Assembly: GCA_019057385.1 (NCBI GenBank) | Contig: JAHQJS010000006.1 | Span: 677,038 to 741,037 of the forward strand | Direction: 5' to 3' | Length of the DNA: 64,000 nucleotides | From: Candidatus Borrarchaeum weybense | GTDB lineage: Archaea; Asgardarchaeota; Sifarchaeia; Borrarchaeales; Borrarchaeaceae | Part shown: positions 1 to 64,000 of the stretch, one piece after another | Position numbering within the stretch: position 1 is the first letter of the stretch | Layout: every line of letters begins with the position of its first letter | The notes under the pieces: model-generated | The model's database searches: none | What the model saw: only the letters and a program-made list of their open reading frames with translations | Told to the model about the DNA's origin: nothing | Position numbers and translations under genes: made by a program

Positions 1-403
1 TACAAGCTTGAACACCTAAATCTTTCAACGTTTCAGTATTTTCTTCTAATAATAGACCATTTGTGCTTAGACACAATATCAACTCTGGAAAGGCAATATG
101 AATTTTCTCTAGTGTTTTGAATGTATTTTCATTATATAGTGGTTCACCCGGGCCAGCAATACCCGCTACTCTCAACCGTTCATTGTGTGCATATTTTCTG
201 ACTAACTCAACAGCTTCATCAGGCGAAAGAATTTTCGTAGCCACTGAGGGTCTAAAAGCATGATAACTGCAGCCTATTTTTTGGTCACAGTAATTACATT
301 TTATATTGCACTTTGGAGCGACTGGAAGATGAATTCGCCCGTATCTCGAATGGCCGTTGATATAACAAGGATGATTCTGCATTACGTACTGTAAACTGTC
401 CAC
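1..403 (-). CDS. NifB-like radical SAM protein (5' part; runs off the window)
   Basis: Manual translation from GTG 403: MDSLQYVMQNHPCYINGHSRYGRIHLPVAPKCNIKCNYCDQK...FRP...GIAGPGEPL...LCLSTNG; HPC, CxxxCxxC and AGPG motifs typical of the NifB family; not in ORF track. Confidence 0.85.
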   Translation of the reverse strand, partial: MDSLQYVMQNHPCYINGHSRYGRIHLPVAPKCNIKCNYCDQKIGCSYHAFRPSVATKILSPDEAVELVRKYAHNERLRVAGIAGPGEPLYNENTFKTLEKIHIAFPELILCLSTNGLLLEENTETLKDLGVQAC

Positions 404-637
404 TCTTGTCCCTCAATCATATCAATTTGACCCTTAAGTTTAATTAGTAACTGTTTAGGTAATGAAACCTTTTTGTTAAGCGTTTAATTGAAGTACTTTG
501 TGCTGTTTGTTATTGTAAATGCCCAAAAATCGGAAAGAATATGCCGATGGAGAAAGTTTTAACAGTAACAATTTAAGTATTAGATCTTTATATGAGGCTG
601 ATGATGTAGTGCAAGAACATTGAGGAGGTGGGCGCTA

Positions 638-1453
638 ATTTCCACTGTCGAAAGAATGATAGTAGAGTCACGAATGCTTTGCTCTAAATGAATCACGGAA
701 GCGGATCTGATGGGGCTTGACATCGCAAGAATCACATATGTTGATGACACTGGTGAACACAGATTATTGGATAACCCGCTAAAAAGAGTAAATGGTCTCT
801 GGATAAAATGCAATATGAATAATTCTCAGAAGATCATAAAAAGTTGCGATTATTGGGAGATCGTTGACACGACTGCTTCATTTGCAGAAATTAGTGGTCA
901 CAGAATTCGATACAGAGAAACTCATCTGCAATACGATCCCTTGAGGAATATATCCTTATCTCTTAACATCTGTGTGTATTTTCCAAAGCAACCGTTCTTT
1001 GTGCTTGATTACATGATAAAAAATACTTCGAAAAACTCATCACTTACTGATGTTTCTCTTTATTGGCTCATAGACCTTGATATCGAGGGTAAGGAGAGTT
1101 ACAAAGATAATTTTGCACGGTACGATGATGACATAATTTACCAATACCATTCGCGATCTAATGTTCATGCGGGCTTCTGTAGTACAATTAAATCATCCCG
1201 GTATGAATGTAACAGTCCTTATGGACTCAGAATCAAATCACATCACCTTAACTTAGGAAACATCAACTTTCGAGGTCCTGATGACTGTTCAATTGGCTTA
1301 CAATGGGATTTTGGACAGCTATCGCCTCAAAAAACGATCAACTTACCAGTGGTTTTTGCAGCAGGTATGGATAAAACACATTTCCACTCGAACATGGAGC
1401 AAGGTATTGCGCTATTAAATAAAATAAAAAATACAAATGATTCCACCTCTTAA
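638..1453 (+). CDS. Candidate selenoprotein of unknown family (C-S-K-U motif, in-frame TGA 689-691); ORF track shows only 710..1453
   Basis: GGAGGTG at 624-630 followed by in-frame ATT 638, ATG 656, ATG 674; frame reads STVERMIVESRMLCSK(TGA)ITEADLMGLDIAR; SECIS-like hairpin at 1437-1472. Confidence 0.7.
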
Positions 1454-1472
1454 AGCCTCTTGAGGTGGGAGA
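1437..1472 (+). promoter_or_regulatory. Eukaryote-type SECIS element overlapping the stop codon of the candidate selenoprotein
   Basis: ATGA-TTCCACCTC-TT-AAA-GCCTCTT-GAGGTGGGA-GA: 9-bp stem (1441-1449/1462-1470), AUGA/GA core, AAA 11 nt after AUGA. Confidence 0.75.
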
Positions 1473-1528
1473 TGGGCGATGAACGCGACCGCCAGGAGAT
1501 TTATACATTATATTTAGGAGAAATAAAA

Positions 1529-1957
1529 ATGGACATAGAAGGTTATGTATTTCCTGATGATCTCTATTATTCCGACCAGTTTTTATGGATTCGCATAGAA
1601 AGTGACAATTTGGCGATAATCGGACTCAATGAACTTGCTGTAAAAGCGGTTAAAGAGTTTGCGCTCATCGAAATCTTCTATCCAGTTGGGTATGAAATAA
1701 CTGCGGGGAAGCCAATAGGGGCATCGGATTCGTGGAAGGGCTCTTTAACTCTTTACAACCCAATTTCTGGTAAAATAGTAGAAGTGAATCAAGATGTAGA
1801 ATATGATCCTCAATTGGTTATAACAGATCCGTATGGAGCAGGATGGTTTTTTAAAATCTCACCTATTAATTTGCTTGCAGACAAAGAAGCGTTAATGAAG
1901 GGAGGAAGCCCAGAACTCGTTAAATGGGTGAAGGCTACTATAAAAAAGTTAGTTTAA
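1529..1957 (+). CDS. gcvH: Glycine cleavage H-like lipoyl carrier protein
   Basis: PDDLYYS..LWIR..AIIGL..GASDSWKGSLTLYNPISGKIVEVN..DPYGAGW; Lys at lipoylation position; ATG 1529 follows AGGAG (ORF track starts at 1460). Confidence 0.85.
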   Translation: MDIEGYVFPDDLYYSDQFLWIRIESDNLAIIGLNELAVKAVKEFALIEIFYPVGYEITAGKPIGASDSWKGSLTLYNPISGKIVEVNQDVEYDPQLVITDPYGAGWFFKISPINLLADKEALMKGGSPELVKWVKATIKKLV

Positions 1958-2002
1958 CATTGCTTTTCCTGGAGGCTATAACAAATTTCCTTTTATCGCT
2001 GT

Positions 2003-3337
2003 TTATGAGAGAGGATGTTTACTGAGAAGTTCATCTAATCGTTTTACAGTTGTGTTAATATCTGTTTTCTCTACTCCAATAGCAGCATTAATTGTAAGAT
2101 ATTGGGTTGGATATGTGTCATGGCATGTTCCAAAAGTAGAGTCTGCCTTAGGTAACCCGCGCGGTCCTGTTACTCGTAAAGTGTATAATTGCGCACCTAA
2201 TTTATGCGCGATTCTTGGTTCTGTAATTGTCATTGCTACAGCGATAGTACTATCTACTTCAAGTAAACGCTCTCCATGTTTTTCTGCCGTCTCTTCAAGT
2301 CTTGTTTTCAATAAATTATAGCATTCATTTTGTTGCTGTATTAATTCTCTATATCCATTCTCTCCTAATGATAGAATCGCGGCCAGAAATTGTACAACTG
2401 GTGCAGCAGTTGCACGTCCCGCGTATGAATGCGCTACTCTTTTAAGAAATTCTTCATCAGGTCCAGCTATAATAGATCCGCCAACAGGGCACAGAAAATT
2501 CTTGTCAGTAGATTGGATTATTGCATCTACACGTCCTTTAAAAATCGCGCTTCTTATCATCTTCATTATCACAGGTGATTGCACGCCATAAGCATTATTT
2601 ATTACATGTGGGATCCTCTTTTCTTTTGCTATTTTTGCTATTGAAATTACATCATCAGGCTGTCGTGGTGGGAAAAAGGTAGTTGTTGTCAAAATCGCAG
2701 AGGTGTGTTCATCTATTGCTGCTTCAACATCATTTGGATCAGAAATAACAGCATCACCGTCTAATTTACATTGTATAATTTTCGGTTGCAAATCAACAAG
2801 TGAAATACCGTTTAACGGTGATTCATGATCTATTCGAGGATAAACGACCTCTTGTCCTCCTGTAAGATCCCGTGCAACTTTTAATGCCAGACCAATGCTC
2901 ATACCAGTAGCTAGAGGGATGATGTATGCCCCTGAAATATTTTCAATTCCAAATTTTTTGAGTAAGTCTGTCGCAAGTCTGTTAGCGATCTGATACATTA
3001 AAGATCCGCCTGCTGCCTTTGGTTGAGGATCTATTAATACACCACTTCTTCCAACTCCATGATTAAATCCCGCAGCTAATTCTGAAACTAAAGGCGATGC
3101 AATTCTCGCTTCCCGTTCGCCGATTCGCGCCGCCTTAGGATCCTTATCTGTATCCATAGATGACAAAACCTTGAGCAATAATCTAATTGACTCATCAGAC
3201 CATCCCTCTTTTGGAAGTGTTCTTTGTTCAAAAAGCCTTTTTATAGGTTTTATTAGCGTTTCTTCCAAAACAATAAGACCACGATCCAGCATGTGAGGTG
3301 GTATTAATCCTAAAAGAAGTTCTTTTGGTAACTTCAT
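2003..3337 (-). CDS. spcS: O-phosphoseryl-tRNA(Sec) selenium transferase SepSecS
   Basis: IGEREAR, HGVGRSG..QPKAAGGS, NNAYG, QSTDKNF (PLP lysine), YAGRA motifs; 444 aa. Confidence 0.95.
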   Translation of the reverse strand: MKLPKELLLGLIPPHMLDRGLIVLEETLIKPIKRLFEQRTLPKEGWSDESIRLLLKVLSSMDTDKDPKAARIGEREARIASPLVSELAAGFNHGVGRSGVLIDPQPKAAGGSLMYQIANRLATDLLKKFGIENISGAYIIPLATGMSIGLALKVARDLTGGQEVVYPRIDHESPLNGISLVDLQPKIIQCKLDGDAVISDPNDVEAAIDEHTSAILTTTTFFPPRQPDDVISIAKIAKEKRIPHVINNAYGVQSPVIMKMIRSAIFKGRVDAIIQSTDKNFLCPVGGSIIAGPDEEFLKRVAHSYAGRATAAPVVQFLAAILSLGENGYRELIQQQNECYNLLKTRLEETAEKHGERLLEVDSTIAVAMTITEPRIAHKLGAQLYTLRVTGPRGLPKADSTFGTCHDTYPTQYLTINAAIGVEKTDINTTVKRLDELLSKHPLS

Positions 3338-3598
3338 AGGAATCCCCTATTATATGTTATATGGTACTATTAGATAGTTTTCTTGCTCTTCAAATCAAGA
3401 TATAGTTCATTATAGTTCATTGTAGTTTATAAGATAAACCTTTTAAACCCTAAACTGTAGAATCCACTCGAACAACTAAAATAATCATTAATCATTAGTA
3501 GAAAGAAATTTAAAATGCTAGGCTTTGTCGTTTGAGGATATTGTTTTGATGTTCAATGAACATTTTACTATAAGTAGATGATAAGAGAGTGAGCTGAA

Positions 3599-4738
3599 AT
3601 GACTTTAGAAGTTGAACTTAAACTAGGCCCATTTACAGATTTAAAGGCTGATGTTATTGATAAAGGAAAGTGTACTGGTTGTGGTAGTTGCGTTGCTGTC
3701 TGCCCAACTCAAGTTATAAAATTTATTGATGACATTCCAACTCTTCAAGAAGTTCCTGGGGAGATTCCTGAGGGGGAACCACCCGTAGGCAAATGTATTG
3801 AGTGTAAACTTTGTTATTTTGTGTGCCCTGTCACAGAATCACTTGAGCCGCGTATGCAAGAATTATTTGGTACAGAAGATGTTTTTGGTACTTATCTAAA
3901 TCTCTACAAAGCTAAAACTAAGGTACCTGAGATCGCCGAAGTCGCTCAAGATGGAGGTATAGTCTCCACAATCTTAGCATTTGCATTTCAAAAAGGACTC
4001 ATAGATGGAGCTATAGTCTCTGAAGCAAGTGAGGAGAACCCATGGGTTCCAAAACCAAAGATCATTACTTCATATGAGGAATTAATGAAATCTGCCGGTA
4101 CGCGTTACTCACTCAGTCCTAATATTATTTCCCTTGCCCAATATAGGGAAGTTGTTGAGGAGTTATTAGTGAAACATCCGGTAGGCGAAGATTGGCTACG
4201 ATTGGCGTTTGTTGGAACGCCTTGTCAAGCACATGGCATAAGAAAGATGCATAATGCCTTGGAAGGTGCGGATATCCGCCCAGCAAATTTAGTTGTTTTA
4301 AATATTGGACTATTTTGTATGGAAAACTTCGATGCGAAGAAGTTGCATCAACTTATCTTAGATAAGACAGGCGCGACCATCGATCAGATACGCAAAATGG
4401 ATATTAAAAAAGGCGCTTTGCACATCTTTCCAAAAGATGGAGGAGACGCAAAAACTATACCCCTAGAGGAGACTACAGAGGCTGTAAGAAGTGGCTGTCA
4501 TTCATGCGAAGATCTTACTGCTTGGTATGCAGATATAAGTGTTGGAAGTATAGGCACGCCCGGTGGCTGGTCAACCGTCTTCGTCCGTACACAAAAAGGC
4601 AAAGATATCTTTGAAGGCGCCGTTAGAGCGAACATGATCAAAAAAGAGTCTCTTACAGAGAAAGGAGAGAGTTTATTACGCCGATTAACAAGTAAAAAAC
4701 AAGAAACAGGCAAAAAATACAAAGAAACTCATGTCTGA
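3599..4738 (+). CDS. Coenzyme F420 hydrogenase/dehydrogenase beta subunit (FrhB family) with N-terminal ferredoxin
   Basis: CTGCGSCVAVCP, CIECKLCYFVCP, AQDGGIVS, AGTRY, VGTPCQ, IGLFCMENF, CHSCED, ADISVGSIG. Confidence 0.9.
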   Translation: MTLEVELKLGPFTDLKADVIDKGKCTGCGSCVAVCPTQVIKFIDDIPTLQEVPGEIPEGEPPVGKCIECKLCYFVCPVTESLEPRMQELFGTEDVFGTYLNLYKAKTKVPEIAEVAQDGGIVSTILAFAFQKGLIDGAIVSEASEENPWVPKPKIITSYEELMKSAGTRYSLSPNIISLAQYREVVEELLVKHPVGEDWLRLAFVGTPCQAHGIRKMHNALEGADIRPANLVVLNIGLFCMENFDAKKLHQLILDKTGATIDQIRKMDIKKGALHIFPKDGGDAKTIPLEETTEAVRSGCHSCEDLTAWYADISVGSIGTPGGWSTVFVRTQKGKDIFEGAVRANMIKKESLTEKGESLLRRLTSKKQETGKKYKETHV

Positions 4739-4782
4739 TTAATTTCATCATTTAATTAAATGTTTTAGTGGAGTGACGGTTC

Positions 4783-6780
4783 ATGAGTGAAGAAGTACTT
4801 CAAAAAAGCAAAGATGAAGAACCCCGAATTGGCGTTTACATTTGTCATTGTGGAAAGAACATAGCAGGAACAGTAGATAGCGAATCAGTTGCTGAATATG
4901 CAGCAAAATTACCAAATGTTGTAACTGCTAAGGATTATTTGTATACATGTTCTGAGCCTGGACAAAATATGATTCGGGATGATATCAAAGAACTTGGATT
5001 AAACCGCGTTGTTGTTGCGGCTTGTAGTCCAAAAATGCATGAAAATACCTTTAGAAAAACGATTACTGATTCTGGTCTAAATCCTTATGTTCTTGAAGTT
5101 GCAAATATTCGGGAGCAATGTAGCTGGTGTCATATGAATGAAAAAGAAAAAGCTACCGATAAAGCAAAGGACCTAGTACGTATGGCTGTTTTTAGAGCAA
5201 GCGACCTTGAACCACTAGAAAAGATGACTATACCTGTGGATAAATCAAGTTTAGTTATTGGCGGTGGAATTGCAGGAATCGAAACTGCGTTAGATATGGC
5301 TGATGCAGGCCTAAAGGTCTACTTAGTTGAGAGGGAGGTCAGCATTGGAGGAAAAATGGCGCAGTTAGACAAGACATTCCCAACACTCGACTGTTCTGCT
5401 TGTATTCTAACGCCAAAAATGGTTTCAGCATCTCGACATCCTAATATTACGCTTCTCACCTATTCTGAGGTAAAGCATGTAGATGGATATGTCGGAAATT
5501 TCAAGGTAACTGTTGAGAAAAAACCTCGCTATGTTGACATAGACGCTTGTACTGGGTGTGGCGAATGCGCCATTGTATGCCCAGTGAGAATTCCTAACGA
5601 ATTTGATATGAACCGCGGCAAGAGAGCGGCAATTGACGTTCCATTTCCTCAAGCAGTCCCGCTAAAATACGCGATTGATTCTGAGCACTGTCTTTACTTT
5701 AAAAACAAACTATGCACCACATGCAAACAGTTATGTCCTAAAAATGCCATAGATTACGATCAAGAGCCAGAAATAGTTGAATTAACTGTTGGTTCAATAG
5801 TAGTCGCCACGGGTTGCGATACCTTTGATGCTTCTAAGATCCCAGAACTAGGATATGAACGATATCCCAACGTCATTACGAATATGGACTTTGAACGGAT
5901 AGTTAATGCAGGCGGTCCGACGGAGGGCCACATCCTTAGACCTTCGGACAACAAGGAACCTAAGTCGGTAGCCTTTATTCAATGTGTAGGCGCACGAGAC
6001 GAAGAAAACGAATTGTACTGTTGCAGATATGGATGCATGGCTGCAATGAAGCAAGCGTATTTGTTAAAGGAGAAACTCGGACCTGACACAGATGTTTACA
6101 TCTGTTACATTGATCTCCGCTCCTTTGGTAAAGGATACGAAGAATTTTATCGAAAAATAAGGAACATGGGTGTCAAATTCATCAGAGGACAGCCATCTGA
6201 GATCTTACAAAATCCAGACGGATCACTAGTCTTCAATGTATACGATTCCAATATAGCTCGTCATATGGAAATAACTGTTGATATGGCTGTTCTTACCCTC
6301 GCATTAACACCACCTAAAGGAATTGATGAACTCCAACAAATCTTACGAATCTCAAGAGGTGCCGATGGTTACTTCCTAGAGGCCCACGTCAAATTACAGC
6401 CAGCAGAAACGCATACAAGAGGAATTATGCTTGCTGGAACTTGTATGGCACCTAGAGATATCACTGATACGGTATCACACGCAGCTAATGCTGCTGCCAA
6501 GGCAATTGATCTATTAGCTGCAGGTGAAGTTGAAATTGAACCGATTACTGCATGGGTTGACAAAGATATATGCAGTGGTTGTGGTGTGTGCCTTGATGTA
6601 TGTCCTTACTCTGCTATTAAAGGTGTTGATGTCGAAGGACACAGACGTGCGGAAGTAATTGATGCCCTGTGTACAGGTTGCGGCACATGTGGAGCTGCTT
6701 GTCCATCAAATGCAATAACAAATAGACATTATACTAGAAAACAACTGATGGATCAGGTAATAGCGGCTTTGGAGACTTAA
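4783..6780 (+). CDS. hdrA: Heterodisulfide reductase subunit A (Cys form)
   Basis: [43 protein letters not shown], ferredoxin motifs; 665 aa. Confidence 0.95.
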
Positions 6781-6794
6781 AGGAGGAAAATGTC

Positions 6795-7247
6795 ATGACA
6801 GAAGCTGTTATGGTAAAAAAGGAAAAAATCGTAGAAAACTTTGAACCCAAGATCGTAGGTTTCCTTTGTAACTGGTGTTGCTATGGTGGCGCTGATATGG
6901 CTGGTCTTGGTAGAATGCAGTATCCGACTAACATTAGAATCATAAGAGTCATGTGCTCTGGACGCGTTGACCCTGAGTTTATTCTCGAAGCATTTCGAAG
7001 AGGAGCCGATGGTGTGTTCATCGGAGGATGCCACCTAGGAGATTGCCACTACGTCGAGGGCAATTACAGGACTCAAAGACGAGTTATTTTGCTCAAGGAG
7101 TACTTAAGTTCAATGAACATTAATCCAGAGCGTCTTCGTTTGGAGTGGGTTTCTGCTTCTGAGGGTGAGAAATTCACGAGAGTAGTAAAGGATTTCGTTA
7201 AAGTATTGAAGGAGTTAGGGCCCTTTGATGGCTCCGATAAAGAATAA
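6795..7247 (+). CDS. vhuD: F420-non-reducing hydrogenase [2Fe-2S] subunit D (Cys form)
   Basis: [37 protein letters not shown]. Confidence 0.95.
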
Positions 7248-7405
7248 AGAAGTCACAAATTATCTGTAATGAACAATAATGATGAATGATGATATTTTGG
7301 CGTTCGTCATTAACAATAATGAAGATTTAAATAAACAAAACATGTTAATGAAAGGAAAAGAATGTGAAAAGGTAACATAATAATGAATGGAAGAGGTTGA
7401 TTTTT

Positions 7406-8374
7406 ATGCCATTGAAAGTAGCTTTTTTGCAGCTTGCGAGCTGCTGGGGTTGTCATCAGAGTCTTGTGGACATGCATGAGAAACTCCTAGATGTAGTGCC
7501 CCACTTGGAAATTGTCCATTGGGCGGCTGTGGTCGACTACAAGTACAAAGACCTTGAAGCCCTTCCTGATGGAGAAATTGACATCGGTTTTGTCGAAGGC
7601 TGTAGCAGAACAGAAGAAGACGTGCATCATCTCAAAGTACTGCGGAAGAAATCAAAAGCGGTAATTGCATTCGGAACTTGCTCTTGTTTCGGTGGAGTTT
7701 ATGGCATGGCAAACTCATATTCAATTGAAGCTTGCAAAGAACGAAAATTCCTCACCGCAGATACAGTTGTTGAGGGAACAATCCCTACGCATGATGTACC
7801 TGATTTCGAACCATTCATCATTCCTAACGACGAGATAGTTCCAGTGGATCTTCATATCTGGGGATGTCCGCCCGAGACTGAAGTCATTCTCAAGGTCGTT
7901 GGTGGTGTTCTTGAACATGGACTCGGCACGGTTGTTAGCATCTTACAAGAGCACGGAGAAGAATACCTCTGGTCTGAGGTATTGGGGTTCCCGGTGAAAA
8001 CTCAATGTGATGAATGTGAGCGTACTCGTGAGGAGAAAAAACTTACAGTGATAAAACGAGATTTCGAAGGCATTCCTGACCCAGAAAAATGCCTTCTAGA
8101 ACAAGGTTACATTTGTATGGGTCCTGCCACTCGTGCGGGATGTGGTGTGAGATGTCCGAACGCTGGTGTACCTTGTACTGGATGCTGGGGTCCTGCGCCT
8201 AACGTCAGAGATCAAGGATCTAAGATGATGAGTGCATTAGCTAGTATTTGTAAAGATATTGACCCTGAAGATTTCCGGAAAATGGTGCCTGATACTGTAG
8301 GAACATTTTACAAGTTCTTTTTAGCTAAAGCACTCCTCCCACGTATGGTAAAAGAAAAGAGTATGGAGGTATAA
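7406..8374 (+). CDS. vhuG: F420-non-reducing [NiFe(Se)] hydrogenase small subunit
   Basis: SCWGC, FGTCSCFGG, GCPP, CDEC, CLLEQGYICMGPATRAGC..CTGCWG. Confidence 0.92.
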   Translation: MPLKVAFLQLASCWGCHQSLVDMHEKLLDVVPHLEIVHWAAVVDYKYKDLEALPDGEIDIGFVEGCSRTEEDVHHLKVLRKKSKAVIAFGTCSCFGGVYGMANSYSIEACKERKFLTADTVVEGTIPTHDVPDFEPFIIPNDEIVPVDLHIWGCPPETEVILKVVGGVLEHGLGTVVSILQEHGEEYLWSEVLGFPVKTQCDECERTREEKKLTVIKRDFEGIPDPEKCLLEQGYICMGPATRAGCGVRCPNAGVPCTGCWGPAPNVRDQGSKMMSALASICKDIDPEDFRKMVPDTVGTFYKFFLAKALLPRMVKEKSMEV

Positions 8375-8379
8375 GAAAT

Positions 8380-9687
8380 ATGCCTACAATTAAGATCGAA
8401 CCCGTAACACGGTTGGAAGGACATTTAAATGTAACAATAGAATTAACAGATGATGGGAAAGTAAAAGATGCGCAAGCACGGGTGACACTTACACGTTTCT
8501 TCGAAAAGTTTTTGGAAGGTCGCTTGATGGAACATGCGCCTCGTATTGTGCCACGTATCTGTGGTATTTGCCCTGAAGCACATCACTTAGCTTCTATAAA
8601 GGCAGTAGAGGACGCATGGGATATTACACCCCCCATTGCTGCCCACAAACTACGAGAACTTCTACTTCAAGCTAAAATGATTTCAAGTCATGCAATCCAC
8701 TTTTATGCTTTGGCAGCGCCTGACTTTATCTTTGGTCCATTTGCAGATCCAGCAGTGCGCAACTTGATTGGCATTATTCAGAATATGCCTGAAGAAGCAA
8801 AGAAGGCTATTGAGCTCATGCGATTCGGACAAGACCTCTGTCATACAATCGGAGGTAGAGCTGTACATCCAGTTACTGCAATCCCAGGAGGACAATCCTA
8901 TCGATTTTCAGAAGAATCACGGGACGAATACTTAAAGAGAGTGGATCGTATCATCGAGTTATGCGAATGGAGTCTTGAACTCGGGAAAAAAGTAACAACT
9001 GATTATCTTGATGTTGCGACAAAGGTTGGGGTGCTCCCAACGCATTATGTTGGTCTGGCAAATAATGGAGTTCATAGTTACTTTGATGGAACAGTGCGCG
9101 TAATGAACCCCGAAGGCAAAATTGTCGAGGATTTCAAACCACAAGACTACAAGGACTACATGGGCGAATATGTGACCGATCACAGTTACACAACACATGT
9201 CTTCTACAAACCCGCTGGCTACCCTGCAGGAATTTGGAGAGCAAACACCTTAGCTAGAATCAATGTTGTTGACAAAATGGAAACACCGATAGCACAAAAA
9301 GAATTGGAACTCTTCAGAGAAACTTTAGGACGTCCAAGTCACCATACATTTGCATATCACTGGGCCCGTCTCATCGAGATGCTTGAATCTGCAGAAAAAA
9401 CTAAGATCCTATTGGAAGATCCAGATATCGTCAGCACAGATATTAAATTAGCCGATATCGAGCCCAAAGAAGGCGAAGGTGTAGGTATTGTTGAAGCACC
9501 TCGCGGAACGCTTACCCACAACTATTGGTCTGATGCGAACGGAGTAATAACGAAAGCTAATCTCATTGTAGCGACGAACCACAATCTCCACGCAATTGAA
9601 GTCGGATTAAAACAACTGGCTAAGAAAGTTTTCGAAGAAGGAATCGTAAACGAACTTAAATTACCAGAGCCTATGGTCAAAACATAA
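8380..9687 (+). CDS. vhuA: F420-non-reducing hydrogenase large subunit lacking the C-terminal Ni-binding motif (split type)
   Basis: EPVTRLEGH, RICGICPEAH, EAPRGTLTH; ends ...PEPMVKT with no DPCxxC, which is supplied by the next small gene. Confidence 0.92.
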   Translation: MPTIKIEPVTRLEGHLNVTIELTDDGKVKDAQARVTLTRFFEKFLEGRLMEHAPRIVPRICGICPEAHHLASIKAVEDAWDITPPIAAHKLRELLLQAKMISSHAIHFYALAAPDFIFGPFADPAVRNLIGIIQNMPEEAKKAIELMRFGQDLCHTIGGRAVHPVTAIPGGQSYRFSEESRDEYLKRVDRIIELCEWSLELGKKVTTDYLDVATKVGVLPTHYVGLANNGVHSYFDGTVRVMNPEGKIVEDFKPQDYKDYMGEYVTDHSYTTHVFYKPAGYPAGIWRANTLARINVVDKMETPIAQKELELFRETLGRPSHHTFAYHWARLIEMLESAEKTKILLEDPDIVSTDIKLADIEPKEGEGVGIVEAPRGTLTHNYWSDANGVITKANLIVATNHNLHAIEVGLKQLAKKVFEEGIVNELKLPEPMVKT

Positions 9688-9755
9688 ACAAAGAGAGGAC
9701 GAAGTACAAGAGAGAAATTAAAATTATTAATGAAAATTTAAAGAGAGGCGATTAT

Positions 9756-9905
9756 ATGGTTGAAATTGATGAGAAACTTCTTAACCTGTTCGAAATGTTA
9801 ATACGCTGTTATGACTGTTGAATAGCTTGTAGTGCTCATCTCATTGTCAAAGATGAGAAGGGTAACGTACTTGCAAAGAAGGATATGGTCATTGCAACAG
9901 GATGA
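9756..9905 (+). CDS. vhuU: Selenocysteine-containing hydrogenase subunit U (49 aa, Sec at TGA 9819-9821)
   Basis: MVEIDEKLLNLFEMLIRCYDC(TGA)IACSAHLIVKDEKGNVLAKKDMVIATG; matches the RxYDxUxxCxxH motif missing from VhuA; GAGG upstream; SepSecS nearby. Confidence 0.92.
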
Positions 9906-9938
9906 TCTGATCGACAAAAAAGTATGAAGTCGACAGGA
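9902..9938 (+). promoter_or_regulatory. Candidate SECIS element of vhuU (core AUGA coincides with stop codon)
   Basis: ATGA-T-CTG(A)TCGAC-AAAAAAGTATGAA-GTCGA-CAG-GA; AAA 10 nt after AUGA; 8-bp stem with bulges. Confidence 0.55.
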
Positions 9939-10037
9939 ACTGGGCCCATATGCGGGGCTTACATATCCTTTCCTTCTAATTAATTTACACTTTAAGTTCA
10001 TTTATTCACATATTCAAACTACAGGAGGCTGTTCCCC

Positions 10038-10556
10038 CTGTCACCACAAGTATTAGAGACAAAAAAAGCTGACCCAAAAGCATTAGAAAAAATTCGCCAA
10101 GCTGTAGGCGAGGCAGAGCCTGGTTATTGTTACCAGTGCATAAAATGTACTAGCGGATGTCCTATTTCTAGGCAGTTAGACGGTTTCAACCCACATGTTT
10201 TTGTGGCAATGGCAAAAATGGGATTTATCGACGAGCTTATCAATGATAAAACTATCTGGGCTTGCGTATGGTGTATGACTTGTAAGGAAAGATGTCCTCA
10301 AGACGTTTCACCAATGGAGGTTATCAGATCACTCACTCAACTCGCATTTGAACGAGGTATTGAACCTCCTACAATAGGTTTGAAATCCCAATTTGGAAAT
10401 ATCATTACAACTGGTTTTGCAAGAGATTTTACATGGGTTGAAGGAGAACGTGAGGATATAGATGATCTTCCCGAGTTACCGAAACCTCGTCTGGATAAAA
10501 TAAAAGCAATGTTGAAAAAGACTTCCCTAGCAAGGTGGATGGAAAAGGAGGAATAA
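10038..10556 (+). CDS. hdrC: Heterodisulfide reductase subunit C (probable CTG start)
   Basis: First cluster motif CYQCIKCTSGCP lies upstream of the track ORF (10203) in the same frame; only CTG 10038 follows GGAGG 10024-10028; second motif CVWCMTCKERCP. Confidence 0.88.
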   Translation: MSPQVLETKKADPKALEKIRQAVGEAEPGYCYQCIKCTSGCPISRQLDGFNPHVFVAMAKMGFIDELINDKTIWACVWCMTCKERCPQDVSPMEVIRSLTQLAFERGIEPPTIGLKSQFGNIITTGFARDFTWVEGEREDIDDLPELPKPRLDKIKAMLKKTSLARWMEKEE

Positions 10557-10558
10557 AC

Positions 10559-11443
10559 ATGGATTTGGCACTTTATTTAGGTTGCACAGTACCTACCTAT
10601 GGCTATGACTATGAACTAGCAATACGCAAAGTTTTACCAAAATTTGATATTAATTTGATTGACCTTCCTGAAGCTGGCTGTTGTGGTCTTCCATTTGGAG
10701 ATCTTGATAGTCTTGCATGGTTGACGATGAGTGCAAGAAATATGGCTCTCGCAGAAGAAAAGAATCTGGATATTCTTGCTCTATGTAATGGATGCTACTT
10801 ATCTCTGGAAGAAGTAAAACATTTCCTAGCAGAAGATCCAGAACTTAAGGAGCAAGTAAATCAGTTACTTGCCGAAGAGGATTTAGAATACAAAGGAACT
10901 AACGGCAACTATTTAGTTCTAGAGATTCTACATGACGTAATTGGTCTTGAAAAGATAAAACAGTCCGTCACAAAACCATTGACTGGTTTTAGAATTGCAG
11001 CCCACTATGGATGCCATGCAATACGACCAAGCAAACTACCAGGACGCCCTGACGATTCAGAAACCCCCATAAAGATGGAACGAATTCTTGAAGCCATAGG
11101 TGCAGATACAATGGATTATCCTGAACGACTTGCGTGTTGCGGAACGAAAGAATATTCATATGATCCGGAAATCACATTAAAACTTGGATATTCAAAACTC
11201 AAAGCCATAAAAGAATATGGATTCGATGGCCTCGCAACAATTTGTCCTCTTTGTCAATACGTCTACGATTATAGCCAAGGATCGATGGCCGCCACATTTA
11301 AGACCCAGATACAAGTTCCCGTACTCTACTTAATCCAATGGATGGGGCTTGCCATGGAAATGGATCCCGAAGAAGATCTTGGATTAGAATTCATGATTCA
11401 CACAAGTCCAGTGGAACCTATTCTTGAAAAACTGCAGATTTAA
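10559..11443 (+). CDS. hdrB: Heterodisulfide reductase subunit B
   Basis: Two CCG domains: YLGC, GCCG, CNGC, HYGCH, ACCG, CPLC. Confidence 0.93.
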   Translation: MDLALYLGCTVPTYGYDYELAIRKVLPKFDINLIDLPEAGCCGLPFGDLDSLAWLTMSARNMALAEEKNLDILALCNGCYLSLEEVKHFLAEDPELKEQVNQLLAEEDLEYKGTNGNYLVLEILHDVIGLEKIKQSVTKPLTGFRIAAHYGCHAIRPSKLPGRPDDSETPIKMERILEAIGADTMDYPERLACCGTKEYSYDPEITLKLGYSKLKAIKEYGFDGLATICPLCQYVYDYSQGSMAATFKTQIQVPVLYLIQWMGLAMEMDPEEDLGLEFMIHTSPVEPILEKLQI

Positions 11444-11461
11444 TTATTGGGAGGACTAAAT

Positions 11462-12019
11462 ATGCCGATTACCATCACGTATGATGAAAAACGCATTTTT
11501 ATAATGTTGGACGATTTGTATTACTGGTCGGGTGCAATGGGTTCACATCCAGGACATATTTGGATGTCAACATATATAATTCCCAAAATTAGAGTTGGTA
11601 TCGATGATTTTGGTGTGTATGAAGCAGGTGAGATTAAGTATATACGCCTTCCCTCTGAAGCTGGCGGCGAAGTTAAGCAAGGAAAAGTCTTTGGAACATT
11701 AGAGGCTGGTAAATATGTTGGACCACTTATTTCACCCATTAGTGGTAAGATCGTTGAAGTAAACCAAAAAATCAAAGAACAGCCTTTACTCTTGAATGAA
11801 GATTGCTATGACGAAGGCTGGCTCATAAAAGTTGAACCATCTAATTTGGACGAAGAAATTAAGAACCCGAACATAATTTATAGCGAAAAGGCGATTGAAG
11901 AATGGATGAAAGGCGAATTTGAAAAATTTAAAGTTGCAGGAACCGTACGTGTTGTTAACCGAACAGAATACGGTGCATGGAAAATAATAGCACGCGAAGA
12001 AAGCAGAAGAAAGGCATAA
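11462..12019 (+). CDS. GcvH-family lipoyl carrier (LbpA-like) with C-terminal extension
   Basis: RVGIDDFG..GEIKYIRL..GTLEAGKYVGPLISPISGKIVEVN..DCYDEGWL; last gene of hdr operon. Confidence 0.85.
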   Translation: MPITITYDEKRIFIMLDDLYYWSGAMGSHPGHIWMSTYIIPKIRVGIDDFGVYEAGEIKYIRLPSEAGGEVKQGKVFGTLEAGKYVGPLISPISGKIVEVNQKIKEQPLLLNEDCYDEGWLIKVEPSNLDEEIKNPNIIYSEKAIEEWMKGEFEKFKVAGTVRVVNRTEYGAWKIIAREESRRKA

Positions 12020-12280
12020 AAGCCACATAAAGCGCCTTCCAACCTCTTGTTTCATAACTATTTTTTTGCTTTTTTGAGTAATTCTTGACTTCTTTTTAAC
12101 ATAATTTATTTGATATTCACTATTTCAGAATGTAATCTAAAAAAATGTAATTTTCTTAACCTCGTTGCTTTCGGTAAGTCGACAAAAATTTCATTTGCGG
12201 AGAGTTTTTCTAGTTCTGCGTAGAGTTTGCCCAGAAAATTTTAAATCTTAAACCTAGACTAAGTATTTAACCACAATAAA

Positions 12281-13159
12281 ATGGGGTACACCTCTGTGTT
12301 GACGTTTGAGATTGAGATGTTTCGCTTGGATAGTGAAGGTGAACTCACCCCAATCAACTTGGATAAAAAAGAATTAAAAAGCAAAGACGTTTTACTGATT
12401 GCAGACGAGTCAACAAAAACCCTTTGGCTTTGGAAAGGCTCTAAAATAGATGTCAGGAAAAAATTCTTAAGTGCACGGGCAGCAGTTCAATTAAATACCC
12501 AAAAGGGACGAAAATTCAAGTCTGCCGCTATTGAAGAGGGAACTGAGCCTGAAGAATTTTTTAACCTCTTTAGTAAGACAAATGTCAGAAAATCTACTTC
12601 TAAAAAAGCTTCTAATTCAAGTATTAGAAAATCGAAGAAATCTAAATCTGAAGCCTCACTAACTTCTACAGATAATAATACCCCTACGATTAAAGAAACG
12701 ATTCCCCCTCAAGAAATACACCCTAAGAATGTACATTTAGTGCAAGAAAATAAAGAATCCTCTAATAACTTAACTCTTAAAATGGAAGAACTCGATGATC
12801 TCTTTGGCAAAATACCTGAAGGTTATGATAGAGGATATGTTATTATTGGAAACGATATCTATGGTTTGGTTGTAAGTAAGAGTACATTTCTTGGCACTGA
12901 AACAATTGACAAGAGTTTTCAAAAATTAACTGATGCCAAAGATGGACATTTCATTATCGAAGGCTACCTTCCACGCGTTGTAATAAAGGATAACAAAGTA
13001 AAAGCTATTGAACTCATTAAAAAACCTGAAACTCGCAGGGAAGGAGACGAAGTTGAAGATGTTAAAGCTTTAAAAGAAGAAGTCCTTGCTGAAAAGGATT
13101 TTATGAAAACTGATGATGAAGAAACTCTTGTTGTGTATGTCAATCCGCTTTTCAGATAA
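12281..13159 (+). CDS. Gelsolin-domain protein with C-terminal extra domain (1DGelX-like)
   Basis: LKSKDVLLI..LWLWKG..RKKF..IEEGTEPEEFFNLF gelsolin signature; K/S-rich linker; C-terminal PEGYDR..FLG..PRV..AIE domain. Confidence 0.75.
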   Translation: MGYTSVLTFEIEMFRLDSEGELTPINLDKKELKSKDVLLIADESTKTLWLWKGSKIDVRKKFLSARAAVQLNTQKGRKFKSAAIEEGTEPEEFFNLFSKTNVRKSTSKKASNSSIRKSKKSKSEASLTSTDNNTPTIKETIPPQEIHPKNVHLVQENKESSNNLTLKMEELDDLFGKIPEGYDRGYVIIGNDIYGLVVSKSTFLGTETIDKSFQKLTDAKDGHFIIEGYLPRVVIKDNKVKAIELIKKPETRREGDEVEDVKALKEEVLAEKDFMKTDDEETLVVYVNPLFR

Positions 13160-13501
13160 TCTTATTTGTTTCATTTTTTAATTCGATTATCGCCCACTTA
13201 CTTTTTATTGTTTGACTCAAGCCAATTTTGTGTTGGAATAATATCAGTTTTAAGCAGTCACTTATGAATTGATCCAGTTGGGGATACTATTTTACAGACT
13301 ATAGTGAATTAACTGAAAATTATATTCGAACTAGGTAATAGTCTTCTAACTAAATCAATTTCATAACACCCGTTTTTTAAAGGAGTTATTGAATATACAA
13401 ATTGAGGCTCTTCGAAAAATTCTTTGTAGTTTTAAGGAATTTGAAAAAATGAATAAACACATAAAATAAAATATAATATGATGCGAACTGAGGGAGAAAG
13501 A

Positions 13502-14935
13502 ATGGACAAAGAAACTAACCTTACGAGGTCAAAGATAGTAGCGACTATAGGACCGGCTTCTGATTCTGAGGAGACACTTATTGAGATGATTGAAGCGGGG
13601 ATGGATGTTGCAAGACTAAATTTCTCACATGGTACTCATCAAGATCACATTGAACGGTTTGATCTGATAAGAAGTATTTCTGATATCGCCATTATGTTTG
13701 ATATTTCAGGACCTAAGATGAGAACAGGTGAAATGGAAAAAGGTAAGGAGTCAGTATATCTTAGTCTAGGAGATAATTTCACTTTAACAACCCGAGATGT
13801 ATTAGGGAATGAATCAATAACCTCAGTTTCTTACAAAGATCTTTCGTATGATGTTAATATAGGAGATATGATTTTTCTCAATGATGGTATTATTGGGCTT
13901 CGTGTTGTCTCGATCGATGATAAGGATGTTCATTGCCAGATTGAATCTGGTGGAGTGTTAAGCGCAAGAAAAGGCGTTAATATCCCAGATGTTCATCTTA
14001 CAATTGATATTCCTACACCAAAAGACATAGCGGATATGAAAATTGCGGCAAAACTTGTTTCAGATTATTTAGCGGTTTCTTTTGTGAGAACACCAGAAGA
14101 AATGCTAAAAGTCAGAGAAATACTGCAAGACGAGGGAGTAGAGATTCCACTCATTGCAAAGATTGAACATTCAATTGGCCTAAAAAACTTTGACGCAATT
14201 TTGGAAGTAGCTGATGGAATAATGGTAGCTAGGGGTGATCTAGGGGTAGAGATACCACCAGAACGTGTTCCCTTAGTTCAAAAGGATATCATCCACAAAT
14301 GTAATCGCTACGGGAAACCTGTAATTACAGCTACACAAATGCTAGAGTCAATGACGTCAAATCCACGCCCTACAAGAGCAGAAGCGAGTGATGTTGCAAA
14401 TGCAGTATTAGATGGAACTGATGCTGTTATGCTTTCGGGTGAAACAGCAGTAGGTGATTATCCGGTTGAGTCTGTAAAGACTATGGAACGAATAGCAAAA
14501 AATGCAGAAGGCTCAATGCCCTACAGAGATCCTGACTATTACGACCATGGTCACGAAGATGTGGCTGAGGTGATTGGACACGTCATTCATACAATTACCA
14601 AAGAAATGGATGTAGCAGCAATAATAACAGTAACGACTGGAGGTTTTACTGCGCGTATGATTTCCAAATATCGGCCTAAAAAAAGCATAATAGCGATCAC
14701 ACAAGATGAACGCGTTATGAGACAACTCAGACTTCTGTGGGGAGTATATCCATTAAACAAAGAAATTCAAACTGATGATGCGTCAAAGTTAATATATAGT
14801 TCTTTAAAGGCGGTTTACGATGCAGGTTTGCTTTCTAAAGATGATACGGCTGTTATCGCTTGCGGGTCAGTTCTTGTACCCGGAAAGACGAATTTAATTG
14901 GCATCTACGAACTTGGCGCGGTCATGAAATATTAG
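13502..14935 (+). CDS. pyk: Pyruvate kinase
   Basis: KIVATIGPAS, RLNFSHG, IAKIE, MVARGDLGVE, ATQMLESM, MLSGETA. Confidence 0.97.
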   Translation: MDKETNLTRSKIVATIGPASDSEETLIEMIEAGMDVARLNFSHGTHQDHIERFDLIRSISDIAIMFDISGPKMRTGEMEKGKESVYLSLGDNFTLTTRDVLGNESITSVSYKDLSYDVNIGDMIFLNDGIIGLRVVSIDDKDVHCQIESGGVLSARKGVNIPDVHLTIDIPTPKDIADMKIAAKLVSDYLAVSFVRTPEEMLKVREILQDEGVEIPLIAKIEHSIGLKNFDAILEVADGIMVARGDLGVEIPPERVPLVQKDIIHKCNRYGKPVITATQMLESMTSNPRPTRAEASDVANAVLDGTDAVMLSGETAVGDYPVESVKTMERIAKNAEGSMPYRDPDYYDHGHEDVAEVIGHVIHTITKEMDVAAIITVTTGGFTARMISKYRPKKSIIAITQDERVMRQLRLLWGVYPLNKEIQTDDASKLIYSSLKAVYDAGLLSKDDTAVIACGSVLVPGKTNLIGIYELGAVMKY

Positions 14936-15061
14936 AGAAATCTCCTTTATGAAATTAATTTCTTTTTGTATACATCGATCTACTTTAGTATACTATGTAT
15001 TGAAAGACACATAATTACAATTTAAAAAGAAAATTCGTTTTTCTTAAGTTAGTTAATTAGG

Positions 15062-15619
15062 TTATGTCTGATTTAGTTTCTCCATTGCCTCTATTATATC
15101 TTGAAATCTTTTTTTGGTGTCCTTGTTCACATATATAACTACAACACCCTGATCAGGTTGTCCATAGAGGACAATTGAACCATTTGGGGCAAGCATGGTA
15201 GCAGGAATTGCAAGGAGGTCTTCTTCGCCATCAACATAGAGCCGTATTGGTATTTTCTCTTTTTGAAAAAGACTAGTTAATAAAGGCCAAATTTCTTTTT
15301 TAATAACTCCGGCTGGATTTGCTATAGAGTAATCACATTTGACAACTTGTGATGGAGATAAAGCTCTTCTTTTAGTTTTAAAATCTATTATAATAATATC
15401 TGGTATTACCCCAGCTTCAAGTAAAGTTGATGACACAACATCTCCTACTGTGACTATTTTTTTCGTTAACAACCTTACTTGATTAGCCATTTCAGTTATC
15501 TTTTCTATAAAACTTGAGTTGTCTGAACGAATTAATTGCCCTAAAGGACGTTGAAGAGTCTTACGTAAGTGTAACGGCACTTTTAAATCTGTTGATATGT
15601 AAAAAAGACACACCTCCAA
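15062..15619 (-). CDS. GTP-dependent dephospho-CoA kinase (DUF359)
   Basis: VGDVVS, DFKTKR, NPAG, VDGEEDLL, YGQPDQGVV. Confidence 0.9.
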   Translation of the reverse strand: MEVCLFYISTDLKVPLHLRKTLQRPLGQLIRSDNSSFIEKITEMANQVRLLTKKIVTVGDVVSSTLLEAGVIPDIIIIDFKTKRRALSPSQVVKCDYSIANPAGVIKKEIWPLLTSLFQKEKIPIRLYVDGEEDLLAIPATMLAPNGSIVLYGQPDQGVVVIYVNKDTKKRFQDIIEAMEKLNQT

Positions 15620-15670
15620 ATAGAAACTGCCAAGTGATGAATTGACTATAAACGGGTTTTATTTATCACA

Positions 15671-16756
15671 TTAAATTGAAGTAAATGATGTAACGGTTTC
15701 TTTGTCTGTTCTTTTGATCAATTCGATTAGCAAATTAATCATACGTTCAATATCTACAATCGAAGTCATACTTACATGCGAATGAACATGTCTGGTCGGA
15801 ATGCCAAGTACAATTGATGGAACTCCTACACGGCTTAGGTGAATCGCTCCAGCATCCGTTCCTCCTCTAGGCATTGCAGACAATTGATATTTTATTTTAG
15901 CTTCTTCTGCGGTTTTGATCACAAATTCCTTGAGGGGCTGGTTAGGAATCATAGAACCATCGTGGGTAAGAATTGAGACGCCTTCTCCCATTTTCGACGG
16001 AGCTCGAAAGTTTTCTACCCCAGGCACATCACTGCTGATATCTATTTCAAGAACAAATGCAACATCAGGATCAACTAAATAAGCAGTAGTTCTAGCTCCA
16101 CGAAGACCAACTTCTTCTTGGGTTGTTGCTGCTCCCAAAACTGTGTTTGGATGCTCAATACCTTGCGCTTTTACCCTTTTTAGTGCAATCATAGCCGCAA
16201 AAATTCCGAGGCGGTCATCAAACGCTTTTCCAACCGCGAGTTTGCCGTTACGTATCAGAGAAAATGGGCTAATAGGTACAACAGGATCCCCTATTCTGAA
16301 GCCTTCTTCTTCTGCCTCTTCTTTGTTTGAGCAACCAACGTCTATGTACATTTTATCTCTTGTTATCACCTTTTTTCGTTCCTCACGAGGTAAGACGTGT
16401 GGGGGAATGCTTGTTATGATTCCTAGGCGATCTCCTTGCTGTGTTCTAACGGTTATTTTCTGAGCAAGAAGCACCTGATCAAACCATCCTCCAAGAGTGT
16501 TGAATGTCAAAAAGCCACTTAGATCTATTCCTGAAATAACAAATCCAATCTCATCGATATGACCTGGGATCATAATAACTGGTTTTTCAGCACTTCCCTT
16601 GATTTTAAACATTACTGAGCCTAACTTATCGGTTAGGATTTCGTCTGCAAATTCTTCCACATACTTTTTTACAATGCTTGCCGTTTCTCTTTCGAAACCT
16701 GGAGGTCCAAATGATTCTGTGAGGTCTTTAAGAATTTCTAATTCATTTTTTTCCAT
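15671..16756 (-). CDS. M42 family aminopeptidase
   Basis: GHIDEIG, KAFDDRLG, QEEVGLRGA, GGTDAG, RHVHS. Confidence 0.93.
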   Translation of the reverse strand: MEKNELEILKDLTESFGPPGFERETASIVKKYVEEFADEILTDKLGSVMFKIKGSAEKPVIMIPGHIDEIGFVISGIDLSGFLTFNTLGGWFDQVLLAQKITVRTQQGDRLGIITSIPPHVLPREERKKVITRDKMYIDVGCSNKEEAEEEGFRIGDPVVPISPFSLIRNGKLAVGKAFDDRLGIFAAMIALKRVKAQGIEHPNTVLGAATTQEEVGLRGARTTAYLVDPDVAFVLEIDISSDVPGVENFRAPSKMGEGVSILTHDGSMIPNQPLKEFVIKTAEEAKIKYQLSAMPRGGTDAGAIHLSRVGVPSIVLGIPTRHVHSHVSMTSIVDIERMINLLIELIKRTDKETVTSFTSI

Positions 16757-16901
16757 AAAACCCATCTCTTGATCAGAAGCTTTTAGAAAATACCAAATAT
16801 ACAACTAATTATTCCTGAGAAATGAATGAAAATTTATAAGTTAATTTGTTGATAGCTCATAGAGATTTTAAGATAACTAGCTTCTTTTCATCAAAAAAGT
16901 A

Positions 16902-18791
16902 TTGTTTGGTGGTATTGTATTGAAGCAAATACTAGAAGATCAAATAGGTAGACAAACTCTTCTAATGGGAAATGTGGCTATTGTGCGTGGAGCAATTGAG
17001 GCTGGCGTTTCATTTGCATCTACATATCCGGGTACCCCCGCCTCAGAGATAGGAGATACTTTTGCTACTTTGGTTAGTCGTTTTAGATGGCCTGGTTATT
17101 TCGAGTACAGTACAAATGAGGCAGTAGCCCTCGAAGCCGCAGCAGGTGCATCTTTTGCTGGAGTTCGTGCAATTTGTTCTATGAAACATGTTGGTGCGAA
17201 TGTAGCAGCTGATCCACTATTTTCGTTAGCTTACACTGGTATTGATGGCGGCTTGGTAGTAGTTACTGCAGATGATCCCTCATGCTGGAGTTCTCAAAAT
17301 GAACAGGACAACAGGCACTATGCTGTTCATGCTGGATTGCCAATGCTTGAACCTTCGTCATCTCAGGACGCTCTTGAAATGACAAGAACTGCATTTGAAA
17401 TTTCTGAAAAAATAAGAGAGCCTGTCCTTTTAAGAACAACAACTCGCATCGCTCACACTTATGGCAATGTTGTTTTTGGTCCTATTCAAGACCGAAAAAC
17501 ACCTTATTTTGAACGTCGCATTTCGAGAGTTATGGTTCCTTCTAATGCACGCCCTGCCCATCTAAAATTACTGGAGAATTTAGAATTAGCGCAAAAACTC
17601 TCTGAGAACTCTGAGTTTAATCAATCTCTAATGAAAGACTCAGAATTGGGTGTTATTACTTCAGGGATTTCTTATTCTTATACTCTTGACGCATTAAGAT
17701 GGCTAGATATCAATGCATCTATTCTTAAACTTGGAATGCCCTATCCTTTCCCAAAAAAAATGATTTCAGAATTTATAGAGAACGTTGACAAGGTTCTTGT
17801 AGTGGAAGAGCTGGATCCTTGGTTGGAAACTCATGTCCGTGCAATTGCTCAAGTAAACTCGTTGAATACGCCAATCTTTGGAAAAGAACAGGAATTATTA
17901 CCTCAAGCATTTGAACTATCCACTAAACAAATCGCTTTAGCACTTGCCAAAATCTCAGGAAAAACGCTTCCTATAGACTATACTGCCGCAAATGAGAAAT
18001 TCGAGATAGCTAAAGAACTGCTTGTATCTCGTCCACCACAGTTGTGTGCAGGATGTCCTCATCGAGCGTCTTTCTATGCTATAAAGCAAGCAACCAAAGG
18101 TCAGGAGATTATTGTTGGCAACGATATTGGCTGTTATGCTCTAGGCATAGCCCCACCTTTCCATCTCGGGGATTGGCTGGTATGTATGGGTGCGTCAGTT
18201 GGTATAGCTTGTGGAACCGCACAGGTCATTAATGATCCAGTAATTGCAGTTATCGGAGATTCAACATTCTTTCATGCAGGGGTACCTGCGTTGATTAATG
18301 CAGTTAAAAATAACGCAAACTTAACTTTGATAGTTTTAGATAACCTAACGACAGCAATGACAGGTCATCAGCCAAGTCCGGGAAGTAAACTTGGAGATAT
18401 GCGTGAAACTGCAATTAAAATAGACGAACTTGTAAGAGGTTGCGGTGTAAAAAATATCTATAAAACAGATCCCTACAAACTTGAAGAAACGATCCAAATC
18501 TTCGAAGATGCGATAAAACAAGATGGTCCAACTGTAGTTATTGCACGACATGTTTGCGCATTGGTATTAGATAGAATAAAACGAAAAAAAGGCATTAAAA
18601 TTACCCCCTCAAGAGTTGATCCTGAGAAATGTGAAGGTTGTAGAACATGCATTGATGAGTTTAGTTGTGTAGCGTTTGTTTGGGATACTACCACCCCTCA
18701 GATGAAAATTGAAGAAGTTCTTTGTGATGGATGCGGTGTGTGTGTCAATGTTTGTCCCTGCGGTGCAATTTACAAGGAGGAGGCAAAATAA
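16902..18791 (+). CDS. iorA: Indolepyruvate:ferredoxin oxidoreductase alpha subunit
   Basis: YPGTPASE, NEAVALE, KHVG, SQNEQDNR, LCAGCPH, DIGCY, GDSTFFH, C-terminal ferredoxin. Confidence 0.95.
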   Translation: MFGGIVLKQILEDQIGRQTLLMGNVAIVRGAIEAGVSFASTYPGTPASEIGDTFATLVSRFRWPGYFEYSTNEAVALEAAAGASFAGVRAICSMKHVGANVAADPLFSLAYTGIDGGLVVVTADDPSCWSSQNEQDNRHYAVHAGLPMLEPSSSQDALEMTRTAFEISEKIREPVLLRTTTRIAHTYGNVVFGPIQDRKTPYFERRISRVMVPSNARPAHLKLLENLELAQKLSENSEFNQSLMKDSELGVITSGISYSYTLDALRWLDINASILKLGMPYPFPKKMISEFIENVDKVLVVEELDPWLETHVRAIAQVNSLNTPIFGKEQELLPQAFELSTKQIALALAKISGKTLPIDYTAANEKFEIAKELLVSRPPQLCAGCPHRASFYAIKQATKGQEIIVGNDIGCYALGIAPPFHLGDWLVCMGASVGIACGTAQVINDPVIAVIGDSTFFHAGVPALINAVKNNANLTLIVLDNLTTAMTGHQPSPGSKLGDMRETAIKIDELVRGCGVKNIYKTDPYKLEETIQIFEDAIKQDGPTVVIARHVCALVLDRIKRKKGIKITPSRVDPEKCEGCRTCIDEFSCVAFVWDTTTPQMKIEEVLCDGCGVCVNVCPCGAIYKEEAK

Positions 18792-19390
18792 TGACTGAGG
18801 AATTTAACGTTCTTATCGCTGGGGTAGGCGGAACAGGAGTTTTGACAATTGCACATATTTTAGGAAGTTCTGCATTGTCTGCCGGATTACGGGTAGTTCA
18901 AAGTGAACTGCATGGCATGTCACAACGAGGAGGGAGCGTTTCAACGCATTTACGAATGGGTACGCATGTTTATAGTCCTACATTTCCCGATAGTACAGGT
19001 GATCTTCTTGTTGGAATGGAGCCTATAGAAACACTAAGAAATATTCAAAGTGTCCGTAACACAGGTTGTATTATTTTTAACAATTACAAAATCCGTCCTC
19101 TTTCGCTGTCTATTCTAAAAACAGAGTACCCCTCCCTAGATTTGATAGTTCAACAAATGAAGCACTTCTGTCAAAATGTTTATTCTATTGATGCTACTGC
19201 AATTGCAAAAGAACTTGGTGCGTCTATAGTGGCAAATATTGTGCTATTAGGGGCTGCTATGGCTAAAGGATCAATTCCGATCAACTCGGAGACAGTTATC
19301 GAAGAGATCAAGAATACAGTACCAGAACGTTTTATAGATCTCAATATGCAAGCATTTCAGGCAGGCCTTAAAGCGGTAAATAAACTCTAG
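18791..19390 (+). CDS. iorB: Indolepyruvate:ferredoxin oxidoreductase beta subunit
   Basis: AGVGGTG, HGMSQRGGSV, NIVLLG; ATG overlaps iorA stop (TAATG). Confidence 0.93.
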   Translation: MTEEFNVLIAGVGGTGVLTIAHILGSSALSAGLRVVQSELHGMSQRGGSVSTHLRMGTHVYSPTFPDSTGDLLVGMEPIETLRNIQSVRNTGCIIFNNYKIRPLSLSILKTEYPSLDLIVQQMKHFCQNVYSIDATAIAKELGASIVANIVLLGAAMAKGSIPINSETVIEEIKNTVPERFIDLNMQAFQAGLKAVNKL

Positions 19391-19416
19391 AATATTGTCT
19401 GAAAAAGGATGATTCT

Positions 19417-21078
19417 TTGATGGAGAACTCTATAACTTCCATTCAGAAAATGTTAACAAAACTTCCAATCAAACTCTCCATTTATGATTTACTAGCACTC
19501 GTCATAACTTTATTTTCATTTGCATTACGCATTTTCTTTTTGCAATTCACTTTCGCTATTAATCCAGACGGTATTTACTATTGCTGGTCTGCACGACATT
19601 TACTAGAAGGAAAGGGTTATACTATCGGTTCTGGAGACATTCCTGCAATAAGAGCACCCATTTATCCCCTTTTTGTAGCCCTCTTTTTTCTAGTTTTTGG
19701 TGTTAATCATATTTCTGCAAAACTTGTGTCGATAGTTTTTGGAAGTCTTTCAGTATTTATTTTGTATGCGCTTGTGAAACTGAATTTTAAGAATGAAAGA
19801 ACCGGGTTATTTTCAGCGTTAATCTTTGCTATAAATCCTTTCTTCATCGCAGGCACAGATTTTTATTTGGGAGGCGTTTACAGAGAGGGTTTTTCTACTT
19901 TTATTTTCCTTCTTGCTATTCTTTTTACAATAAAGGCAAAAAACGAGAGAAAATACACAAATTTTCTTATAATGGGCTTCTTATCCGGAATATTCTATCT
20001 AGTAAGACCTGAAGGACTGTATCTATTAATATTCCAAGTTTTTTATTTTGGTCTTCTGTTTGTAGATCAAAGACAACTTGGTTTGATTAAGAAGATAGGT
20101 ATCACCATTTCTGTGACTATTTTTGTTATTCTACCATGGCTTATTCGTGATTATCTCACCTTTGGTGTTTTTAATCGAGAGAGTTATTATCATGGGGCAT
20201 TTTTCTTCCTTAGGGAATTCGGCACACAGATTCCTACAATGATGCTTAGTCCCCTTGACTATTTATTCTCTTATCATTCATTAACACAGATTGCTATTGG
20301 ATTATTTGTCGGGTTTTATAGGCTCTGGTTACAACTCTCTGCTGGTTTAACACCACTTGGCTTTTTTTTGTTTGCTTTTGGATTTATACTCACGATCAAG
20401 AGGAGATATCTATTTTTTCATCTTCTTTTAATTTTCTATCTGCTTTCTTACAGCTGGCCGTCTTACGTCTGGCCTTCTATCGTACCAAGATATCTTACTG
20501 TGCTCATACCTATTTGTTTGCTCTTTGCAGGACGGGGTCTCTCAGAACTTGAACAACTATTATCAAGAGTATATCAGAAAACTATAGTAGTATTTCAAAT
20601 CAGGCTGACAAGCAAACAATTTCAACAAATTATTATTTTGGGTGTTTTATTGATAATAACAGTCAATTCTCTTTTATTGGCTAAAGATATTATCATTGAT
20701 GAACAGTACAAACCCCAAATTGAAGCCTTTGAAAGAACTGGAGAATGGTTACAACAAAATACAGCATCAAACTCAGTAATCTACACAAATTTCCCTACTT
20801 TGATTGAGCGATATTCAGAACGAACTGCACTTGATCTTAAAAAAACAACTATTCAAGAAATTCTTAAGATGTCAAATGCAAACCCAGTTTATATTGTGGT
20901 TGATTCATCCTGTGTACAGTCTGACGAACTCATCGAAATGTATCTATATGCAACACAGCATTCTGTTGTGTGGTATGATTTGACTATTCCTGAAAATGTA
21001 GACTGCGTATTTACTTTAGGAAGCGGTAGTTGGCATCCCTACGATATTGCGGTCTATAAAAAAGTTACATTTAACTAA
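19417..21078 (+). CDS. GT-C fold membrane glycosyltransferase (ArnT/PMT-like)
   Basis: PDGIYY, RAPIYP, VRPEG, PWLIR, PRYL; multiple TM segments. Confidence 0.8.
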   Translation: MMENSITSIQKMLTKLPIKLSIYDLLALVITLFSFALRIFFLQFTFAINPDGIYYCWSARHLLEGKGYTIGSGDIPAIRAPIYPLFVALFFLVFGVNHISAKLVSIVFGSLSVFILYALVKLNFKNERTGLFSALIFAINPFFIAGTDFYLGGVYREGFSTFIFLLAILFTIKAKNERKYTNFLIMGFLSGIFYLVRPEGLYLLIFQVFYFGLLFVDQRQLGLIKKIGITISVTIFVILPWLIRDYLTFGVFNRESYYHGAFFFLREFGTQIPTMMLSPLDYLFSYHSLTQIAIGLFVGFYRLWLQLSAGLTPLGFFLFAFGFILTIKRRYLFFHLLLIFYLLSYSWPSYVWPSIVPRYLTVLIPICLLFAGRGLSELEQLLSRVYQKTIVVFQIRLTSKQFQQIIILGVLLIITVNSLLLAKDIIIDEQYKPQIEAFERTGEWLQQNTASNSVIYTNFPTLIERYSERTALDLKKTTIQEILKMSNANPVYIVVDSSCVQSDELIEMYLYATQHSVVWYDLTIPENVDCVFTLGSGSWHPYDIAVYKKVTFN

Positions 21079-21079
21079 T

Positions 21080-22090
21080 TCATTTTCTGAGCGAAATCAA
21101 ACCAAGAATAATTCCAATGATTCCTAAAACCAACCAAGCTGGGTAAATAAAGAGTAGACCAAATCCAATGACGATATTTTCCTGTATAGTGACTGCTGCA
21201 ATGCTCTGGATGAAATTGAATGTCCAATGGAAGAAGAGACTTCCTTTTATTCCAAATTTTAAATAACTAAATGCGAGAAACAATCCGCCTATAGTCGCTA
21301 TAGGTAAAAATCCGATATCCCACATTCCTATAACGTGGAGAATGCCGAAATAAGCAGCAGAAGCTATTACTAAGAAATATTCAAAACGATAAAATCCGTA
21401 ATATCTACCTGATCGTTCTCTCGCATGAGTGGGGTTAATTAAGGCTGCTAGAAATATCTTTAGATAAGAATCTGGAACACTATGTTTCCTGATGAAATAG
21501 CAGTAACCTATTCCTAACCAGGGGCCTATCAAGATCAGTCTAAACCAGAACTCTTCAATTACTGCAGCTAAAACCCCCTCAATGATAAAGACTAAATTAA
21601 TCGTTGTTGGTCCGCCTAAAGGAATTCCCCAAATCGTTACAATAAGTACTGCAACATAGATAAGAATATAGTTTACGCTGAGAAATAAGATCAGTGCAAG
21701 TAAACCGTTTTCTTCGAAAGGCTCTAAAGTTGTCTGTGTTATTAGCGCTTTTAACTTAGACAGGAAATTAACAGTTGGTCTGAAGAAGAGAAGAACAAAA
21801 GAGATCACGTAAATAATACAACATAAGATAAAAAGAATGCCAATTGAAATTTGACCAGCTTGAAACAGCCAGCCGATATCAAATACCAAGAAGCCGACGT
21901 AATAGAAGATGTAAAACAAGAAACCAGTGGGAACGACATTTACAATTGTTTGACCTTCTGACGTAAAGAATAGAAGCCCAAAACTATAAACAAAACCCAA
22001 TATAATTACTAAGAAAACAAAAAAGATAAGACTGCTGATGATAAACCATGAAAACTTTCTTAGTATTCCGGGCACTGTTTTCTCGTCCAT
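21080..22090 (-). CDS. CPBP (Rce1/Abi) intramembrane metalloprotease
   Basis: EEFWFR, FGILH, FHWTFN motifs; hydrophobic. Confidence 0.8.
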   Translation of the reverse strand: MDEKTVPGILRKFSWFIISSLIFFVFLVIILGFVYSFGLLFFTSEGQTIVNVVPTGFLFYIFYYVGFLVFDIGWLFQAGQISIGILFILCCIIYVISFVLLFFRPTVNFLSKLKALITQTTLEPFEENGLLALILFLSVNYILIYVAVLIVTIWGIPLGGPTTINLVFIIEGVLAAVIEEFWFRLILIGPWLGIGYCYFIRKHSVPDSYLKIFLAALINPTHARERSGRYYGFYRFEYFLVIASAAYFGILHVIGMWDIGFLPIATIGGLFLAFSYLKFGIKGSLFFHWTFNFIQSIAAVTIQENIVIGFGLLFIYPAWLVLGIIGIILGLISLRK

Positions 22091-22154
22091 TAGCGTTATT
22101 GCACAAAAAGACGGTACTTTACTTCACAGAAGTTGTTATATAATATATATATGT

Positions 22155-22880
22155 TTATTGTGACACTAGTGTTTCTACTTCTTCTTCCTCTTCTTCCTCA
22201 ATATCTCCGTCGTCTCCGTCTTCGTCTTCGTCCTCGCTGAACGACCAGGTCTCTAGATTAATTGACAATTCTATATCTTGCGACCGTGGACACTGAATAC
22301 GAATTGTAACGTGATTTCTGTCCTTTTCGGTTACTTCTGGATGTAAACAATCTTCTTCTAATTTTTCGCAAAGAAATCTGATAAAACTCTCTGTAATCAA
22401 GTTTAGTGCGCCTTCAAGTAAATTTTGCCCTATTTCGCCAACATAATATCGTATACGGCGCCCTTCTCTCATTACATCAATAAGTCCGGCCTTCCTTAAT
22501 TTTGAAGCGTGCCAGCGAACTGTATCGTGATGGATACCAAGACTTTCAGCAATCTCTAGTTGATGGCAACCTTCGTTGTTTGTAATATATTCAAAAATGT
22601 TTCTTGCCGTTCCACTTTTCAAGGCAACATAGGCAGTTTCAGCTTGTGCACTTCTTAGGACTTTAGGATAATAAATACGTTTTCCTCCAAACTTCATAGT
22701 CTGGATTAAACCAGCCCTCCCCAACATCTTCAAGTGCCACGAAAGTGTCCCATGGGGCGCAGATAATTCGCTAGCTAACTCAAAAAAATATGCTCCAGGG
22801 GATTCGCAAATTAGCTTATAAATGTTCCTTCTTAACGGATGCATAAGGAGACTCATTCGTTTTTCTTTAGCTGGGGACAC
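22155..22880 (-). CDS. Double winged-helix (ArsR-like) transcription regulator with acidic tail
   Basis: HPLRRNIY..PG..EL..WHL..L..AGLI repeated twice; D/E-rich C-terminus. Confidence 0.8.
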   Translation of the reverse strand: MSPAKEKRMSLLMHPLRRNIYKLICESPGAYFFELASELSAPHGTLSWHLKMLGRAGLIQTMKFGGKRIYYPKVLRSAQAETAYVALKSGTARNIFEYITNNEGCHQLEIAESLGIHHDTVRWHASKLRKAGLIDVMREGRRIRYYVGEIGQNLLEGALNLITESFIRFLCEKLEEDCLHPEVTEKDRNHVTIRIQCPRSQDIELSINLETWSFSEDEDEDGDDGDIEEEEEEEVETLVSQ

Positions 22881-22904
22881 GTCTTTCCCTCTATGAGACT
22901 CCTC

Positions 22905-23324
22905 TCACCCCGCTTTTAACTCAACAATGTTGACGTTGTTGACGCCTTCTAGCTGGCTGATATCCGTCTGTAATTGCCCCATATCAACGGTAATCTCTGC
23001 CTTGTCGATATACCCCTCATACACACATTTATCTCTCGTAAAACACAAGCCTGTTGAATAAAGTGTCTTTATTTTGTTCCTTGCAAACACAGATCCCATG
23101 TCCTTCAAGAAATCAGGGGTAAGTTCGCCAATTTCTATGGCTATCTTCACAACTTCATTGCCTGTTGTTGGAATAATTCGAATAATGCGGGTTGAGGGAG
23201 CCAAAATCATTACGGCTGACTTCGAATCGCGAGTTTGAAGCGCCTCTAGGAACAATTTGGGAATTTCAATCGGTTGATCAGGCTCTAAGGTTACCATTTT
23301 CGCTATGGTGACTTCTTCGCTCAT
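22905..23324 (-). CDS. Hypothetical protein, possible AbrB-like plus ACT-like domains
   Basis: IEIPK N-terminal motif; C-terminal beta-alpha-beta pattern ending ISQLEGVNNVNIVEL; GAGG upstream. Confidence 0.55.
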   Translation of the reverse strand: MSEEVTIAKMVTLEPDQPIEIPKLFLEALQTRDSKSAVMILAPSTRIIRIIPTTGNEVVKIAIEIGELTPDFLKDMGSVFARNKIKTLYSTGLCFTRDKCVYEGYIDKAEITVDMGQLQTDISQLEGVNNVNIVELKAG

Positions 23325-23701
23325 CTTACGACCTCATTACGATTTATAATCTATAGATTAACTCCATGATTGATTCGGTTCATTAATATGAAAATGATAT
23401 TTCTCATATATAAACTCTCTTATTAGAGTTTTTTGATAGGTTATCAACTTCCTTTTAAATGATGTTAAATATAAGGAGTTTTTGTTATTTTTTAGCGAGA
23501 AATCTTCTTATTTGCCTTATATTTTGTTCTGCTAAATCCTTAAGGATTAAATAAACTGGATTTTTTCAAAAAACTCTTCTTTCAAGATATTTACAATTCT
23601 TTTTGAAGTTATGGTGAGCAGTAGTTGAATATGATGAATAACTATTAAATACGATGATTGAGTTGATAGCACAACGATATTCAAGGCGGTCTGAGGGGTA
23701 A

Positions 23702-23995
23702 ATGAATATAATAAAACAACGAGAAATTCTTTATTTCACGTCTCCTCATTGTTTATTTTGTCATGTTGTAGAACGCCTTCTTAAAGAGATAGTAGATGAA
23801 ACAAAATTGGAGTTAGAGATCCGCGAAATAGATGTAACAAAAGAACCCGATCTTGCTGAAGAACATCATATACTTGCATGCCCAACACTCATATTTCCTG
23901 GAATTACGAGAGTTGTGGGTAATGTCGAAAAAGAGGAACTATTTTCGGTTATTTTTCAGTTTTACACAACTTTTAATGACTCTGAATTTGGCTAA
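23702..23995 (+). CDS. Thioredoxin-fold protein
   Basis: FTSPHCLFC; IDV..EPDLAEEHHILACPTL. Confidence 0.85.
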   Translation: MNIIKQREILYFTSPHCLFCHVVERLLKEIVDETKLELEIREIDVTKEPDLAEEHHILACPTLIFPGITRVVGNVEKEELFSVIFQFYTTFNDSEFG

Positions 23996-24311
23996 TTTCA
24001 TTTTATCTAGTAAAAATCGACTAAAATATCATTTAAATCATAGTTATTCAGATATTTGACTAAGATTTATAACTATGAATGTTAAGATGTGGATTCCGTT
24101 ATAGAGAGCAACGAAAAACTTATTATATAAATGCTAGTTATTTTTTATCATCTGAGAACAAACCTTATTATCATATAAGTAGTTCGCAACAGTTATGCCA
24201 CATTTCTTTAATGAAATGGGGAGTCTTCTTGCACAAGAATTATAAACGTAACTAATTTTAGTGTATTCACAATCATCTAACGATTAAAACCGTTGGTACT
24301 CACTAATACTT

Positions 24312-25043
24312 ATGGCAAGAAAAATCTTTTTTGGCTCTAGGAGGAACAGTCGATTGAGTTTATTTGAGTCCAGACTTTCAAAACAGCAAGACGAACTAAT
24401 AAGAACCTTAACCAAGACAGGAAGAGTTAAGTTTCCAGGTAAGAGAATTTTTCAAGAATTTGCTGAATATGGTATCTCTAAAAGTAAGATCAGACGTACA
24501 ATCCAAGAGGGACAGATTTATCCAGTGAATTACGAACTATCTTACCCAACTGGCGTTAGAAAACGTAGGGGTTATATAGCTGAACGTGAATTTGGCGAAG
24601 ATTCAACACTATTAGTTAATTTTAAACTGCTTCCAAGTGGCGTTGTTGTGATTTTTAGCGCAGAATGGAAAGGGATGGTTGAAGAGATTCCAGAAGACGA
24701 GATGGTTGAAGCAGAGTTAGATTTAATGGAACCTTCAGATGAGTTAGATTTAGAAGCAGAATTAGATATGATTGGTGTAAAAGAAAAACCAAAGAAGAAA
24801 CCTAAAGAAGTACCAGCAAAAACAGAGTTAGACTTAACGGAAGAAGAATTAGAATTTGACCTCGAACTAGAACTTACTGACCTTCCAGGTGTTGGTCAAA
24901 AAACGGCGGATAAATTGAGTGAGGTTGGTTGTACATCTATAGAAGATTTAGTTAATGCAAACCTGGAGGAACTTTCACAGGAAACTGGCATCTCAGTTTC
25001 AAAATTGAAGAAGTATGTCGAAGAGGCCAAAAAGATTATGTAG
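24312..25043 (+). CDS. Hypothetical protein with acidic linker and C-terminal helix-hairpin-helix domain
   Basis: LTDLPGVGQKTADKLSEVG..IEDL..LEELSQETGIS. Confidence 0.75.
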   Translation: MARKIFFGSRRNSRLSLFESRLSKQQDELIRTLTKTGRVKFPGKRIFQEFAEYGISKSKIRRTIQEGQIYPVNYELSYPTGVRKRRGYIAEREFGEDSTLLVNFKLLPSGVVVIFSAEWKGMVEEIPEDEMVEAELDLMEPSDELDLEAELDMIGVKEKPKKKPKEVPAKTELDLTEEELEFDLELELTDLPGVGQKTADKLSEVGCTSIEDLVNANLEELSQETGISVSKLKKYVEEAKKIM

Positions 25044-25045
25044 GT

Positions 25046-25978
25046 CTAGCTTTTAGGTTTCCCTGAATTCTTTTTCTCATTGATTTTTTTTGTAGAATCT
25101 AATGATTGATCAATTAAGAACGAATCAAGCTTTGTTTTCTGTAGTCCATATTCGATTTTAATTCCTTCTTTCATTTTAAATCGCTCAGAGTATTTTTTCG
25201 GAACACAACACCTCGCTAATCTTTTGTTTCTTCTGGCAGGGATATATTGAACATCATAAAATGCTTCGAAAATCTTCTCAAAATCTTCATTTGAATCCTT
25301 GTGTGCGATAGAATATGTTGGATTCTCTTTAGTTCCTTCACTGATTTTTGTTTGCAAAATTGCCATTTCTTCACCTTTAACAAAAGAGACTTTACCCTTG
25401 TTTCCTTTGTATGCAAATGGTTTCAGTTTACTTGGAGAAAAAAGCACCACAGTCTTTTCAGGGTAACGTTTACTCCAAAATCGAACGACTAAATCTTCTA
25501 CATTATGCTCAAATTTCGCCTTTGATACCAAAAATTCTCCTATTGTATCCAACCTTAGAAATCCGCACGCTTTGTGATATTCACAAGCCACTTGACGAGA
25601 GCGTTTGTACATTTCTCTACTTTCTGCTGTTACTTGACTTAAAATAATGCCTGCCCCTTCAATTAAACATTGTCTAATTACTTTAAGAATTAAAGCAAAT
25701 TTACTCAGTTCATTCTTTTTATAACGCAAATTCCAATCTATGAGTTTCTTAATCTCGCGTAACTCATAATTGCTTAAACGAAAGCATCCTTTCCTCTTTT
25801 CATAAATCTTTAAAATTTCCTCATTAAGAATGATGTGGCTTTCTTTATCAATCAAATATGGATTAAAATGGTCTTTATGAATCGCTTTTGCTCCAATTGA
25901 CTCACAAACTAGGGCTGTCGAAAGGAGAGATTCAAAAGTGGAGTCGAAAACTACTATAACGCCCTTATCTTTACACAT
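25046..25978 (-). CDS. DUF4130 (TIGR03915-like) putative DNA metabolism protein
   Basis: RQVACEYHKACGFLRL, EHNV, FEAFYDVQYIPARRN..VPKKY; coupled to radical SAM gene. Confidence 0.8.
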   Translation of the reverse strand: MCKDKGVIVVFDSTFESLLSTALVCESIGAKAIHKDHFNPYLIDKESHIILNEEILKIYEKRKGCFRLSNYELREIKKLIDWNLRYKKNELSKFALILKVIRQCLIEGAGIILSQVTAESREMYKRSRQVACEYHKACGFLRLDTIGEFLVSKAKFEHNVEDLVVRFWSKRYPEKTVVLFSPSKLKPFAYKGNKGKVSFVKGEEMAILQTKISEGTKENPTYSIAHKDSNEDFEKIFEAFYDVQYIPARRNKRLARCCVPKKYSERFKMKEGIKIEYGLQKTKLDSFLIDQSLDSTKKINEKKNSGKPKS

Positions 25979-27140
25979 AATTATCAATCCTTGTCTGCTT
26001 TTGTCCATTGATTTCCAAGAAAGGTGTCGCCCGTTTTATGACAACTCCAATTCTTGCCAGTTCTTTCAATTTCTTGAAACGATAACCCGCTTTTTTTGCC
26101 TTTATAATCCTCCTAGCTGACGTCGGTCCAATACCTGGTACCTTAAGTAATTCCTTTAGGGTAATGTCTTCATTATTCACGTCGATAGGATAGCGATCCA
26201 AGTTTTGAAATGCATAGCAGAGTTTCACGTCCTTTGACAAATTGAACATGTTGTTTTCATTTAACACGTTTTTTAGATCTCTGAAGTGAAAATCGTAATG
26301 TCGATAGAGAAAGTCAGCTTGATATAATCGTACTTCCCTAATTAGAGGTGTCTTTGGATTTTTCTCTAGAGGAGTTTGACCAATAGGGTCAAAAGCGCTA
26401 AAATAAGCCCTTTTCAGATCCATTTGACAATAAAGTTTTTCCATTCTTTCTAATATCTCTAAATCGCTTTCACCTGCTGCACCTACGACAAATTGAGTTG
26501 TTTGACCTGCTGGAACATACTTATCTTCTCTCTCAGCCAAAGTTTTAATCCACTTCATTCGCTTTAAGATGTCAGTCATCATTCTCTTTGTGGATGAAAG
26601 TTCAGAAAGTCTTGATTGGCTTGGAGCCTCAATATTCATTGAAAGTCTGTCTGTAATTGCTGAAGTGCGTTTAATTTGATCATAATTCGCTCCGGGAATA
26701 AGTTTCAAATGTATATAGCCATTGAAATAATGTTTTGTTCTTAACAACTCGACAACTTCAAGAGTCTTTTCCATAGCTATTTCCGGATCTCTAGGCATTC
26801 CTGAGCTTAAGAATAATCCTTCAACATAATTTCGTTCGTATAGTCCGAGAAAAACTCTCACTAGTTCTTTAGGTTCAAACGAAGCCTTTAAGCATTCTCT
26901 TCCAACTCTATTGATACAATAAGCGCAGTCATTTGAGCATTGATTTGTTAAGAGTACTCTAAAGAGGGAGACACACCTACCGTCTGGGGTAAAGCTATGG
27001 CAAACACCACTTGCCACAGGATTTCCCATTCCAGCTTTATTGAATTTTGAATATGAATTTGCTCTGTTTGAGGCTGTTGAAGCACACAGGTCATACTTTG
27101 CCGCCGCTCCCAATATTTTAAGTTTTTCAAGAAATCCCAT
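25971..27140 (-). CDS. Putative DNA modification/repair radical SAM protein (TIGR03916-like)
   Basis: KLKILGAAAKYDLCAS, GVCHSFTPDGRCVSL, CSNDCAYC, PAGQTTQ, RLYQADFL, HhH VPGIG. Confidence 0.92.
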   Translation of the reverse strand: MGFLEKLKILGAAAKYDLCASTASNRANSYSKFNKAGMGNPVASGVCHSFTPDGRCVSLFRVLLTNQCSNDCAYCINRVGRECLKASFEPKELVRVFLGLYERNYVEGLFLSSGMPRDPEIAMEKTLEVVELLRTKHYFNGYIHLKLIPGANYDQIKRTSAITDRLSMNIEAPSQSRLSELSSTKRMMTDILKRMKWIKTLAEREDKYVPAGQTTQFVVGAAGESDLEILERMEKLYCQMDLKRAYFSAFDPIGQTPLEKNPKTPLIREVRLYQADFLYRHYDFHFRDLKNVLNENNMFNLSKDVKLCYAFQNLDRYPIDVNNEDITLKELLKVPGIGPTSARRIIKAKKAGYRFKKLKELARIGVVIKRATPFLEINGQKQTRIDNYV

Positions 27141-27324
27141 TTCCCCTATCTCACCGCAACCAGTTTAAAAGAAAATTTGACTAATTTAAAGACTGATAGT
27201 GACGTTAAATAGTTAGAGAGGGTTCTGGAAAAGTGATCAAAGTAATCTTGGACCACCTTGTTTTGGTACTTTTTACTTTTGTGACTTTCAAAAATCTATA
27301 TTAGACCAAAGATAACTCCTAACT

Positions 27325-28203
27325 ATGGAAAATCAAAAACGGGCCTATATATATGCGCTCACAGCAGTATTATTTTGGTCTACAGTAGCATCTGCTTTTA
27401 AAATCACGTTAAGATATTTAGACTTATTTCAACTACTATTTTATTCTTCAATAATCTCTATTGCAGTCTTTTTTGTGGTTTTGTTAATCCAGAAAAAGTT
27501 ATTTTTATTGAAAACGTATTCAAAGACTGATTATTTACACTCTGCATTTCTTGGATTTTTAAATCCCTTCCTTTACTATGTAGTCCTGTTAAAAGCGTAC
27601 TCAATGCTGCCTGCTCAAGAAGCCCAAGCGTTGAACTATACATGGGGAATAGCGATTGCTTTATTATCTATTCCTTTACTTAAGCAGAGAATAAAATCTA
27701 CTAGTATTCTTGCACTCATTGTTAGTTTCATCGGAGTAGTCGTAATTGGCACAAGAGGCGATTTAACGTCATTAAAGTTTTCAGATCCTCTTGCTGTGTC
27801 TTTAGCTGTTGGTTCTTCAGGAATCTGGGCATTGTTTTGGATTTACAATACAAAAGATGAAAGAGATGAAGTAACAAAATTATTCCTTAACTTCACTTTT
27901 GGTTTTCTTTTTATTCTAATTACAACTCTTATCTTTTCAACAGTGATAGTTTCTCCAATCGGACTTTTTGGAGCAACTTACGTAGGTATCTTCGAAATGG
28001 GGATTACTTTTGTAATCTGGCTTAAGGCTTTGAAATTTTCAGAAACAACTGCACGTGTAAGCAATCTGATTTACTTATCTCCTTTTCTTTCACTTGTTTT
28101 CATCTATTTGCTTGTGGGTGAGCAAATACTGATTTCAACTGTGATTGGGCTTGTGCTTATCGTAATTGGGATATTTGTGCAACAGTATAGCAGTTTAGAG
28201 TAG
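27325..28203 (+). CDS. DMT/EamA family transporter
   Basis: About 10 TM segments, duplicated EamA pattern (NYTW, YLSP). Confidence 0.88.
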   Translation: MENQKRAYIYALTAVLFWSTVASAFKITLRYLDLFQLLFYSSIISIAVFFVVLLIQKKLFLLKTYSKTDYLHSAFLGFLNPFLYYVVLLKAYSMLPAQEAQALNYTWGIAIALLSIPLLKQRIKSTSILALIVSFIGVVVIGTRGDLTSLKFSDPLAVSLAVGSSGIWALFWIYNTKDERDEVTKLFLNFTFGFLFILITTLIFSTVIVSPIGLFGATYVGIFEMGITFVIWLKALKFSETTARVSNLIYLSPFLSLVFIYLLVGEQILISTVIGLVLIVIGIFVQQYSSLE

Positions 28204-28237
28204 GCTATATATTATAGTAAGTACAAATAGGTAAAAG

Positions 28238-29002
28238 GTGAGTTTAATGCTGAAAGTTGACCTTTCTGAAAAAGTCGCCATAGTTACAGGCGCTGGTCAG
28301 GGAATTGGTCGGGCTATAGCCTTATCCTTAGCTAGAGATGGAGCGAGATTAGTTATTAACGATATTGTAGAAGAAAATGCAAAAGACGTTGTTAAAGAGA
28401 TTGAATCCAAAGGTGGAGACGCAATTGCGATTCTCGCTGATGTTTCTAACAAGAACGCCGTAGAGCAAATGATAAGGCTTACATTAGAAAAATATGGGAA
28501 AATCGATATTCTTGTAAACAATGCAGGCATCTCTGGTCCTATGGTGCCAGTTCAAGATTTAAGCGAAGAAGATTGGGACAAAGTCATAAATGTTGATCTG
28601 AAAGGAACATTCCTCTGTTCTCAGGCAGTAATCCCTCATATGATAGAGAAAGAATATGGGAAGATTATTAACATATCCAGCATTGCTGGTAAAGAAGGTA
28701 ATGATCATATGACCGCTTATTGCGCTGCTAAATCGGGAATTATTGGCTTTACAAAAGCGTTAGCAGAAGAGGTTGTCAAGAAAGGAATAAATGTCAATTG
28801 TATTTGTCCTGCCCTAATTGGAACCGAACTGACTTTAGGTTTAGGAGAAGATCAAATTAAATTCTTAACAGAAAAAATCCCAGCAGGTAGACTTGGAAAA
28901 CCTGAGGAAGTTGCCGATCTGGTCAAATTCTTAGTTTCAGATGCAGCTAGTTTCATTACACGTCAAGCTTATAGTATCTCTGGCGGGCGATCAAAATACT
29001 GA
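28238..29002 (+). CDS. Short-chain dehydrogenase/reductase (FabG-like)
   Basis: TGAGQGIG, NNAG, YCAAK. Confidence 0.93.
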   Translation: MSLMLKVDLSEKVAIVTGAGQGIGRAIALSLARDGARLVINDIVEENAKDVVKEIESKGGDAIAILADVSNKNAVEQMIRLTLEKYGKIDILVNNAGISGPMVPVQDLSEEDWDKVINVDLKGTFLCSQAVIPHMIEKEYGKIINISSIAGKEGNDHMTAYCAAKSGIIGFTKALAEEVVKKGINVNCICPALIGTELTLGLGEDQIKFLTEKIPAGRLGKPEEVADLVKFLVSDAASFITRQAYSISGGRSKY

Positions 29003-29092
29003 AATCACTTGGATCACTTCTTGACCTCCCTCTCATTGTTTTAATGTAATAATTCCAATAATGAACTAACAAACATAAAAGATGGATTAAGA

Positions 29093-29596
29093 ATGGAGAT
29101 CAAAGTAGTTGAACTTAATCCAATGAAAGTAGCCTCATTCCATTCGCCTCTTGGTGAAAATCCAGAATTAAATGCTATCAAATCATTACTTAGATGGGCA
29201 CAGGGAAAGGAATTTTTCAGTAAAGATGTGAAGTTTCATTTCTTTGGATTTAACAACCCAATTCCTACTGAAGATAACCCTGTATATAGTTACGAAGTGT
29301 GGTTGCCTTTAGATGATGATTTTAAAGGTGATGATGAAATTAAAATAAAAGAGTTCAAAGGTGGTTTATTTGCTACCACAGAAATGTCATTTATTGATTT
29401 CCTTTCTAAAGGTTGGAATGTATTTCACTCAGCGGCGAAACTGTGGATGAAAGAAAACATGTACGAACGTGACATTACAGTTCAATGGCTTGAAGAACAT
29501 ATAGCAGATAAAAAAGAAATAGATGACTTCATCCAAAAAAACGATCTACCTAAATGGAATATAGGCTTATATTTGCCTATAAAAAAAATTGGATGA
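29093..29596 (+). CDS. GyrI-like effector-binding domain protein
   Basis: IKVVELNPMKVAS, FFGFNNP, YEVW, GGLFA, LYLPI. Confidence 0.8.
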   Translation: MEIKVVELNPMKVASFHSPLGENPELNAIKSLLRWAQGKEFFSKDVKFHFFGFNNPIPTEDNPVYSYEVWLPLDDDFKGDDEIKIKEFKGGLFATTEMSFIDFLSKGWNVFHSAAKLWMKENMYERDITVQWLEEHIADKKEIDDFIQKNDLPKWNIGLYLPIKKIG

Positions 29597-29655
29597 CTAC
29601 CAGCTCTCAATATAAGTAAGGCAAATTCTGAAAGTTCTAATTTGTGATTTTGTTT

Positions 29656-30411
29656 CTATAATTGCTTAAATGCGATAAATATTTGATCCATAACAGCGAT
29701 TTCAATTCCTTCTTCAGTGACTCTCATGTACTGCTTCAATATGTCCGCTGTTTCCTCTCTATTCTTAATTGACAATCCTCTCTTCTCAAAAAAATCAAGG
29801 GCATTATCAATAGTCTTGAAGTACAAAGCATTTGTCACAACAGTAGTGAAGTCTACGAGAAGGTCAATTGATTTCAATTTTTCTATGAGAAATTTCTCGG
29901 TTATTACAGGTCTCTTTTTTCCTTTGAGGTGATCACGTAATTGATTAAATGGAGAATTTGGCGTGATTGTGACAATAACTATTTTTCCAGTACCATTACG
30001 GAGAACTCGACTCGTTTCTCTAAGAGTTAGGTCGAAATCTTCATTTCTAGCAAGGTGAATCGAAAAATAGAAAGTTTGGCAGTCTATACAGTCTGAAATG
30101 AGAGGTAAATACTTCATATCTGCACAAATAGTGTGGATTTCTTTACTTTTTGCTCTTAGGTGTTTTAACATTTTGTCAGATATGTCTATACCAACGTATT
30201 CTCCCTTTATTTTATTCTTATTCAATAACTTCTGCAAAGCGATTATACTATTACCAGTCCCAGTTCCCACGTCGCAAATCTTTTGATTTTGTCCTAAGTT
30301 CAAATGATTGAACAGAATTTTGCTATTCTTATTTTTTTCTTCTAAATGCTCATCGAAGGAATCGTATATGGCAGAATAATCATCAAACCATTTCTTGAAG
30401 TCTTTGCTCAT
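29656..30411 (-). CDS. Class I SAM-dependent methyltransferase
   Basis: ICDVGTGTG, GIDISDKML, ADMKYLP. Confidence 0.88.
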   Translation of the reverse strand: MSKDFKKWFDDYSAIYDSFDEHLEEKNKNSKILFNHLNLGQNQKICDVGTGTGNSIIALQKLLNKNKIKGEYVGIDISDKMLKHLRAKSKEIHTICADMKYLPLISDCIDCQTFYFSIHLARNEDFDLTLRETSRVLRNGTGKIVIVTITPNSPFNQLRDHLKGKKRPVITEKFLIEKLKSIDLLVDFTTVVTNALYFKTIDNALDFFEKRGLSIKNREETADILKQYMRVTEEGIEIAVMDQIFIAFKQL

Positions 30412-30472
30412 TTTTCTCCCAGCAAATATTGTTTGTTTTTATATGATATATTAGAAAACATTGTAAGGTGAT

Positions 30473-31141
30473 TCACCTTAACGCTTTGATAATATCTTCA
30501 GCAGTTAAAACCTTTGCAAATCCCTTCCTTAATACTTTCAATTCAGGTTCTTGCATTTCTGGATCATCTGTTGATGTTACATCACTCCCGAATATCACTT
30601 TGAAACTTCTTTCATATGCCTGCCGTGCTGTAGTTCCACAACAATAATTCGTCAAAGTCCCACAGATTATTACTGTATCTTTTTCCAGATTTTTCAATAT
30701 TGTTTCTAAAGCTGTATCATAGAAAGCTCCATATGATGACTTCTTAATTACAATTTCATGCTCCCGTGGGGCAAGTTCATGCCAAACACGTCCTTCCACA
30801 TAAAATAATGACCAATCTATGTCCAACTCGGAATATCGTCCTGGCATAAATTTTCCAGTTTTAGGACGATCTAAGTAATGATGTGTCCTAGAATATACAG
30901 TATAAATAATAGGGATATTTTTATTCCTACAATGTTCAATTAGACTTTTGATAAGAGGAACTTGCCTAGTAGCCTCTGGCACCCAATCTGGTGACCAATG
31001 AGGTTTCACAAATTCATCTTGCATGTCAATAACTAGTAAGGCGCATTTCTCAGGTATGATCTCAAATTTTGCATTTCCTTCGTTGTATGCTTTTCTGGCT
31101 AAATTAAGCACATCATTTTCAGTGAAATCTCCTATTTTCAT
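30473..31141 (-). CDS. Isochorismatase/cysteine hydrolase family protein
   Basis: ALLVIDMQ, KSSYGAFYDT, GTLTNYCCGTTAR. Confidence 0.9.
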   Translation of the reverse strand: MKIGDFTENDVLNLARKAYNEGNAKFEIIPEKCALLVIDMQDEFVKPHWSPDWVPEATRQVPLIKSLIEHCRNKNIPIIYTVYSRTHHYLDRPKTGKFMPGRYSELDIDWSLFYVEGRVWHELAPREHEIVIKKSSYGAFYDTALETILKNLEKDTVIICGTLTNYCCGTTARQAYERSFKVIFGSDVTSTDDPEMQEPELKVLRKGFAKVLTAEDIIKALR

Positions 31142-31162
31142 TCTTAATCACTTCTGTTTAAA

Positions 31163-31219
31163 GAAACTATCATAAATTGCGAAGTAACTATCAAACCATT
31201 TCTTGAAATTTCAGCTCAA
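31163..31219 (-). pseudogene. Degenerate copy of the 5' end of the methyltransferase gene
   Basis: Translates LS*NFKKWFDSYFAIYDSF versus MSKDFKKWFDDYSAIYDSF of 30411. Confidence 0.7.
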
Positions 31220-31404
31220 TATTCTCCTCAGAAATCTATTAATTTCAGTTATAATTTGCTATCAGAAGTAGTGGTATGCCTATTTATATTCACATATTTA
31301 TTTTGCAGAATAATGCAAGGCACTAAAATAGTATCATAGAGTCCTAGTGATAGTTCTTAGTAACGAGTGTCGAAAAATAGAAAAAAGAAACAGATTAAGG
31401 TAAG

Positions 31405-32925
31405 TCAGAACATCAGCGTACCTTTGGAGCGGGCGTATTGGAGATAATCCATTTCTTTTCTACCTTTGATTTGGTCCCTTACTGGGATTGTACGCTCCCT
31501 TTTTTCGAGTAATACATCTGTTGTTATCCAGGCAGACGCGTCACTACCTGCACCTGAACCATATGAAACAAGTAAGATTTTCTCGTTATCTTGCGCAATG
31601 TCTAAAGTGGATGCAAATCCGAGTGGACTAGATCCAGAATACAGATTTCCACACTTCGTTACCATTAGTCCCGGCTTAAGTTGCTCTATTTCAAATCCTA
31701 ATTTAGTACCGACACGAATTGGAAATTTACCATTTGGTTGATGAAAGACAACATAATCAAAGTCCTTAGGAGTCATTTCTAGATCATTCATTATTTTCTC
31801 AGCGGCACCCATTACGTGCTTGAAATACGAGGGATCTCCTGTAAACCGTCCACCATGACTTGGAAATTTCTCAAATTCGCGTCTCCAGAAATCTGGTGTA
31901 TCAGTTAAATATGATGCAAATCCAAATGGTTCTGCAATGACATCAGTCTTGCCAAAAATAAGAGTAACTCCACCTTCTCCAACGCTGTAGTCAAGTGGAT
32001 CACCAGGTCTAGCTTGGGCTTTATCTGCTCCAATGACCATTGTATATTCATGTGTTTTACTTGTGAGTTCGTCATTAACTAGTGCTATTGCGTCTGGAAT
32101 CGCATCAGTTGCAGCTTTACACGCAAATTCACGGTCACTGCCACCGACGTAAGGTATTGCGCCAATAGCTTCAGCAACAATAGTGGTTGTTGGTTTAACT
32201 GCATAAGGCGGTGATTCAGAACCGACCCATATACGATCAATCTTTTGTGGATCAATTCCTGCGTGATTAAGTGCCCTTCGTGCTGATTCGACCGAATATG
32301 TACCTGTATCCTCGTCCAAATTGCCAACACCTTTTTCCTCAAGTGCTAATCCTCTTTTATACGTCTCTGCATTGGTTCCAAAGGTGGTTGCTATCTGTTC
32401 TACAGTAACTTTGTATTTTGGAAGATAAACGCCATACCCCACAAGCCCTGCTTTATGGGAGATTTTTCTCGGAACATATGTACTATATTCTTTGAATAGT
32501 GATGATTGGAAAGGCCTGAATTTCATTCCGTACTCAATAACGCCATCGTCACCCTGTTCTGTGATTCTTCTGAAAACGGGTTCAACTGGCATTCCTATAA
32601 TGTCATTGACGATGTCAATTTCATCGCTTGTGATCTCAAAATCCGTAATCATAGTGGGTATTTTATATCCATCCATTTCCACGACAGCTGATATATAAGG
32701 TTCATATCCTGTGTGAGTTGTTGCAGGATGTCGAATAACAGTAGCAGAAAAAACATTGGCACTATGACCGTTTTCTATAAGGCTAATATCTTTTAATTGA
32801 TTATTATTTCCACATTTTGGACAAATCTTACGCTTTGGGAAATATTTTCCATTGCAAGCGTCACAATAACTTGCAATAAGTCTATAACGTGCTGCAATGC
32901 TCCTGTGGACGTACGGAACACTCAA
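31405..32925 (-). CDS. Fusion of DUF35 (Zn-ribbon/OB-fold) and archaeal HMG-CoA synthase
   Basis: N-term RYRLIASYCDACNGKYFPKRKICPKC..VEPVFRRI..YGMKFRP; C-term GSESPPYAVKP, FACKAAT, FHQPNGKFP, GNLYSG, SYGSGAG. Confidence 0.92.
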   Translation of the reverse strand: MSVPYVHRSIAARYRLIASYCDACNGKYFPKRKICPKCGNNNQLKDISLIENGHSANVFSATVIRHPATTHTGYEPYISAVVEMDGYKIPTMITDFEITSDEIDIVNDIIGMPVEPVFRRITEQGDDGVIEYGMKFRPFQSSLFKEYSTYVPRKISHKAGLVGYGVYLPKYKVTVEQIATTFGTNAETYKRGLALEEKGVGNLDEDTGTYSVESARRALNHAGIDPQKIDRIWVGSESPPYAVKPTTTIVAEAIGAIPYVGGSDREFACKAATDAIPDAIALVNDELTSKTHEYTMVIGADKAQARPGDPLDYSVGEGGVTLIFGKTDVIAEPFGFASYLTDTPDFWRREFEKFPSHGGRFTGDPSYFKHVMGAAEKIMNDLEMTPKDFDYVVFHQPNGKFPIRVGTKLGFEIEQLKPGLMVTKCGNLYSGSSPLGFASTLDIAQDNEKILLVSYGSGAGSDASAWITTDVLLEKRERTIPVRDQIKGRKEMDYLQYARSKGTLMF

Positions 32926-32964
32926 TTTTCATAACCTCCAGATGCCTGTGCTGCTCGTTTCTTC

Positions 32965-34179
32965 TTAAATTTGTAGCACATGAACACTACCTACACCACC
33001 AGTGCCACCGATATTATGTGCTACGCCCGTTAAGAGATCGGTGTCTAAATCAACTTGTTTTTTGCCAGCAATACCTAGAAGCTGTTCCCAAATTTCACAG
33101 ATTTGTCTCGAACCTGTTGCACCAACTGGATGTCCATCTGCTTTTAGTCCACCACCGCAGTTTACAACGATCTCTCCAGATTCAGTTGGATATATGATAT
33201 GTTTACTTCCCTTGAACGAATCTACAGCTTCTCCAATAAATGGACCGCCTTCTCCTTTTTCAACAAATTTCAAATCTTCAAGGGCAGTGATCTCTTCAAT
33301 TGTGAAGCAATCATGAACTTCTAGAATATCAACATCTTTTTGTATAATTTTGGCTTCTTTGAATGCTTGTTGGGCCGAAAATCTTGTGGCAGCTAAACCT
33401 GTAAAATCGTTACGGCTAAAGAACGAAAGTGCATCTGTAGCTGCGCCAGCACCTGTAACATAAACTGGTGTTTCAGTATATTTTTTCGCTATCTCTGGTT
33501 TACACAAAATTATTGAGGAAGCCCCATCAGAAACTGGTGAACAATCCAGCAAACGAACAGGATCTGCAATTAAAGGAGACTTCAATACTGATTCAATTTT
33601 GATCGGAAAGGGATATTGTGCTTTATCATTATTAACTGCATGCTGATGATTTTTTACAGCAACCATGGCAAGTTGTTCGCGCGTAGTTCCATATTCGTAC
33701 ATATGACGTGCCATAAGTGTCGCATAAAGTCCTGGAAAGGTATTCCCATAAAATCTTTCCCAATCTGAGGCAGCAGAAGCTAAAGCATCTGTAACAATTT
33801 CACCGCGATCTGTCATTTTTTCAACGCCACAGACTGCTACAACATCAAATTTTCCAGATTTAATGCCCAAACATGCATTATAGAGAGCCAGTCCACTAGA
33901 AGCACAGGCACCCTCAAGACGGAATATGGGAATATGTGTTCCGAAGTTTTGCGCAAGTTCCCCAGCAACTAATCCTTGATCGACAATCTTTTCTGAAATA
34001 AAGTTGCCGACATACATCGACTCAATGTCTTTGAACTCAATGTTACCGTTTGTTGAATTAAGTGATTCAAGAAGTGATTCTAGCATTAGATCACTCATAG
34101 AATCTTCCCAGAGCTCTGAAAACTTAGTTCTGCCGCACGAAACAATTGCAGCATAAGCTCTATCCTGTATTTCTGTCAT
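32965..34179 (-). CDS. Acetyl-CoA acetyltransferase (archaeal thiolase)
   Basis: EGACASSG, DCSPVSDGA, EVHDCFT, GGLKADGHPVGATG, HNIGG. Confidence 0.93.
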   Translation of the reverse strand: MTEIQDRAYAAIVSCGRTKFSELWEDSMSDLMLESLLESLNSTNGNIEFKDIESMYVGNFISEKIVDQGLVAGELAQNFGTHIPIFRLEGACASSGLALYNACLGIKSGKFDVVAVCGVEKMTDRGEIVTDALASAASDWERFYGNTFPGLYATLMARHMYEYGTTREQLAMVAVKNHQHAVNNDKAQYPFPIKIESVLKSPLIADPVRLLDCSPVSDGASSIILCKPEIAKKYTETPVYVTGAGAATDALSFFSRNDFTGLAATRFSAQQAFKEAKIIQKDVDILEVHDCFTIEEITALEDLKFVEKGEGGPFIGEAVDSFKGSKHIIYPTESGEIVVNCGGGLKADGHPVGATGSRQICEIWEQLLGIAGKKQVDLDTDLLTGVAHNIGGTGGVGSVHVLQI

Positions 34180-34496
34180 TTTTTCAATTCACCTTGTTTT
34201 CAATTCTAGTTAACGTTTGGAATGAGATTTTGAGTCTTAGGAGTAACCTCAAAAACTGTTTATGAAGTCACATTTTTGTTGATTGAAACATCATTCATAT
34301 TTGAAATAAATCTCTATCAAAGATTATAGTTCAAAAATAGTTAAAATAAACGCAAATAGTTAGCATACCTATTTATTTTGATTCTTAATCAGTACCTCAA
34401 AAACCCTTTATAAATGTATATTTTCCGCAGCTGAAACATCAGTTATTTTTGAAAAAAAATTTTAATATTTTTTTTTGCTCGATAATGAAGTATTAC

Positions 34497-34815
34497 GAGT
34501 AGCTAAGCAAGAAAGCACCACCGCATCAGCGTGGTGATGAATGGCGGTAATGTGCGTTCACTTTCATCACGTGCTTCGAGGGGTCTCCCTCAAGTTATAT
34601 AGGTAGTATGAGGAGGTATCAATAACAATTGGAGGGATCATACGCACACTTGCCAACAAGGTACAGACTCCGATTCGATTGCCTCACCATCGTTAGCCGT
34701 ACCTACGGGGCGTAGGGATGTTAAGCCTGTGGAGATAAGACCTCCGTAACCCGCCAGGGGATCGAGTCTGTCGTAGAAGCAGGAAGCCTCGATGCTTTCG
34801 CATGAGGTAGCTCAC
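34497..34815 (+). mobile_element. Non-autonomous IS200/IS605 element (LE + omegaRNA-like RE), copy 1
   Basis: Preceded by TTAC; LE AAAG+hairpin CACCAC..GTGGTG; RE GAAG+hairpin CCTCG..TGAGG ending TCAC; close copy at 54991. Confidence 0.85.
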
Positions 34816-34848
34816 TCAAAGATGTTTTTGATGAGGCAAACCTATTTC

Positions 34849-36288
34849 TTAAGATTTTAAAGTGTCAAAAGTCGAGTAAGCTCTTCTTGCCCCAAGATAT
34901 TGAACAGAATGTGAGGCATACCTCATCGCAAGCCGAACAGCATTATACAAATCATTATTTTCGAGCAATCCTTTGATGAGCGCTGCAGCAAATGCATCTC
35001 CCGCGCCAGTAGTGTCCACAGCATCTACTTTTTTAGCAGGAATATTAAATTTTTTCTCACGTTGATATACTGTACATCCATGTATGCCTTGAGTGATGAT
35101 GACTGTTGAGCAACCATAATCTAATAAATCGTTAGCGGTTCTGAGTTTTCCATTTGAGGATGATTCTAATAGTTCCCAACCCTTCTTATTCATAAGAAGG
35201 TAGTTTGTATTTTTTAAAATAGGTTCTAAGGACTCAACTCCCAGTTTCAAATATACTGTTGATGGGCGATAGACTACCAGCTTATGGTAATTTTGTCCAT
35301 AACTAGAAATCACGGCACTCACTTCCCGAAACATATCACCAATATAAAGACATCTTGCGCTTTTCAATAACCCCCAATCAATCTCCTCAGGAGAGTTGAT
35401 GGATAAAGCAATGTCTTCTCCATATGGAACAATTATCCGTTTTTCTCCGTTTAAATCAACAAAAACCAGTGGTTCAGGGGCTTTTTTATCAGGTTCTATT
35501 TTAAGATTAGAAATATCAACACCTTCACGAATAAACTCTTTGATGAGAAGTAAACTGTTGAAATCTCCTCCTAGTTTTCCTACAAAACTTGTTTGGATTC
35601 CAAGCTTGGATAAAGCTACAGACACATTTGCTGCAGAGCCTCCTGGCAATCTATATATCTCATCTGAGATGACTAATTCATCAACATCTGGAAATCCTGA
35701 TTTGATCAATATATCCATGGCTGCAGAACCGAAAACAACGACATCTGGAGCAATTTTTGGTGCTTGAATTAATTGAATACTAAGCTGTGCAACTATTTTG
35801 TGGAAAATATAATGAAGTTGTTCTAACTCAAATCCTTGCTCAAAGGACAATCGTAAAGCGCTGTCTAGGTACATTTGAAATAGGTCTTCAAATGCATTCT
35901 TAATTGAACTTCTTGACATTTCATGTCCTGTAAGGAGCAAAGATAGTGTTTTTCCCATTCTTGTAGGGACATAACAAAGCAATCGACGTCCATCGATTTC
36001 CCTGTATTCGGATTTTAAAAGTTGTGACATCTCAAAGAGTTTTAATTTTTGGATGATAGTTTTATTCGAATGACCCTTTTCTTCCGAATCTACCTTCTTC
36101 TTTAGGCGCTCAATAACATCTTTCTGAATTAGGCATACTTCATTTCCTAACTCTCTAAATAGTCTGATGCCGAGCTCAGAGCCAAATACATTTTTCAAAA
36201 TAGCGCTGAGTTCCTTAGAATCGATCGGTAGCAGCAAAATGTAGGGAAACACGTTTTTATGTGATTCATTCTCATTTTCTTCCCTCAT
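34849..36288 (-). CDS. N-terminal HTH domain fused to PfkB/ribokinase-family kinase
   Basis: PGGSAANVSVALSKLG and DTTGAGDAF signatures; N-terminal SNKTIIQKLKLFE winged-helix-like segment. Confidence 0.85.
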   Translation of the reverse strand: MREENENESHKNVFPYILLLPIDSKELSAILKNVFGSELGIRLFRELGNEVCLIQKDVIERLKKKVDSEEKGHSNKTIIQKLKLFEMSQLLKSEYREIDGRRLLCYVPTRMGKTLSLLLTGHEMSRSSIKNAFEDLFQMYLDSALRLSFEQGFELEQLHYIFHKIVAQLSIQLIQAPKIAPDVVVFGSAAMDILIKSGFPDVDELVISDEIYRLPGGSAANVSVALSKLGIQTSFVGKLGGDFNSLLLIKEFIREGVDISNLKIEPDKKAPEPLVFVDLNGEKRIIVPYGEDIALSINSPEEIDWGLLKSARCLYIGDMFREVSAVISSYGQNYHKLVVYRPSTVYLKLGVESLEPILKNTNYLLMNKKGWELLESSSNGKLRTANDLLDYGCSTVIITQGIHGCTVYQREKKFNIPAKKVDAVDTTGAGDAFAAALIKGLLENNDLYNAVRLAMRYASHSVQYLGARRAYSTFDTLKS

Positions 36289-36441
36289 ACTAGTTTGCCT
36301 CCAAATATAGGAGCGGAAAAATGCACTCTGTTGTTCTTAATATGTTTTTAGAGTGTTGTAGCGCCTTTTTTTCTCAATCGAATGATAAAGATTATAAATG
36401 GATTATTAGAGACTATATTTGTGTTCTAAGTGAAACATAAG

Positions 36442-36476
36442 TGTTACTAAGGACACTCGTAGTGTTAATTATTACA
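36442..36476. promoter_or_regulatory. Pair of TGT-N8-ACA palindromes (candidate operators)
   Basis: TGT-tactaagg-ACA (36442) and TGT-taattatt-ACA (36463), 21 bp apart, downstream of AAAGATTATAAA BRE/TATA-like sequence. Confidence 0.4.
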
Positions 36477-36513
36477 TAAATTAGACTATTTAAAATTTTG
36501 GTGGAACTAACCA

Positions 36514-37284
36514 ATGAAACGATCACAAGGACTTATTCCAAAAGATTCATTCAGCTGGGCACTTGTTGCAATCCTTGCAGCACTTCATATTATTCTATCC
36601 GTTGTTCCTATCTTTCCGATAATTACTCCGTTTGGTGCTGGGTCGATTGCGGCTTCTGCTATTACTGTTCCGCTTTTTGGAATCATCTTGGGACCCATCC
36701 TTGGTCCGATCGCAGCACTAATTGGCGGTATCATAGGTAGTTTTTTGAACCCTGGAGCAAGTGCTGTTTTTCTCGGCTTCGGTTTTATTCCTGGAGTTGT
36801 TGGTGCATTCATTGCTGGTTTACTAGCGAAAAAAAGATTATATCCCTATTCAGCGTACCTTGCCTGCGTTATTTACGCCGCTCTAGTACTTGGTTTTCTA
36901 TTCTTTCCTCCAAATAGACCTTTTGCTTTGTTTCTTACTTTCCTTTGGCTTCATCTCATTCTTTTATGTGTTTTGACTATAACTGTTCTTATACCACCAA
37001 TTCGGAGACGAATACTTGAGAGTGAGATCCCTTGGATATGGGTGTTTTTCATAGCTTTTAGTAGCACAATGAGCGACCAAATTACAGGTAGCTTTTTCGT
37101 TCAAGCTATAAGTGCACCAATTCTTTTTGGAGGGTATCTGCCAGCAGAAATATGGATCCTTGTCGCCTTTATCTATCCTATAGAACGAATAATCGTTGGA
37201 ATAGCTACTACAATAATTGGCGTTGTGGTTATACGGGCTCTCAGAGAGATCGGTTTTTCTACAGATCAACAATCGATAACTTAG
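36514..37284 (+). CDS. ECF transporter S component-like membrane protein
   Basis: AILAAL..PLFGIILGPILGPIAALIGGIIG, YPIER; hydrophobic. Confidence 0.7.
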   Translation: MKRSQGLIPKDSFSWALVAILAALHIILSVVPIFPIITPFGAGSIAASAITVPLFGIILGPILGPIAALIGGIIGSFLNPGASAVFLGFGFIPGVVGAFIAGLLAKKRLYPYSAYLACVIYAALVLGFLFFPPNRPFALFLTFLWLHLILLCVLTITVLIPPIRRRILESEIPWIWVFFIAFSSTMSDQITGSFFVQAISAPILFGGYLPAEIWILVAFIYPIERIIVGIATTIIGVVVIRALREIGFSTDQQSIT

Positions 37285-37319
37285 TTCTTTACCCATTTTT
37301 TTAGGAGCAAATATAGGAA

Positions 37320-38375
37320 ATGAACTCAATTAAAGCGATTGAAGGGTATTTCGTTGAAACTAAAGAATCCCTAATTTTCGATGTGAAAGGTGTTTTACAT
37401 CCCATGGACCGTATCATTGCATTTGTCAGATATTATCCATCGCCAAAAGGAACACGAATAAGAAATGGTATTAGATTTTCGAAAATTTACAAACTTAATG
37501 ATCGGTTTGAGTTTTTAAAAAAACATTACCCACATTATCTCTTCCCAAATCATTATAATGGTAATTTCCTTCAAGGAATTTTTCATAAAGATATAAAAAA
37601 GATCTATAATCCTACTGAAACCGTACAACGTCTTTTAACCAAACCTACTCTTTCTAATCTAGAAAAAGAAAGTATGTCTTTTGTCGAGACTCTTAGCGAA
37701 GGTACATCAAACAATTCTATAGGAATCTCTGGTTCTTTAATGGTCGGATTACATACACGAAAATCTGATATGGATATCGTAGTTTATGGTATGGATGCTT
37801 CCTACAAAGTTCATAAGTGTTTAACTGAGCTAATGGATGAAAGAAAACACAATGTGCGTCCTATGACAATTGATGAGTTGCAGGATCTCCACTTTTTCAG
37901 AAATCAACAAACAGAGTCGGCTTTTTCAACTTTTGTACAGCTAGAAAAGAGAAAACATATTTCAGGTATGTACAACAATCGAGAGTTTTTTATGCGCTTT
38001 GTAAAAACTCCTTCTGAAATAGATGAGAAATACGAAGATTGTCGTTACAAAAAAGTTGGCTTTGCAGTGGTGAAAGGTAGAGTTGCTGATGATTCTGAAG
38101 CTATCTTCACACCATGCAAATACTTATTAGAAGACACAAAAACTATTGATGGCGTCCAGGTAAAAGATATTCGTGAGATAATTTCATTTAGAGGGCGATT
38201 TTGTGAGCAGGCCCAAAAAGGAGAGACAATTGTTGCCTGTGGAAAAATTGAAAAAGTAATAAGAAAAGATGGAACTGAATGGTATCAAATGGTACTTGGA
38301 GAACGTCGGGATGATTATTTCATGCCGATTAAGTTCTTTAAACCTAAGCCCAAGCCTATCGGTGTAATTTCATGA
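37320..38375 (+). CDS. Predicted nucleotidyltransferase (pol beta superfamily), paralog 1
   Basis: VKGVLHPMDRIIAFVRY; GISGSLMVGLHTRKSDMDIVVYG; C-terminal OB-like region. Confidence 0.8.
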   Translation: MNSIKAIEGYFVETKESLIFDVKGVLHPMDRIIAFVRYYPSPKGTRIRNGIRFSKIYKLNDRFEFLKKHYPHYLFPNHYNGNFLQGIFHKDIKKIYNPTETVQRLLTKPTLSNLEKESMSFVETLSEGTSNNSIGISGSLMVGLHTRKSDMDIVVYGMDASYKVHKCLTELMDERKHNVRPMTIDELQDLHFFRNQQTESAFSTFVQLEKRKHISGMYNNREFFMRFVKTPSEIDEKYEDCRYKKVGFAVVKGRVADDSEAIFTPCKYLLEDTKTIDGVQVKDIREIISFRGRFCEQAQKGETIVACGKIEKVIRKDGTEWYQMVLGERRDDYFMPIKFFKPKPKPIGVIS

Positions 38376-39445
38376 ACTTATTTTCAAATCGGGCCTATTT
38401 TGCTGACAGAGATTTTATTCGGACGAAAGAAGGTTTCTTTTGGGTTGTAGTAGGATATACACATCCACCAAATCGTATTATCGCTTACCTTAAATATATC
38501 CCTAGCTCAACTTCTGGAAAATGGAAGGACGGAACAACACCTCTAGAAAGAGTGCTTCCATATTATTCTGCAACAACCGTTGGTGATACATTTGGTTTTT
38601 TACGGCAAGAATATCCCGATTATCTCTTTTTCTGTCCAGTAAATCAGATTGAGATGTCTACTGTTCCTTATAATAAAATTGATAAGTATTATATCCCCGA
38701 GGAAAAACTCCAGAGTTTATTAAAGAAGAACTCTTTAGACAGTCTCCAAAAAAAGGCAGTAGACTTAATAAAACAGTTATCTCGCCGAAGTGGTGTCCCT
38801 TTAACATCATTTGGAATTATTGGTTCAATTCTTCTTGATATTCATAATCCTGCTTTTTCTGATATTGATGTTACTGTATATGGATCAAAGAATGCTCATA
38901 AGGTAAAAAATAAATTGCTAGAATTAACAAAAGCAGCTGGTCCTTTTTCAAAAATGTCAACTGAGTTTTTAAAAAACTGGTGCGAATCAAGAGCACAAGT
39001 ACTTCCATTAGATGCGAATGAATTAGAAAAAATCTTCCATAGAAGATGGAATATTGGCACATTTGAGCAAACTCGCTATTCTATTCATCCTATCAGAACC
39101 AAAGAAGAAATTCGTGAACAATATGGGGACGCAAAATACGAACCATATGGGTTTGTTAAGATTAAAGCACAAATAACAGATAATTCAGAGGCGGTATATC
39201 TTCCATGCAAATATAAACTCTCTAATGTAGAAATACTAGAAGGTTTAAAGACTTTAGAAGGCGACACCACTGTTGAAGAACTTGTTTCATATGAGGGGTT
39301 GTATTGTGACCTCGCGAAAAAAAACGAAAACGTTCTCGCTTTTGGAAAGCTAGAAAAAGTGACTTACAGAAATAAAGAAGCATTCAGGGTTTTGATCGGC
39401 TCAATAGATGCACACTCTAAAGATTACATAATTCCACTTGTTTAG
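38372..39445 (+). CDS. Predicted nucleotidyltransferase (pol beta superfamily), paralog 2
   Basis: VVGYTHPPNRIIAYLKY; GIIGSILLDIHNPAFSDIDVTVYG; ATGA overlap with paralog 1. Confidence 0.8.
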   Translation: MNLFSNRAYFADRDFIRTKEGFFWVVVGYTHPPNRIIAYLKYIPSSTSGKWKDGTTPLERVLPYYSATTVGDTFGFLRQEYPDYLFFCPVNQIEMSTVPYNKIDKYYIPEEKLQSLLKKNSLDSLQKKAVDLIKQLSRRSGVPLTSFGIIGSILLDIHNPAFSDIDVTVYGSKNAHKVKNKLLELTKAAGPFSKMSTEFLKNWCESRAQVLPLDANELEKIFHRRWNIGTFEQTRYSIHPIRTKEEIREQYGDAKYEPYGFVKIKAQITDNSEAVYLPCKYKLSNVEILEGLKTLEGDTTVEELVSYEGLYCDLAKKNENVLAFGKLEKVTYRNKEAFRVLIGSIDAHSKDYIIPLV

Positions 39446-39578
39446 AACATCAAAAAAAAGGCTTTCCATACCGAATTCTGTTTAAGAATTTCACCAAAAG
39501 ACTTTTCATTAGGTTTGAAAAAATTTTCATTAGGACTTACCATTTCTAATTTTAAGCTTATAACGGCTGGTAGAAACG

Positions 39579-40439
39579 ATGTTTGCGGATTGGACGAGTA
39601 GATGGGAAGCGCTTATTACTGATCAAAAGTCAAGAATGTATATCGTGAAGGAAGATGGAAGTTTAGCTGAAGCTGGTGTCAAACAAGAAAATCTGAGTTC
39701 AGGATCTGTAGTTTTGATTGTAGATATTGTTGCTCGTGCAATTTGGATATGGCATGGAAAAGATGTAGGCCCAAAAGACAAATTTATTGGTGCAAGAGCA
39801 GCCAGAGCTCTACGAAGTGTTGTGGGTCCTAAGTTTCGTACTATGTCCCCATTAAGTGAAGGCGAAGAAACTTCAGATTTGTTAAAAGTCTTTGAATCTA
39901 CTGGTGGGATAATGGAAGAACCTTCGGCGCCACCTGTTCAACTTGAAGATGTACCAGAAGACCCCATCATGCCACTTACTCAACTTAAGGAGGACGCTGA
40001 AGACCCTTCAACACCACCCATTCAACTTGAAGAAATATCTCCTCCCATAGAAGAAATTAATGAAGTGACAAATAGCACTCAGACCGATACATCTGTTCAA
40101 CGCGTGACAAAAACTACTGAATCGAAGACTGAGGAAAAGCCTGAGGTTTCTTTATCATCTTTGGATTCCGAAAAAGTACGTGATTTAGCGTCGTTAATTA
40201 TTTCGTATACTTTAAAGCAAATTTATCGAGTTGAACCAATTATAAGTAGAACTAAGACACATGACCTCTTTCGAGTTAGTCAAGAAGGCGTGCAATTGTG
40301 TAAAGTAAAAATACAAATACAAAATACCACTATTAGCGTTTTAGAAGCCGTTTTTGATGAAAAAGAAGAAAAAAACGCATTTTATGAGGATTTAAATGAG
40401 CAACTGCGTCTTATTCAAAAAATAGCTTTAAGTACATGA
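39579..40439 (+). CDS. Gelsolin-domain protein with Pro/Glu-rich repeat linker
   Basis: LSSGSVVLIVD..IWIWHGKDVGPKDKFIGARAA..SEGEETSDL. Confidence 0.7.
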   Translation: MFADWTSRWEALITDQKSRMYIVKEDGSLAEAGVKQENLSSGSVVLIVDIVARAIWIWHGKDVGPKDKFIGARAARALRSVVGPKFRTMSPLSEGEETSDLLKVFESTGGIMEEPSAPPVQLEDVPEDPIMPLTQLKEDAEDPSTPPIQLEEISPPIEEINEVTNSTQTDTSVQRVTKTTESKTEEKPEVSLSSLDSEKVRDLASLIISYTLKQIYRVEPIISRTKTHDLFRVSQEGVQLCKVKIQIQNTTISVLEAVFDEKEEKNAFYEDLNEQLRLIQKIALST

Positions 40440-40521
40440 AACTCCTTTTACCATTTAACCACTATGTACAAGACCATATTTCTTCACTAATTTTTATTCA
40501 TTGATATAAGGAGCATTTGAA

Positions 40522-42090
40522 ATGGAATTTAATGATCTAACAGGCCATAATCAACTATTAAATAGAGTAATTCCAATTATATTTCTACTAATTTTTATAG
40601 GACTTATGATTTTCACATTTCTCTTTGAGACCTATCTTCTTGCATTTTTGATTTTTGGTCCGATAGTTTTCGCATTGGCTTGGTTTTCGTATGGCTACTT
40701 AAGAGTAAGACCATTTCGTATCCCACTTAAACTAATGTTTCTCGTAGGTTACGGAGGAGTTTTTATCATATTCACGGCATTAATTCTCAACCAGCTTGGA
40801 GCCCTTAATGCGATAGTAGGAATTTTGCTCATCGGTACAATAATTGCTCCCGAATTATGGCTTACGGTACTTACTGTTGTAATAGTAGCACCTCTTGTTG
40901 AAGAATTTACTAAAGCGCTTCCTAATATGTTATTCTACTGGTCTAAAGAACAGAGTGTCTCAACTGTAATAAAAGGCGAAAGAAAAGGGCTACTTTATAG
41001 TGAATACAGAGGTTGGTTCTTCGGAATAATGACGGGTGCGATCTTTACAGTCCTGGAAACTTATCTTTATGTCTTTATCAATCTCCCCGCAGTTGGAGTA
41101 ACTGATCTCTTTCAATATTGGTTACAGGTGGTTCTTCGGGGTGGCGCTCCGGTACACATGGGTGGTGCCATGCTGACAGGTTATGCTCTCGGAAAAGCTG
41201 ATCGCTTACGAACAAAAACAAACTCGCGCTTCTCGGCGCTAAAAACGGTTTTCCTGTTCTATATACTAGCAGTCTTGTTACATCTTTCTTGGAATGGATC
41301 AAGCGTGTTGTTTTCCCTAGTACCTAGTGGATTTGTATTTGATATTGCTTCTCTCGTAGTTTTCGCAATTCTTGGTGTTATAGTTTACATTATTGGATTT
41401 AAACTCATGAAAAACAGTTTAGATATAGCCAAAGACTTTTCTAGTTGTGAGAGATGTGATCTAAATTTTCCCTCAGAGTTAGAAAGTTGTCCGCACTGCG
41501 TGAAAAACCTAAAAGTAGTTAAAAAGATGCCTTCTGAAATGGTCTCGTATAAGTTTTGCGAATCCTGCAATGAAAAGTATTCTATAACGGATGACTTTTG
41601 TAAAAAATGCGGTCAAAAACTTTCTTCTAAAAAAGACATAGACACACAATTTGTAGAAAAAAAGCCTCAATTACTAGCAATTTCGACGCTTTTAATGCTG
41701 ATGCTAAATATCTTGTTAGGGTTTGCCCTAGTTCTTGGAGGTTATCTCCTCGTATTATTGGCGGCAACAACAGGTGTTTCTGGGGCTGTTGTGTTGGCAA
41801 GCTTTGCTTTGCTTATCGGTATTCTCTCATTTGCAGGAGTATTGGGCGTATTTTTCCGATGGTATTCAGGTTGGTACATTTCAATACTGTTTGCAATTAC
41901 TATCGCGGCATCTGTTATACTCGTAGCAAGCTTCGGAGTAGGCTACTTAATCATTACAACAGGATTAACGCCTTTAGTTGGTCTTGCACTAGGACTTGGT
42001 GGTTTCGTTGTAGTAGCTATTCTCTTAATTCTCTTCTTCGTCTTCACAAAAGAAGAAGACTTCCTTACAATGCGTTTTAGAGCAATGTGA
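40522..42090 (+). CDS. PrsW-family intramembrane protease with double zinc ribbon
   Basis: APLVEEFTK, FTVLET, PVH, LHLSWN; CERC..CPHC, CESC..CKKCG. Confidence 0.8.
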   Translation: MEFNDLTGHNQLLNRVIPIIFLLIFIGLMIFTFLFETYLLAFLIFGPIVFALAWFSYGYLRVRPFRIPLKLMFLVGYGGVFIIFTALILNQLGALNAIVGILLIGTIIAPELWLTVLTVVIVAPLVEEFTKALPNMLFYWSKEQSVSTVIKGERKGLLYSEYRGWFFGIMTGAIFTVLETYLYVFINLPAVGVTDLFQYWLQVVLRGGAPVHMGGAMLTGYALGKADRLRTKTNSRFSALKTVFLFYILAVLLHLSWNGSSVLFSLVPSGFVFDIASLVVFAILGVIVYIIGFKLMKNSLDIAKDFSSCERCDLNFPSELESCPHCVKNLKVVKKMPSEMVSYKFCESCNEKYSITDDFCKKCGQKLSSKKDIDTQFVEKKPQLLAISTLLMLMLNILLGFALVLGGYLLVLLAATTGVSGAVVLASFALLIGILSFAGVLGVFFRWYSGWYISILFAITIAASVILVASFGVGYLIITTGLTPLVGLALGLGGFVVVAILLILFFVFTKEEDFLTMRFRAM

Positions 42091-42693
42091 GGCTTTACAG
42101 CATTTTTAAAGAGAATAGAACTTCCCTCTCAACAGTAGTTCCTAGTTAGTTAACTAGAAGGTGTGGTTACGCACACGTCATCCATTTTTCTTATGGATGA
42201 CGAAACGCCCTTCGAAGCCAACGAGTGCTCGCTTCTAGTGAATTGTTAACAACAGCTGGGTCGTATAGTATAGCAATATACTTCAACCAAAGAAATACAA
42301 AAGCAAAAGCCCAAGGAAGAAGACTATTGGAACGAGCACAAGTACAATATACATCGTTGATTTTTTTGTTCTATTGCTCATATTCTTACCTCGCATATTC
42401 GTTTTTGAGGATATTATCCAATAATTATCACAAAACACTTTGTAAAAACTATCTCCTTTTCTAACTTAAACAAAGAACATTCTCAAAAACACCACATGTG
42501 TTTCAGAAACTAATGAATGTTTCTTTTTTATTGTGGCAAACTACACGAAAAATGAGATAATATTGGATGTCTTCTTTTTATCTTAGAATATTCGGGAGGT
42601 TTCAAAATAACATGCGCTGAAATCAAGATTAAAGTAAATTTTCACACGTTAATTGGGTATTTTGGTCTTTTCTTCAATATAGTTGGAGTATTT

Positions 42694-43164
42694 TTGCCTT
42701 GGATGAATGTATTTTATTACGACTATTATTATTACTATTACTATGGCTGGGAATTCATTGGACTTTTCGGTATTGGGATATTATCTGTAATTGGTAGTTT
42801 TCTTGCATTGATTGGCTTACTCAAAAAAGCAAAAGTGCCTTTGGCTATTGGAGGATTGTTAAACATTTACAATGCGGGAGGTGTGATGGCTTTTTTGGCA
42901 TTTTGGTATCTCCCAGAAGTAATAGGCATTGGTGCAATTATTTGCTTGATCGCTGGATTAGTGCTATTAGTTTCTGCGTTCCTGCCGGATGTCACAAGCC
43001 ATCAAACGATGAACTATGAGAGTTATCAAATGTCATCCGTCAGCAACATCGTACCTGGATACAATCGCGTTGAAAACAACTCTACTTCCCTCATGCAGCA
43101 AAACGAATATTCATCATCGCCCCCTCTTATCCGGTACTGTAGGTTCTGTGGAAAGAAATTGTAA
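42694..43164 (+). CDS. Tyr-rich membrane protein, possibly frameshifted/decaying
   Basis: Hydrophobic frame extends to 42616; SD-linked ATG 42612 is one base out of frame; ends in half zinc ribbon CRFCGKKL. Confidence 0.5.
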   Translation: MPWMNVFYYDYYYYYYYGWEFIGLFGIGILSVIGSFLALIGLLKKAKVPLAIGGLLNIYNAGGVMAFLAFWYLPEVIGIGAIICLIAGLVLLVSAFLPDVTSHQTMNYESYQMSSVSNIVPGYNRVENNSTSLMQQNEYSSSPPLIRYCRFCGKKL

Positions 43165-43186
43165 GGTTAGTTGTCAGCTACTGGCC

Positions 43187-45280
43187 TTAACAAAAGTTCA
43201 TTGGTCGCCTATATAGGATATCTTCAATATATGCCCTTAGAGGTTCTGCGACACTCCATGCCTGAGAAATACAACCTCGTGCAAAATGGGGATACTCTCC
43301 GTCAAAGATTTCACTGATGCTACCAAGTCCAGCGTGTCCTATTTGGACAACATAAGGTTCCAAAAATGTCTCTAAGGCAAATTTTCTCCATTGGGGTTTA
43401 TATTTGTTCAATTTGACAAAGGAAGTTATGAATGGTCCCAATAACCAACCCCAGACCGTACCTTGATGATATGAGGAGTCTCTTTTCCATCTATCACCCT
43501 GATATGCTGCGACATATCTTGGATCTTCTGGAGAAAGGCTTCTTAAACCATATGGGGTAAGTAGTTTTTCCCATACCTTATCAAGGATAAGTTTTTGTTT
43601 CTGATAGTCTAAAAGTGGGAAGTCCAGAGAAATTACAAACAGTTGGTTAGGTCGAATAGAGGCATCCTTTTCATCTTTATTTACTACATCGTAAAGACAA
43701 TTAGTTTGTTCGTTCCAAAAAGTCTTCTCAAAATTATTCTTTACTCGATTCGAAAGGGCAGTATAATTGGTTAATGATACACTATCATCTAACCTGCGAG
43801 ATAAATTGTTCATTATTTGCAGAACATTATACCATAGCGCTTGAATTTCAACAGCTTTGCCCTCACGAGGCGTAACGTTCCAGTCGTCAATTCTTGCATC
43901 CATCCATGTTAATTGTGGTCCATGTGAAAGGAGTCCATCTGTTTTGTCCGTTTTTATGTTGAAATCCGCTCCGTCAATGTGAGCCTCCATTATCGACTTT
44001 AGAACTGGCCACAACTCGTTTACAAAATCAAAGTCATTTGTGTATTTTAAATATTGGTAGACTGCATAGATATACCACAGAGTACCATCGACTGTATTAT
44101 ATTCCTCTCCTGACATCACGGTAATTCCTAGATCTAAAAATCGATTTGGGATTAATCCATTTTTACAGTATTTTGCAAACGTAGATAAAATTAGTTGTGC
44201 TTCTTTATATTGCCCTGTGACAAGCAATAATCCAGGTAACGAAATAAACGTATCTCTCCCCCAATCTGAGAACCAATGATAGCCTGCAATAACTGTATTT
44301 CCATTCGTTCTCTTTACAACAAAAGATCTTGCCGCTCTAATCAGCCATTTTAACCAATCTGCTTTAGTCGCATCATCATGTAATTTATAAAATTCATTAA
44401 ATAGTTCTGTTATTTTATATTTTTCAAATTCAAGTAAGGCCTCCCAGTCTGTGTTTTTCTGTATGTTTAGTTGTTTCATAGCAGTTGCTTCAGACTGTGA
44501 AGTATCTGTGGCAAAAGCAATGATATGTACTGTTTCCCATGAGGCAGGTTCTACTTCTATGGAAAAACTTCCTGGAGAGTAATTATCTTCAAGAAAAACT
44601 TCGCCACGGCGTTCTTCAAGAGGATACTTCAGATTTGTGTACCATCTTTGTTTTTCAGGCAAATTACTTTCCTTATAACCACACCAATCTGAGAAAAGAG
44701 ACAAATAGGGTGCATCTTTGTATGTTGCAACAATATTTACATAATTTTCCTCTATTTCTTGTTGAAATTGCCAGTTAATTTCATCTAAACGCGTAATATG
44801 ATGAAAGGATCGTGAATTTATCAACGGATAAACTACAAAACGAAGTTTTTCGTCATCTAAATTCAGAATTCGGTATTGAATGATTGTAGCATTTTTTTGA
44901 TGTATCATGCTAATACTTTTTTGGATAGTTACTCTATTGTTACTAAAAAGACTGCAAGGAAAATGAGCTAGTACAAAATTCTTAAGATGCTTGTAACCTT
45001 CAGGATATATTGTATCTTTGTAAAAATTTGTTGAGAGTTTGAAAACCCTGTTAGCCTGAATTATTTCTTCCTCAAGTTTATTTAAGAGCACTGTCCTTTT
45101 TAATGGGGGTTTCATAGATGCAACAAGCAGTCCATGATATTTTCTAGTATTTGCACCAAGTATAGAAGATGAAGCGTATCCGCCAATAAAATTGGGGACA
45201 ATCCATTCAAAAGAAGAAGCAATTTGCAGAGGGGTCATATCAAATTGCGAGGGGTCATATCTTAACTCTAATCTAGACAT
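43187..45280 (-). CDS. Glycogen debranching enzyme (amylo-alpha-1,6-glucosidase, archaeal type)
   Basis: NTRKYHGLL, IAGYHWFSDWGRDTFISLPG, QLTWMDA, RPNQ, YHQGTVW, GCISQAWSVAE. Confidence 0.93.
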   Translation of the reverse strand: MSRLELRYDPSQFDMTPLQIASSFEWIVPNFIGGYASSSILGANTRKYHGLLVASMKPPLKRTVLLNKLEEEIIQANRVFKLSTNFYKDTIYPEGYKHLKNFVLAHFPCSLFSNNRVTIQKSISMIHQKNATIIQYRILNLDDEKLRFVVYPLINSRSFHHITRLDEINWQFQQEIEENYVNIVATYKDAPYLSLFSDWCGYKESNLPEKQRWYTNLKYPLEERRGEVFLEDNYSPGSFSIEVEPASWETVHIIAFATDTSQSEATAMKQLNIQKNTDWEALLEFEKYKITELFNEFYKLHDDATKADWLKWLIRAARSFVVKRTNGNTVIAGYHWFSDWGRDTFISLPGLLLVTGQYKEAQLILSTFAKYCKNGLIPNRFLDLGITVMSGEEYNTVDGTLWYIYAVYQYLKYTNDFDFVNELWPVLKSIMEAHIDGADFNIKTDKTDGLLSHGPQLTWMDARIDDWNVTPREGKAVEIQALWYNVLQIMNNLSRRLDDSVSLTNYTALSNRVKNNFEKTFWNEQTNCLYDVVNKDEKDASIRPNQLFVISLDFPLLDYQKQKLILDKVWEKLLTPYGLRSLSPEDPRYVAAYQGDRWKRDSSYHQGTVWGWLLGPFITSFVKLNKYKPQWRKFALETFLEPYVVQIGHAGLGSISEIFDGEYPHFARGCISQAWSVAEPLRAYIEDILYRRPMNFC

Positions 45281-45330
45281 GATCCGTTACTCTAATTATT
45301 CTCGCATAAATAACTATGCTTCAAGGTAGT

Positions 45331-46092
45331 CTATAAATCTGAAATCATCCACACAAAAAGATTCAGAATTAGCGTATGATTGTCCTCAACACGAAATACT
45401 TGATCATGAAAGAAATTTGGTGTTCCAATAGCTACAACCTTTCCAGTTTTAACCGTAGTGGTGGCGATAATTGGCACATGTGGGATACCTATATCTATCC
45501 AGTCCTCTTTGCCAAAAAATCCAGTCTTATCCGAAAACTCGCTCTTTGATGCATCTCTATTAATGGCTTCAACTGATGCATTATCATCTGAATAGGCTAT
45601 ATTCTTCATTCTTCTAGTTCTGGTGAGCAAACTACAGCCTACAGGATATATTAAGCGTTTCACTCCTAAAGTGACTTGATCTTCAATTATATCTGTGATA
45701 ATCGGCCATGTTACCTTTCCAACATTGTTTTGATCATCAATAACTCTGTCTGATTGGAAAATAATACCGAATTGTTTCCCTAACTCACTTAAATTATTAT
45801 TCCAGTTGAGATCTCCGCCATTTCCACTTATAATCCACAGACAGCCACCATCTTCTACATAATTGATGTATTCTATGATTTGATCAATCGAAAATGGCTT
45901 TTTTGGATGTCCTATTACAACTATGTCAAAATCAGTTAGTTCCATCTCCCCAGAACTTGAATAAAGCTCAAGAGGAAAGAAACTCATCCAAGGTACAGTT
46001 AATAAGTCTCTAAAGGCTGAATAAAAAGGTAATTCTATCTTCAAAGTCTCATAATGCTCTGAAGTGAATAAAACCTTTCGGAATTCGACCAT
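45331..46092 (-). CDS. GIFT/DUF4350-like (class I GATase-like fold) protein
   Basis: LTDFDIVVIGHPKKPFS..YVEDGG..NLSELGKQFGIIF..GKVVAIGTPNFF..DNHTLILNLFVW. Confidence 0.6.
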   Translation of the reverse strand: MVEFRKVLFTSEHYETLKIELPFYSAFRDLLTVPWMSFFPLELYSSSGEMELTDFDIVVIGHPKKPFSIDQIIEYINYVEDGGCLWIISGNGGDLNWNNNLSELGKQFGIIFQSDRVIDDQNNVGKVTWPIITDIIEDQVTLGVKRLIYPVGCSLLTRTRRMKNIAYSDDNASVEAINRDASKSEFSDKTGFFGKEDWIDIGIPHVPIIATTTVKTGKVVAIGTPNFFHDQVFRVEDNHTLILNLFVWMISDL

Positions 46093-46136
46093 GCTAGTAC
46101 TTCTCCTTTTCTATGCTAAAACATTTTCAAGATTCT

Positions 46137-46304
46137 TTAATCTGCTTTTCTTGTTTCCTGTCCAGCATCTTCAACTGATTTTACAAGCTCCTCACTTAAA
46201 AACTCCAGTATATCTTCAATAAAATCTTCTAAAGTCTCTTTAACAGTTTCAGATATTAGAATTCGTAATTCATCAGTAGTCAGATCTCTTATCTTCGTCC
46301 CCAT
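46137..46304 (-). CDS. Small acidic protein (55 aa), antitoxin-like
   Basis: MGTKIRDLTTDELRILISETVKETLEDFIEDILEFLSEELVKSVEDAGQETRKAD; AAGGTG upstream; below track cutoff. Confidence 0.6.
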   Translation of the reverse strand: MGTKIRDLTTDELRILISETVKETLEDFIEDILEFLSEELVKSVEDAGQETRKAD

Positions 46305-46424
46305 AAGCGGCACCTTTCTTCTTTTTTTAGAGAAACTTTTCCAATAACGATATGCTTTTTAGTTTAATCAATATAAAAGCATAAACAAAGAAAAGATCAT
46401 TTAATTATTGAGGTTGAAATCATT

Positions 46425-47348
46425 ATGTATGCCGAGGGAGCGCTTGGTGGATTAGCAGAACTTTTACCTCAATTAGCGACTTTTATTATTAAAAAAGGAA
46501 AATCGGTAAACCTTGAAGAACGATCCGAGAAAGAACGCCACATTTTTACTTTCATAAGTCGCTATGATGAAGTTACACCACAAGATATTCTCAAACGTGA
46601 AGAACATGCAGAATTTGGAATTAGGCACGTACCTGCTGAACACATTAAATTCATGATCGATAATTCAGTCGTTTCTGCAATAGAACAGTTGTATAATGCG
46701 GGAACTATTTCTTCAGATTCTGAAGATTTCAAACCAAAACTCAAAGAATTTCGTGGTATTTCTCAGAAACTAGAATACCTTCGATTTTTACCACGTCTTG
46801 ACATGGATGTGTTACGAGAAGAAGGTCGATTAATGGAATTACGCGACAAATCATTAGAAGAAGTTAAACAGTTTAATTTAACTTATGATGGACCTAGTTT
46901 CACAATGGAAAACATACTTGAGTCCGTTTCGGAGTATACAAGTTGGATGCACCTCTTTAGGCTAATTCCTAAACTAGTTGCGAAAGGAGTATCCATCAAA
47001 GACATGATTGAAAAGACACATGAAGTTACTGATAAATCGGTAGATGCACAACCAATTGCCACGCCTGCTGAAAAACTCAAATCGATCGAAAATACTCTTG
47101 AAACAATCCTTCAGGGTTTTGATGAAGGTATTTTTGAATCAGATATTCCTACTGAGGATGTAACTAGATTAATTCAAGAGATCCTTGATATACTTAGAAT
47201 CCAAATGAGCAATCCGACCGATTATATGGAACTCTACGAGGTCTTAGGAAAAGGCGGTTTTCGACATTCTCCACGCTTTAAAAAACTCAATAGCCCAACG
47301 TACCTAGTCGTAAACACACAGTCCGCAAAAGAAGTTTTCTTTTCTTAA
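46425..47348 (+). CDS. Hypothetical protein
   Basis: 307-aa ORF with GAGG upstream; no recognised motif. Confidence 0.7.
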   Translation: MYAEGALGGLAELLPQLATFIIKKGKSVNLEERSEKERHIFTFISRYDEVTPQDILKREEHAEFGIRHVPAEHIKFMIDNSVVSAIEQLYNAGTISSDSEDFKPKLKEFRGISQKLEYLRFLPRLDMDVLREEGRLMELRDKSLEEVKQFNLTYDGPSFTMENILESVSEYTSWMHLFRLIPKLVAKGVSIKDMIEKTHEVTDKSVDAQPIATPAEKLKSIENTLETILQGFDEGIFESDIPTEDVTRLIQEILDILRIQMSNPTDYMELYEVLGKGGFRHSPRFKKLNSPTYLVVNTQSAKEVFFS

Positions 47349-47541
47349 TAACTTTTCTGAATACTAGTTCAAGATTCTAGTTGAAACGCTATTGACTTAG
47401 TAATTTACTTCTTTTGAATAGGGTTTTCATTCTTCCTGAAACTCTTTGAAAAATCTTATTTTCAAGTAGAATTAAGTATATGAACTGGTCTCTTCCGATT
47501 GACTATGATAAAGATATTATGAGTCATCCTCAAATTAAATG

Positions 47542-47742
47542 CTACTTCTCCACTTTCTCTATGAGAGAGGAACCTACTATGAGTGCGATTATCCCTACTG
47601 CCACAACAAACGCTGGATTGGTGCCTGCGAAGAATGGTGACACACCTGCGATATAGCTGACCACTCCTTCAGCCAGCATCAGAGCTCCTAACACGATGAC
47701 GATGATACCTTCCACTAGTCTACCTATACTTTTAATTTCCAT
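47542..47742 (-). CDS. Small two-TM membrane protein
   Basis: MEIKSIGRLVEGIIVIVLGALMLAEG...; probable start at the internal Met of the track ORF. Confidence 0.55.
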   Translation of the reverse strand: MEIKSIGRLVEGIIVIVLGALMLAEGVVSYIAGVSPFFAGTNPAFVVAVGIIALIVGSSLIEKVEK

Positions 47743-47885
47743 GAACTCAAAATGAGTCCTTTTGGCTTTATAAAATTGCGTGAAGTTTGTGTCAATAACG
47801 TTCGGTTCTGAGAACGTTTTCCTTAAAAATTCTAATCGAACCATGTTGGAGAATCAGAAAGCCTTACTGCTTTAGCGTGAGGTAG

Positions 47886-50639
47886 TCACTGGTTTTGAAT
47901 TGATAAATGCTTTTCAGGGGACCAAATAAATTTTCCTGCTTCCACAACCAAGATAACAGAAGCACTCACTGCTATGATTATAACCCATTCTGCTAAGGTT
48001 AGCGGTGAGGTGTTGAATAATGGCTGAAGAAAAGGTACATATATGACCGCTAACTGCATTACAATTGAAGAAGCAACTGCTAGAAGTAGCCATGCATTGG
48101 TAAAAGGACCCAGTTTTGTAATAGAATGTTTTTCTGAGCGGCAATTAAATGCATTAAACATTTCGAACATAACTAGCATTGTGAATGCAATTGTCTGAGC
48201 TTTTTGAATTGTTGCCCCGCTGTTTACAGCCCATGTATATACAGGAATGATGCCTATTGTGATTAAAATCGCAACTGAGGCAATTAGCCAAAGAATTCGC
48301 CTAGTAAATACACTTTCAAGTGGATCTCTCGGTGACCGGCGTAATACATCTGGATCTCGTGGATCTATACTTAGTGCCAATGCAGGAAGTCCATCAGTAG
48401 TCAAGTTTATCCACAGAAGTTGAATTGCAATTAAAGGAAGTGGAAGTCCCATTAAGCTAGCAACGAGTAGTAAAAGAATTTCCCCAGCATTGCAACTAAG
48501 TAAATAAGCCAAATATTTCTTAATATTATCAAAAATACCCCTTCCTTCTTCTACTGCAGCTACAATAGTGGCAAAGTTATCATCAGTAAGAATCATATCA
48601 CTAGCTTCTTTTGATACATCAGTGCCGGTAATACCCATTGCTACACCAATATCTGCCATTTTTAATGCAGGTGCATCATTTATTCCATCTCCTGTCATGG
48701 CAGTAATGTGTCCACCCTTCTGTAATGCACGTACTATACGCTGTTTATGTTCAGGTGAAACACGTGCATAAACCGATACTTCTTCTACCATATTTTCAAA
48801 CTCACTATCTGAAAGTTTATCCAGTTCTGAGCCTGTTAAAACAAGATCATTGGATTTTAAAAGATCAACTTCCTTAGCTACTGCCATTGCTGTAAGTTTA
48901 TGATCGCCAGTAATCATTGTCGTCTTGATACCTGCTTGATTGCACTCTTGGATCGCCTGTTTTACTTCCTCTCTTGGCGGGTCTATCATGCCTTCGAGAC
49001 CAATGAAGCAGAAGCCATTTTGTAAATTATCCTCAGAAATATCCTGACTTTTTGATAAATGCTTGTACGCTACCGCTAATACTCTTAAAGCCTCAGAAGC
49101 CATATTTTGATTGGTCTGTAAAATGTTTTTCCTATTTTCTTCATTTAAAGGTATGCTATGACCATTTCCATACACATCCGAACACATATCCAATACAATC
49201 TCGGGAGCACCCTTGAGAAATGCTAGTAAATCGCCATTGGCTTTTGAGTGAACAGTAATCATCCTTTTACTTTCTGAAGTAAAAGGTATTTCCCAAACGC
49301 GTGGATACTGCTTCTTGAGATCTTGTTGCCACAAACCCGCCTTTGCTGCAGCGACTATTAGTGCGATTTCCGTTGGATCACCGAATAATGAAAACTTATC
49401 TTGTGAGGCAGTATCTATTTCAAAGGACGAATTAGCACATAACGCTGCACTTTGAAGCAGAAGAGCAAGGGTCGACCCTTCATTAGGGTTAATTGCCTCG
49501 CCTTGAAACAGAAAGTCTCCTTGCGGATCAAACCCGACTCCCGTTACATCAATTATTTTTGAGTTTGTAAAAATCTTTGAAACGGTCATCTCATTTTTAG
49601 TAAGCGTCCCTGTTTTATCACTACAAATGACCGTAGTACAACCCAGCGTTTCAACGACTGGCAATTTTCGTACAATGGCATGTCTTCGCGCCATTCGCTG
49701 GACACCGACAGTCAAAGCTACTACTACCACTGCGGGGAGCGCTTCTGGAACTGCTGCTACCGCTAATGAAACTGACCAAATAAAAATCTCTACCAAAAGT
49801 GCTTGATTTAAGAGTGCAAACTTGAACCCAGTCTCGTGATAGACAAGTATCAAGGCAACAAAAACGACCACAACAATACAGAGGATTCCCAACCATTTAC
49901 CAATGTAATCAAGTCGTTGTTGAAGAGGCGTTTGCCCTTCTTCGGCGGTTTGGATGAGTTTTGCTATTTTACCAAACTCGGTTTCCATTCCCGTTGCTAC
50001 AACAAGTCCAGTTCCTCTTCCATATGCAACTGAAGTGCCAGAATATGCCATATTTGTCCGATCTGCTAGAGGCATATCCTTCTCAAGAGGTAGTATAGAC
50101 TTGTGGACCGAGACAGATTCACCAGTAAGCGATGCTTCGTCCATCTTGAGGTTAATTGCTTCGATCAGACGAATATCTGCAGGAATTTTGTTTCCCATTT
50201 CGAGAAGAACAATATCGCCAGGAACTACTTCCCTCGAAGGGATTTCTTGAATAATGCCATCACGTCTAACACGCGCAACAGGTGCTGCAATCTGTTTTAA
50301 CGCTTCGATTGCTTTTTCTGCTCTGAATTCTTGTATAAATCCAAGAACAGCTACTGCAATAATAATCGCGAAGATTACTGTTGCGTCAAGTAACTCTCCT
50401 AAAAAAGCAGAAATGGTAACAGCGGCTAGTAAAATAATAATCAAAAAACTCTTGAATTGTTCTGCAAATAGAAGAAAAACGTTTTTTTTCTTTCCTTCTT
50501 CAATTTCATTGTAACCTGTTTGTAGGAGACGTCTTTCTGCATCTTCGCAATCTAAACCATTCGGCTTAGAGTTTAAAACCTCTAAACATTCTTCGACTGA
50601 TGATACGCTGTGATTCACTTGAGACTCTTGTATTTTCAA
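47886..50639 (-). CDS. P-type IIA cation (Ca2+)-transporting ATPase
   Basis: TGES, VPEALP, ICSDKTGT, KGAPE, TGDGINDAPALK. Confidence 0.95.
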   Translation of the reverse strand: MKIQESQVNHSVSSVEECLEVLNSKPNGLDCEDAERRLLQTGYNEIEEGKKKNVFLLFAEQFKSFLIIILLAAVTISAFLGELLDATVIFAIIIAVAVLGFIQEFRAEKAIEALKQIAAPVARVRRDGIIQEIPSREVVPGDIVLLEMGNKIPADIRLIEAINLKMDEASLTGESVSVHKSILPLEKDMPLADRTNMAYSGTSVAYGRGTGLVVATGMETEFGKIAKLIQTAEEGQTPLQQRLDYIGKWLGILCIVVVVFVALILVYHETGFKFALLNQALLVEIFIWSVSLAVAAVPEALPAVVVVALTVGVQRMARRHAIVRKLPVVETLGCTTVICSDKTGTLTKNEMTVSKIFTNSKIIDVTGVGFDPQGDFLFQGEAINPNEGSTLALLLQSAALCANSSFEIDTASQDKFSLFGDPTEIALIVAAAKAGLWQQDLKKQYPRVWEIPFTSESKRMITVHSKANGDLLAFLKGAPEIVLDMCSDVYGNGHSIPLNEENRKNILQTNQNMASEALRVLAVAYKHLSKSQDISEDNLQNGFCFIGLEGMIDPPREEVKQAIQECNQAGIKTTMITGDHKLTAMAVAKEVDLLKSNDLVLTGSELDKLSDSEFENMVEEVSVYARVSPEHKQRIVRALQKGGHITAMTGDGINDAPALKMADIGVAMGITGTDVSKEASDMILTDDNFATIVAAVEEGRGIFDNIKKYLAYLLSCNAGEILLLLVASLMGLPLPLIAIQLLWINLTTDGLPALALSIDPRDPDVLRRSPRDPLESVFTRRILWLIASVAILITIGIIPVYTWAVNSGATIQKAQTIAFTMLVMFEMFNAFNCRSEKHSITKLGPFTNAWLLLAVASSIVMQLAVIYVPFLQPLFNTSPLTLAEWVIIIAVSASVILVVEAGKFIWSPEKHLSIQNQ

Positions 50640-51221
50640 CGATATAGCACCAGAATATCATTATTACTTTCAAGTATTATATGAGAATAATAAATTAGCG
50701 CTTCTAATAAGATGAAACATGGCGCAAAAGAAGTTTGCCAAACTTATTAAAGTTTTTGGAAGCAGATTATCAATCTTCTTCGGATTGACTGTAGGGACTC
50801 TAAAATCACACTTCACGGCCAATTTAACAGCCTCATAGGTTACAAAATTTAATATTCATTTGCATAAATTGTGCAAAAAACACATGTTTCACAATATTTA
50901 TAAATTTTAGCCATCTCGGAGAAAGCTTTTTATATTTGATACCTCTACTATTATGTAGAGTCATCAATTAAATATTGCGGAGAAATTTATGGAAAGTTTT
51001 AAAAATAATGTCGAGACATCAATATTATTATAGAATTGATAATATATCAGAAAAAAAACTATAAAACTCGGACGTGAAAAATAATGAAACTTCCCTGCAA
51101 AAACGTTCCATTAATTTATTGTATCTATGGTATTTGCGATGCATGTACTTATTGTCATAAAACTAATTTAGCCCCCCCAGAACCGCAAACGCAAAGAGTA
51201 GCAACCGCCTAAAAAACTATT

Positions 51222-51242
51222 GGCACGGCTTTAAGCCGTGCC
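51222..51242. repeat. Perfect GC-rich palindrome (IS200/REP-like hairpin)
   Basis: GGCACGGCT-TTA-AGCCGTGCC in an AT-rich intergenic region. Confidence 0.55.
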
Positions 51243-51364
51243 TCCTCCCCCTTTACTTCTCTTTTTTCTGCTCATCACTATGTTGAGCCAAACTTAATTT
51301 TGGAATAGTGATAGTATTAACTGTTTTTTCACAATGGATAAGTTTTTATACCGCTTTTATTATG

Positions 51365-51396
51365 TAGATGTCAATATATATAGATCTCAATATATA
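51365..51396. promoter_or_regulatory. 16-bp direct repeat upstream of ABC operon
   Basis: TAGATGTCAATATATA TAGATCTCAATATATA. Confidence 0.4.
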
Positions 51397-51473
51397 ACTG
51401 TATAGTGTACTGATTGATTTGGGCAAGACGACAAATATAGTTAAAAATCGTTAAAGTCTTCAATCTAAGTGGG

Positions 51474-52490
51474 ATGGAAATGGCGAAAAATGTTATTGAA
51501 GTGAGAAATCTTACAAAGGTATTTGACAAGACCATAAAGGCTGTAGATCACATAAATTTCGAAGTAGAACAGGGGGAAATTTTTGGATTTCTAGGTCCTA
51601 ACGGGGCTGGAAAGACAACAACAATTTCTATGTTAGCTACGATCCTTAAACCCACTGAAGGAAATGCTACAATTTGTGGTCACGATATTATTAAAGAACC
51701 AGATACCGTTCGGCGATGTATTGGTATTGTCTTTCAAGACCCCAGTCTGGACGATAGGCTTACGGGTCGGGAAAATCTCGACTTTCATGCTAGACTTTAT
51801 CGCATCCAACGGGATTTAAGAAAAAAGAGGATTACAGAAGTTCTTGAGTTAGTAAATTTAACAGAACAAGCTGATCGATTAGTAGAAACTTATTCAGGCG
51901 GAATGAAAAGGAGATTGGAAATCGCGAGGGGACTGATGCATTATCCCCATGTTTTATTTTTAGATGAGCCAACCATAGGCCTAGATCCGCAATCTAGGCG
52001 AGCGATATGGAGTCACATTGAAAGACTAAACAAAGAAGAAGATATTACAATTATGTTGTCGACTCACTACATGGAGGAAGCAGATCATCTCTGTGCCAGA
52101 ATTGCTATAATTGATCATGGACAGATTGTAGCTTGTAACAACCCTATGGCATTGAAAGATGAGCTTGGGGGGGACATCATTCTTTTAAGACCAGTTAATG
52201 GCACTTTAATGGAACATTTACTAGGTCCGTTTCAGGGATTAGAATGGATCAGAAAAATCTCGCCCACCGATGGTATATTTAACCTAGTAGTTGATCAGGG
52301 TGAAAAACGAATCCCGCAAGTATTAGCGATCGCTAAAAATGCAGGGGTTGAAATTGCATCTGTTGGTCTCAACAAACCGACCTTAGACGACGTCTTTTTG
52401 CACTTTACAGGTCGAAGAATCCGCGAAGAACGAGGAGACAGGGCTTCAATGTTTAAAACGATGATGAGGGCTCGTAACCGAAGGAGGTAA
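51474..52490 (+). CDS. ABC transporter ATP-binding protein (DrrA-like)
   Basis: GPNGAGKTT, YSGGM, LFLDEPT, STHYMEEA. Confidence 0.93.
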   Translation: MEMAKNVIEVRNLTKVFDKTIKAVDHINFEVEQGEIFGFLGPNGAGKTTTISMLATILKPTEGNATICGHDIIKEPDTVRRCIGIVFQDPSLDDRLTGRENLDFHARLYRIQRDLRKKRITEVLELVNLTEQADRLVETYSGGMKRRLEIARGLMHYPHVLFLDEPTIGLDPQSRRAIWSHIERLNKEEDITIMLSTHYMEEADHLCARIAIIDHGQIVACNNPMALKDELGGDIILLRPVNGTLMEHLLGPFQGLEWIRKISPTDGIFNLVVDQGEKRIPQVLAIAKNAGVEIASVGLNKPTLDDVFLHFTGRRIREERGDRASMFKTMMRARNRRR

Positions 52491-52496
52491 GCAAAA

Positions 52497-53258
52497 ATGA
52501 ATTTTGAGGCAATTTATATAATTTGGCTTCGTGAATTAAAAAGATATTTTCGTGCTAGATCGAATATTGTTGGTTCTTTGGCTCAGAACTTCTTCTGGTT
52601 GGCCATTTTCGGTTTTGGTTTAGGAGCGTCAGTAATGATTCCAGGTACCGGCAATTATATTATATTTTTGGCTCCAGGTATCGTAGGGATGACGTTACTC
52701 TTCTCATCTATATTTTCTGGAATTGGCGTAGTTTGGGATAAACAGTTCGGATTTTTAAAAGAGATCCTAGTAGCGCCTGTGCCGAGATCATCGATAATGC
52801 TCGGCAAGACACTTGGCGGCGCCACAACAGCTACACTACAAGCCTTTATTATGCTCTTGCTGGCGGGACTTCTTGGAGTACCAATATTCACAAATCCGGC
52901 GGGAATATTAATAGCGCTCGGACTTATGTTGATTACAGCATGTGGTTTCGTGGCTTTGGGAGTGGCTATCGCATCGACAATGAAGGATCCTCATGGCTTT
53001 CAACTAATAATGAATTTCATAGTGATGCCTCTTTTCCTCTTATCAGGCGCGTTCTTTCCAGTTACAAATTTACCAAACTGGCTACGTATTATAGTCCTCT
53101 TTGATCCCTTGACTTATGCCGTTGATGGTCTGAGAAATGCAGTGATTGGAAGTGCAGCAGCAGCCTTTCCTTTTACAATCACTGTACCTGTCTTAGTCGG
53201 ATTCATGGTGGCAACGGTGTTACTTGGAAGTCTTCTCTTCCGAAAAACGCAAATTTAA
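52497..53258 (+). CDS. ABC-2 type permease (DrrB-like)
   Basis: FLAPGI, DKQFGFLKEILVAP, LSGAFFP, PLTYAVDGLR. Confidence 0.92.
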   Translation: MNFEAIYIIWLRELKRYFRARSNIVGSLAQNFFWLAIFGFGLGASVMIPGTGNYIIFLAPGIVGMTLLFSSIFSGIGVVWDKQFGFLKEILVAPVPRSSIMLGKTLGGATTATLQAFIMLLLAGLLGVPIFTNPAGILIALGLMLITACGFVALGVAIASTMKDPHGFQLIMNFIVMPLFLLSGAFFPVTNLPNWLRIIVLFDPLTYAVDGLRNAVIGSAAAAFPFTITVPVLVGFMVATVLLGSLLFRKTQI

Positions 53259-53284
53259 TATACCTTCTGGAAAACTGGGAGGAC

Positions 53285-54154
53285 CTATTTTTCACTATCT
53301 ATTTTTTGGATTTCTTCCAAGTATAGATCTGGGCGGCGATCAAGTATAAAACTATGCGTTTCCATTCTGGGAAGTACTTGTTCTATTTCCTTCCACGTCG
53401 TAACATGATATAACGGACTATCTTTGCGTGTTTCACGTAACCAACCCAGATCAAGTTCGGCGGTTATAATCTGTTGATCTGGGCCGCATTCTACTATCAC
53501 GTCATTTTCAAATTTCGGTGCAACAATTAGTGATCCTATCCATTTCTGTTTAGCCATTCCCGCTGAGCACACAAACACGTTGTTCTCTAGAGCGCGAACA
53601 CGACATAACCGTTTCCAAAAGGTTAAAAATTGCGCTGGCATTCGAGATGGTACAAAAAGAATTTCTGCTCCTTTCAATACAAGAATTCTAGGGGTTTCAG
53701 GAATAGCGAGATCCTGACAAAGAAGCACACCGGCTTTTCCAAAATCAAGATCGAGTACTTTGAGTACATCGCCAGAGGTAGATTTTCTGAAGGTGGGTTC
53801 CCATGGAAATAAATTGACCTTTCTGTGATTGAAGATAATTTGTCCTTTTCTGTCAAATACTGGTGTTGAATTATACTTTATTTCACCCGCTTTTTCAAAA
53901 AGTCCGCCTGTTAAATACACCTTATTATCTCTTGCAAAATCTGATAAGACATCAGTTGTTGGACCAGGGATGGGTTCTGACAAGCCAGCACCTATGAATA
54001 ACTCTGGTAAACAAATGAAATCCGCTTCTAGCGCAACAGCTTCTTCCATTAAGGCTATTGCACGTTCAATATTCCCCTCCCTCCCACTCTTAAGTTCACT
54101 CTTAATCCATAACTGGACGGCAGCTACTTTTACGGTATCTTTCAAAATTATCAC
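53285..54154 (-). CDS. Carbon-nitrogen hydrolase (nitrilase family)
   Basis: LPEL, HRKVNL, LCQD catalytic triad E-K-C; RALEN. Confidence 0.9.
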   Translation of the reverse strand: MIILKDTVKVAAVQLWIKSELKSGREGNIERAIALMEEAVALEADFICLPELFIGAGLSEPIPGPTTDVLSDFARDNKVYLTGGLFEKAGEIKYNSTPVFDRKGQIIFNHRKVNLFPWEPTFRKSTSGDVLKVLDLDFGKAGVLLCQDLAIPETPRILVLKGAEILFVPSRMPAQFLTFWKRLCRVRALENNVFVCSAGMAKQKWIGSLIVAPKFENDVIVECGPDQQIITAELDLGWLRETRKDSPLYHVTTWKEIEQVLPRMETHSFILDRRPDLYLEEIQKIDSEK

Positions 54155-54231
54155 TCCATTCTCAGTTTATATGAATGTTCATAACATAAAATAGCACAGC
54201 ATACAAAGTGATATTTAGCATATCTCGTCCT

Positions 54232-54280
54232 TTTAACTTATGTGGTGAGACGTGCCCATTCAACAGGTGGGACGGTTCAC
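54232..54280 (+). mobile_element. Mini single-hairpin IS200/IS605-type element (degenerate)
   Basis: TTTAACTTATGTGG..CCCA..TGGG..GTTCAC; same ends as 55344 and 63414. Confidence 0.5.
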
Positions 54281-54298
54281 AATCTAACTAAAAAAAAG

Positions 54299-54835
54299 CT
54301 ATTTGCTTAGTGTTTGTGTTGCGAGGATATCCTGTGTTAACTCTTGGAAAATACGACCAACATTATCTCCTGTTTTTGCACTTGTTGGGATGAATTTTTT
54401 TAATTTGTTCTTTGCAAGATAATCTTGAATAAATTTATTGTCGATTATTCCTGCAATATCTGATTTTGTTCCAACTAAAAAAATTGAGGGCTTTTTTGTA
54501 TTTTCCCTGATAATTGCCAACCATTCATCTAAATTAATTAATGTAGTAAAATCATTCATATCAAAAGCCAATATAACGCCATGAGCACCCTTGCAGTAAC
54601 TAGGGAGAATGAAGCGAAAACGCTTTTCCCCACCAAAGTCCCATAGTTGAAGAGTGACTATTCTATCTTCGGTTTCTATCACTTCACTGTAAAAACCTGC
54701 ACCGATCGTAATTTTCATCACTTCTAAAAATGTGTTTGACACATACCTATTAAGCAAGCTTGTTTTTCCAACCCCTCCGTCGCCCGCTACCACGACCTTG
54801 ACGTAATACTCCTCTTTTGATGCCACAGCTGCCAT
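54299..54835 (-). CDS. Rab-like small GTPase
   Basis: GDGGVGKTS, TIG, WDFGGEKRFR, GTKSD, TSAK; no C-terminal prenylation cysteines. Confidence 0.92.
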   Translation of the reverse strand: MAAVASKEEYYVKVVVAGDGGVGKTSLLNRYVSNTFLEVMKITIGAGFYSEVIETEDRIVTLQLWDFGGEKRFRFILPSYCKGAHGVILAFDMNDFTTLINLDEWLAIIRENTKKPSIFLVGTKSDIAGIIDNKFIQDYLAKNKLKKFIPTSAKTGDNVGRIFQELTQDILATQTLSK

Positions 54836-54990
54836 TTAGGATCCTCTTTGATATCTTTTATATGTAGGTATCGTTAATGAAGAAATTGCAGTACTTCTAA
54901 AAAAGTATTTTGGACTTCTTAGAAAAAACTTCCAATTTGAAATTAATTTCCAAAAACAATTGCTTCTGTCTGTCTTACCGTTGATTTTAC

Positions 54991-55301
54991 GAGTAGCTAA
55001 GCAAGAAAGCACCAAAGCTTCAGCGTGGTGATGAATTGCGTGAGTGTTCACTTTCAACACTTGCATCGAGGGGTCTCCCTAATAGTTATAAGGTGGTATG
55101 ACGAAGATATCAACGGCTATTGGAGGGACAATACGCATACTTGTAGACAAGGTGCATACTCCGATTGCATCACGATCGTTAGCCGTACCTACGGGGCGTA
55201 GGGATGTTAAGCCTGTGGAGATAAGACCTCCGTAACCCGTAAGGGGATCGAGTCCGTCGTTGAAGCAGGAAGCCTCGATGCTTTAGCACGAGGTAGCTCA
55301 C
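54991..55301 (+). mobile_element. Non-autonomous IS200/IS605 element (LE + omegaRNA-like RE), copy 2
   Basis: Preceded by TTAC; begins GAGTAGCTAAGCAAGAAAGCACCA, ends GAGGTAGCTCAC as copy 1. Confidence 0.85.
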
Positions 55302-55343
55302 AGGTTATAAGGGTAGAATTGCTGCCTTAAATTAGAAAATAAA

Positions 55344-55392
55344 TTTAACTTAATCGGCGGGAAGCCTCATCCGAAAGGATGGGGTAGTTCAC
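55344..55392 (+). mobile_element. Mini single-hairpin IS200/IS605-type element
   Basis: TTTAACTTAATCGGCGG-GAAG-CCTCATCC-GAAA-GGATGGGG-TAGTTCAC. Confidence 0.7.
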
Positions 55393-55481
55393 GCATATAA
55401 GAAAATCAAGATAGCTGGATGGTCTTAAATATGACTGGATTTGAGTATAACCGACTTCTTAGTAAAAAAAGATGTCCGCAT

Positions 55482-56279
55482 CTATTTTGGTCTAATCTTA
55501 GAAGCGACATGTCCCATTTTCTTGAAACTTTCGATCTGTTCGAATAACTTTCCAGCAGTAGATTCAATGCCATGTGGACTTAATTCTTCTTTTAACTCAT
55601 TAATTGTATATCCTGCATCTTTGGAACTGCCAATGATTTCGAGAATTTTTTTATTTTCTTCTGAAAAATGATCTACTTTTTCTTGTAGCTCTGCCCACGG
55701 TTTTTTGAGCACATAAACACGTGTAAATGTTTCTGCCGAAATTTCTTCTGCCGTTTCTACTATTTCAGATATGTGCCCCATCTTCTTAAAAGACTCAAGC
55801 TGTTCGAAGGTTTTTCCAACGGACGCTTCAATTCCTTGTGCTTTCAATTTGTCGACAATTTCTGGTGCCATCATTCCTGCAGTAGCAGAATTATCAAGGA
55901 GTTCAAGAACATTCTTGTTTTCTTCTGAAAAGTGTTCTACGCGTGGTTTCAACTCTGCCCATGGTTTTTTCAGCATATATCGTTTATAAAATGCAGGTGA
56001 GAGTTCGGTTTCTTCTATTTTGTAGGCTTCACCTTCAATGATCGCAGTTTTGTGATCCTTTGAGATTTTGATGGCTTCATCCTTTGGAAAAACGTTCTCT
56101 CTTCGTACATTTCCATCAGTATCAAGATACAGAAGTAGTATATGAGTGCCGTGGTCAAGTGTTTTCGTAACTAACCCCATGGATTGGGATGCACGTTCAA
56201 TATCTTTTTCAGTAATTTCAAGAGCTTCTCTAGCACCACAATTCGGGCATGTTACTTGAATTATCTTAGAGGACAGCAT
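55482..56279 (-). CDS. Hypothetical protein: N-terminal CxxC..HxxH domain plus two tandem ~70-aa repeats
   Basis: CPNCG..DHGTH; repeats YxLKKPWAEL..HFSEENK..GIE..GKxFEQxESFKKMGH. Confidence 0.75.
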   Translation of the reverse strand: MLSSKIIQVTCPNCGAREALEITEKDIERASQSMGLVTKTLDHGTHILLLYLDTDGNVRRENVFPKDEAIKISKDHKTAIIEGEAYKIEETELSPAFYKRYMLKKPWAELKPRVEHFSEENKNVLELLDNSATAGMMAPEIVDKLKAQGIEASVGKTFEQLESFKKMGHISEIVETAEEISAETFTRVYVLKKPWAELQEKVDHFSEENKKILEIIGSSKDAGYTINELKEELSPHGIESTAGKLFEQIESFKKMGHVASKIRPK

Positions 56280-56662
56280 AATTATCAACCACAGAGATTA
56301 TATAATCAATTCAGACGGGAAAACGTGAGGATTATCACAATCCTTGCCCATACCAGATTTATAACTATCCTCTTTAATAAACATTACGTCCTCAAATATT
56401 TTGTGATGATTAAAGAAGTACGTGTTTTTTAACTTATTCGGCTGGAAGAAAGGGATTTTAAAGAATAAGGGATTCTCGAAATAAAGACGATCGAAAAGAG
56501 AAGTTATTTCAGGATGCGACTTTTAAGGTCGAAACGTTTTTTTACAAGGATGACATTAGAATCTTGAGGAACACGCCACTTATGTGATCTGTCAGAAAAG
56601 AAATATCTAATTAATTAGAGTTAAATAAATCTACGCAAAGCTTAAAATATTCTTTAAAAAGG

Positions 56663-57550
56663 ATGGAGGATATGATTCATCTCATTTTAGCAACGTTTGA
56701 GTCTGGGCTGGGCTCGGTATTGTATGATGACAAGGTTATTTCGGCAAAAAACTCACACTCAAACTTAGGAGAAGGATATGATAGTTCAGAATATTATCCT
56801 CGTTTTATTCGAGCACTTTATGATTTTGCGCAAGAAATTTCAAAGGAAAAGAAATTTCGAATTCATAAAGTGGATTTACTCAATTATAATCTTCTACTTT
56901 TTGATACTGGTGAAGTATTATGGGGTTTTTTTTGTGATTTCTGGGATAATATGCCCTATACCGAAGAAAAGATTACGAAAATTATCAAACTTTTGGATTC
57001 TACCGTCAGAAAGGCAGATAGAACGCAACCGCAATTTGAAATTGAAAATTCATTGCATCAAAAATTAGATCAAATATTGACTACTCAGGTGTTTCCTAAA
57101 GACAAATTGGAAGAAATCAATGAGATTATTGAAAAATTGGACAATACTGCTCCACCGCAAATTACAATAACTTCTGTTTACCTTTTTGATATTGATGGTG
57201 GAATTGTAAAAGCATGGGAGCCTGTTAAGGATTATGGAGGTAAAATTCGTCGAACTCTCTACAAGCTAGTATGTGAAATGCCATTTCATTTTCAAAGTAG
57301 ATTAGAACTAAATGTTGATCTAGGTTCAAATGAAAATGAAGGCTGGAAAATTGTACGCTTAGGAGACACAGAATTTGCCATGTGTTTTCGTGTAATGTAC
57401 GCGACAGAACACAGGGGTCTACTGAATGTCATAACAAAATCTACATGTGAAAAGGTCTTAGAAATCATTAAGAATGACATCCAAAATGTCAAAACAAAAG
57501 CATCCCATTATTCATATGAAATTCGAACAAAAGACTTCTTCGATTTTTAA
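56663..57550 (+). CDS. Hypothetical protein, possibly longin-like plus profilin/roadblock-like domains
   Basis: ESGLGSVLY..FIRALYDFAQEI; ITSVYLFDIDGGIV; fold call is inference. Confidence 0.55.
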   Translation: MEDMIHLILATFESGLGSVLYDDKVISAKNSHSNLGEGYDSSEYYPRFIRALYDFAQEISKEKKFRIHKVDLLNYNLLLFDTGEVLWGFFCDFWDNMPYTEEKITKIIKLLDSTVRKADRTQPQFEIENSLHQKLDQILTTQVFPKDKLEEINEIIEKLDNTAPPQITITSVYLFDIDGGIVKAWEPVKDYGGKIRRTLYKLVCEMPFHFQSRLELNVDLGSNENEGWKIVRLGDTEFAMCFRVMYATEHRGLLNVITKSTCEKVLEIIKNDIQNVKTKASHYSYEIRTKDFFDF

Positions 57551-57608
57551 TTGATAGACAGTTTCCTCCTTAAAAAACAGTAAAGAGTCTTAAAGACTAG
57601 ATATAAAC

Positions 57609-57643
57609 GAAAATAAAGTAGAAAATAAAGTAGAAAATAAAGT
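57609..57643. repeat. 12-bp tandem repeat x3
   Basis: GAAAATAAAGTA GAAAATAAAGTA GAAAATAAAGT. Confidence 0.85.
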
Positions 57644-57662
57644 CAAAGTTTCCCAAAGAAAA

Positions 57663-58004
57663 ATGGTGAGAAAAATGAAAATTCTTGAGGTTAACATTCC
57701 TTTTGACGAATTACCAGAAGACATTCAGAAAAAATGCCGGGATGGTATCAAAAAGGAAATCAAAACAACATTTGAAAGAGAAAGTGACGGAAGCGGATGG
57801 GTGATTCATTGCGAATTCCTAGGAGAACCTGTACAGCATAAGAATGTTAATAATACAGAATTGCAGGAAAATGAAATTATTGAACAGTTTTATGCTAAGG
57901 ACATTGAACCTGAACTCATTGATTTGCTGCTTTCAGGTCAACACTTGTTTCCACTGGATATAGTGATTCGAATAACTCAGAAGCAGTCAATTACCCCACC
58001 CTAA
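57663..58004 (+). CDS. Hypothetical protein; stop codon lies inside an IS hairpin
   Basis: 113-aa ORF ending SITPP* within 57986-58020. Confidence 0.55.
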   Translation: MVRKMKILEVNIPFDELPEDIQKKCRDGIKKEIKTTFERESDGSGWVIHCEFLGEPVQHKNVNNTELQENEIIEQFYAKDIEPELIDLLLSGQHLFPLDIVIRITQKQSITPP

Positions 58005-58020
58005 AGGGTAGGGGCTTCCA
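57986..58020 (-). mobile_element. IS200/IS605-type end hairpin
   Basis: Minus strand GGAAG-CCCCTACCCT-TT-AGGGTGGGG-TAATTGAC, same architecture as 55344 element. Confidence 0.65.
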
Positions 58021-58162
58021 GAGGCGGGAGTCGTGATAAGGTTGATTTTTTCTTTTTTCATTTTGGGGATTTAGGTTCAACAGAACCCGAAATCAAGATT
58101 TAATATGTTGTTTTTTGAATGTAGAAATCCTATTTAGTAAAGAATTTAAGTAAAACAATAAA

Positions 58163-59098
58163 TTGTCAGACAATCGTTCTCATATAGCACTTGGAAGTGG
58201 ATTATTGAGTTTTGTGGAGCTCCAAGTTCAAATTGCAAATCTGTATACACTAGTTAATGAACATAGAAAGAAGAGAGATCAATATAATGAAAAAACACGT
58301 GAATTGATGAGAGAATCTAAACAACTTCGTGAAGAACGTGTGAAATTTATTGAACAGGCCAAGAACGAACAAAAAAAACGCGATGAGATGAACAGTAAAG
58401 TCCGTGAATATAAAGAACAGCGGAAGGAGCTAAATGAAGAAATAAAAAAGGCACGAGAAAGATTGAATGAATTAAAACAGGGACGAAATGAACTCGAGGA
58501 TAATAATCCTTCGAAGATTCCCACAAAAAGATTGATGAGAGAACTAAAAGATTCAGAATGGATAATTCAAACAACGGTAATGAGCTTAGATAAAGAAAGA
58601 GAATTGGTTAATAAGATAGCAAAATTGGAAGCGCAATTAGAAGAAAAAACGACCGCTCAAAATAAAATAAATGAGTTTCAATCAAAAATAATTGAAGAGG
58701 CTGCTTCCCTTGGGGCAATAAAGGCAAAACTGGACCAATCTCATCAAAAAGTTATAGATTATGCTAAAAAAGCACAAGAACATCATGATCAAATGGAAAA
58801 GCTGTTTTCGAAAGCTAAGGAATTTGAAAAAAGAGCAGATGAATTGTATAAGCAATTTCTTGAAGTTAAGAAACTAGCCGATGACGAACACCAAAAAGTC
58901 GTAAAGATTTATGAAAAAATTGACATATTAAAAAAGGAAATTAATGATTTGAAGAAATCGGAAGAGGAAGAAAAGCAAAGACGTATAGATGTAAAACTAG
59001 AGGAAAAAGAGAAAGTAGCAGTTCAGAAACTCAAGGAAAAGAGAAAGAAGTTAACAATGGAAGAGTTTAGGATTCTTGTGGAAAAAGGACTCATTTGA
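58163..59098 (+). CDS. Archaeal coiled-coil protein (COG1340-like)
   Basis: K/E-rich heptads, KRDExN repeats, EWIIQTTVMSLDKERELV, KKLTMEEFRIL. Confidence 0.8.
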   Translation: MSDNRSHIALGSGLLSFVELQVQIANLYTLVNEHRKKRDQYNEKTRELMRESKQLREERVKFIEQAKNEQKKRDEMNSKVREYKEQRKELNEEIKKARERLNELKQGRNELEDNNPSKIPTKRLMRELKDSEWIIQTTVMSLDKERELVNKIAKLEAQLEEKTTAQNKINEFQSKIIEEAASLGAIKAKLDQSHQKVIDYAKKAQEHHDQMEKLFSKAKEFEKRADELYKQFLEVKKLADDEHQKVVKIYEKIDILKKEINDLKKSEEEEKQRRIDVKLEEKEKVAVQKLKEKRKKLTMEEFRILVEKGLI

Positions 59099-59140
59099 TC
59101 TTTTCATTTTAACTGAGATTTTTGAAGAATTAACTATTGG

Positions 59141-60550
59141 ATGGGGACTTTTATGGATGATCTTTTAGAAAAAGTATTGAATAAGGTAAATTTCCCTGAA
59201 ATTGATTTCATGGATATACGAGTTTTTCAAAAAAAAGCAACAACTGTCCGTGTTGAAACAGGGCGTATATCAAAATTAATAAATTCATCATACGGAGGCG
59301 CTGGTGTGCGTGTGTTTTCTTCTGATGGCTGTTGGAGTCATGCTTCCACCAACTCAGTTAGTGAAGAATCATTGTTGAAAACCTTAAATGTAGCTTATAA
59401 AGCCGCAAAAAGTCTTACTAACAAAACTTCCAATGAACAAATCAAATTGCCTTCAATTCAACCTGTTAAAAAGAACACAGTGATTAAAGCTAAAATACAT
59501 CCAAACGATGTATCTCTTGAAGAAAAAGCGAAAAGAGTCTTCGAATATGAAAAAATCGCTAGGACAGTCGATCCCCGAATAGTAAACACACATTTCAACT
59601 ATCAAGATTCAATTATCCATGAACTAGTTGTCAATTCCTTTGGAAGTAATGTTAGTAGTACTTGGATTTATACACAACTGAGAGGAAGAGTTACAGCCAA
59701 AGAAATGAGCTTGAGAGAAAAAGGTTTCTCCACGGTTGGAAAAACACAAGGTTTTGAAGTTATTGAACAAATTGACGCTGAAGAGTTCAGTATAAACGCT
59801 GCTAGAAAAGCATTATCGAAACTTACTGCAAAAACACCTACAGCAGGCAAATTTAACGTCATTCTAGATCCCCGTCTTACGGGATTATTTGCGCATGAAG
59901 CATTTGGACATTCAGCAGAAGCTGATTTAGTAATGGAGGGCGCTTCTGTCCTTGAGGGCATGCTTGGTAAGCAAATCGCATCACCAAATGTGACAATTAT
60001 TGATGATCCTACGATACCTGGAAGCTTTGGTTTTTTCCAGACGGATAGTGAGGGAGTAATCGCAAGACAAAAAGAACTACTTGCTGATGGGGTATTAATT
60101 GAGTATTTACACACGTTGGAGACTGCCTCAAAAATGAATATGTCACCAAATGGGAGTGCAAGGGCTAGTAATCATCACGTGACGCCTCTAGCACGGATGG
60201 GTAGTATCTATGTTCAACCTAAAGATTATTCATTTGAGGAATTGATTGAAGGGGTAACGGGCATTTACATGAAAGGAGCTGAATTCGGACATGTGGATCC
60301 TGCAACTGGCGAATTCCTATTTAAAGCAGAGCAAGGATGGAACGTTGAGAATGGAGAGATAAAAGAACAGTTACGAGATGTTGCTTTATCAGGGTCAACT
60401 TTAGAAACACTAAGGAACATAGAAACTATAGGCAAAGATTTAGTCCTTTTAGGACCTGGTCAATGCGGAAAAAGAGGCCAACTTGTTCCTGTTGATGATG
60501 GAGGACCACATATTCGCGTAAAAGACGTTATCGTAGGAGGACTACAATAA
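59141..60550 (+). CDS. tldD: TldD/PmbA family metalloprotease
   Basis: HEAFGHSAEAD, DSEG, ARM, CGKRGQLVPVDDGGPH. Confidence 0.92.
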   Translation: MGTFMDDLLEKVLNKVNFPEIDFMDIRVFQKKATTVRVETGRISKLINSSYGGAGVRVFSSDGCWSHASTNSVSEESLLKTLNVAYKAAKSLTNKTSNEQIKLPSIQPVKKNTVIKAKIHPNDVSLEEKAKRVFEYEKIARTVDPRIVNTHFNYQDSIIHELVVNSFGSNVSSTWIYTQLRGRVTAKEMSLREKGFSTVGKTQGFEVIEQIDAEEFSINAARKALSKLTAKTPTAGKFNVILDPRLTGLFAHEAFGHSAEADLVMEGASVLEGMLGKQIASPNVTIIDDPTIPGSFGFFQTDSEGVIARQKELLADGVLIEYLHTLETASKMNMSPNGSARASNHHVTPLARMGSIYVQPKDYSFEELIEGVTGIYMKGAEFGHVDPATGEFLFKAEQGWNVENGEIKEQLRDVALSGSTLETLRNIETIGKDLVLLGPGQCGKRGQLVPVDDGGPHIRVKDVIVGGLQ

Positions 60551-61192
60551 TATTATCATATCCCTCGTCATTAACAACTAAAGAAATCCACTTTTATATA
60601 GATTAATTAATATGTTGTTTGAAGTTGGGATTATGGCATTAAAAATACTAGAATATCCAGAAAAACTGTCAGATTTTTTCGTTAAAGCGATAATCATTGG
60701 ATTTATATACGCAATTTGTATCTATGGTTTCCGATTCGTGTTTCAGTTCCTACAGGTCAGACCTATACCTGGTAATCCTTTGCTAGGCTTTGTTCTTGAA
60801 GTTATAGCTGGAGTAATTCTTGCCTTAGTTCTTGGCTTTGTTTCAATTAGATTAACCTTTCCGTTTGTTACACGATCCATATTTGTCTTTTCGATTTTAT
60901 TCATTATAGGCTACGCAAATAATATTGTGGAACTCCTCTTCTATTCAACAACACCAATCTATGTATTCTATCATGACTTTGCATTCACACTAGCAACGCA
61001 CATAGTAACGGCTGCGGTTATTGCTCTTCTCTTTCCACCACTGAACGACACAGATTCTGCGATAACTCAACTAAAGATTTTCTTCTCTGGACACTCAACG
61101 ACTTGGTGGATTTTCCGAGTGTTGATAGCCGGTGCATTATATTTCCCAATTTATTTTGCTTTTGGTTTGGTAGTCAGCCCGATAGTAGTACC

Positions 61193-63078
61193 GTTCCTTT
61201 CACAATAGACATCTATTACAATAATAGTGTCTATCCACTCACGCGCGAAAGGGGAGTGGAGTCCCCGCTAGGACGGTTGAGCGGGATACCTGTCGCCATA
61301 TAGGGGACAGGCTTTGCGGATTTTAACCTAAAACGTTTGTTCCGAAGTTCTTGATACACACGATAGATATTTATGGCGGCAATGTAATCGCGATCGGCTA
61401 GATAGCAACACGCGCTACATTGAAAGAATCTCCCTCGTTGTATGGCATGACGGGAGCGGGGATCGCTGATTTTCTCGCCTTTGGCACCACAGCGCGGACA
61501 ATAACTCGACGTCCACCTGGGATTTACTCGGACAATCCTAATTCCGAAGTGTTTTGCCTTGTACTTAAGGATGTCATACAACGCCCCTCGTAACCAATTC
61601 GACAGTTTACGGGAGAGTTTTCGCTTGTGTTTCGGCGGCTGGTAGGTGCGCAAGTCCTCCAACACGATGGTCTTGCACCCCCATTTAAGGGCAGTCTTTA
61701 GCAGTTGGTTGCTCGCTAGGTGCAAGATTTCCTCCCGATAGCGGTTCAGTTTACGGTAAAGCCGCTCTAGTTCTTGTTGGCGTTTGCCCTGCCCGTACCA
61801 ATTGACGAGGTAGCGGTCTAACTTGCGTTGCAGACGGGCAATATGGTGGTAGAGGGAGTCTATCTTTTGTAACACGGTGTGAGACGGCGACCAAAATAGT
61901 GGAGTGCTCAACTGCGACCCAGCTTCACAAATTACCGAGGTCGTCAGATTGATCACCCCTAGGTCCGTCGCCAGCACCCGATTTGCCTGTAACGCAGAAT
62001 ACTGTGTTTGAAGTTGAACGTTGTGCTGTGTGTCTGGATTAAAAGACCAGGCACATTCCAAAAAAGGCAGTGTTAAGCCGCTTTTCAGCGTCAGATAGCG
62101 TAAAGTCGGAGCACACAATTTACTAGTGGACGAGCTAATACGTTGGTGAATTTGGGCAGGTATCGACAGGATACACTCCTGCCAGGTCCAGTGGGACCGT
62201 TGTGAGGGCTGAGCACACTGTGGTACTTTCAGGCTGATACGGATGGTGAAAGGATCTTTTTCTGGCTGCCAGTCATACTGAATGACCTGTCCCTCATCAG
62301 GGCTGTAGGGAAGTATAAAAGAGCGAATTTGTGGTGTTACCACTGCCGTATAAGGAAACTGCTTCAAGACGCTGAGATCCAGGCCCAATTGATAGTAGTA
62401 GCGCCTAAAGGTGCGTAGCGTTTGACGGATTAGCGCCCATCGATAGTATTTGCCTTCAAAATTCGCTAAGGTGAAGGCTACGGTGCGCACTAAACTATCG
62501 AGGTTCTCCTCCACACCCGTGATTTGCACGATGCGCAACACGTCAAAATAACACTGCTTGCGGATGGCTTGGGAACGGAGTATGCGTCCTACCTGTTCGG
62601 CAATACAGCGTCTGATGCGTGAGGGGAGATACACTGGTTTCCCTTGAGAGGTAGTCAAAATGACGCGTTTTTCGTTGACGACTTTGTAGGCTTTGTTGTT
62701 ACGGTTGGAATCCAGCGCATCAATCCAGTGATCCGACCATAAGGCCTCTAATAACTGTTGAGCGGCTTGTAAAGCCAATTCCCGTAGCATATCCAGTTGG
62801 TGGCGTAAGGTAGTATGCTGTGGGAATTTGAGTGGATAACTTAGCGTCAGGGAGGTCATGACTGCCAGCATTCCCCTATGGTGAGGGTGATGTGTGAGCC
62901 GAGTTAGTTATCGGCACATATATTTTAAGGAGGCTGCTATAAAAAGGCAACGATTCCGTTAGTACTCACAACAGAACTCCATTCATCTGCCTCCACCACG
63001 AAATATGTGTCTCTAACACGAGATAGTTGACTACATGTGATAAAATTTGTCTATAAAATTATCAACAGTTGACCACCC
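61193..63078 (-). mobile_element. IS607-like non-autonomous element carrying only tnpB
   Basis: CC/GG dinucleotide at both junctions, no TIR/TSD, short end repeats (AGTTGACyAC x2, TGTCTAT), visibly higher GC than host. Confidence 0.7.
61231..62871 (-). CDS. tnpB: TnpB RNA-guided nuclease, 546 aa
   Basis: RuvC-I ATDLG, RuvC-II VLEDL, zinc finger CPRC..CSAC, RuvC-III DRDYIAAINI. Confidence 0.92.
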   Translation of the reverse strand: MLAVMTSLTLSYPLKFPQHTTLRHQLDMLRELALQAAQQLLEALWSDHWIDALDSNRNNKAYKVVNEKRVILTTSQGKPVYLPSRIRRCIAEQVGRILRSQAIRKQCYFDVLRIVQITGVEENLDSLVRTVAFTLANFEGKYYRWALIRQTLRTFRRYYYQLGLDLSVLKQFPYTAVVTPQIRSFILPYSPDEGQVIQYDWQPEKDPFTIRISLKVPQCAQPSQRSHWTWQECILSIPAQIHQRISSSTSKLCAPTLRYLTLKSGLTLPFLECAWSFNPDTQHNVQLQTQYSALQANRVLATDLGVINLTTSVICEAGSQLSTPLFWSPSHTVLQKIDSLYHHIARLQRKLDRYLVNWYGQGKRQQELERLYRKLNRYREEILHLASNQLLKTALKWGCKTIVLEDLRTYQPPKHKRKLSRKLSNWLRGALYDILKYKAKHFGIRIVRVNPRWTSSYCPRCGAKGEKISDPRSRHAIQRGRFFQCSACCYLADRDYIAAINIYRVYQELRNKRFRLKSAKPVPYMATGIPLNRPSGDSTPLSRVSG

Positions 63079-63413
63079 CTACTATACTGACCCAGTCCTA
63101 GGACTTGAGCTTGCAATTCCCGGCTTTGAGGTAATGATCCCCTTAGGAATTGCAAGAGGAATAATCTACGTTCTTGTCCTCATCTTACCCATGGCAATGG
63201 CTAAACTTAAGAAATGGAAATTAGTCCTCTATTTAACTGCAATTCTAGCAGTTGTGGGTGCTATAGCCGGTTTTATTCCTCTCCAACTATGGCCAATAGC
63301 TCTTCGTGTGACACATGGCTTAGAAATAACTGCAGATTCCTTTTTTCATAGCCTCGTGATCGTTAAAGTGTTAGACAAGTTCTCAAAAGAGCAGATCTAA
63401 ATGCCTGTTCAAG

Positions 63414-63465
63414 TTTAACTTATGCGGCGGGAAGTCCCCATCCGAAAGGCTGGGGAGGATGTCAC
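63414..63465 (+). mobile_element. Mini single-hairpin IS200/IS605-type element
   Basis: TTTAACTTATGCGGCGG-GAAG-TCCCCATCC-GAAA-GGCTGGGGA-GGATGTCAC. Confidence 0.7.
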
Positions 63466-63818
63466 ATGTGCAATTTTGTATCAAAAAAAAGCATTTGATC
63501 AATTCGTATTAATAAAACTCCATAATTTGAATTGCATTAAAGCATCATTTTACTAGCGAACTTTTACGTACCTAAATAAATTAGGTATCAGGAAACTGAA
63601 AAAAACACACCATATCGACTTGGAAAAGCACGATGAAAGCGATTTCCTAGAGAAAATGATATCTTTTCCTAAAACTTAAAAATTTTGTGCTGGATTATGC
63701 AACACGTTAGGGAATTACAATGATCCTTCCCATAAGTTCGAAGCGTTCGATCATTGATTTCAGCGCATTCATTACATCATTTATAAAAGAACGAAAAGAA
63801 CCGTTTACGGCTCTTGTC

Positions 63819-64000
63819 CTAATATTCGTGTTTTCTCGCCCAAACAGGTGATATGATTTCGCTAAGTTGAGGCATTGTAATGAGGCTTGTCAACATTTTC
63901 TTCTTTCGATCCATCGTAGCATAAATATTCCTTTCTGGCTTTCGAAAATCCCAAAATGTTCCGTGCTCTGTGAAGAATGTTAATCCTATATTACGAGCAA
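63819..64000 (-). CDS. Possible 3' end of a gene entering from outside the window
   Basis: Open frame ARNIGLTFFTEHGTFWDFRKPERN...KHEY*; no motif. Confidence 0.35.
   Translation of the reverse strand, partial: ARNIGLTFFTEHGTFWDFRKPERNIYATMDRKKKMLTSLITMPQLSEIISPVWARKHEY

Follow-up and report, generated by a model that had tools for sequence, protein, structure and literature searches.

Seven selenoprotein families have been listed in Asgard archaea: SelD, FrhA/VhuU, HdrA, FrhD/VhuD, Prx-like, AhpF-N-like and DsbA-like (PMC4989117; PMC11227280). All came to light in published surveys through homology to known selenoproteins. The eukaryote-like SECIS elements of these archaea have been described as lokiSECIS (Mariotti et al., 2016, PMC4989117) and as a type I eSECIS-like model (Huang et al., 2024, PMC11227280). 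Here we analyze a gene in a 64,000-nucleotide stretch of DNA from Candidatus Borrarchaeum weybense (the window), whose family would be the eighth. It shares with the listed families an in-frame UGA, Cys-containing homologues, the same Sec machinery and a SECIS that abuts or overlaps the stop codon, with an AUGA...GA core and an A-rich apical loop; among its Thor-type homologues the stop UGA is part of the AUGA itself, an arrangement also reported for VhuU.1. In contrast, it is unrelated to all seven in sequence and in fold. It also differs from them in carrying Sec within the first roughly 12–25 residues, in showing no evident lower SECIS helix, and in a start codon that may be non-canonical (AUU/AUA). 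The family is not listed in the selenoprotein surveys of 2016, 2021 and 2024 or in a 2026 review, as far as their catalogues are searchable, and has no known relatives among selenoproteins. Pfam and NCBIfam searches with the protein and its Cys-type relatives gave no match, and the clusters retrieved by an Atlas feature search were all Asgard and unnamed. The first-pass annotation of this DNA, which had not recognized the protein as any described archaeal selenoprotein, is supported.

A reading frame across one UGA

ORF callers and the existing annotation give only 710–1453, labelled hypothetical. The frame is open further upstream, back to 605, apart from the one TGA that the first-pass annotation had pointed to, and it reads ...STVERMIVESRML-C-S-K-U-ITEADL-M(710). 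The features needed to follow this gene are:

587–594, + strand: TATA-box-like TTTATATG, a putative archaeal promoter element
624–630, + strand: Shine-Dalgarno sequence GGAGGTG
638–640, + strand: ATT, a possible non-canonical start, 7 nt 3' of the Shine-Dalgarno sequence
656–1453, + strand: predicted selenoprotein CDS, 265 aa plus TAA stop from ATG 656
680–691, + strand: C-S-K-U motif (TGC TCT AAA TGA)
689–691, + strand: in-frame UGA, the presumed Sec codon, residue 12 from ATG 656
2003–3337, – strand: SepSecS (O-phosphoseryl-tRNA(Sec) selenium transferase), convergent with the gene

Re-reading the DNA placed the Shine-Dalgarno sequence and the in-frame ATT 638, ATG 656 and ATG 674 all 5' of the TGA, as had been claimed. 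As to a sequencing error at the TGA, which the same annotation had left to be checked, contigs from four other sequencing runs (three studies) show no difference at 689–691. The proposal of a new selenoprotein of about 271 residues is supported as to its nature, while its length comes to 265 aa if ATG 656 is the start and to 271 aa if ATT 638 is.

We compared the gene with homologues in the window's genus and in four clades labelled f31 (Thor-type), f22 (Loki-type), f23 and f21 (Cys-type, five loci). Codons 656–688, the 11 ahead of the UGA, show only synonymous differences among relatives within this genus. The block from the TATA-box-like element, which lies about 30 nt 5' of the Shine-Dalgarno sequence and is inferred only, without transcript data, to the Shine-Dalgarno sequence itself is conserved in seven same-genus loci (L001–L006 and L009), and AGGAGGTGG is invariant in all same-genus loci. 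The ATT is conserved in all five same-genus sequences in which it was compared; in one locus (L007) a TAA stop lies two codons 5' of it, so the frame has no earlier start there. Most f22 relatives have an ATA 9–10 nt after GGAGGT, and two loci (L018 and L032) lack any in-frame ATG, GTG or TTG ahead of the Sec codon.

The genome carries SepSecS, PSTK, EFSec (above cut-off) and a SelD with an in-frame UGA; MvhD and HdrA-MvhD are further UGA-containing selenoprotein genes. SepSecS itself, said in the first-pass annotation to be 550 nt away, is where it was placed, with a match to Pfam PF05889 at E 9e-123. No tRNA-Sec was found above threshold in the assembly with Rfam RF01852 or ARAGORN. TGA is the stop of 494 of 1701 long open frames, so this codon is not reassigned genome-wide and otherwise serves as an ordinary stop.

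Our main reading, to which we give a probability of roughly 0.88, is that the UGA at 689–691 encodes selenocysteine in a single SECIS-directed protein of 265–271 residues; it rests on comparative evidence, without biochemistry. In the proposed mechanism, the region from 656 (or 638) to 1453 would yield one protein, codon 12 (or 18) would be decoded as selenocysteine under the direction of a eukaryote-like SECIS lying about 745 nt 3' of the UGA and overlapping the stop codon, and decoding would be carried out by the genome's own SepSecS, PSTK, EFSec and SelD, as with known Asgard selenoproteins.

The hairpin at the 3' end

Two elements lie at the end of the gene:

1437–1472, + strand: eukaryote-like SECIS (lokiSECIS or Asgard type I), with AUGA, a 9-bp stem, loop UUAAAGCCUCUU, stem and GA; overlaps the last five codons and the stop
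1475–1493, + strand: second small hairpin with a GGCG/CGCC stem and an 11-nt loop, seen only in same-genus loci

The AUGA-stem-loop-stem-GA layout put forward in the first-pass annotation holds, with ATGA at 1437–1440, the 5' arm at 1441–1449, the loop at 1450–1461, the 3' arm at 1462–1470 and GA at 1471–1472. The same 9-bp hairpin is the minimum free energy structure given by RNAfold. Within the loop (UUAAAG...) lie the TAA stop (1451–1453) and AAA (1452–1454), so the apical loop opens with unpaired adenines. Columns A27 and A28 of A2 do not vary, and adenines stand at the same place in the f22 and f31 elements. A lower helix is not evident: RNAfold pairs no flanks, and the 3' flank folds into its own small hairpin, the one at 1475–1493, which sits in the genus-conserved block GAUGGGCGRURAACGCGACCGCC.

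The hairpin is kept with compensatory changes, and an element of its layout accompanies most Sec-type loci but none of the five Cys-type loci, as expected of a conserved SECIS. A descriptor of the element matched at or just after the stop in 12 of 13 f22 loci, 11 of 13 f31 loci and six of eight same-genus loci, the other two having two stem mismatches each, and in none of the five Cys-type loci searched (chance rate 0.013–0.023 per searched window). In the same-genus helix four pairs are changed on both sides, with a covariation score above those of all 500 shuffles and all slid controls. The three f23 loci did not meet the descriptor; a different conserved 3' hairpin is found there, in three sequences only, a number too small for interpretation. 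One f31 locus (L052) has neither the descriptor match nor a Cys at –3 from the Sec column.

A stricter descriptor (stem of at least 8 bp, AAA in the loop) also matched at the 3' ends of two other Sec genes of this genome, MvhD and HdrA-MvhD. It gave 34 matches genome-wide against 19 in a shuffled genome, and is useful only in combination with gene context. Searching 131 nt against Rfam returned no SECIS match, either at gathering level or when E was relaxed to 10; VhuU and SelD of this genome, taken as positive controls, were likewise unmatched in their 3' regions, so the negative result says little. A covariance model of the same-genus SECIS (R1) recovered just its own element in the genome (the next hit had E 0.28), gave no hits in the other clades, and is too sequence-specific. 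A joint MAFFT alignment of the SECIS of three clades (A3) was excluded because its 3' arms were misaligned.

Homologues and the Sec/Cys column

About 40 distinct homologous loci, spread over four Asgard clades, retain an in-frame TGA at the Sec column, and the coding sequence is conserved to either side of it; judged from the sequences compared, this retention of the TGA and its flanks is far beyond chance. Within the window's genus, SRMIVESRMLCSK-U-ITEADL is identical in seven metagenome loci and four related genomes, the only changes being synonymous. The TGA contexts elsewhere are ECxSU-GxGR (f31), xxTU-NxxGY (f22) and VCxxU-KK (f23). Cys occupies the column, as CxxC, in the five f21 loci and in the database proteins P0010, P0013, P0015, P0021, P0026 and P0033; one Cys-type group (P0032, P0035 and P0041) has CxxCxxC. 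Besides f21, a further group with Cys at this column is known from database proteins only. The Sec/Cys column is invariant across the 25-sequence alignment A1. The residue aligned to the TGA is thus TGA or Cys and never another, as the selenoprotein proposal had predicted.

That the UGA might be read as some other amino acid, through near-cognate Trp, Cys or Arg read-through or a local recoding, remains formally conceivable since there is no direct chemistry and tRNA-Sec went undetected in the assembly. We consider it very improbable, however, as the alternation of Sec and Cys at one column is the classical Sec signature, the SECIS-type element follows the Sec-type loci and is absent from the Cys-type loci, and the genome has both the Sec machinery and further selenoprotein genes. 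Weaker still is the idea that the TGA is a true stop, with the gene starting at ATG 710 and 656–691 being a short upstream ORF or conserved leader: gene callers and database entries do begin after the TGA, and ATG 710 is present in the window's genome, but homology extends over the TGA, most close relatives (L002–L007 and L009) have Lys at codon 710, so the protein cannot start there, the next possible starts are at least 35 codons further in or absent, the residues from the TGA to the called starts show strong conservation and form strands in the fold model, the sole Shine-Dalgarno sequence is upstream of the TGA, and Cys-type relatives read straight through the Sec column. We return to selenocysteine at this codon: it is confirmed, though without protein-level or transcript evidence and with no RNA run listed that contains the locus, that the "hypothetical" 710–1453 is the cut-off annotation of a true Sec protein belonging to a widespread Asgard family.

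In the largest Loki-type family, 124 of 135 genomes have a homologue, as do 77 of 89 genomes of three pooled families that include the Thor-type f31 and all four genomes of the window's genus, a prevalence within the range reported for the commonest Asgard selenoproteins. Leaving aside a weakly related domain in large multidomain proteins whose origin is unknown, the family was found in Asgard archaea alone. Because public annotation truncates the family members everywhere, the sizes of Asgard selenoproteomes are underestimated, and searches by homology alone miss lineage-specific families. Cys-type orthologues occur in two closed Loki-type genomes, perhaps of cultured strains, which would offer an experimental handle.

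Archaeal bulge-helix-bulge introns in protein-coding genes are known from cbf5 of Crenarchaeota. Asgard archaea have intron-rich tRNA genes (bioRxiv 10.64898/2026.10.13.758758). In four Lokiarchaeial homologues, though not in the window's own gene, a predicted mini-intron of 28–32 nt with the same bulge-helix-bulge architecture directly follows the Sec codon; splicing has not been shown. It has a 4-bp central helix between two 3-nt bulges, and its inner helix varies with full complementarity. The lengths are not multiples of three, and excision would restore the frame. Unlike the cbf5 and tRNA introns, it belongs to a selenoprotein mRNA, whose UGA codon falls within the central helix and bulge. 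An apparent Sec-to-Arg replacement in two homologues (L040 and L042) was ruled out, as it is explained by a 29–32-nt insertion. An intron beside the UGA, together with the possible AUU/AUA starts, bears on the interplay of Asgard translation and RNA processing with recoding.

Predicted fold and possible roles

The AlphaFold2 model (pLDDT 87.5, pTM 0.87) predicts a stand-alone galactose-mutarotase-like β-supersandwich of the GH15/GH94 N-terminal-domain type, followed by one long helix. Residues 2–8 form the first strand in the model, and strands 1 and 2 are joined by a flexible segment that is predicted to carry Sec. The best VIA-align match was glucodextranase (1ulv; Z 20.8 over 219 residues, 3.3 Å), with Z of 18–20 to the N-domains of GH15, GH94 and cyclic-glucan-synthase proteins, and Foldseek agrees (E 3e-7). 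The same whole-length fold is seen in the N-terminal domains of GH15 glucodextranase/glucoamylase (1ulv, 1lf6), of the GH94 cellobiose, chitobiose and laminaribiose phosphorylases (2cqs, 1v7v, 6ggy) and of cyclic β-1,2-glucan synthase (8rf9), which together align over 215–236 residues, the following helix included, at Z 18–21 and an RMSD of about 3 Å; aldose 1-epimerases are more distant relatives. However, sequence identity to the GH15/GH94 N-domains is only 8–14%, and the selenoprotein aligns to the N-terminal domain of these enzymes alone, lacking their (α/α)6-barrel catalytic domain. To our knowledge, the N-terminal CxxU/CxxC that it carries does not occur in such N-domains. We do not count it as a GH15/GH94 member, and the shared fold does not show a shared function.

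What the protein does can only be inferred. A partner Cys is found at –3 in the window's genus, f31, f23, f21 and part of f22, and at the C-terminus in f22, f23 and f21, so that every clade examined has at least one of the two, L052 being the single exception. In the four f22 loci that a search pattern matched, no second Sec was seen at the C-terminus. Sec with a partner Cys points to a selenylsulfide redox centre, which would be formed with the Cys at –3 (CxxU) or at the extreme C-terminus, while the supersandwich would bind a still unknown partner or substrate. The Trx-fold selenoproteins (Prx-like, DsbA-like, AhpF-N-like and the eukaryotic SelW/T/H type) also combine CxxU with Cys-containing homologues, which makes such a couple likely. 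Unlike them, the present family is modelled as all-β and has no Trx-family Pfam or NCBIfam matches, and in most Loki-type members the partner Cys is C-terminal rather than at –3. We put this function forward only tentatively, as most f22 members have lost the first Cys of CxxU and the fold, lying outside the usual redox folds, is of a kind typical for sugar-binding or structural domains. The clades have no conserved gene neighbour in common.

The same residues might instead ligate a metal ion or Fe-S cluster, as in a metallochaperone or sensor, with Sec, the neighbouring Cys and the C-terminal Cys as ligands. The M-x-C-x-x-U of the window's genus resembles the heavy-metal-binding MxCxxC motif, the CxxCxxC of one Cys-type group would fit, and up to three chalcogen residues lie on flexible termini. 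We regard this as unlikely, since no second or third ligand is conserved across clades: most f22 members have Sec and one C-terminal Cys, whereas the window's genus and f31 have CxxU only.

More speculatively, the family could be a selenium-dependent switch, or a partner, that is specific to Asgard archaea and acts within their eukaryote-like small-GTPase network. At each of the nine Loki-type loci examined, Sec- and Cys-type alike, a Roadblock/LC7-Ras-family GTPase fusion gene lies directly upstream on the same strand; in the Cys-type genomes, 25–68 nt separate the two genes. Through its flexible Sec/Cys arm, the protein could link this GTPase to redox state, and in one subclade expression would also need removal of the bulge-helix-bulge intron abutting the UGA. 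We hold this to be doubtful.

Hardly better than marginal is the possibility that the protein is an accessory of the Sec pathway, delivering selenium or acting with SECIS or EFSec. Its gene adjoins SepSecS in all genomes of the window's genus, every lineage of our sample in which the family occurs also has SepSecS, and an unnamed Asgard-only hypothetical protein has been reported near secS, efSec and pstk (Huang et al., 2024, PMC11227280). Identity of that protein with the family is not established, and its accession, MBD3157761.1, is not among the cluster accessions. Against such a role, outside the window's genus the gene and SepSecS are on different contigs or hundreds of kb apart, six SepSecS-positive families (f4, f15–f19) lack it save for one weak match, and the fold has no RNA-binding character.

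Two further genes flank the selenoprotein gene:

1529–1957, + strand: GcvH-family (lipoyl-carrier-like) gene, 75 nt downstream, with its own GGAG
2–403, – strand: NifB-like radical SAM gene, divergent from the selenoprotein gene

The GcvH-like protein scores below the curated NCBIfam GcvH cut-offs, and this neighbour, like the adjacency to SepSecS, is confined to the window's genus. The window holds the 5' part of the NifB-like gene, and a full-length orthologue is present in the same-genus locus L002.

Reading frame and conservation across the UGA

When the stretch is translated with TGA as U, the frame of the database ORF (710-1453) remains open back to position 605, interrupted only by the TGA at 689-691 in the context R-M-I-V-E-S-R-M-L-C-S-K-U-I-T-E-A-D-L-M. 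Sequence and translation match the description in the first-pass annotation exactly. The features are listed below.

The predicted selenoprotein gene and its neighbours (window coordinates)
624-630, + strand: GGAGGTG, Shine-Dalgarno sequence (window sequence)
638, 656 and 674, + strand: ATT, ATG and ATG, in-frame candidate starts 3' of the Shine-Dalgarno sequence (window sequence)
1529-1957, + strand: GcvH-family gene (Pfam/NCBIfam-type search of neighbours)
2003-3337, strand opposite to the selenoprotein gene: SepSecS (Pfam E 9e-123)
Further neighbours: an FrhB-like gene and a divergent NifB-like radical SAM gene

A sequencing error at the TGA had been raised as a possibility to exclude, and the codon is unchanged in the contigs of four further sequencing runs, which come from three studies. 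Two of these runs yielded contigs from strains ~3 % divergent, still without a difference at 689-691. Of the 1701 open frames in this genome with 300 codons or more, 494 end in TGA, so the codon is an ordinary stop elsewhere. In addition to SepSecS, the genome encodes an EFSec above the curated cut-off, a PSTK adjoining it, and a SelD that itself carries one in-frame TGA. The sole missing piece of the machinery is tRNA-Sec, for which no match above threshold was found in this genome.

A word-indexed protein search returned only nine relatives, all "hypothetical" and all called from a start 3' of the TGA. Reading the upstream frame on the contigs of those relatives gave seven loci. The TGA is kept in all seven, and the 11 residues 5' and six residues 3' of it are identical. 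Codon 710, the annotated Met, is Lys in six of the seven, which is why gene callers start at least 35 codons further in at those loci. Within codons 656-688, every nucleotide difference among same-genus loci is synonymous. The homology that had been expected on both sides of the TGA is therefore present.

A family with alternating Cys and predicted Sec

When 400 genomes of the phylum were searched in all six frames, 225 gave matches: 4 of 4 in this genus, 124 of 135 in the Loki-type family (f22), 77 of 89 in three pooled families that include the Thor-type (f31), 3 of 4 in a further Sec-type family (f23), 11 of 14 in the Cys-type family (f21), and the single genome of f20, with isolated weak matches in other families. 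Lineages without SepSecS lack the family except for f20, represented by a single genome that is 66 % complete, and these weak matches; the family is also missing from six SepSecS-positive families.

N-termini were inspected at 30 fetched loci, followed by 20 larger regions and a further five. An in-frame TGA occupies the same alignment column in every inspected member of this genus (LCSKU-ITEADL), f22 (xxTU-N/DxxGY), f31 (ECxSU-GxGR, with one variant, locus L052) and f23 (VCxxU-KK). Cys takes this column in 5/5 f21 loci and several database proteins (TICxxC-xxKGY), and CxxCxxC is found there in another group of database proteins, so the anticipated pattern of TGA or Cys at the aligned position holds across the inspected loci. 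In a 25-sequence protein alignment the Sec/Cys column is invariant, as are G20, G47, N123, D140, D142, G145 and L200. A maximum-likelihood tree gave four Sec-type and two Cys-type clades, all six well supported. Its deep branches are not resolved and give no direction for the change between Sec and Cys.

Gene neighbourhoods differ by clade. GcvH and SepSecS adjoin the gene in all loci of this genus and in no other clade; elsewhere SepSecS is far off or on other contigs. At nine of nine f22 and f21 loci (L038-L046), a Roadblock/LC7-Ras-family GTPase fusion of ~325 aa lies directly upstream on the same strand, separated from the homologue by 25-68 nt in Cys-type genomes. The f22 and f21 fusions are orthologues, 42-48 % identical. 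Thor-type loci have a conserved neighbourhood of another kind.

The first-pass annotation had proposed an undescribed family, and it remains one in the sources consulted. No Pfam or NCBIfam family covers the protein, and it is described neither in the surveys of 2016, 2021 and 2024 nor in a May 2026 review. Lokiarchaeota were searched for novel families with five reported (Mariotti et al. 2016, PMC4989117), three known selenoprotein families were reported later (Sun et al. 2021), and seven were reported by homology (Huang et al. 2024, PMC11227280), a list that the review repeats. A hypothetical protein confined to Asgard archaea and encoded near Sec genes is also mentioned by Huang et al.; it may or may not belong to the present family. 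Of 246 hits from a profile search against 1.8 billion representative proteins, about 40 form the core of family members. The weaker hits cover only profile positions ~104-265 and belong to large multidomain proteins, some of which also have metallopeptidase-like or transglutaminase domains.

The proposed structure prediction yielded a confident AlphaFold2 model (pLDDT 87.5, pTM 0.87) of ~17 strands and a C-terminal helix, uncertain only at residues 13-18, just after Sec, and at the last four residues. In structure comparisons including Foldseek, the entire model aligns with the supersandwich domain found at the N-terminus of several enzymes: glucodextranase (Z 20.8), glucoamylase, GH94 phosphorylases, cyclic glucan synthase and GH116. 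Its match to aldose epimerases is weaker (Z ~13). Unlike glucodextranase-type enzymes, the predicted protein has no catalytic domain; it would therefore share their fold but not belong to their families.

In every clade sampled, the Sec or Cys is paired with at least one other Cys. The partner lies at -3 in this genus, f31 (except L052), f23, f21 and part of f22, and at the extreme C-terminus (-EC, -DCx, -WCK) in f22, f23 and f21. We tentatively infer that Sec and a resolving Cys form a selenylsulfide redox couple. This is a better fit than a fixed metal site, since Sec lies on a flexible N-terminal stretch and the resolving Cys is interchangeable; a metal site is nevertheless not excluded, and the CxxCxxC of one group of relatives speaks for it. 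These conclusions, like all others here, rest on comparative sequence analysis and a predicted structure, with no transcript, protein or selenium data.

The SECIS-like element and other 3' hairpins

The SECIS-like hairpin and a gene used for comparison
1437-1440, + strand: AUGA (window sequence)
1441-1449, + strand: 9-nt arm
1462-1470, + strand: complementary arm
1471-1472, + strand: GA
9756-9960: VhuU-like small gene, UGA stop inside AUGA, then a hairpin with an A-rich loop

The 12-nt apical loop includes the TAA stop (1451-1453), and the RNAfold minimum free energy structure is this hairpin. In the same-genus alignment, four pairs of the 9-bp helix are changed on both sides, and the covariation score of 0.278 was reached by none of 500 shuffles and by no slid control. 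We described the element as AUGA, a stem of 7-12 bp in which one mismatch is tolerated, AA among the first six loop bases, and GA. This descriptor matches at or just 3' of the stop in 12/13 f22 loci (the 13th has AGGA instead of AUGA), 11/13 f31 loci and six of eight distinct same-genus loci (each of the remaining two has two mismatches in its stem), and in none of five Cys-type and none of three f23 loci; its chance rate per 245-nt window is 0.013 in this genome and 0.023 in fetched loci. The expected conserved 3' SECIS-like element is present at most loci of this genus, f22 and f31. As published for VhuU.1, the UGA of the AUGA core doubles as the stop codon in f31. The three f23 loci (L013, L014, L019) share a conserved hairpin 3' of the stop, CCCAAG/CUUGGG with a 5-nt loop inside a larger helix, which may be a different SECIS shape, on three loci only.

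When the descriptor was tightened to a stem of 8 bp or longer with AAA in the loop and run on the whole genome, its matches included the 3' ends of the Sec-containing MvhD and HdrA-MvhD genes. AUGA/A-rich-loop elements of like layout stand at the stops of SelD and VhuU. Rfam returned no SECIS match for the hairpin at 1437-1472 or for the 3' elements of SelD and VhuU, so its silence carries no weight.

Elsewhere in this genome (G000), descriptor matches lie 3' of a 119-codon open frame (contig 6, G000:C6:502364-502419, minus strand) and a 212-codon open frame (contig 4, G000:C4 near 583564, minus strand), each with one internal TGA. The former is the second-best match (E 0.28) of a covariance model built from same-genus elements. 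Both may be further selenoprotein genes. Directly 3' of the window's SECIS, a second hairpin (1475-1493; GGCG/CGCC stem, GAA in the loop) lies within a block almost invariant in the genus; its likeness to the euryarchaeal GAA_A SECIS is faint, and it is too small to be one.

A candidate intron and possible non-canonical starts

In four f22 genomes of one genus, an insert follows directly 3' of the Sec codon.

Insert-bearing loci (genome:contig)
L040, G188:C1, + strand (~7680-7730 of locus): 29 nt
L042, G217:C43, minus strand: 32 nt
L078, G192:C29, minus strand: 28 nt
L079, G226:C161, + strand: 31 nt

The lengths are not multiples of 3, stops lie inside, and the frame changes between the N-terminal part of the gene and its main part. 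Exact removal restores T-U-N-x-x-G-Y, the motif found in L080, L081 and L083, neighbours that lack the insert. The conserved ends (...CUUG-AAU-CUUC... and ...GAAG-CAAG-AAA/AUA) pair as a 4-bp central helix, CUUG/CAAG, with two 3-nt bulges (AAU; AAA/AUA). The inner helix varies in sequence between genomes, fully complementary in three of four (4, 8 and 10 bp) and with one mismatch in L042; a distal exon-exon helix is predicted. Because this is the geometry of archaeal bulge-helix-bulge (BHB) introns, we regard the insert as a candidate for such an intron in an Asgard mRNA. The UGA falls within the BHB motif; splicing has not been shown. A limited literature search gave no earlier report of such an intron in an Asgard mRNA. 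Asgard archaea are reported to be rich in tRNA introns and mostly to have a two-subunit EndA (bioRxiv 10.64898/2026.10.13.758758).

The gene's sole Shine-Dalgarno sequence sits 7 nt before ATT 638 and 25 nt from ATG 656. Every same-genus locus keeps the ATT, and L007 has a stop two codons 5' of it. Because the segment encoded between ATT and ATG shows little conservation, the gene may start at either codon. Among nine f22 loci, six (L018, L025, L027, L032, L035, L036) have ATA 9-10 nt after GGAGGT, and the remaining three have GTG three nt further 3'. Given this spacing, and because L018 and L032 offer no in-frame ATG, GTG or TTG from the upstream stop to the Sec codon, non-canonical initiation at AUA/AUU seems likely in the f22 clade, as judged from sequence.

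What the first reader, a model, noticed from the sequence alone, without database searches (positions are those of the whole stretch)
1529..12019. FrhB-Hdr-[NiFeSe]Vhu operon ending in a lipoyl carrier: possible H2/F420-driven lipoyl-protein reductase system
Seen: a contiguous frhB-like/hdrA/vhuD/G/A/U/hdrC/hdrB operon whose last gene (18 bp after hdrB) is a GcvH-family protein with EAGKYVGP around the lipoyl lysine; a second GcvH sits beside SepSecS and the CxxU candidate; no gcvP/T/L in the window. Known: in sulfur oxidisers sHdr works with GcvH-like LbpA proteins; MvhADG-HdrABC bifurcates electrons to ferredoxin and a disulfide. Inference: in this archaeon the HdrB disulfide substrate may be protein-bound lipoamide rather than CoM-S-S-CoB, with F420 as an additional donor/acceptor, all co-localised with Sec synthesis.
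Basis: partly seen in the sequence, partly recalled or inferred. Interest (0 to 1): 0.8.

Follow-up and report, generated by a model that had tools for sequence, protein, structure and literature searches.

The report
Hydrogenase-Hdr operon ending in lipoyl carrier
An Asgard archaeon that lacks the methanogens' coenzymes ends its hydrogenase/heterodisulfide-reductase operon with a small lipoic-acid carrier of the type that works with Hdr-like enzymes in sulfur oxidisers. This carrier is a concrete, testable candidate for the long-unknown disulfide that Hdr uses outside methanogens.

Summary
One co-oriented gene string runs frhB-like, hdrA, mvhD/vhuD, vhuG, vhuA, vhuU (in-frame TGA at the Ni-ligand position), hdrC, hdrB. 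A GcvH-family gene starts 18 bp after hdrB, and a second one lies beside SepSecS.

The genome (4.18 Mb, 100% complete by markers) has 8 GcvH-family genes but no gcvP, gcvT, mcrA or comA. Five of the 8 lie within 4 kb of a CCG-domain (HdrB/GlcF-type) gene (expected 0.4, p about 3e-5).

In a tree, both window carriers fall with Hdr-associated LbpA-type proteins and away from every gcvP-adjacent H protein (split support 100/98). They share the LbpA-like E-[ST]-G-K-[WY] motif but lack the LbpA cysteine pair.

The linkage is not unique. In 80 related loci (Asgard, Bathyarchaeia, other Thermoproteota, Syntrophia):
- a lipoate ligase is adjacent in 43;
- an HdrB or GlcF is within 5 kb in 32;
- gcvP is never within 8 kb.

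Best reading (about 0.6): the lipoylated carrier is the dithiol/disulfide partner of HdrB, replacing CoM-S-S-CoB. No biochemistry exists, and the complex prediction gave no verdict.

The scan has reached the same idea before on other genomes. In the papers I could search, it appears only as a speculation for Culexarchaeia.

The parts
1529..1957 (+). LbpA-type GcvH-family lipoyl carrier no. 2 (142 aa; the ORF is open from TTG 1460). The putative lipoyl lysine is K70 (codon 1736-1738), in the motif S-D-S-W-K-G.
   Evidence: Pfam GCV_H 3.3e-23. Translation. Falls on the LbpA side of the tree with own-genome paralogs (96/98).
2003..3337 (-). SepSecS (O-phosphoseryl-tRNA(Sec) selenium transferase), divergent from the frhB-hdr operon.
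   Evidence: Pfam SepSecS 9e-123. The same arrangement occurs on a genus-level JGI contig.
3599..4738 (+). FrhB/FdhB-family subunit with an N-terminal 2x[4Fe-4S] ferredoxin domain. Candidate F420 (or other flavin/Fe-S) entry module.
   Evidence: Pfam FrhB_FdhB_N, FrhB_FdhB_C and Fer4. Seven paralogous places in the genome. CofE is present.
4783..6780 (+). HdrA, long form (665 aa, FAD plus several Fer4 domains), Cys form with no in-frame stop.
   Evidence: Pfam. About 20 paralogous places in the genome.
6795..7247 (+). MvhD/VhuD.
   Evidence: Pfam FlpD 4.5e-57.
7397..8374 (+). VhuG/MvhG, [NiFe] hydrogenase small subunit (start uncertain).
   Evidence: Pfam Oxidored_q6. The ortholog is called at 300 aa on the JGI contig.
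8380..9687 (+). VhuA, truncated [NiFe(Se)] hydrogenase large subunit (435 aa) that lacks the C-terminal Ni-binding motif.
   Evidence: Nearest solved chains are 9sfi_g (418 aa, 464 bits) and MvhA 5odc_F (410 bits).
9757..9906 (+). VhuU, a 49-codon peptide carrying the C-terminal Ni-binding motif, with TGA (9820-9822) read as selenocysteine. The second TGA (9904-9906) is the stop.
   Evidence: Translation with TGA=U gives D-C-U-I-A-C-S-A-H in frame. SECIS not confirmed.
10038..10556 (+). HdrC (2x[4Fe-4S]). The start is unresolved: the first canonical start (10203) lies after the first Cys motif, and AGGAGG sits at 10023-10028.
   Evidence: Translation and sequence. The ortholog is 171 aa with Fer4 families.
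10535..11443 (+). HdrB with two CCG domains. All ten cluster cysteines are invariant in the alignment.
   Evidence: Pfam CCG x2. Alignment A2 invariant C17, C49, C50, C84, C87, C160, C201, C202, C237 and nearly invariant C240. Nearest solved chains are methanogen HdrB 9sfi_C, 7bkb_B and 5odc_B.
11462..12019 (+). LbpA-type GcvH-family lipoyl carrier no. 1 (185 aa). The putative lipoyl lysine is K84 (codon 11711-11713) in L-E-A-G-K-Y-V-G-P. It has a lineage-specific C-terminal strand plus basic helix (residues about 160-184).
   Evidence: Pfam GCV_H 2.9e-28. Below the NCBIfam GcvH cut-offs. K84 is invariant in A1. AF2 model pLDDT 84.8 with the H-protein fold. Falls on the LbpA side of the tree.
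12055..12095 (+). Oligo-T runs after the carrier gene, the likely end of the transcription unit.
   Evidence: Read directly from the sequence. This is inference only.

Best explanation
The operon encodes a methanogen-type, flavin-based electron-bifurcating hydrogenase/heterodisulfide reductase. It consists of Vhu [NiFeSe] AGU, VhuD and HdrABC, plus an FrhB-family module.

Its thiol/disulfide partner is the lipoyl group of the small LbpA-type carrier encoded as the last gene, not CoM-S-S-CoB.

Proposed electron path:
- H2 is split at VhuAU.
- Electrons pass through VhuG and VhuD to the HdrA flavin.
- One branch reduces ferredoxin.
- The other runs through HdrC to the two non-cubane clusters of HdrB. 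There the lipoyl-lysine arm of the carrier is reduced to dihydrolipoyl.

Lipoamide (about -290 mV) lies close to H2, so the reaction should be near-reversible. It could also run backwards as confurcation, making H2 from reduced ferredoxin plus dihydrolipoyl carrier.

FrhB would let F420 feed or drain the same flavin. The other LbpA-type paralogs next to GlcD/GlcF-type enzymes suggest a shared pool of protein-bound dithiol/disulfide carriers.

Shown: gene content, order, family placement, conserved lysine, conserved synteny, and failure to find gcvP/T, McrA and ComA. Inferred: lipoylation, contact with HdrB, direction of electron flow, and the role of F420.
For: - Gene order, an 18-bp gap, the carrier's own RBS and oligo-T runs after it.
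- HdrB keeps all cluster cysteines and is nearest to methanogen HdrB. VhuA is nearest to Vhu/Mvh large subunits.
- No gcvP, gcvT, McrA or ComA was found in a genome that is 100% complete by markers.
- There are 8 GcvH-family genes. Five lie within 4 kb of a CCG protein (expected 0.40, p = 3e-5). This includes a second cluster, GlcD-GlcF-HdrA/MvhD-carrier-HdrC-HdrB.
- HdrC-HdrB-carrier is kept in three genus mates.
- Other Asgard families show the carrier next to HdrA-MvhD-HdrB, or GlcF-GlcD-HdrB-HdrC-HdrA-carrier-LplB-LplA on one strand.
- In 80 GTDB loci of this carrier type, a ligase lies within 200 bp in 43, HdrB or GlcF within 5 kb in 32, and gcvP within 8 kb in 0. Bathyarchaeia repeat HdrA-MvhD-HdrC-HdrB-MvhG-MvhA-HycI-carrier-LplA.
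- The tree split (100/98) puts both window carriers with Hdr-associated LbpA-type proteins and apart from all gcvP-adjacent H proteins.
- The shared motif is E-[ST]-G-K-[WY], the lysine is invariant, and pI is higher than in canonical H proteins.
- Lipoylation genes are present: LipS2-x-LplA-LplB, plus an LplAB-type ortholog of the carrier-adjacent ligase.
- The literature states that the Asgard Hdr substrate is unidentified (PMC11291895).
- LbpA is genetically essential for sHdr (PMC6067878).
Against: - There is no direct evidence that the carrier is lipoylated or touches HdrB.
- In this window no ligase is adjacent to either carrier.
- About half of the related loci with full flanks (18 of 38) have no CCG protein within 5 kb. 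The carrier is therefore not an obligate Hdr-operon gene.
- With lipoamide at about -290 mV, the driving force for bifurcation from H2 is small (my estimate from textbook potentials).
- ComDE and the CoB pathway were not searched, so the absence of CoM/CoB is not fully shown.
- The genome also has a 2-oxoacid dehydrogenase E2, so lipoylation has other clients.
Confidence: 0.6

Rival explanations
1. The carrier acts as in the sulfur-oxidising sHdr-LbpA system. It would hold or present sulfane sulfur (persulfide) to the Hdr active site, so the operon couples H2 to sulfur or polysulfide chemistry rather than to a simple dithiol/disulfide couple.
For: The carriers fall with LbpA-type proteins and share their lysine motif. 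[quoted passage not shown]
Against: - The LbpA cysteine pair is absent from all clade C members.
- No DsrE, TusA or rhodanese was seen among the Pfam-scanned neighbours here or in L074 and L102.
- HdrA is the long, MvhD-linked methanogen type, not the short sHdrA seen in the reference sHdr clusters.
- The hosts are anaerobes that are not known sulfur oxidisers (record titles).
Confidence: 0.12
2. The carrier is not an Hdr substrate. It would be a lipoyl protein with another job that is merely co-transcribed or co-regulated with redox genes. Possible jobs are thiol-based antioxidant defence (as H protein with OsmC in Trichomonas, or GcvH-L in Firmicutes) or lipoyl relay to the E2 protein.
For: - Orphan H proteins have such roles elsewhere (cited in the Kumpel et al. 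preprint; GcvH-L structure 5a35 matched weakly).
- Many related carrier-ligase pairs stand without Hdr nearby.
- The genome has an E2 that needs lipoylation.
- A separate clade sits with DGC, thioredoxin and ArsR genes.
Against: - Repeated, independently arranged linkage to CCG-domain enzymes occurs in several phyla and inside operons.
- No SirTM, macrodomain or OsmC was seen among the scanned neighbours.
- The relay model does not explain five LbpA-type paralogs.
Confidence: 0.2
3. It is an ordinary glycine-cleavage H protein whose partner genes lie elsewhere or were missed by the assembly.
For: It has a Pfam GCV_H match and the H-protein fold. Most Asgard genomes searched, including one genus mate, do have gcvP.
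Against: - It scores below the NCBIfam GcvH cut-offs.
- The canonical E-S-V-K-A motif is replaced.
- It is separated from all gcvP-adjacent H proteins at 100/98.
- Where gcvP exists, a different, canonical H gene sits beside it.
- No gcvP or gcvT was found in this genome.
Confidence: 0.03

Closest known systems
sHdr-LbpA-sLpl(AB)/LipS1-S2 system of sulfur oxidisers (Hyphomicrobium denitrificans, Thioalkalivibrio, Aquifex, Sulfolobaceae; Cao et al. 2018, PMC6067878; Tanabe et al. 2023, PMC10332631)
   Same: - A GcvH-like lipoyl carrier is encoded with HdrB/HdrC-type CCG proteins.
- The carrier falls on the same side of the family tree and shares the G-K-W type lysine motif.
- Relatives carry a dedicated lipoate ligase beside the carrier.
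- The genome uses the LipS-type lipoate assembly route.
   Different: - Here the partner is a methanogen-type HdrABC with MvhD and a [NiFeSe] hydrogenase, plus FrhB, in a strict anaerobe.
- The two conserved LbpA cysteines are absent.
- No sulfurtransferase genes were seen.
- No ligase is adjacent in this window.
- The proposed role is redox carrier for H2/ferredoxin bifurcation, not sulfur oxidation.
MvhADG-HdrABC / VhuAGUD-HdrABC of methanogens (PDB 5ODC, 7BKB, 8RVU, 9SFI)
   Same: - Subunit set and order.
- Split Vhu-type large subunit with a Sec-bearing VhuU.
- All HdrB cluster cysteines are kept.
- HdrB and VhuA are nearest to these solved chains.
   Different: - McrA and ComA were not found, so CoM-S-S-CoB is unlikely.
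- An FrhB-family gene heads the operon.
- An LbpA-type lipoyl carrier ends it.
Ehe cluster of Culexarchaeia with GcvH (Kohtz et al. 2022, PMC9723716)
   Same: A GcvH gene lies within a hydrogenase/HdrB cluster of a non-methanogen that lacks full CoM/CoB synthesis. The authors speculate that GcvH coordinates the disulfide for HdrB.
   Different: That cluster is a membrane-bound group 4 hydrogenase with SdhA and CdhA. No family analysis, ligase linkage or cross-phylum survey was given. Here the complex is the soluble group 3c type, in an Asgard archaeon.
Canonical glycine cleavage H protein (GcvH)
   Same: Same fold and the same position of the lipoyl lysine.
   Different: - Different motif.
- Below the equivalog cut-offs.
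- Different clade.
- No P or T proteins in the genome.

Membership tests
Canonical GcvH (glycine cleavage H protein) | H-protein fold with the lipoyl lysine at a beta-hairpin tip | tested here: met
   AF2 model pLDDT 84.8. TM (target) about 0.9 to the T. thermophilus, pea and E. coli H proteins. K84 lies between strands 76-82 and 86-90. The profile aligns K to the H-protein lysine.
Canonical GcvH (glycine cleavage H protein) | Score above the curated equivalog cut-off (TIGR00527 / PRK01202) | tested here: not met
   77.9 bits against 115.85, and 89.8 bits against 117.
Canonical GcvH (glycine cleavage H protein) | E-S-V-K-A-x-S-[DE] motif and acidic pI | tested here: not met
   Carrier no. 1 has L-E-A-G-K-Y-V-G-P (pI 5.4). 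Carrier no. 2 has S-D-S-W-K-G-S-L. Canonical rows have ESVKA and pI 4.1-4.9.
Canonical GcvH (glycine cleavage H protein) | P and T proteins encoded in the genome | tested here: not met
   PF02347 and PF01571 gave no match in the genome, which is 100% complete by markers.
Canonical GcvH (glycine cleavage H protein) | Groups with gcvP-adjacent H proteins in a tree | tested here: not met
   It lies on the opposite side of a 100/98 split from all 8 gcvP-adjacent rows.
LbpA lipoate-binding proteins (sHdr partners) | Strictly conserved lipoyl lysine | tested here: met
   K84 is invariant in 21 clade C sequences and in all 24 rows listed.
LbpA lipoate-binding proteins (sHdr partners) | Groups with Hdr-associated LbpA rather than with GcvH | tested here: met
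   A 33-row side holds both window carriers and 10 Thermoprotei proteins. I identified those 10 as LbpA by four features: Cys7/Cys145, an adjacent LplA, an sHdr-ordered cluster 17-19 kb away, and a separate gcvP-adjacent GcvH in the same genome.
LbpA lipoate-binding proteins (sHdr partners) | [quoted passage not shown] | tested here: not met
   Carrier no. 1 has a single Cys115 and carrier no. 2 has none. No clade C member has the pair. Cao et al. note that some archaeal LbpAs also lack it.
LbpA lipoate-binding proteins (sHdr partners) | Encoded in or next to an hdr-like cluster | tested here: met
   It starts 18 bp after hdrB. The cluster, however, is methanogen-type HdrABC-Vhu, not sHdr.
LbpA lipoate-binding proteins (sHdr partners) | Accompanied by a dedicated lipoate ligase and LipS1/LipS2 | tested here: inconclusive
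   The genome has LipS2-x-LplA-LplB and three more LplA-family genes, but none is near the window. A ligase lies within 200 bp of the carrier in 43 of 80 related loci. Which ligase serves these carriers is unknown.
LbpA lipoate-binding proteins (sHdr partners) | Accompanied by sulfurtransferases (DsrE, TusA, rhodanese) and a role in sulfur oxidation | tested here: not met
   None was found among the Pfam-scanned genes of the window operon or of L074 and L102. The function itself is not testable here.
Vhu/Mvh-HdrABC bifurcating complex | Group 3c-type [NiFe] large and small subunits, MvhD, long HdrA, HdrC, and HdrB with two CCG motifs | tested here: met
Vhu/Mvh-HdrABC bifurcating complex | Selenocysteine in a separate VhuU peptide | tested here: inconclusive
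   An in-frame TGA sits at the Ni-ligand position, followed by I-A-C-S-A-H, and SepSecS is nearby. No SECIS was found by Rfam, and the fold of the 3' spacer is not better than shuffles.
Vhu/Mvh-HdrABC bifurcating complex | CoM-S-S-CoB as the substrate (host makes CoM/CoB and has Mcr) | tested here: not met
   MCR_alpha and ComA were not found in the genome. ComDE and the CoB pathway were not searched.

The most novel reading that the evidence does not exclude
LbpA-type lipoyl proteins are the general 'heterodisulfide' of Hdr complexes outside methanogens (Asgard archaea, Bathyarchaeia, other Thermoproteota, Syntrophia and relatives). They would form a pool of protein-bound dithiol/disulfide electron carriers that connects H2/ferredoxin/F420 bifurcation by Hdr-Vhu with GlcD/GlcF-type hydroxyacid dehydrogenases. 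The sulfur-oxidising sHdr-LbpA pair would then be one specialised offshoot of this older partnership.
Probability: 0.4. Interest if true: 0.9.

Novelty: new variant of a known kind. Interest (0 to 1): 0.78.

Why it matters
What HdrABC reduces or oxidises in organisms without CoM and CoB has been an open question since these genes were found in Asgard archaea, Bathyarchaeia and syntrophic bacteria. Metabolic models of Asgard archaea simply write 'unknown heterodisulfide' (PMC11291895). That includes models of hydrogen exchange used in scenarios for the origin of eukaryotes.

A small, easily expressed lipoyl protein encoded inside the operon gives a defined molecule to test. If it holds:
- it fixes the redox potential of the missing couple (about -290 mV);
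- it predicts a near-reversible H2/ferredoxin/dithiol machine suited to syntrophy;
- it ties the sulfur oxidisers' sHdr-LbpA system to the methanogen-type enzyme.

Tried and rejected
- Complex prediction of HdrB (alignment A2) with the carrier (A1) gave no verdict: ipSAE 0.00 in both runs and the controls were not run. It counts neither way.
- The search for related loci with the broad carrier alignment A1 found no stretch conserved enough to search with. I repeated it with six typical members (A3).
- Rfam gathering scan of the whole window gave no match, so there is no SECIS or other RNA family.
- The fold of the vhuU 3' spacer was not better than shuffles (z = -0.46).
- LipA (TIGR00510) gave only a 27.7-bit radical-SAM match. 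The lipoyl synthase is of the LipS type instead.
- Dihydrolipoyl dehydrogenase gave a best match of 327.5 bits, below the 408.8 cut-off, on another contig. The flavoprotein beside the canonical-type H paralog on C5 scores best as CoA-disulfide reductase/NADH oxidase-like, not Lpd.
- Strict LbpA membership was rejected because the cysteine pair is missing.
- The canonical GcvH reading was rejected (see the membership test).
- A GcvH-L/SirTM-type stress operon was rejected because no sirtuin or macrodomain genes are nearby.
- Two alignment calls failed because two carrier ORFs (L039, L050) contain an in-frame stop. Those rows were left out of A1.
- Literature searches for this linkage in Asgard archaea or Bathyarchaeia found only the Culexarchaeia speculation and the sHdr papers. 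The library lacks most subscription journals.

Full report
**What is there**

The window is G000:C6:677038-741037, from a 4.18 Mb, 8-contig genome that is 100% complete by markers. A close homolog of the carrier is named Promethearchaeota in NCBI, so the organism is an Asgard archaeon.

ORF listing and Pfam give one co-oriented string:
- FrhB-family protein with an N-terminal ferredoxin domain (3599-4738)
- HdrA, long form (4783-6780)
- MvhD/VhuD (6795-7247)
- hydrogenase small subunit (7397-8374)
- truncated large subunit (8380-9687)
- HdrC (ends 10556)
- HdrB (10535-11443)
- GcvH-family protein (11462-12019)

Between vhuA and hdrC lies a 49-codon ORF (9757-9906). It reads D-C-U-I-A-C-S-A-H if the TGA at 9820-9822 is selenocysteine. 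That is the C-terminal Ni-binding motif of a split Vhu-type [NiFeSe] hydrogenase.

VhuA is nearest to a 418-residue Vhu-type chain (9sfi_g, 464 bits) and to MvhA of 5ODC. HdrB is nearest to the HdrB chains of solved methanogen complexes. It keeps all ten cysteines of the two non-cubane clusters.

The carrier gene has GGAGG and an ATG 18 bp after the hdrB stop, and oligo-T runs follow it. A second GcvH-family gene (1529-1957) lies 45 bp from SepSecS (2003-3337, minus strand).

I could not confirm a SECIS. The first Fe-S motif of HdrC lies upstream of the first canonical start codon.

**The carriers are not glycine-cleavage H proteins**

- The genome has eight GCV_H genes but no gcvP or gcvT.
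- Carrier no. 1 scores below both NCBIfam GcvH cut-offs.
- Its AlphaFold model (pLDDT 84.8) has the H-protein fold, with K84 at a hairpin tip. It also has an extra C-terminal strand and basic helix.
- Most other Asgard genomes searched do have gcvP (29 of 41, including genus mate G004). There a different H gene sits beside it.

I built a tree of 65 family members. They came from 17 Asgard genomes, database hits and Thermoprotei genomes.
- A split with 100/98 support separates two sides.
- One side has 32 rows. It holds every gcvP-adjacent H protein, a bacterial H protein and a DGC/ArsR-linked type.
- The other side has 33 rows. It holds both window carriers, three more paralogs of this genome, most Hdr- or GlcDF-linked Asgard copies, and ten Thermoprotei proteins.

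I identify those ten as LbpA for these reasons:
- Each of the genomes I examined has two of them beside LplA genes.
- They lie 17-19 kb from a CCG protein; in the two genomes I examined further (G064, G083) that protein sits in a cluster ordered like sHdr (HdrB, HdrC, gap, short HdrA).
- In the three genomes I checked, a separate gcvP-adjacent GcvH lies elsewhere.
- One of the two types carries Cys7 and Cys145, has pI about 9, and reads E-S-G-K-W-A-G-P. Cys7 and Cys145 are the positions mutated in Thioalkalivibrio LbpA2 (Kumpel et al. preprint).

The Asgard clade has the same kind of motif, E-[ST]-G-K-[WY]-[VT]-G, instead of E-S-V-K-A. Its lysine is invariant and its pI is higher than in canonical H proteins. 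It has no cysteine pair.

**Linkage to CCG enzymes**

The genome has 27 CCG-domain proteins. It also has about 20 HdrA and 16 MvhD places. Five of the eight carriers lie within 4 kb of a CCG gene (expected 0.40, p = 3e-5), and six lie within 10 kb.

Contexts of the other paralogs:
- GlcD-GlcF-HdrA/MvhD-carrier-HdrC-HdrB
- carrier-AsnC-GlcD-GlcF-GlcD-GlcF
- GlcF-HEAT-HEAT-ArsR-carrier
- a canonical-type copy beside a CoA-disulfide-reductase-like flavoprotein, 3.5 kb from HdrCB
- ArsP-thioredoxin-DGC-DGC-carrier
- one copy in a housekeeping context

HdrC-HdrB-carrier is kept in three genus mates and on a JGI contig that also keeps the SepSecS-side carrier.

In 40 further carrier loci from 16 Asgard genomes, LbpA-type copies are far more often near Hdr or GlcDF than the other types. 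The counts are 13 of 22 against 3 of 28 (Fisher p = 5e-4). Kin are not independent, so this overstates. One Asgard locus reads LplA-LplB-carrier-HdrA-HdrC-HdrB-GlcD-GlcF on a single strand.

**Beyond Asgard**

A scan of GTDB species genomes with six typical members found at least 505 relatives. The best 80 come from Baldr-, Odin-, Jord-, Borr-, Frey-, Atabey- and Promethearchaeota, many Bathyarchaeia, Nitrososphaeria, Desulfurococcales, Syntrophia, Thermodesulfobacteriota and Thermacetogeniaceae.

In these 80 loci:
- a lipoate ligase lies within 200 bp in 43;
- HdrB or GlcF lies within 5 kb in 32 (20 of the 38 loci with full flanks);
- a [NiFe] large subunit lies within 5 kb in 14;
- gcvP is never within 8 kb.

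At least ten Bathyarchaeia loci repeat HdrA-MvhD-HdrC-HdrB-MvhG-MvhA-x-carrier-LplA; in the one locus I scanned (L102) x is a HycI protease. Syntrophia and delta-type bacteria show carrier-HdrC-HdrB-HdrA-MvhD.

**Supporting genome features**

- Lipoylation capacity exists: LipS2-x-LplA-LplB, three further LplA-family genes and no LipA.
- McrA and ComA are not found.
- CofE is present, so F420 is plausible.
- An E2 of a 2-oxoacid dehydrogenase also exists.

**Mechanism**

The best-supported reading is that the lipoyl arm of the carrier is the thiol/disulfide partner of HdrB in a Vhu-HdrABC bifurcating or confurcating complex. FrhB would be an extra F420-linked port.

Lipoamide is at -0.29 V (quoted in Cao et al.). 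Taking H2 at about -414 mV and ferredoxin at about -500 mV (textbook values, my knowledge), the overall reaction is only slightly exergonic and so reversible. That would suit the H2-producing, syntrophic lifestyles proposed for these lineages.

This part is inference. Lipoylation, contact with HdrB and direction of flow are untested.

**Known and new**

The sHdr-LbpA partnership is established genetically (PMC6067878). One paper speculated that a GcvH in a membrane-hydrogenase/HdrB cluster of Culexarchaeia might coordinate the unknown disulfide (PMC9723716). An Asgard paper leaves the Hdr substrate unidentified and mentions gcvH only beside methyltransferase genes (PMC11291895). I found no paper describing the carrier clade, its ligase linkage or its placement with LbpA. 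The library is incomplete.

This scan has reached the same idea on other genomes before. I read those notes after my own survey, and they are not independent evidence.

I file the finding as a new variant of a known kind: an LbpA-type carrier joined to the methanogen-type, hydrogenase-linked Hdr in an Asgard archaeon. Distinctive features here are a Sec-type Vhu, an FrhB module, five LbpA-type paralogs and loss of the glycine cleavage system.

Noticed in passing
window 620-1456 (+): The frame of ORF 710-1453 (247 aa, no Pfam family) stays open upstream through a single TGA (689-691), giving C-S-K-U. It ends 6 bp before the ORF that holds carrier no. 2. A candidate selenoprotein may therefore be co-transcribed with a lipoyl carrier, next to SepSecS.
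   Followed up: partly
window 10023-10203 (+): The first C-x-x-C-x-x-C-x-x-x-C-P motif of HdrC lies upstream of the first ATG/GTG/TTG (10203). AGGAGG at 10023-10028 is followed only by CTG codons (10029, 10038). The start is either non-canonical or there is a sequence error.
   Followed up: partly
G000 whole genome; G004:C120:47607-50370: This genome lacks gcvP and gcvT. Genus mate G004 has gcvP next to a canonical H gene. This points to recent loss of glycine cleavage while all non-canonical carriers were kept.
   Followed up: partly
G000:C4:1068156-1068518 (L029); also L041, L045, L053, L056, L061, L119: A separate GcvH clade recurs in Asgard genomes next to one or more DGC-domain proteins, often with ArsR. 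In this genome it also sits with a thioredoxin and an ArsP permease. This may be a distinct lipoyl-thiol module, perhaps linked to metalloids.
   Followed up: partly
G000:C5:417447-419187 (L026 8367-10248): The only canonical-type H paralog of this genome sits beside a CoA-disulfide-reductase/NADH-oxidase-like flavoprotein, a DRTGG protein and an ADP-forming acetyl-CoA synthetase. HdrCB lies 3.5 kb away.
   Followed up: partly
G000 whole genome: There is a large expansion of Hdr parts: about 20 HdrA places, 16 MvhD, 10 HdrB, 27 CCG-domain proteins and 7 FrhB-like, but only two [NiFe] hydrogenase large subunits of this type.
   Followed up: partly
L050 8058-8594 (G040, Freyarchaeia-1, C1:2075975-2076367) and L039 8018-8563 (Atabeyarchaeia-1): Two LbpA-type carrier ORFs continue past an in-frame stop into a C-terminal tail. 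In L050 the tail holds two cysteines. This could be a selenocysteine, a read-through or a miscalled end.
   Followed up: no
G000:C4:326910-330557 (L028 3911-7558): The transcription termination factor FttA (KH, beta-CASP, RMMBL domains) is interrupted by an intein with LAGLIDADG and HTH domains, giving 1215 aa in all.
   Followed up: no
G000:C7:198072-200108 (L011): A 2-oxoacid dehydrogenase E2 (dihydrolipoamide acyltransferase) lies directly upstream of one LplA-family ligase. It is a second, conventional client for lipoylation in this anaerobe.
   Followed up: partly
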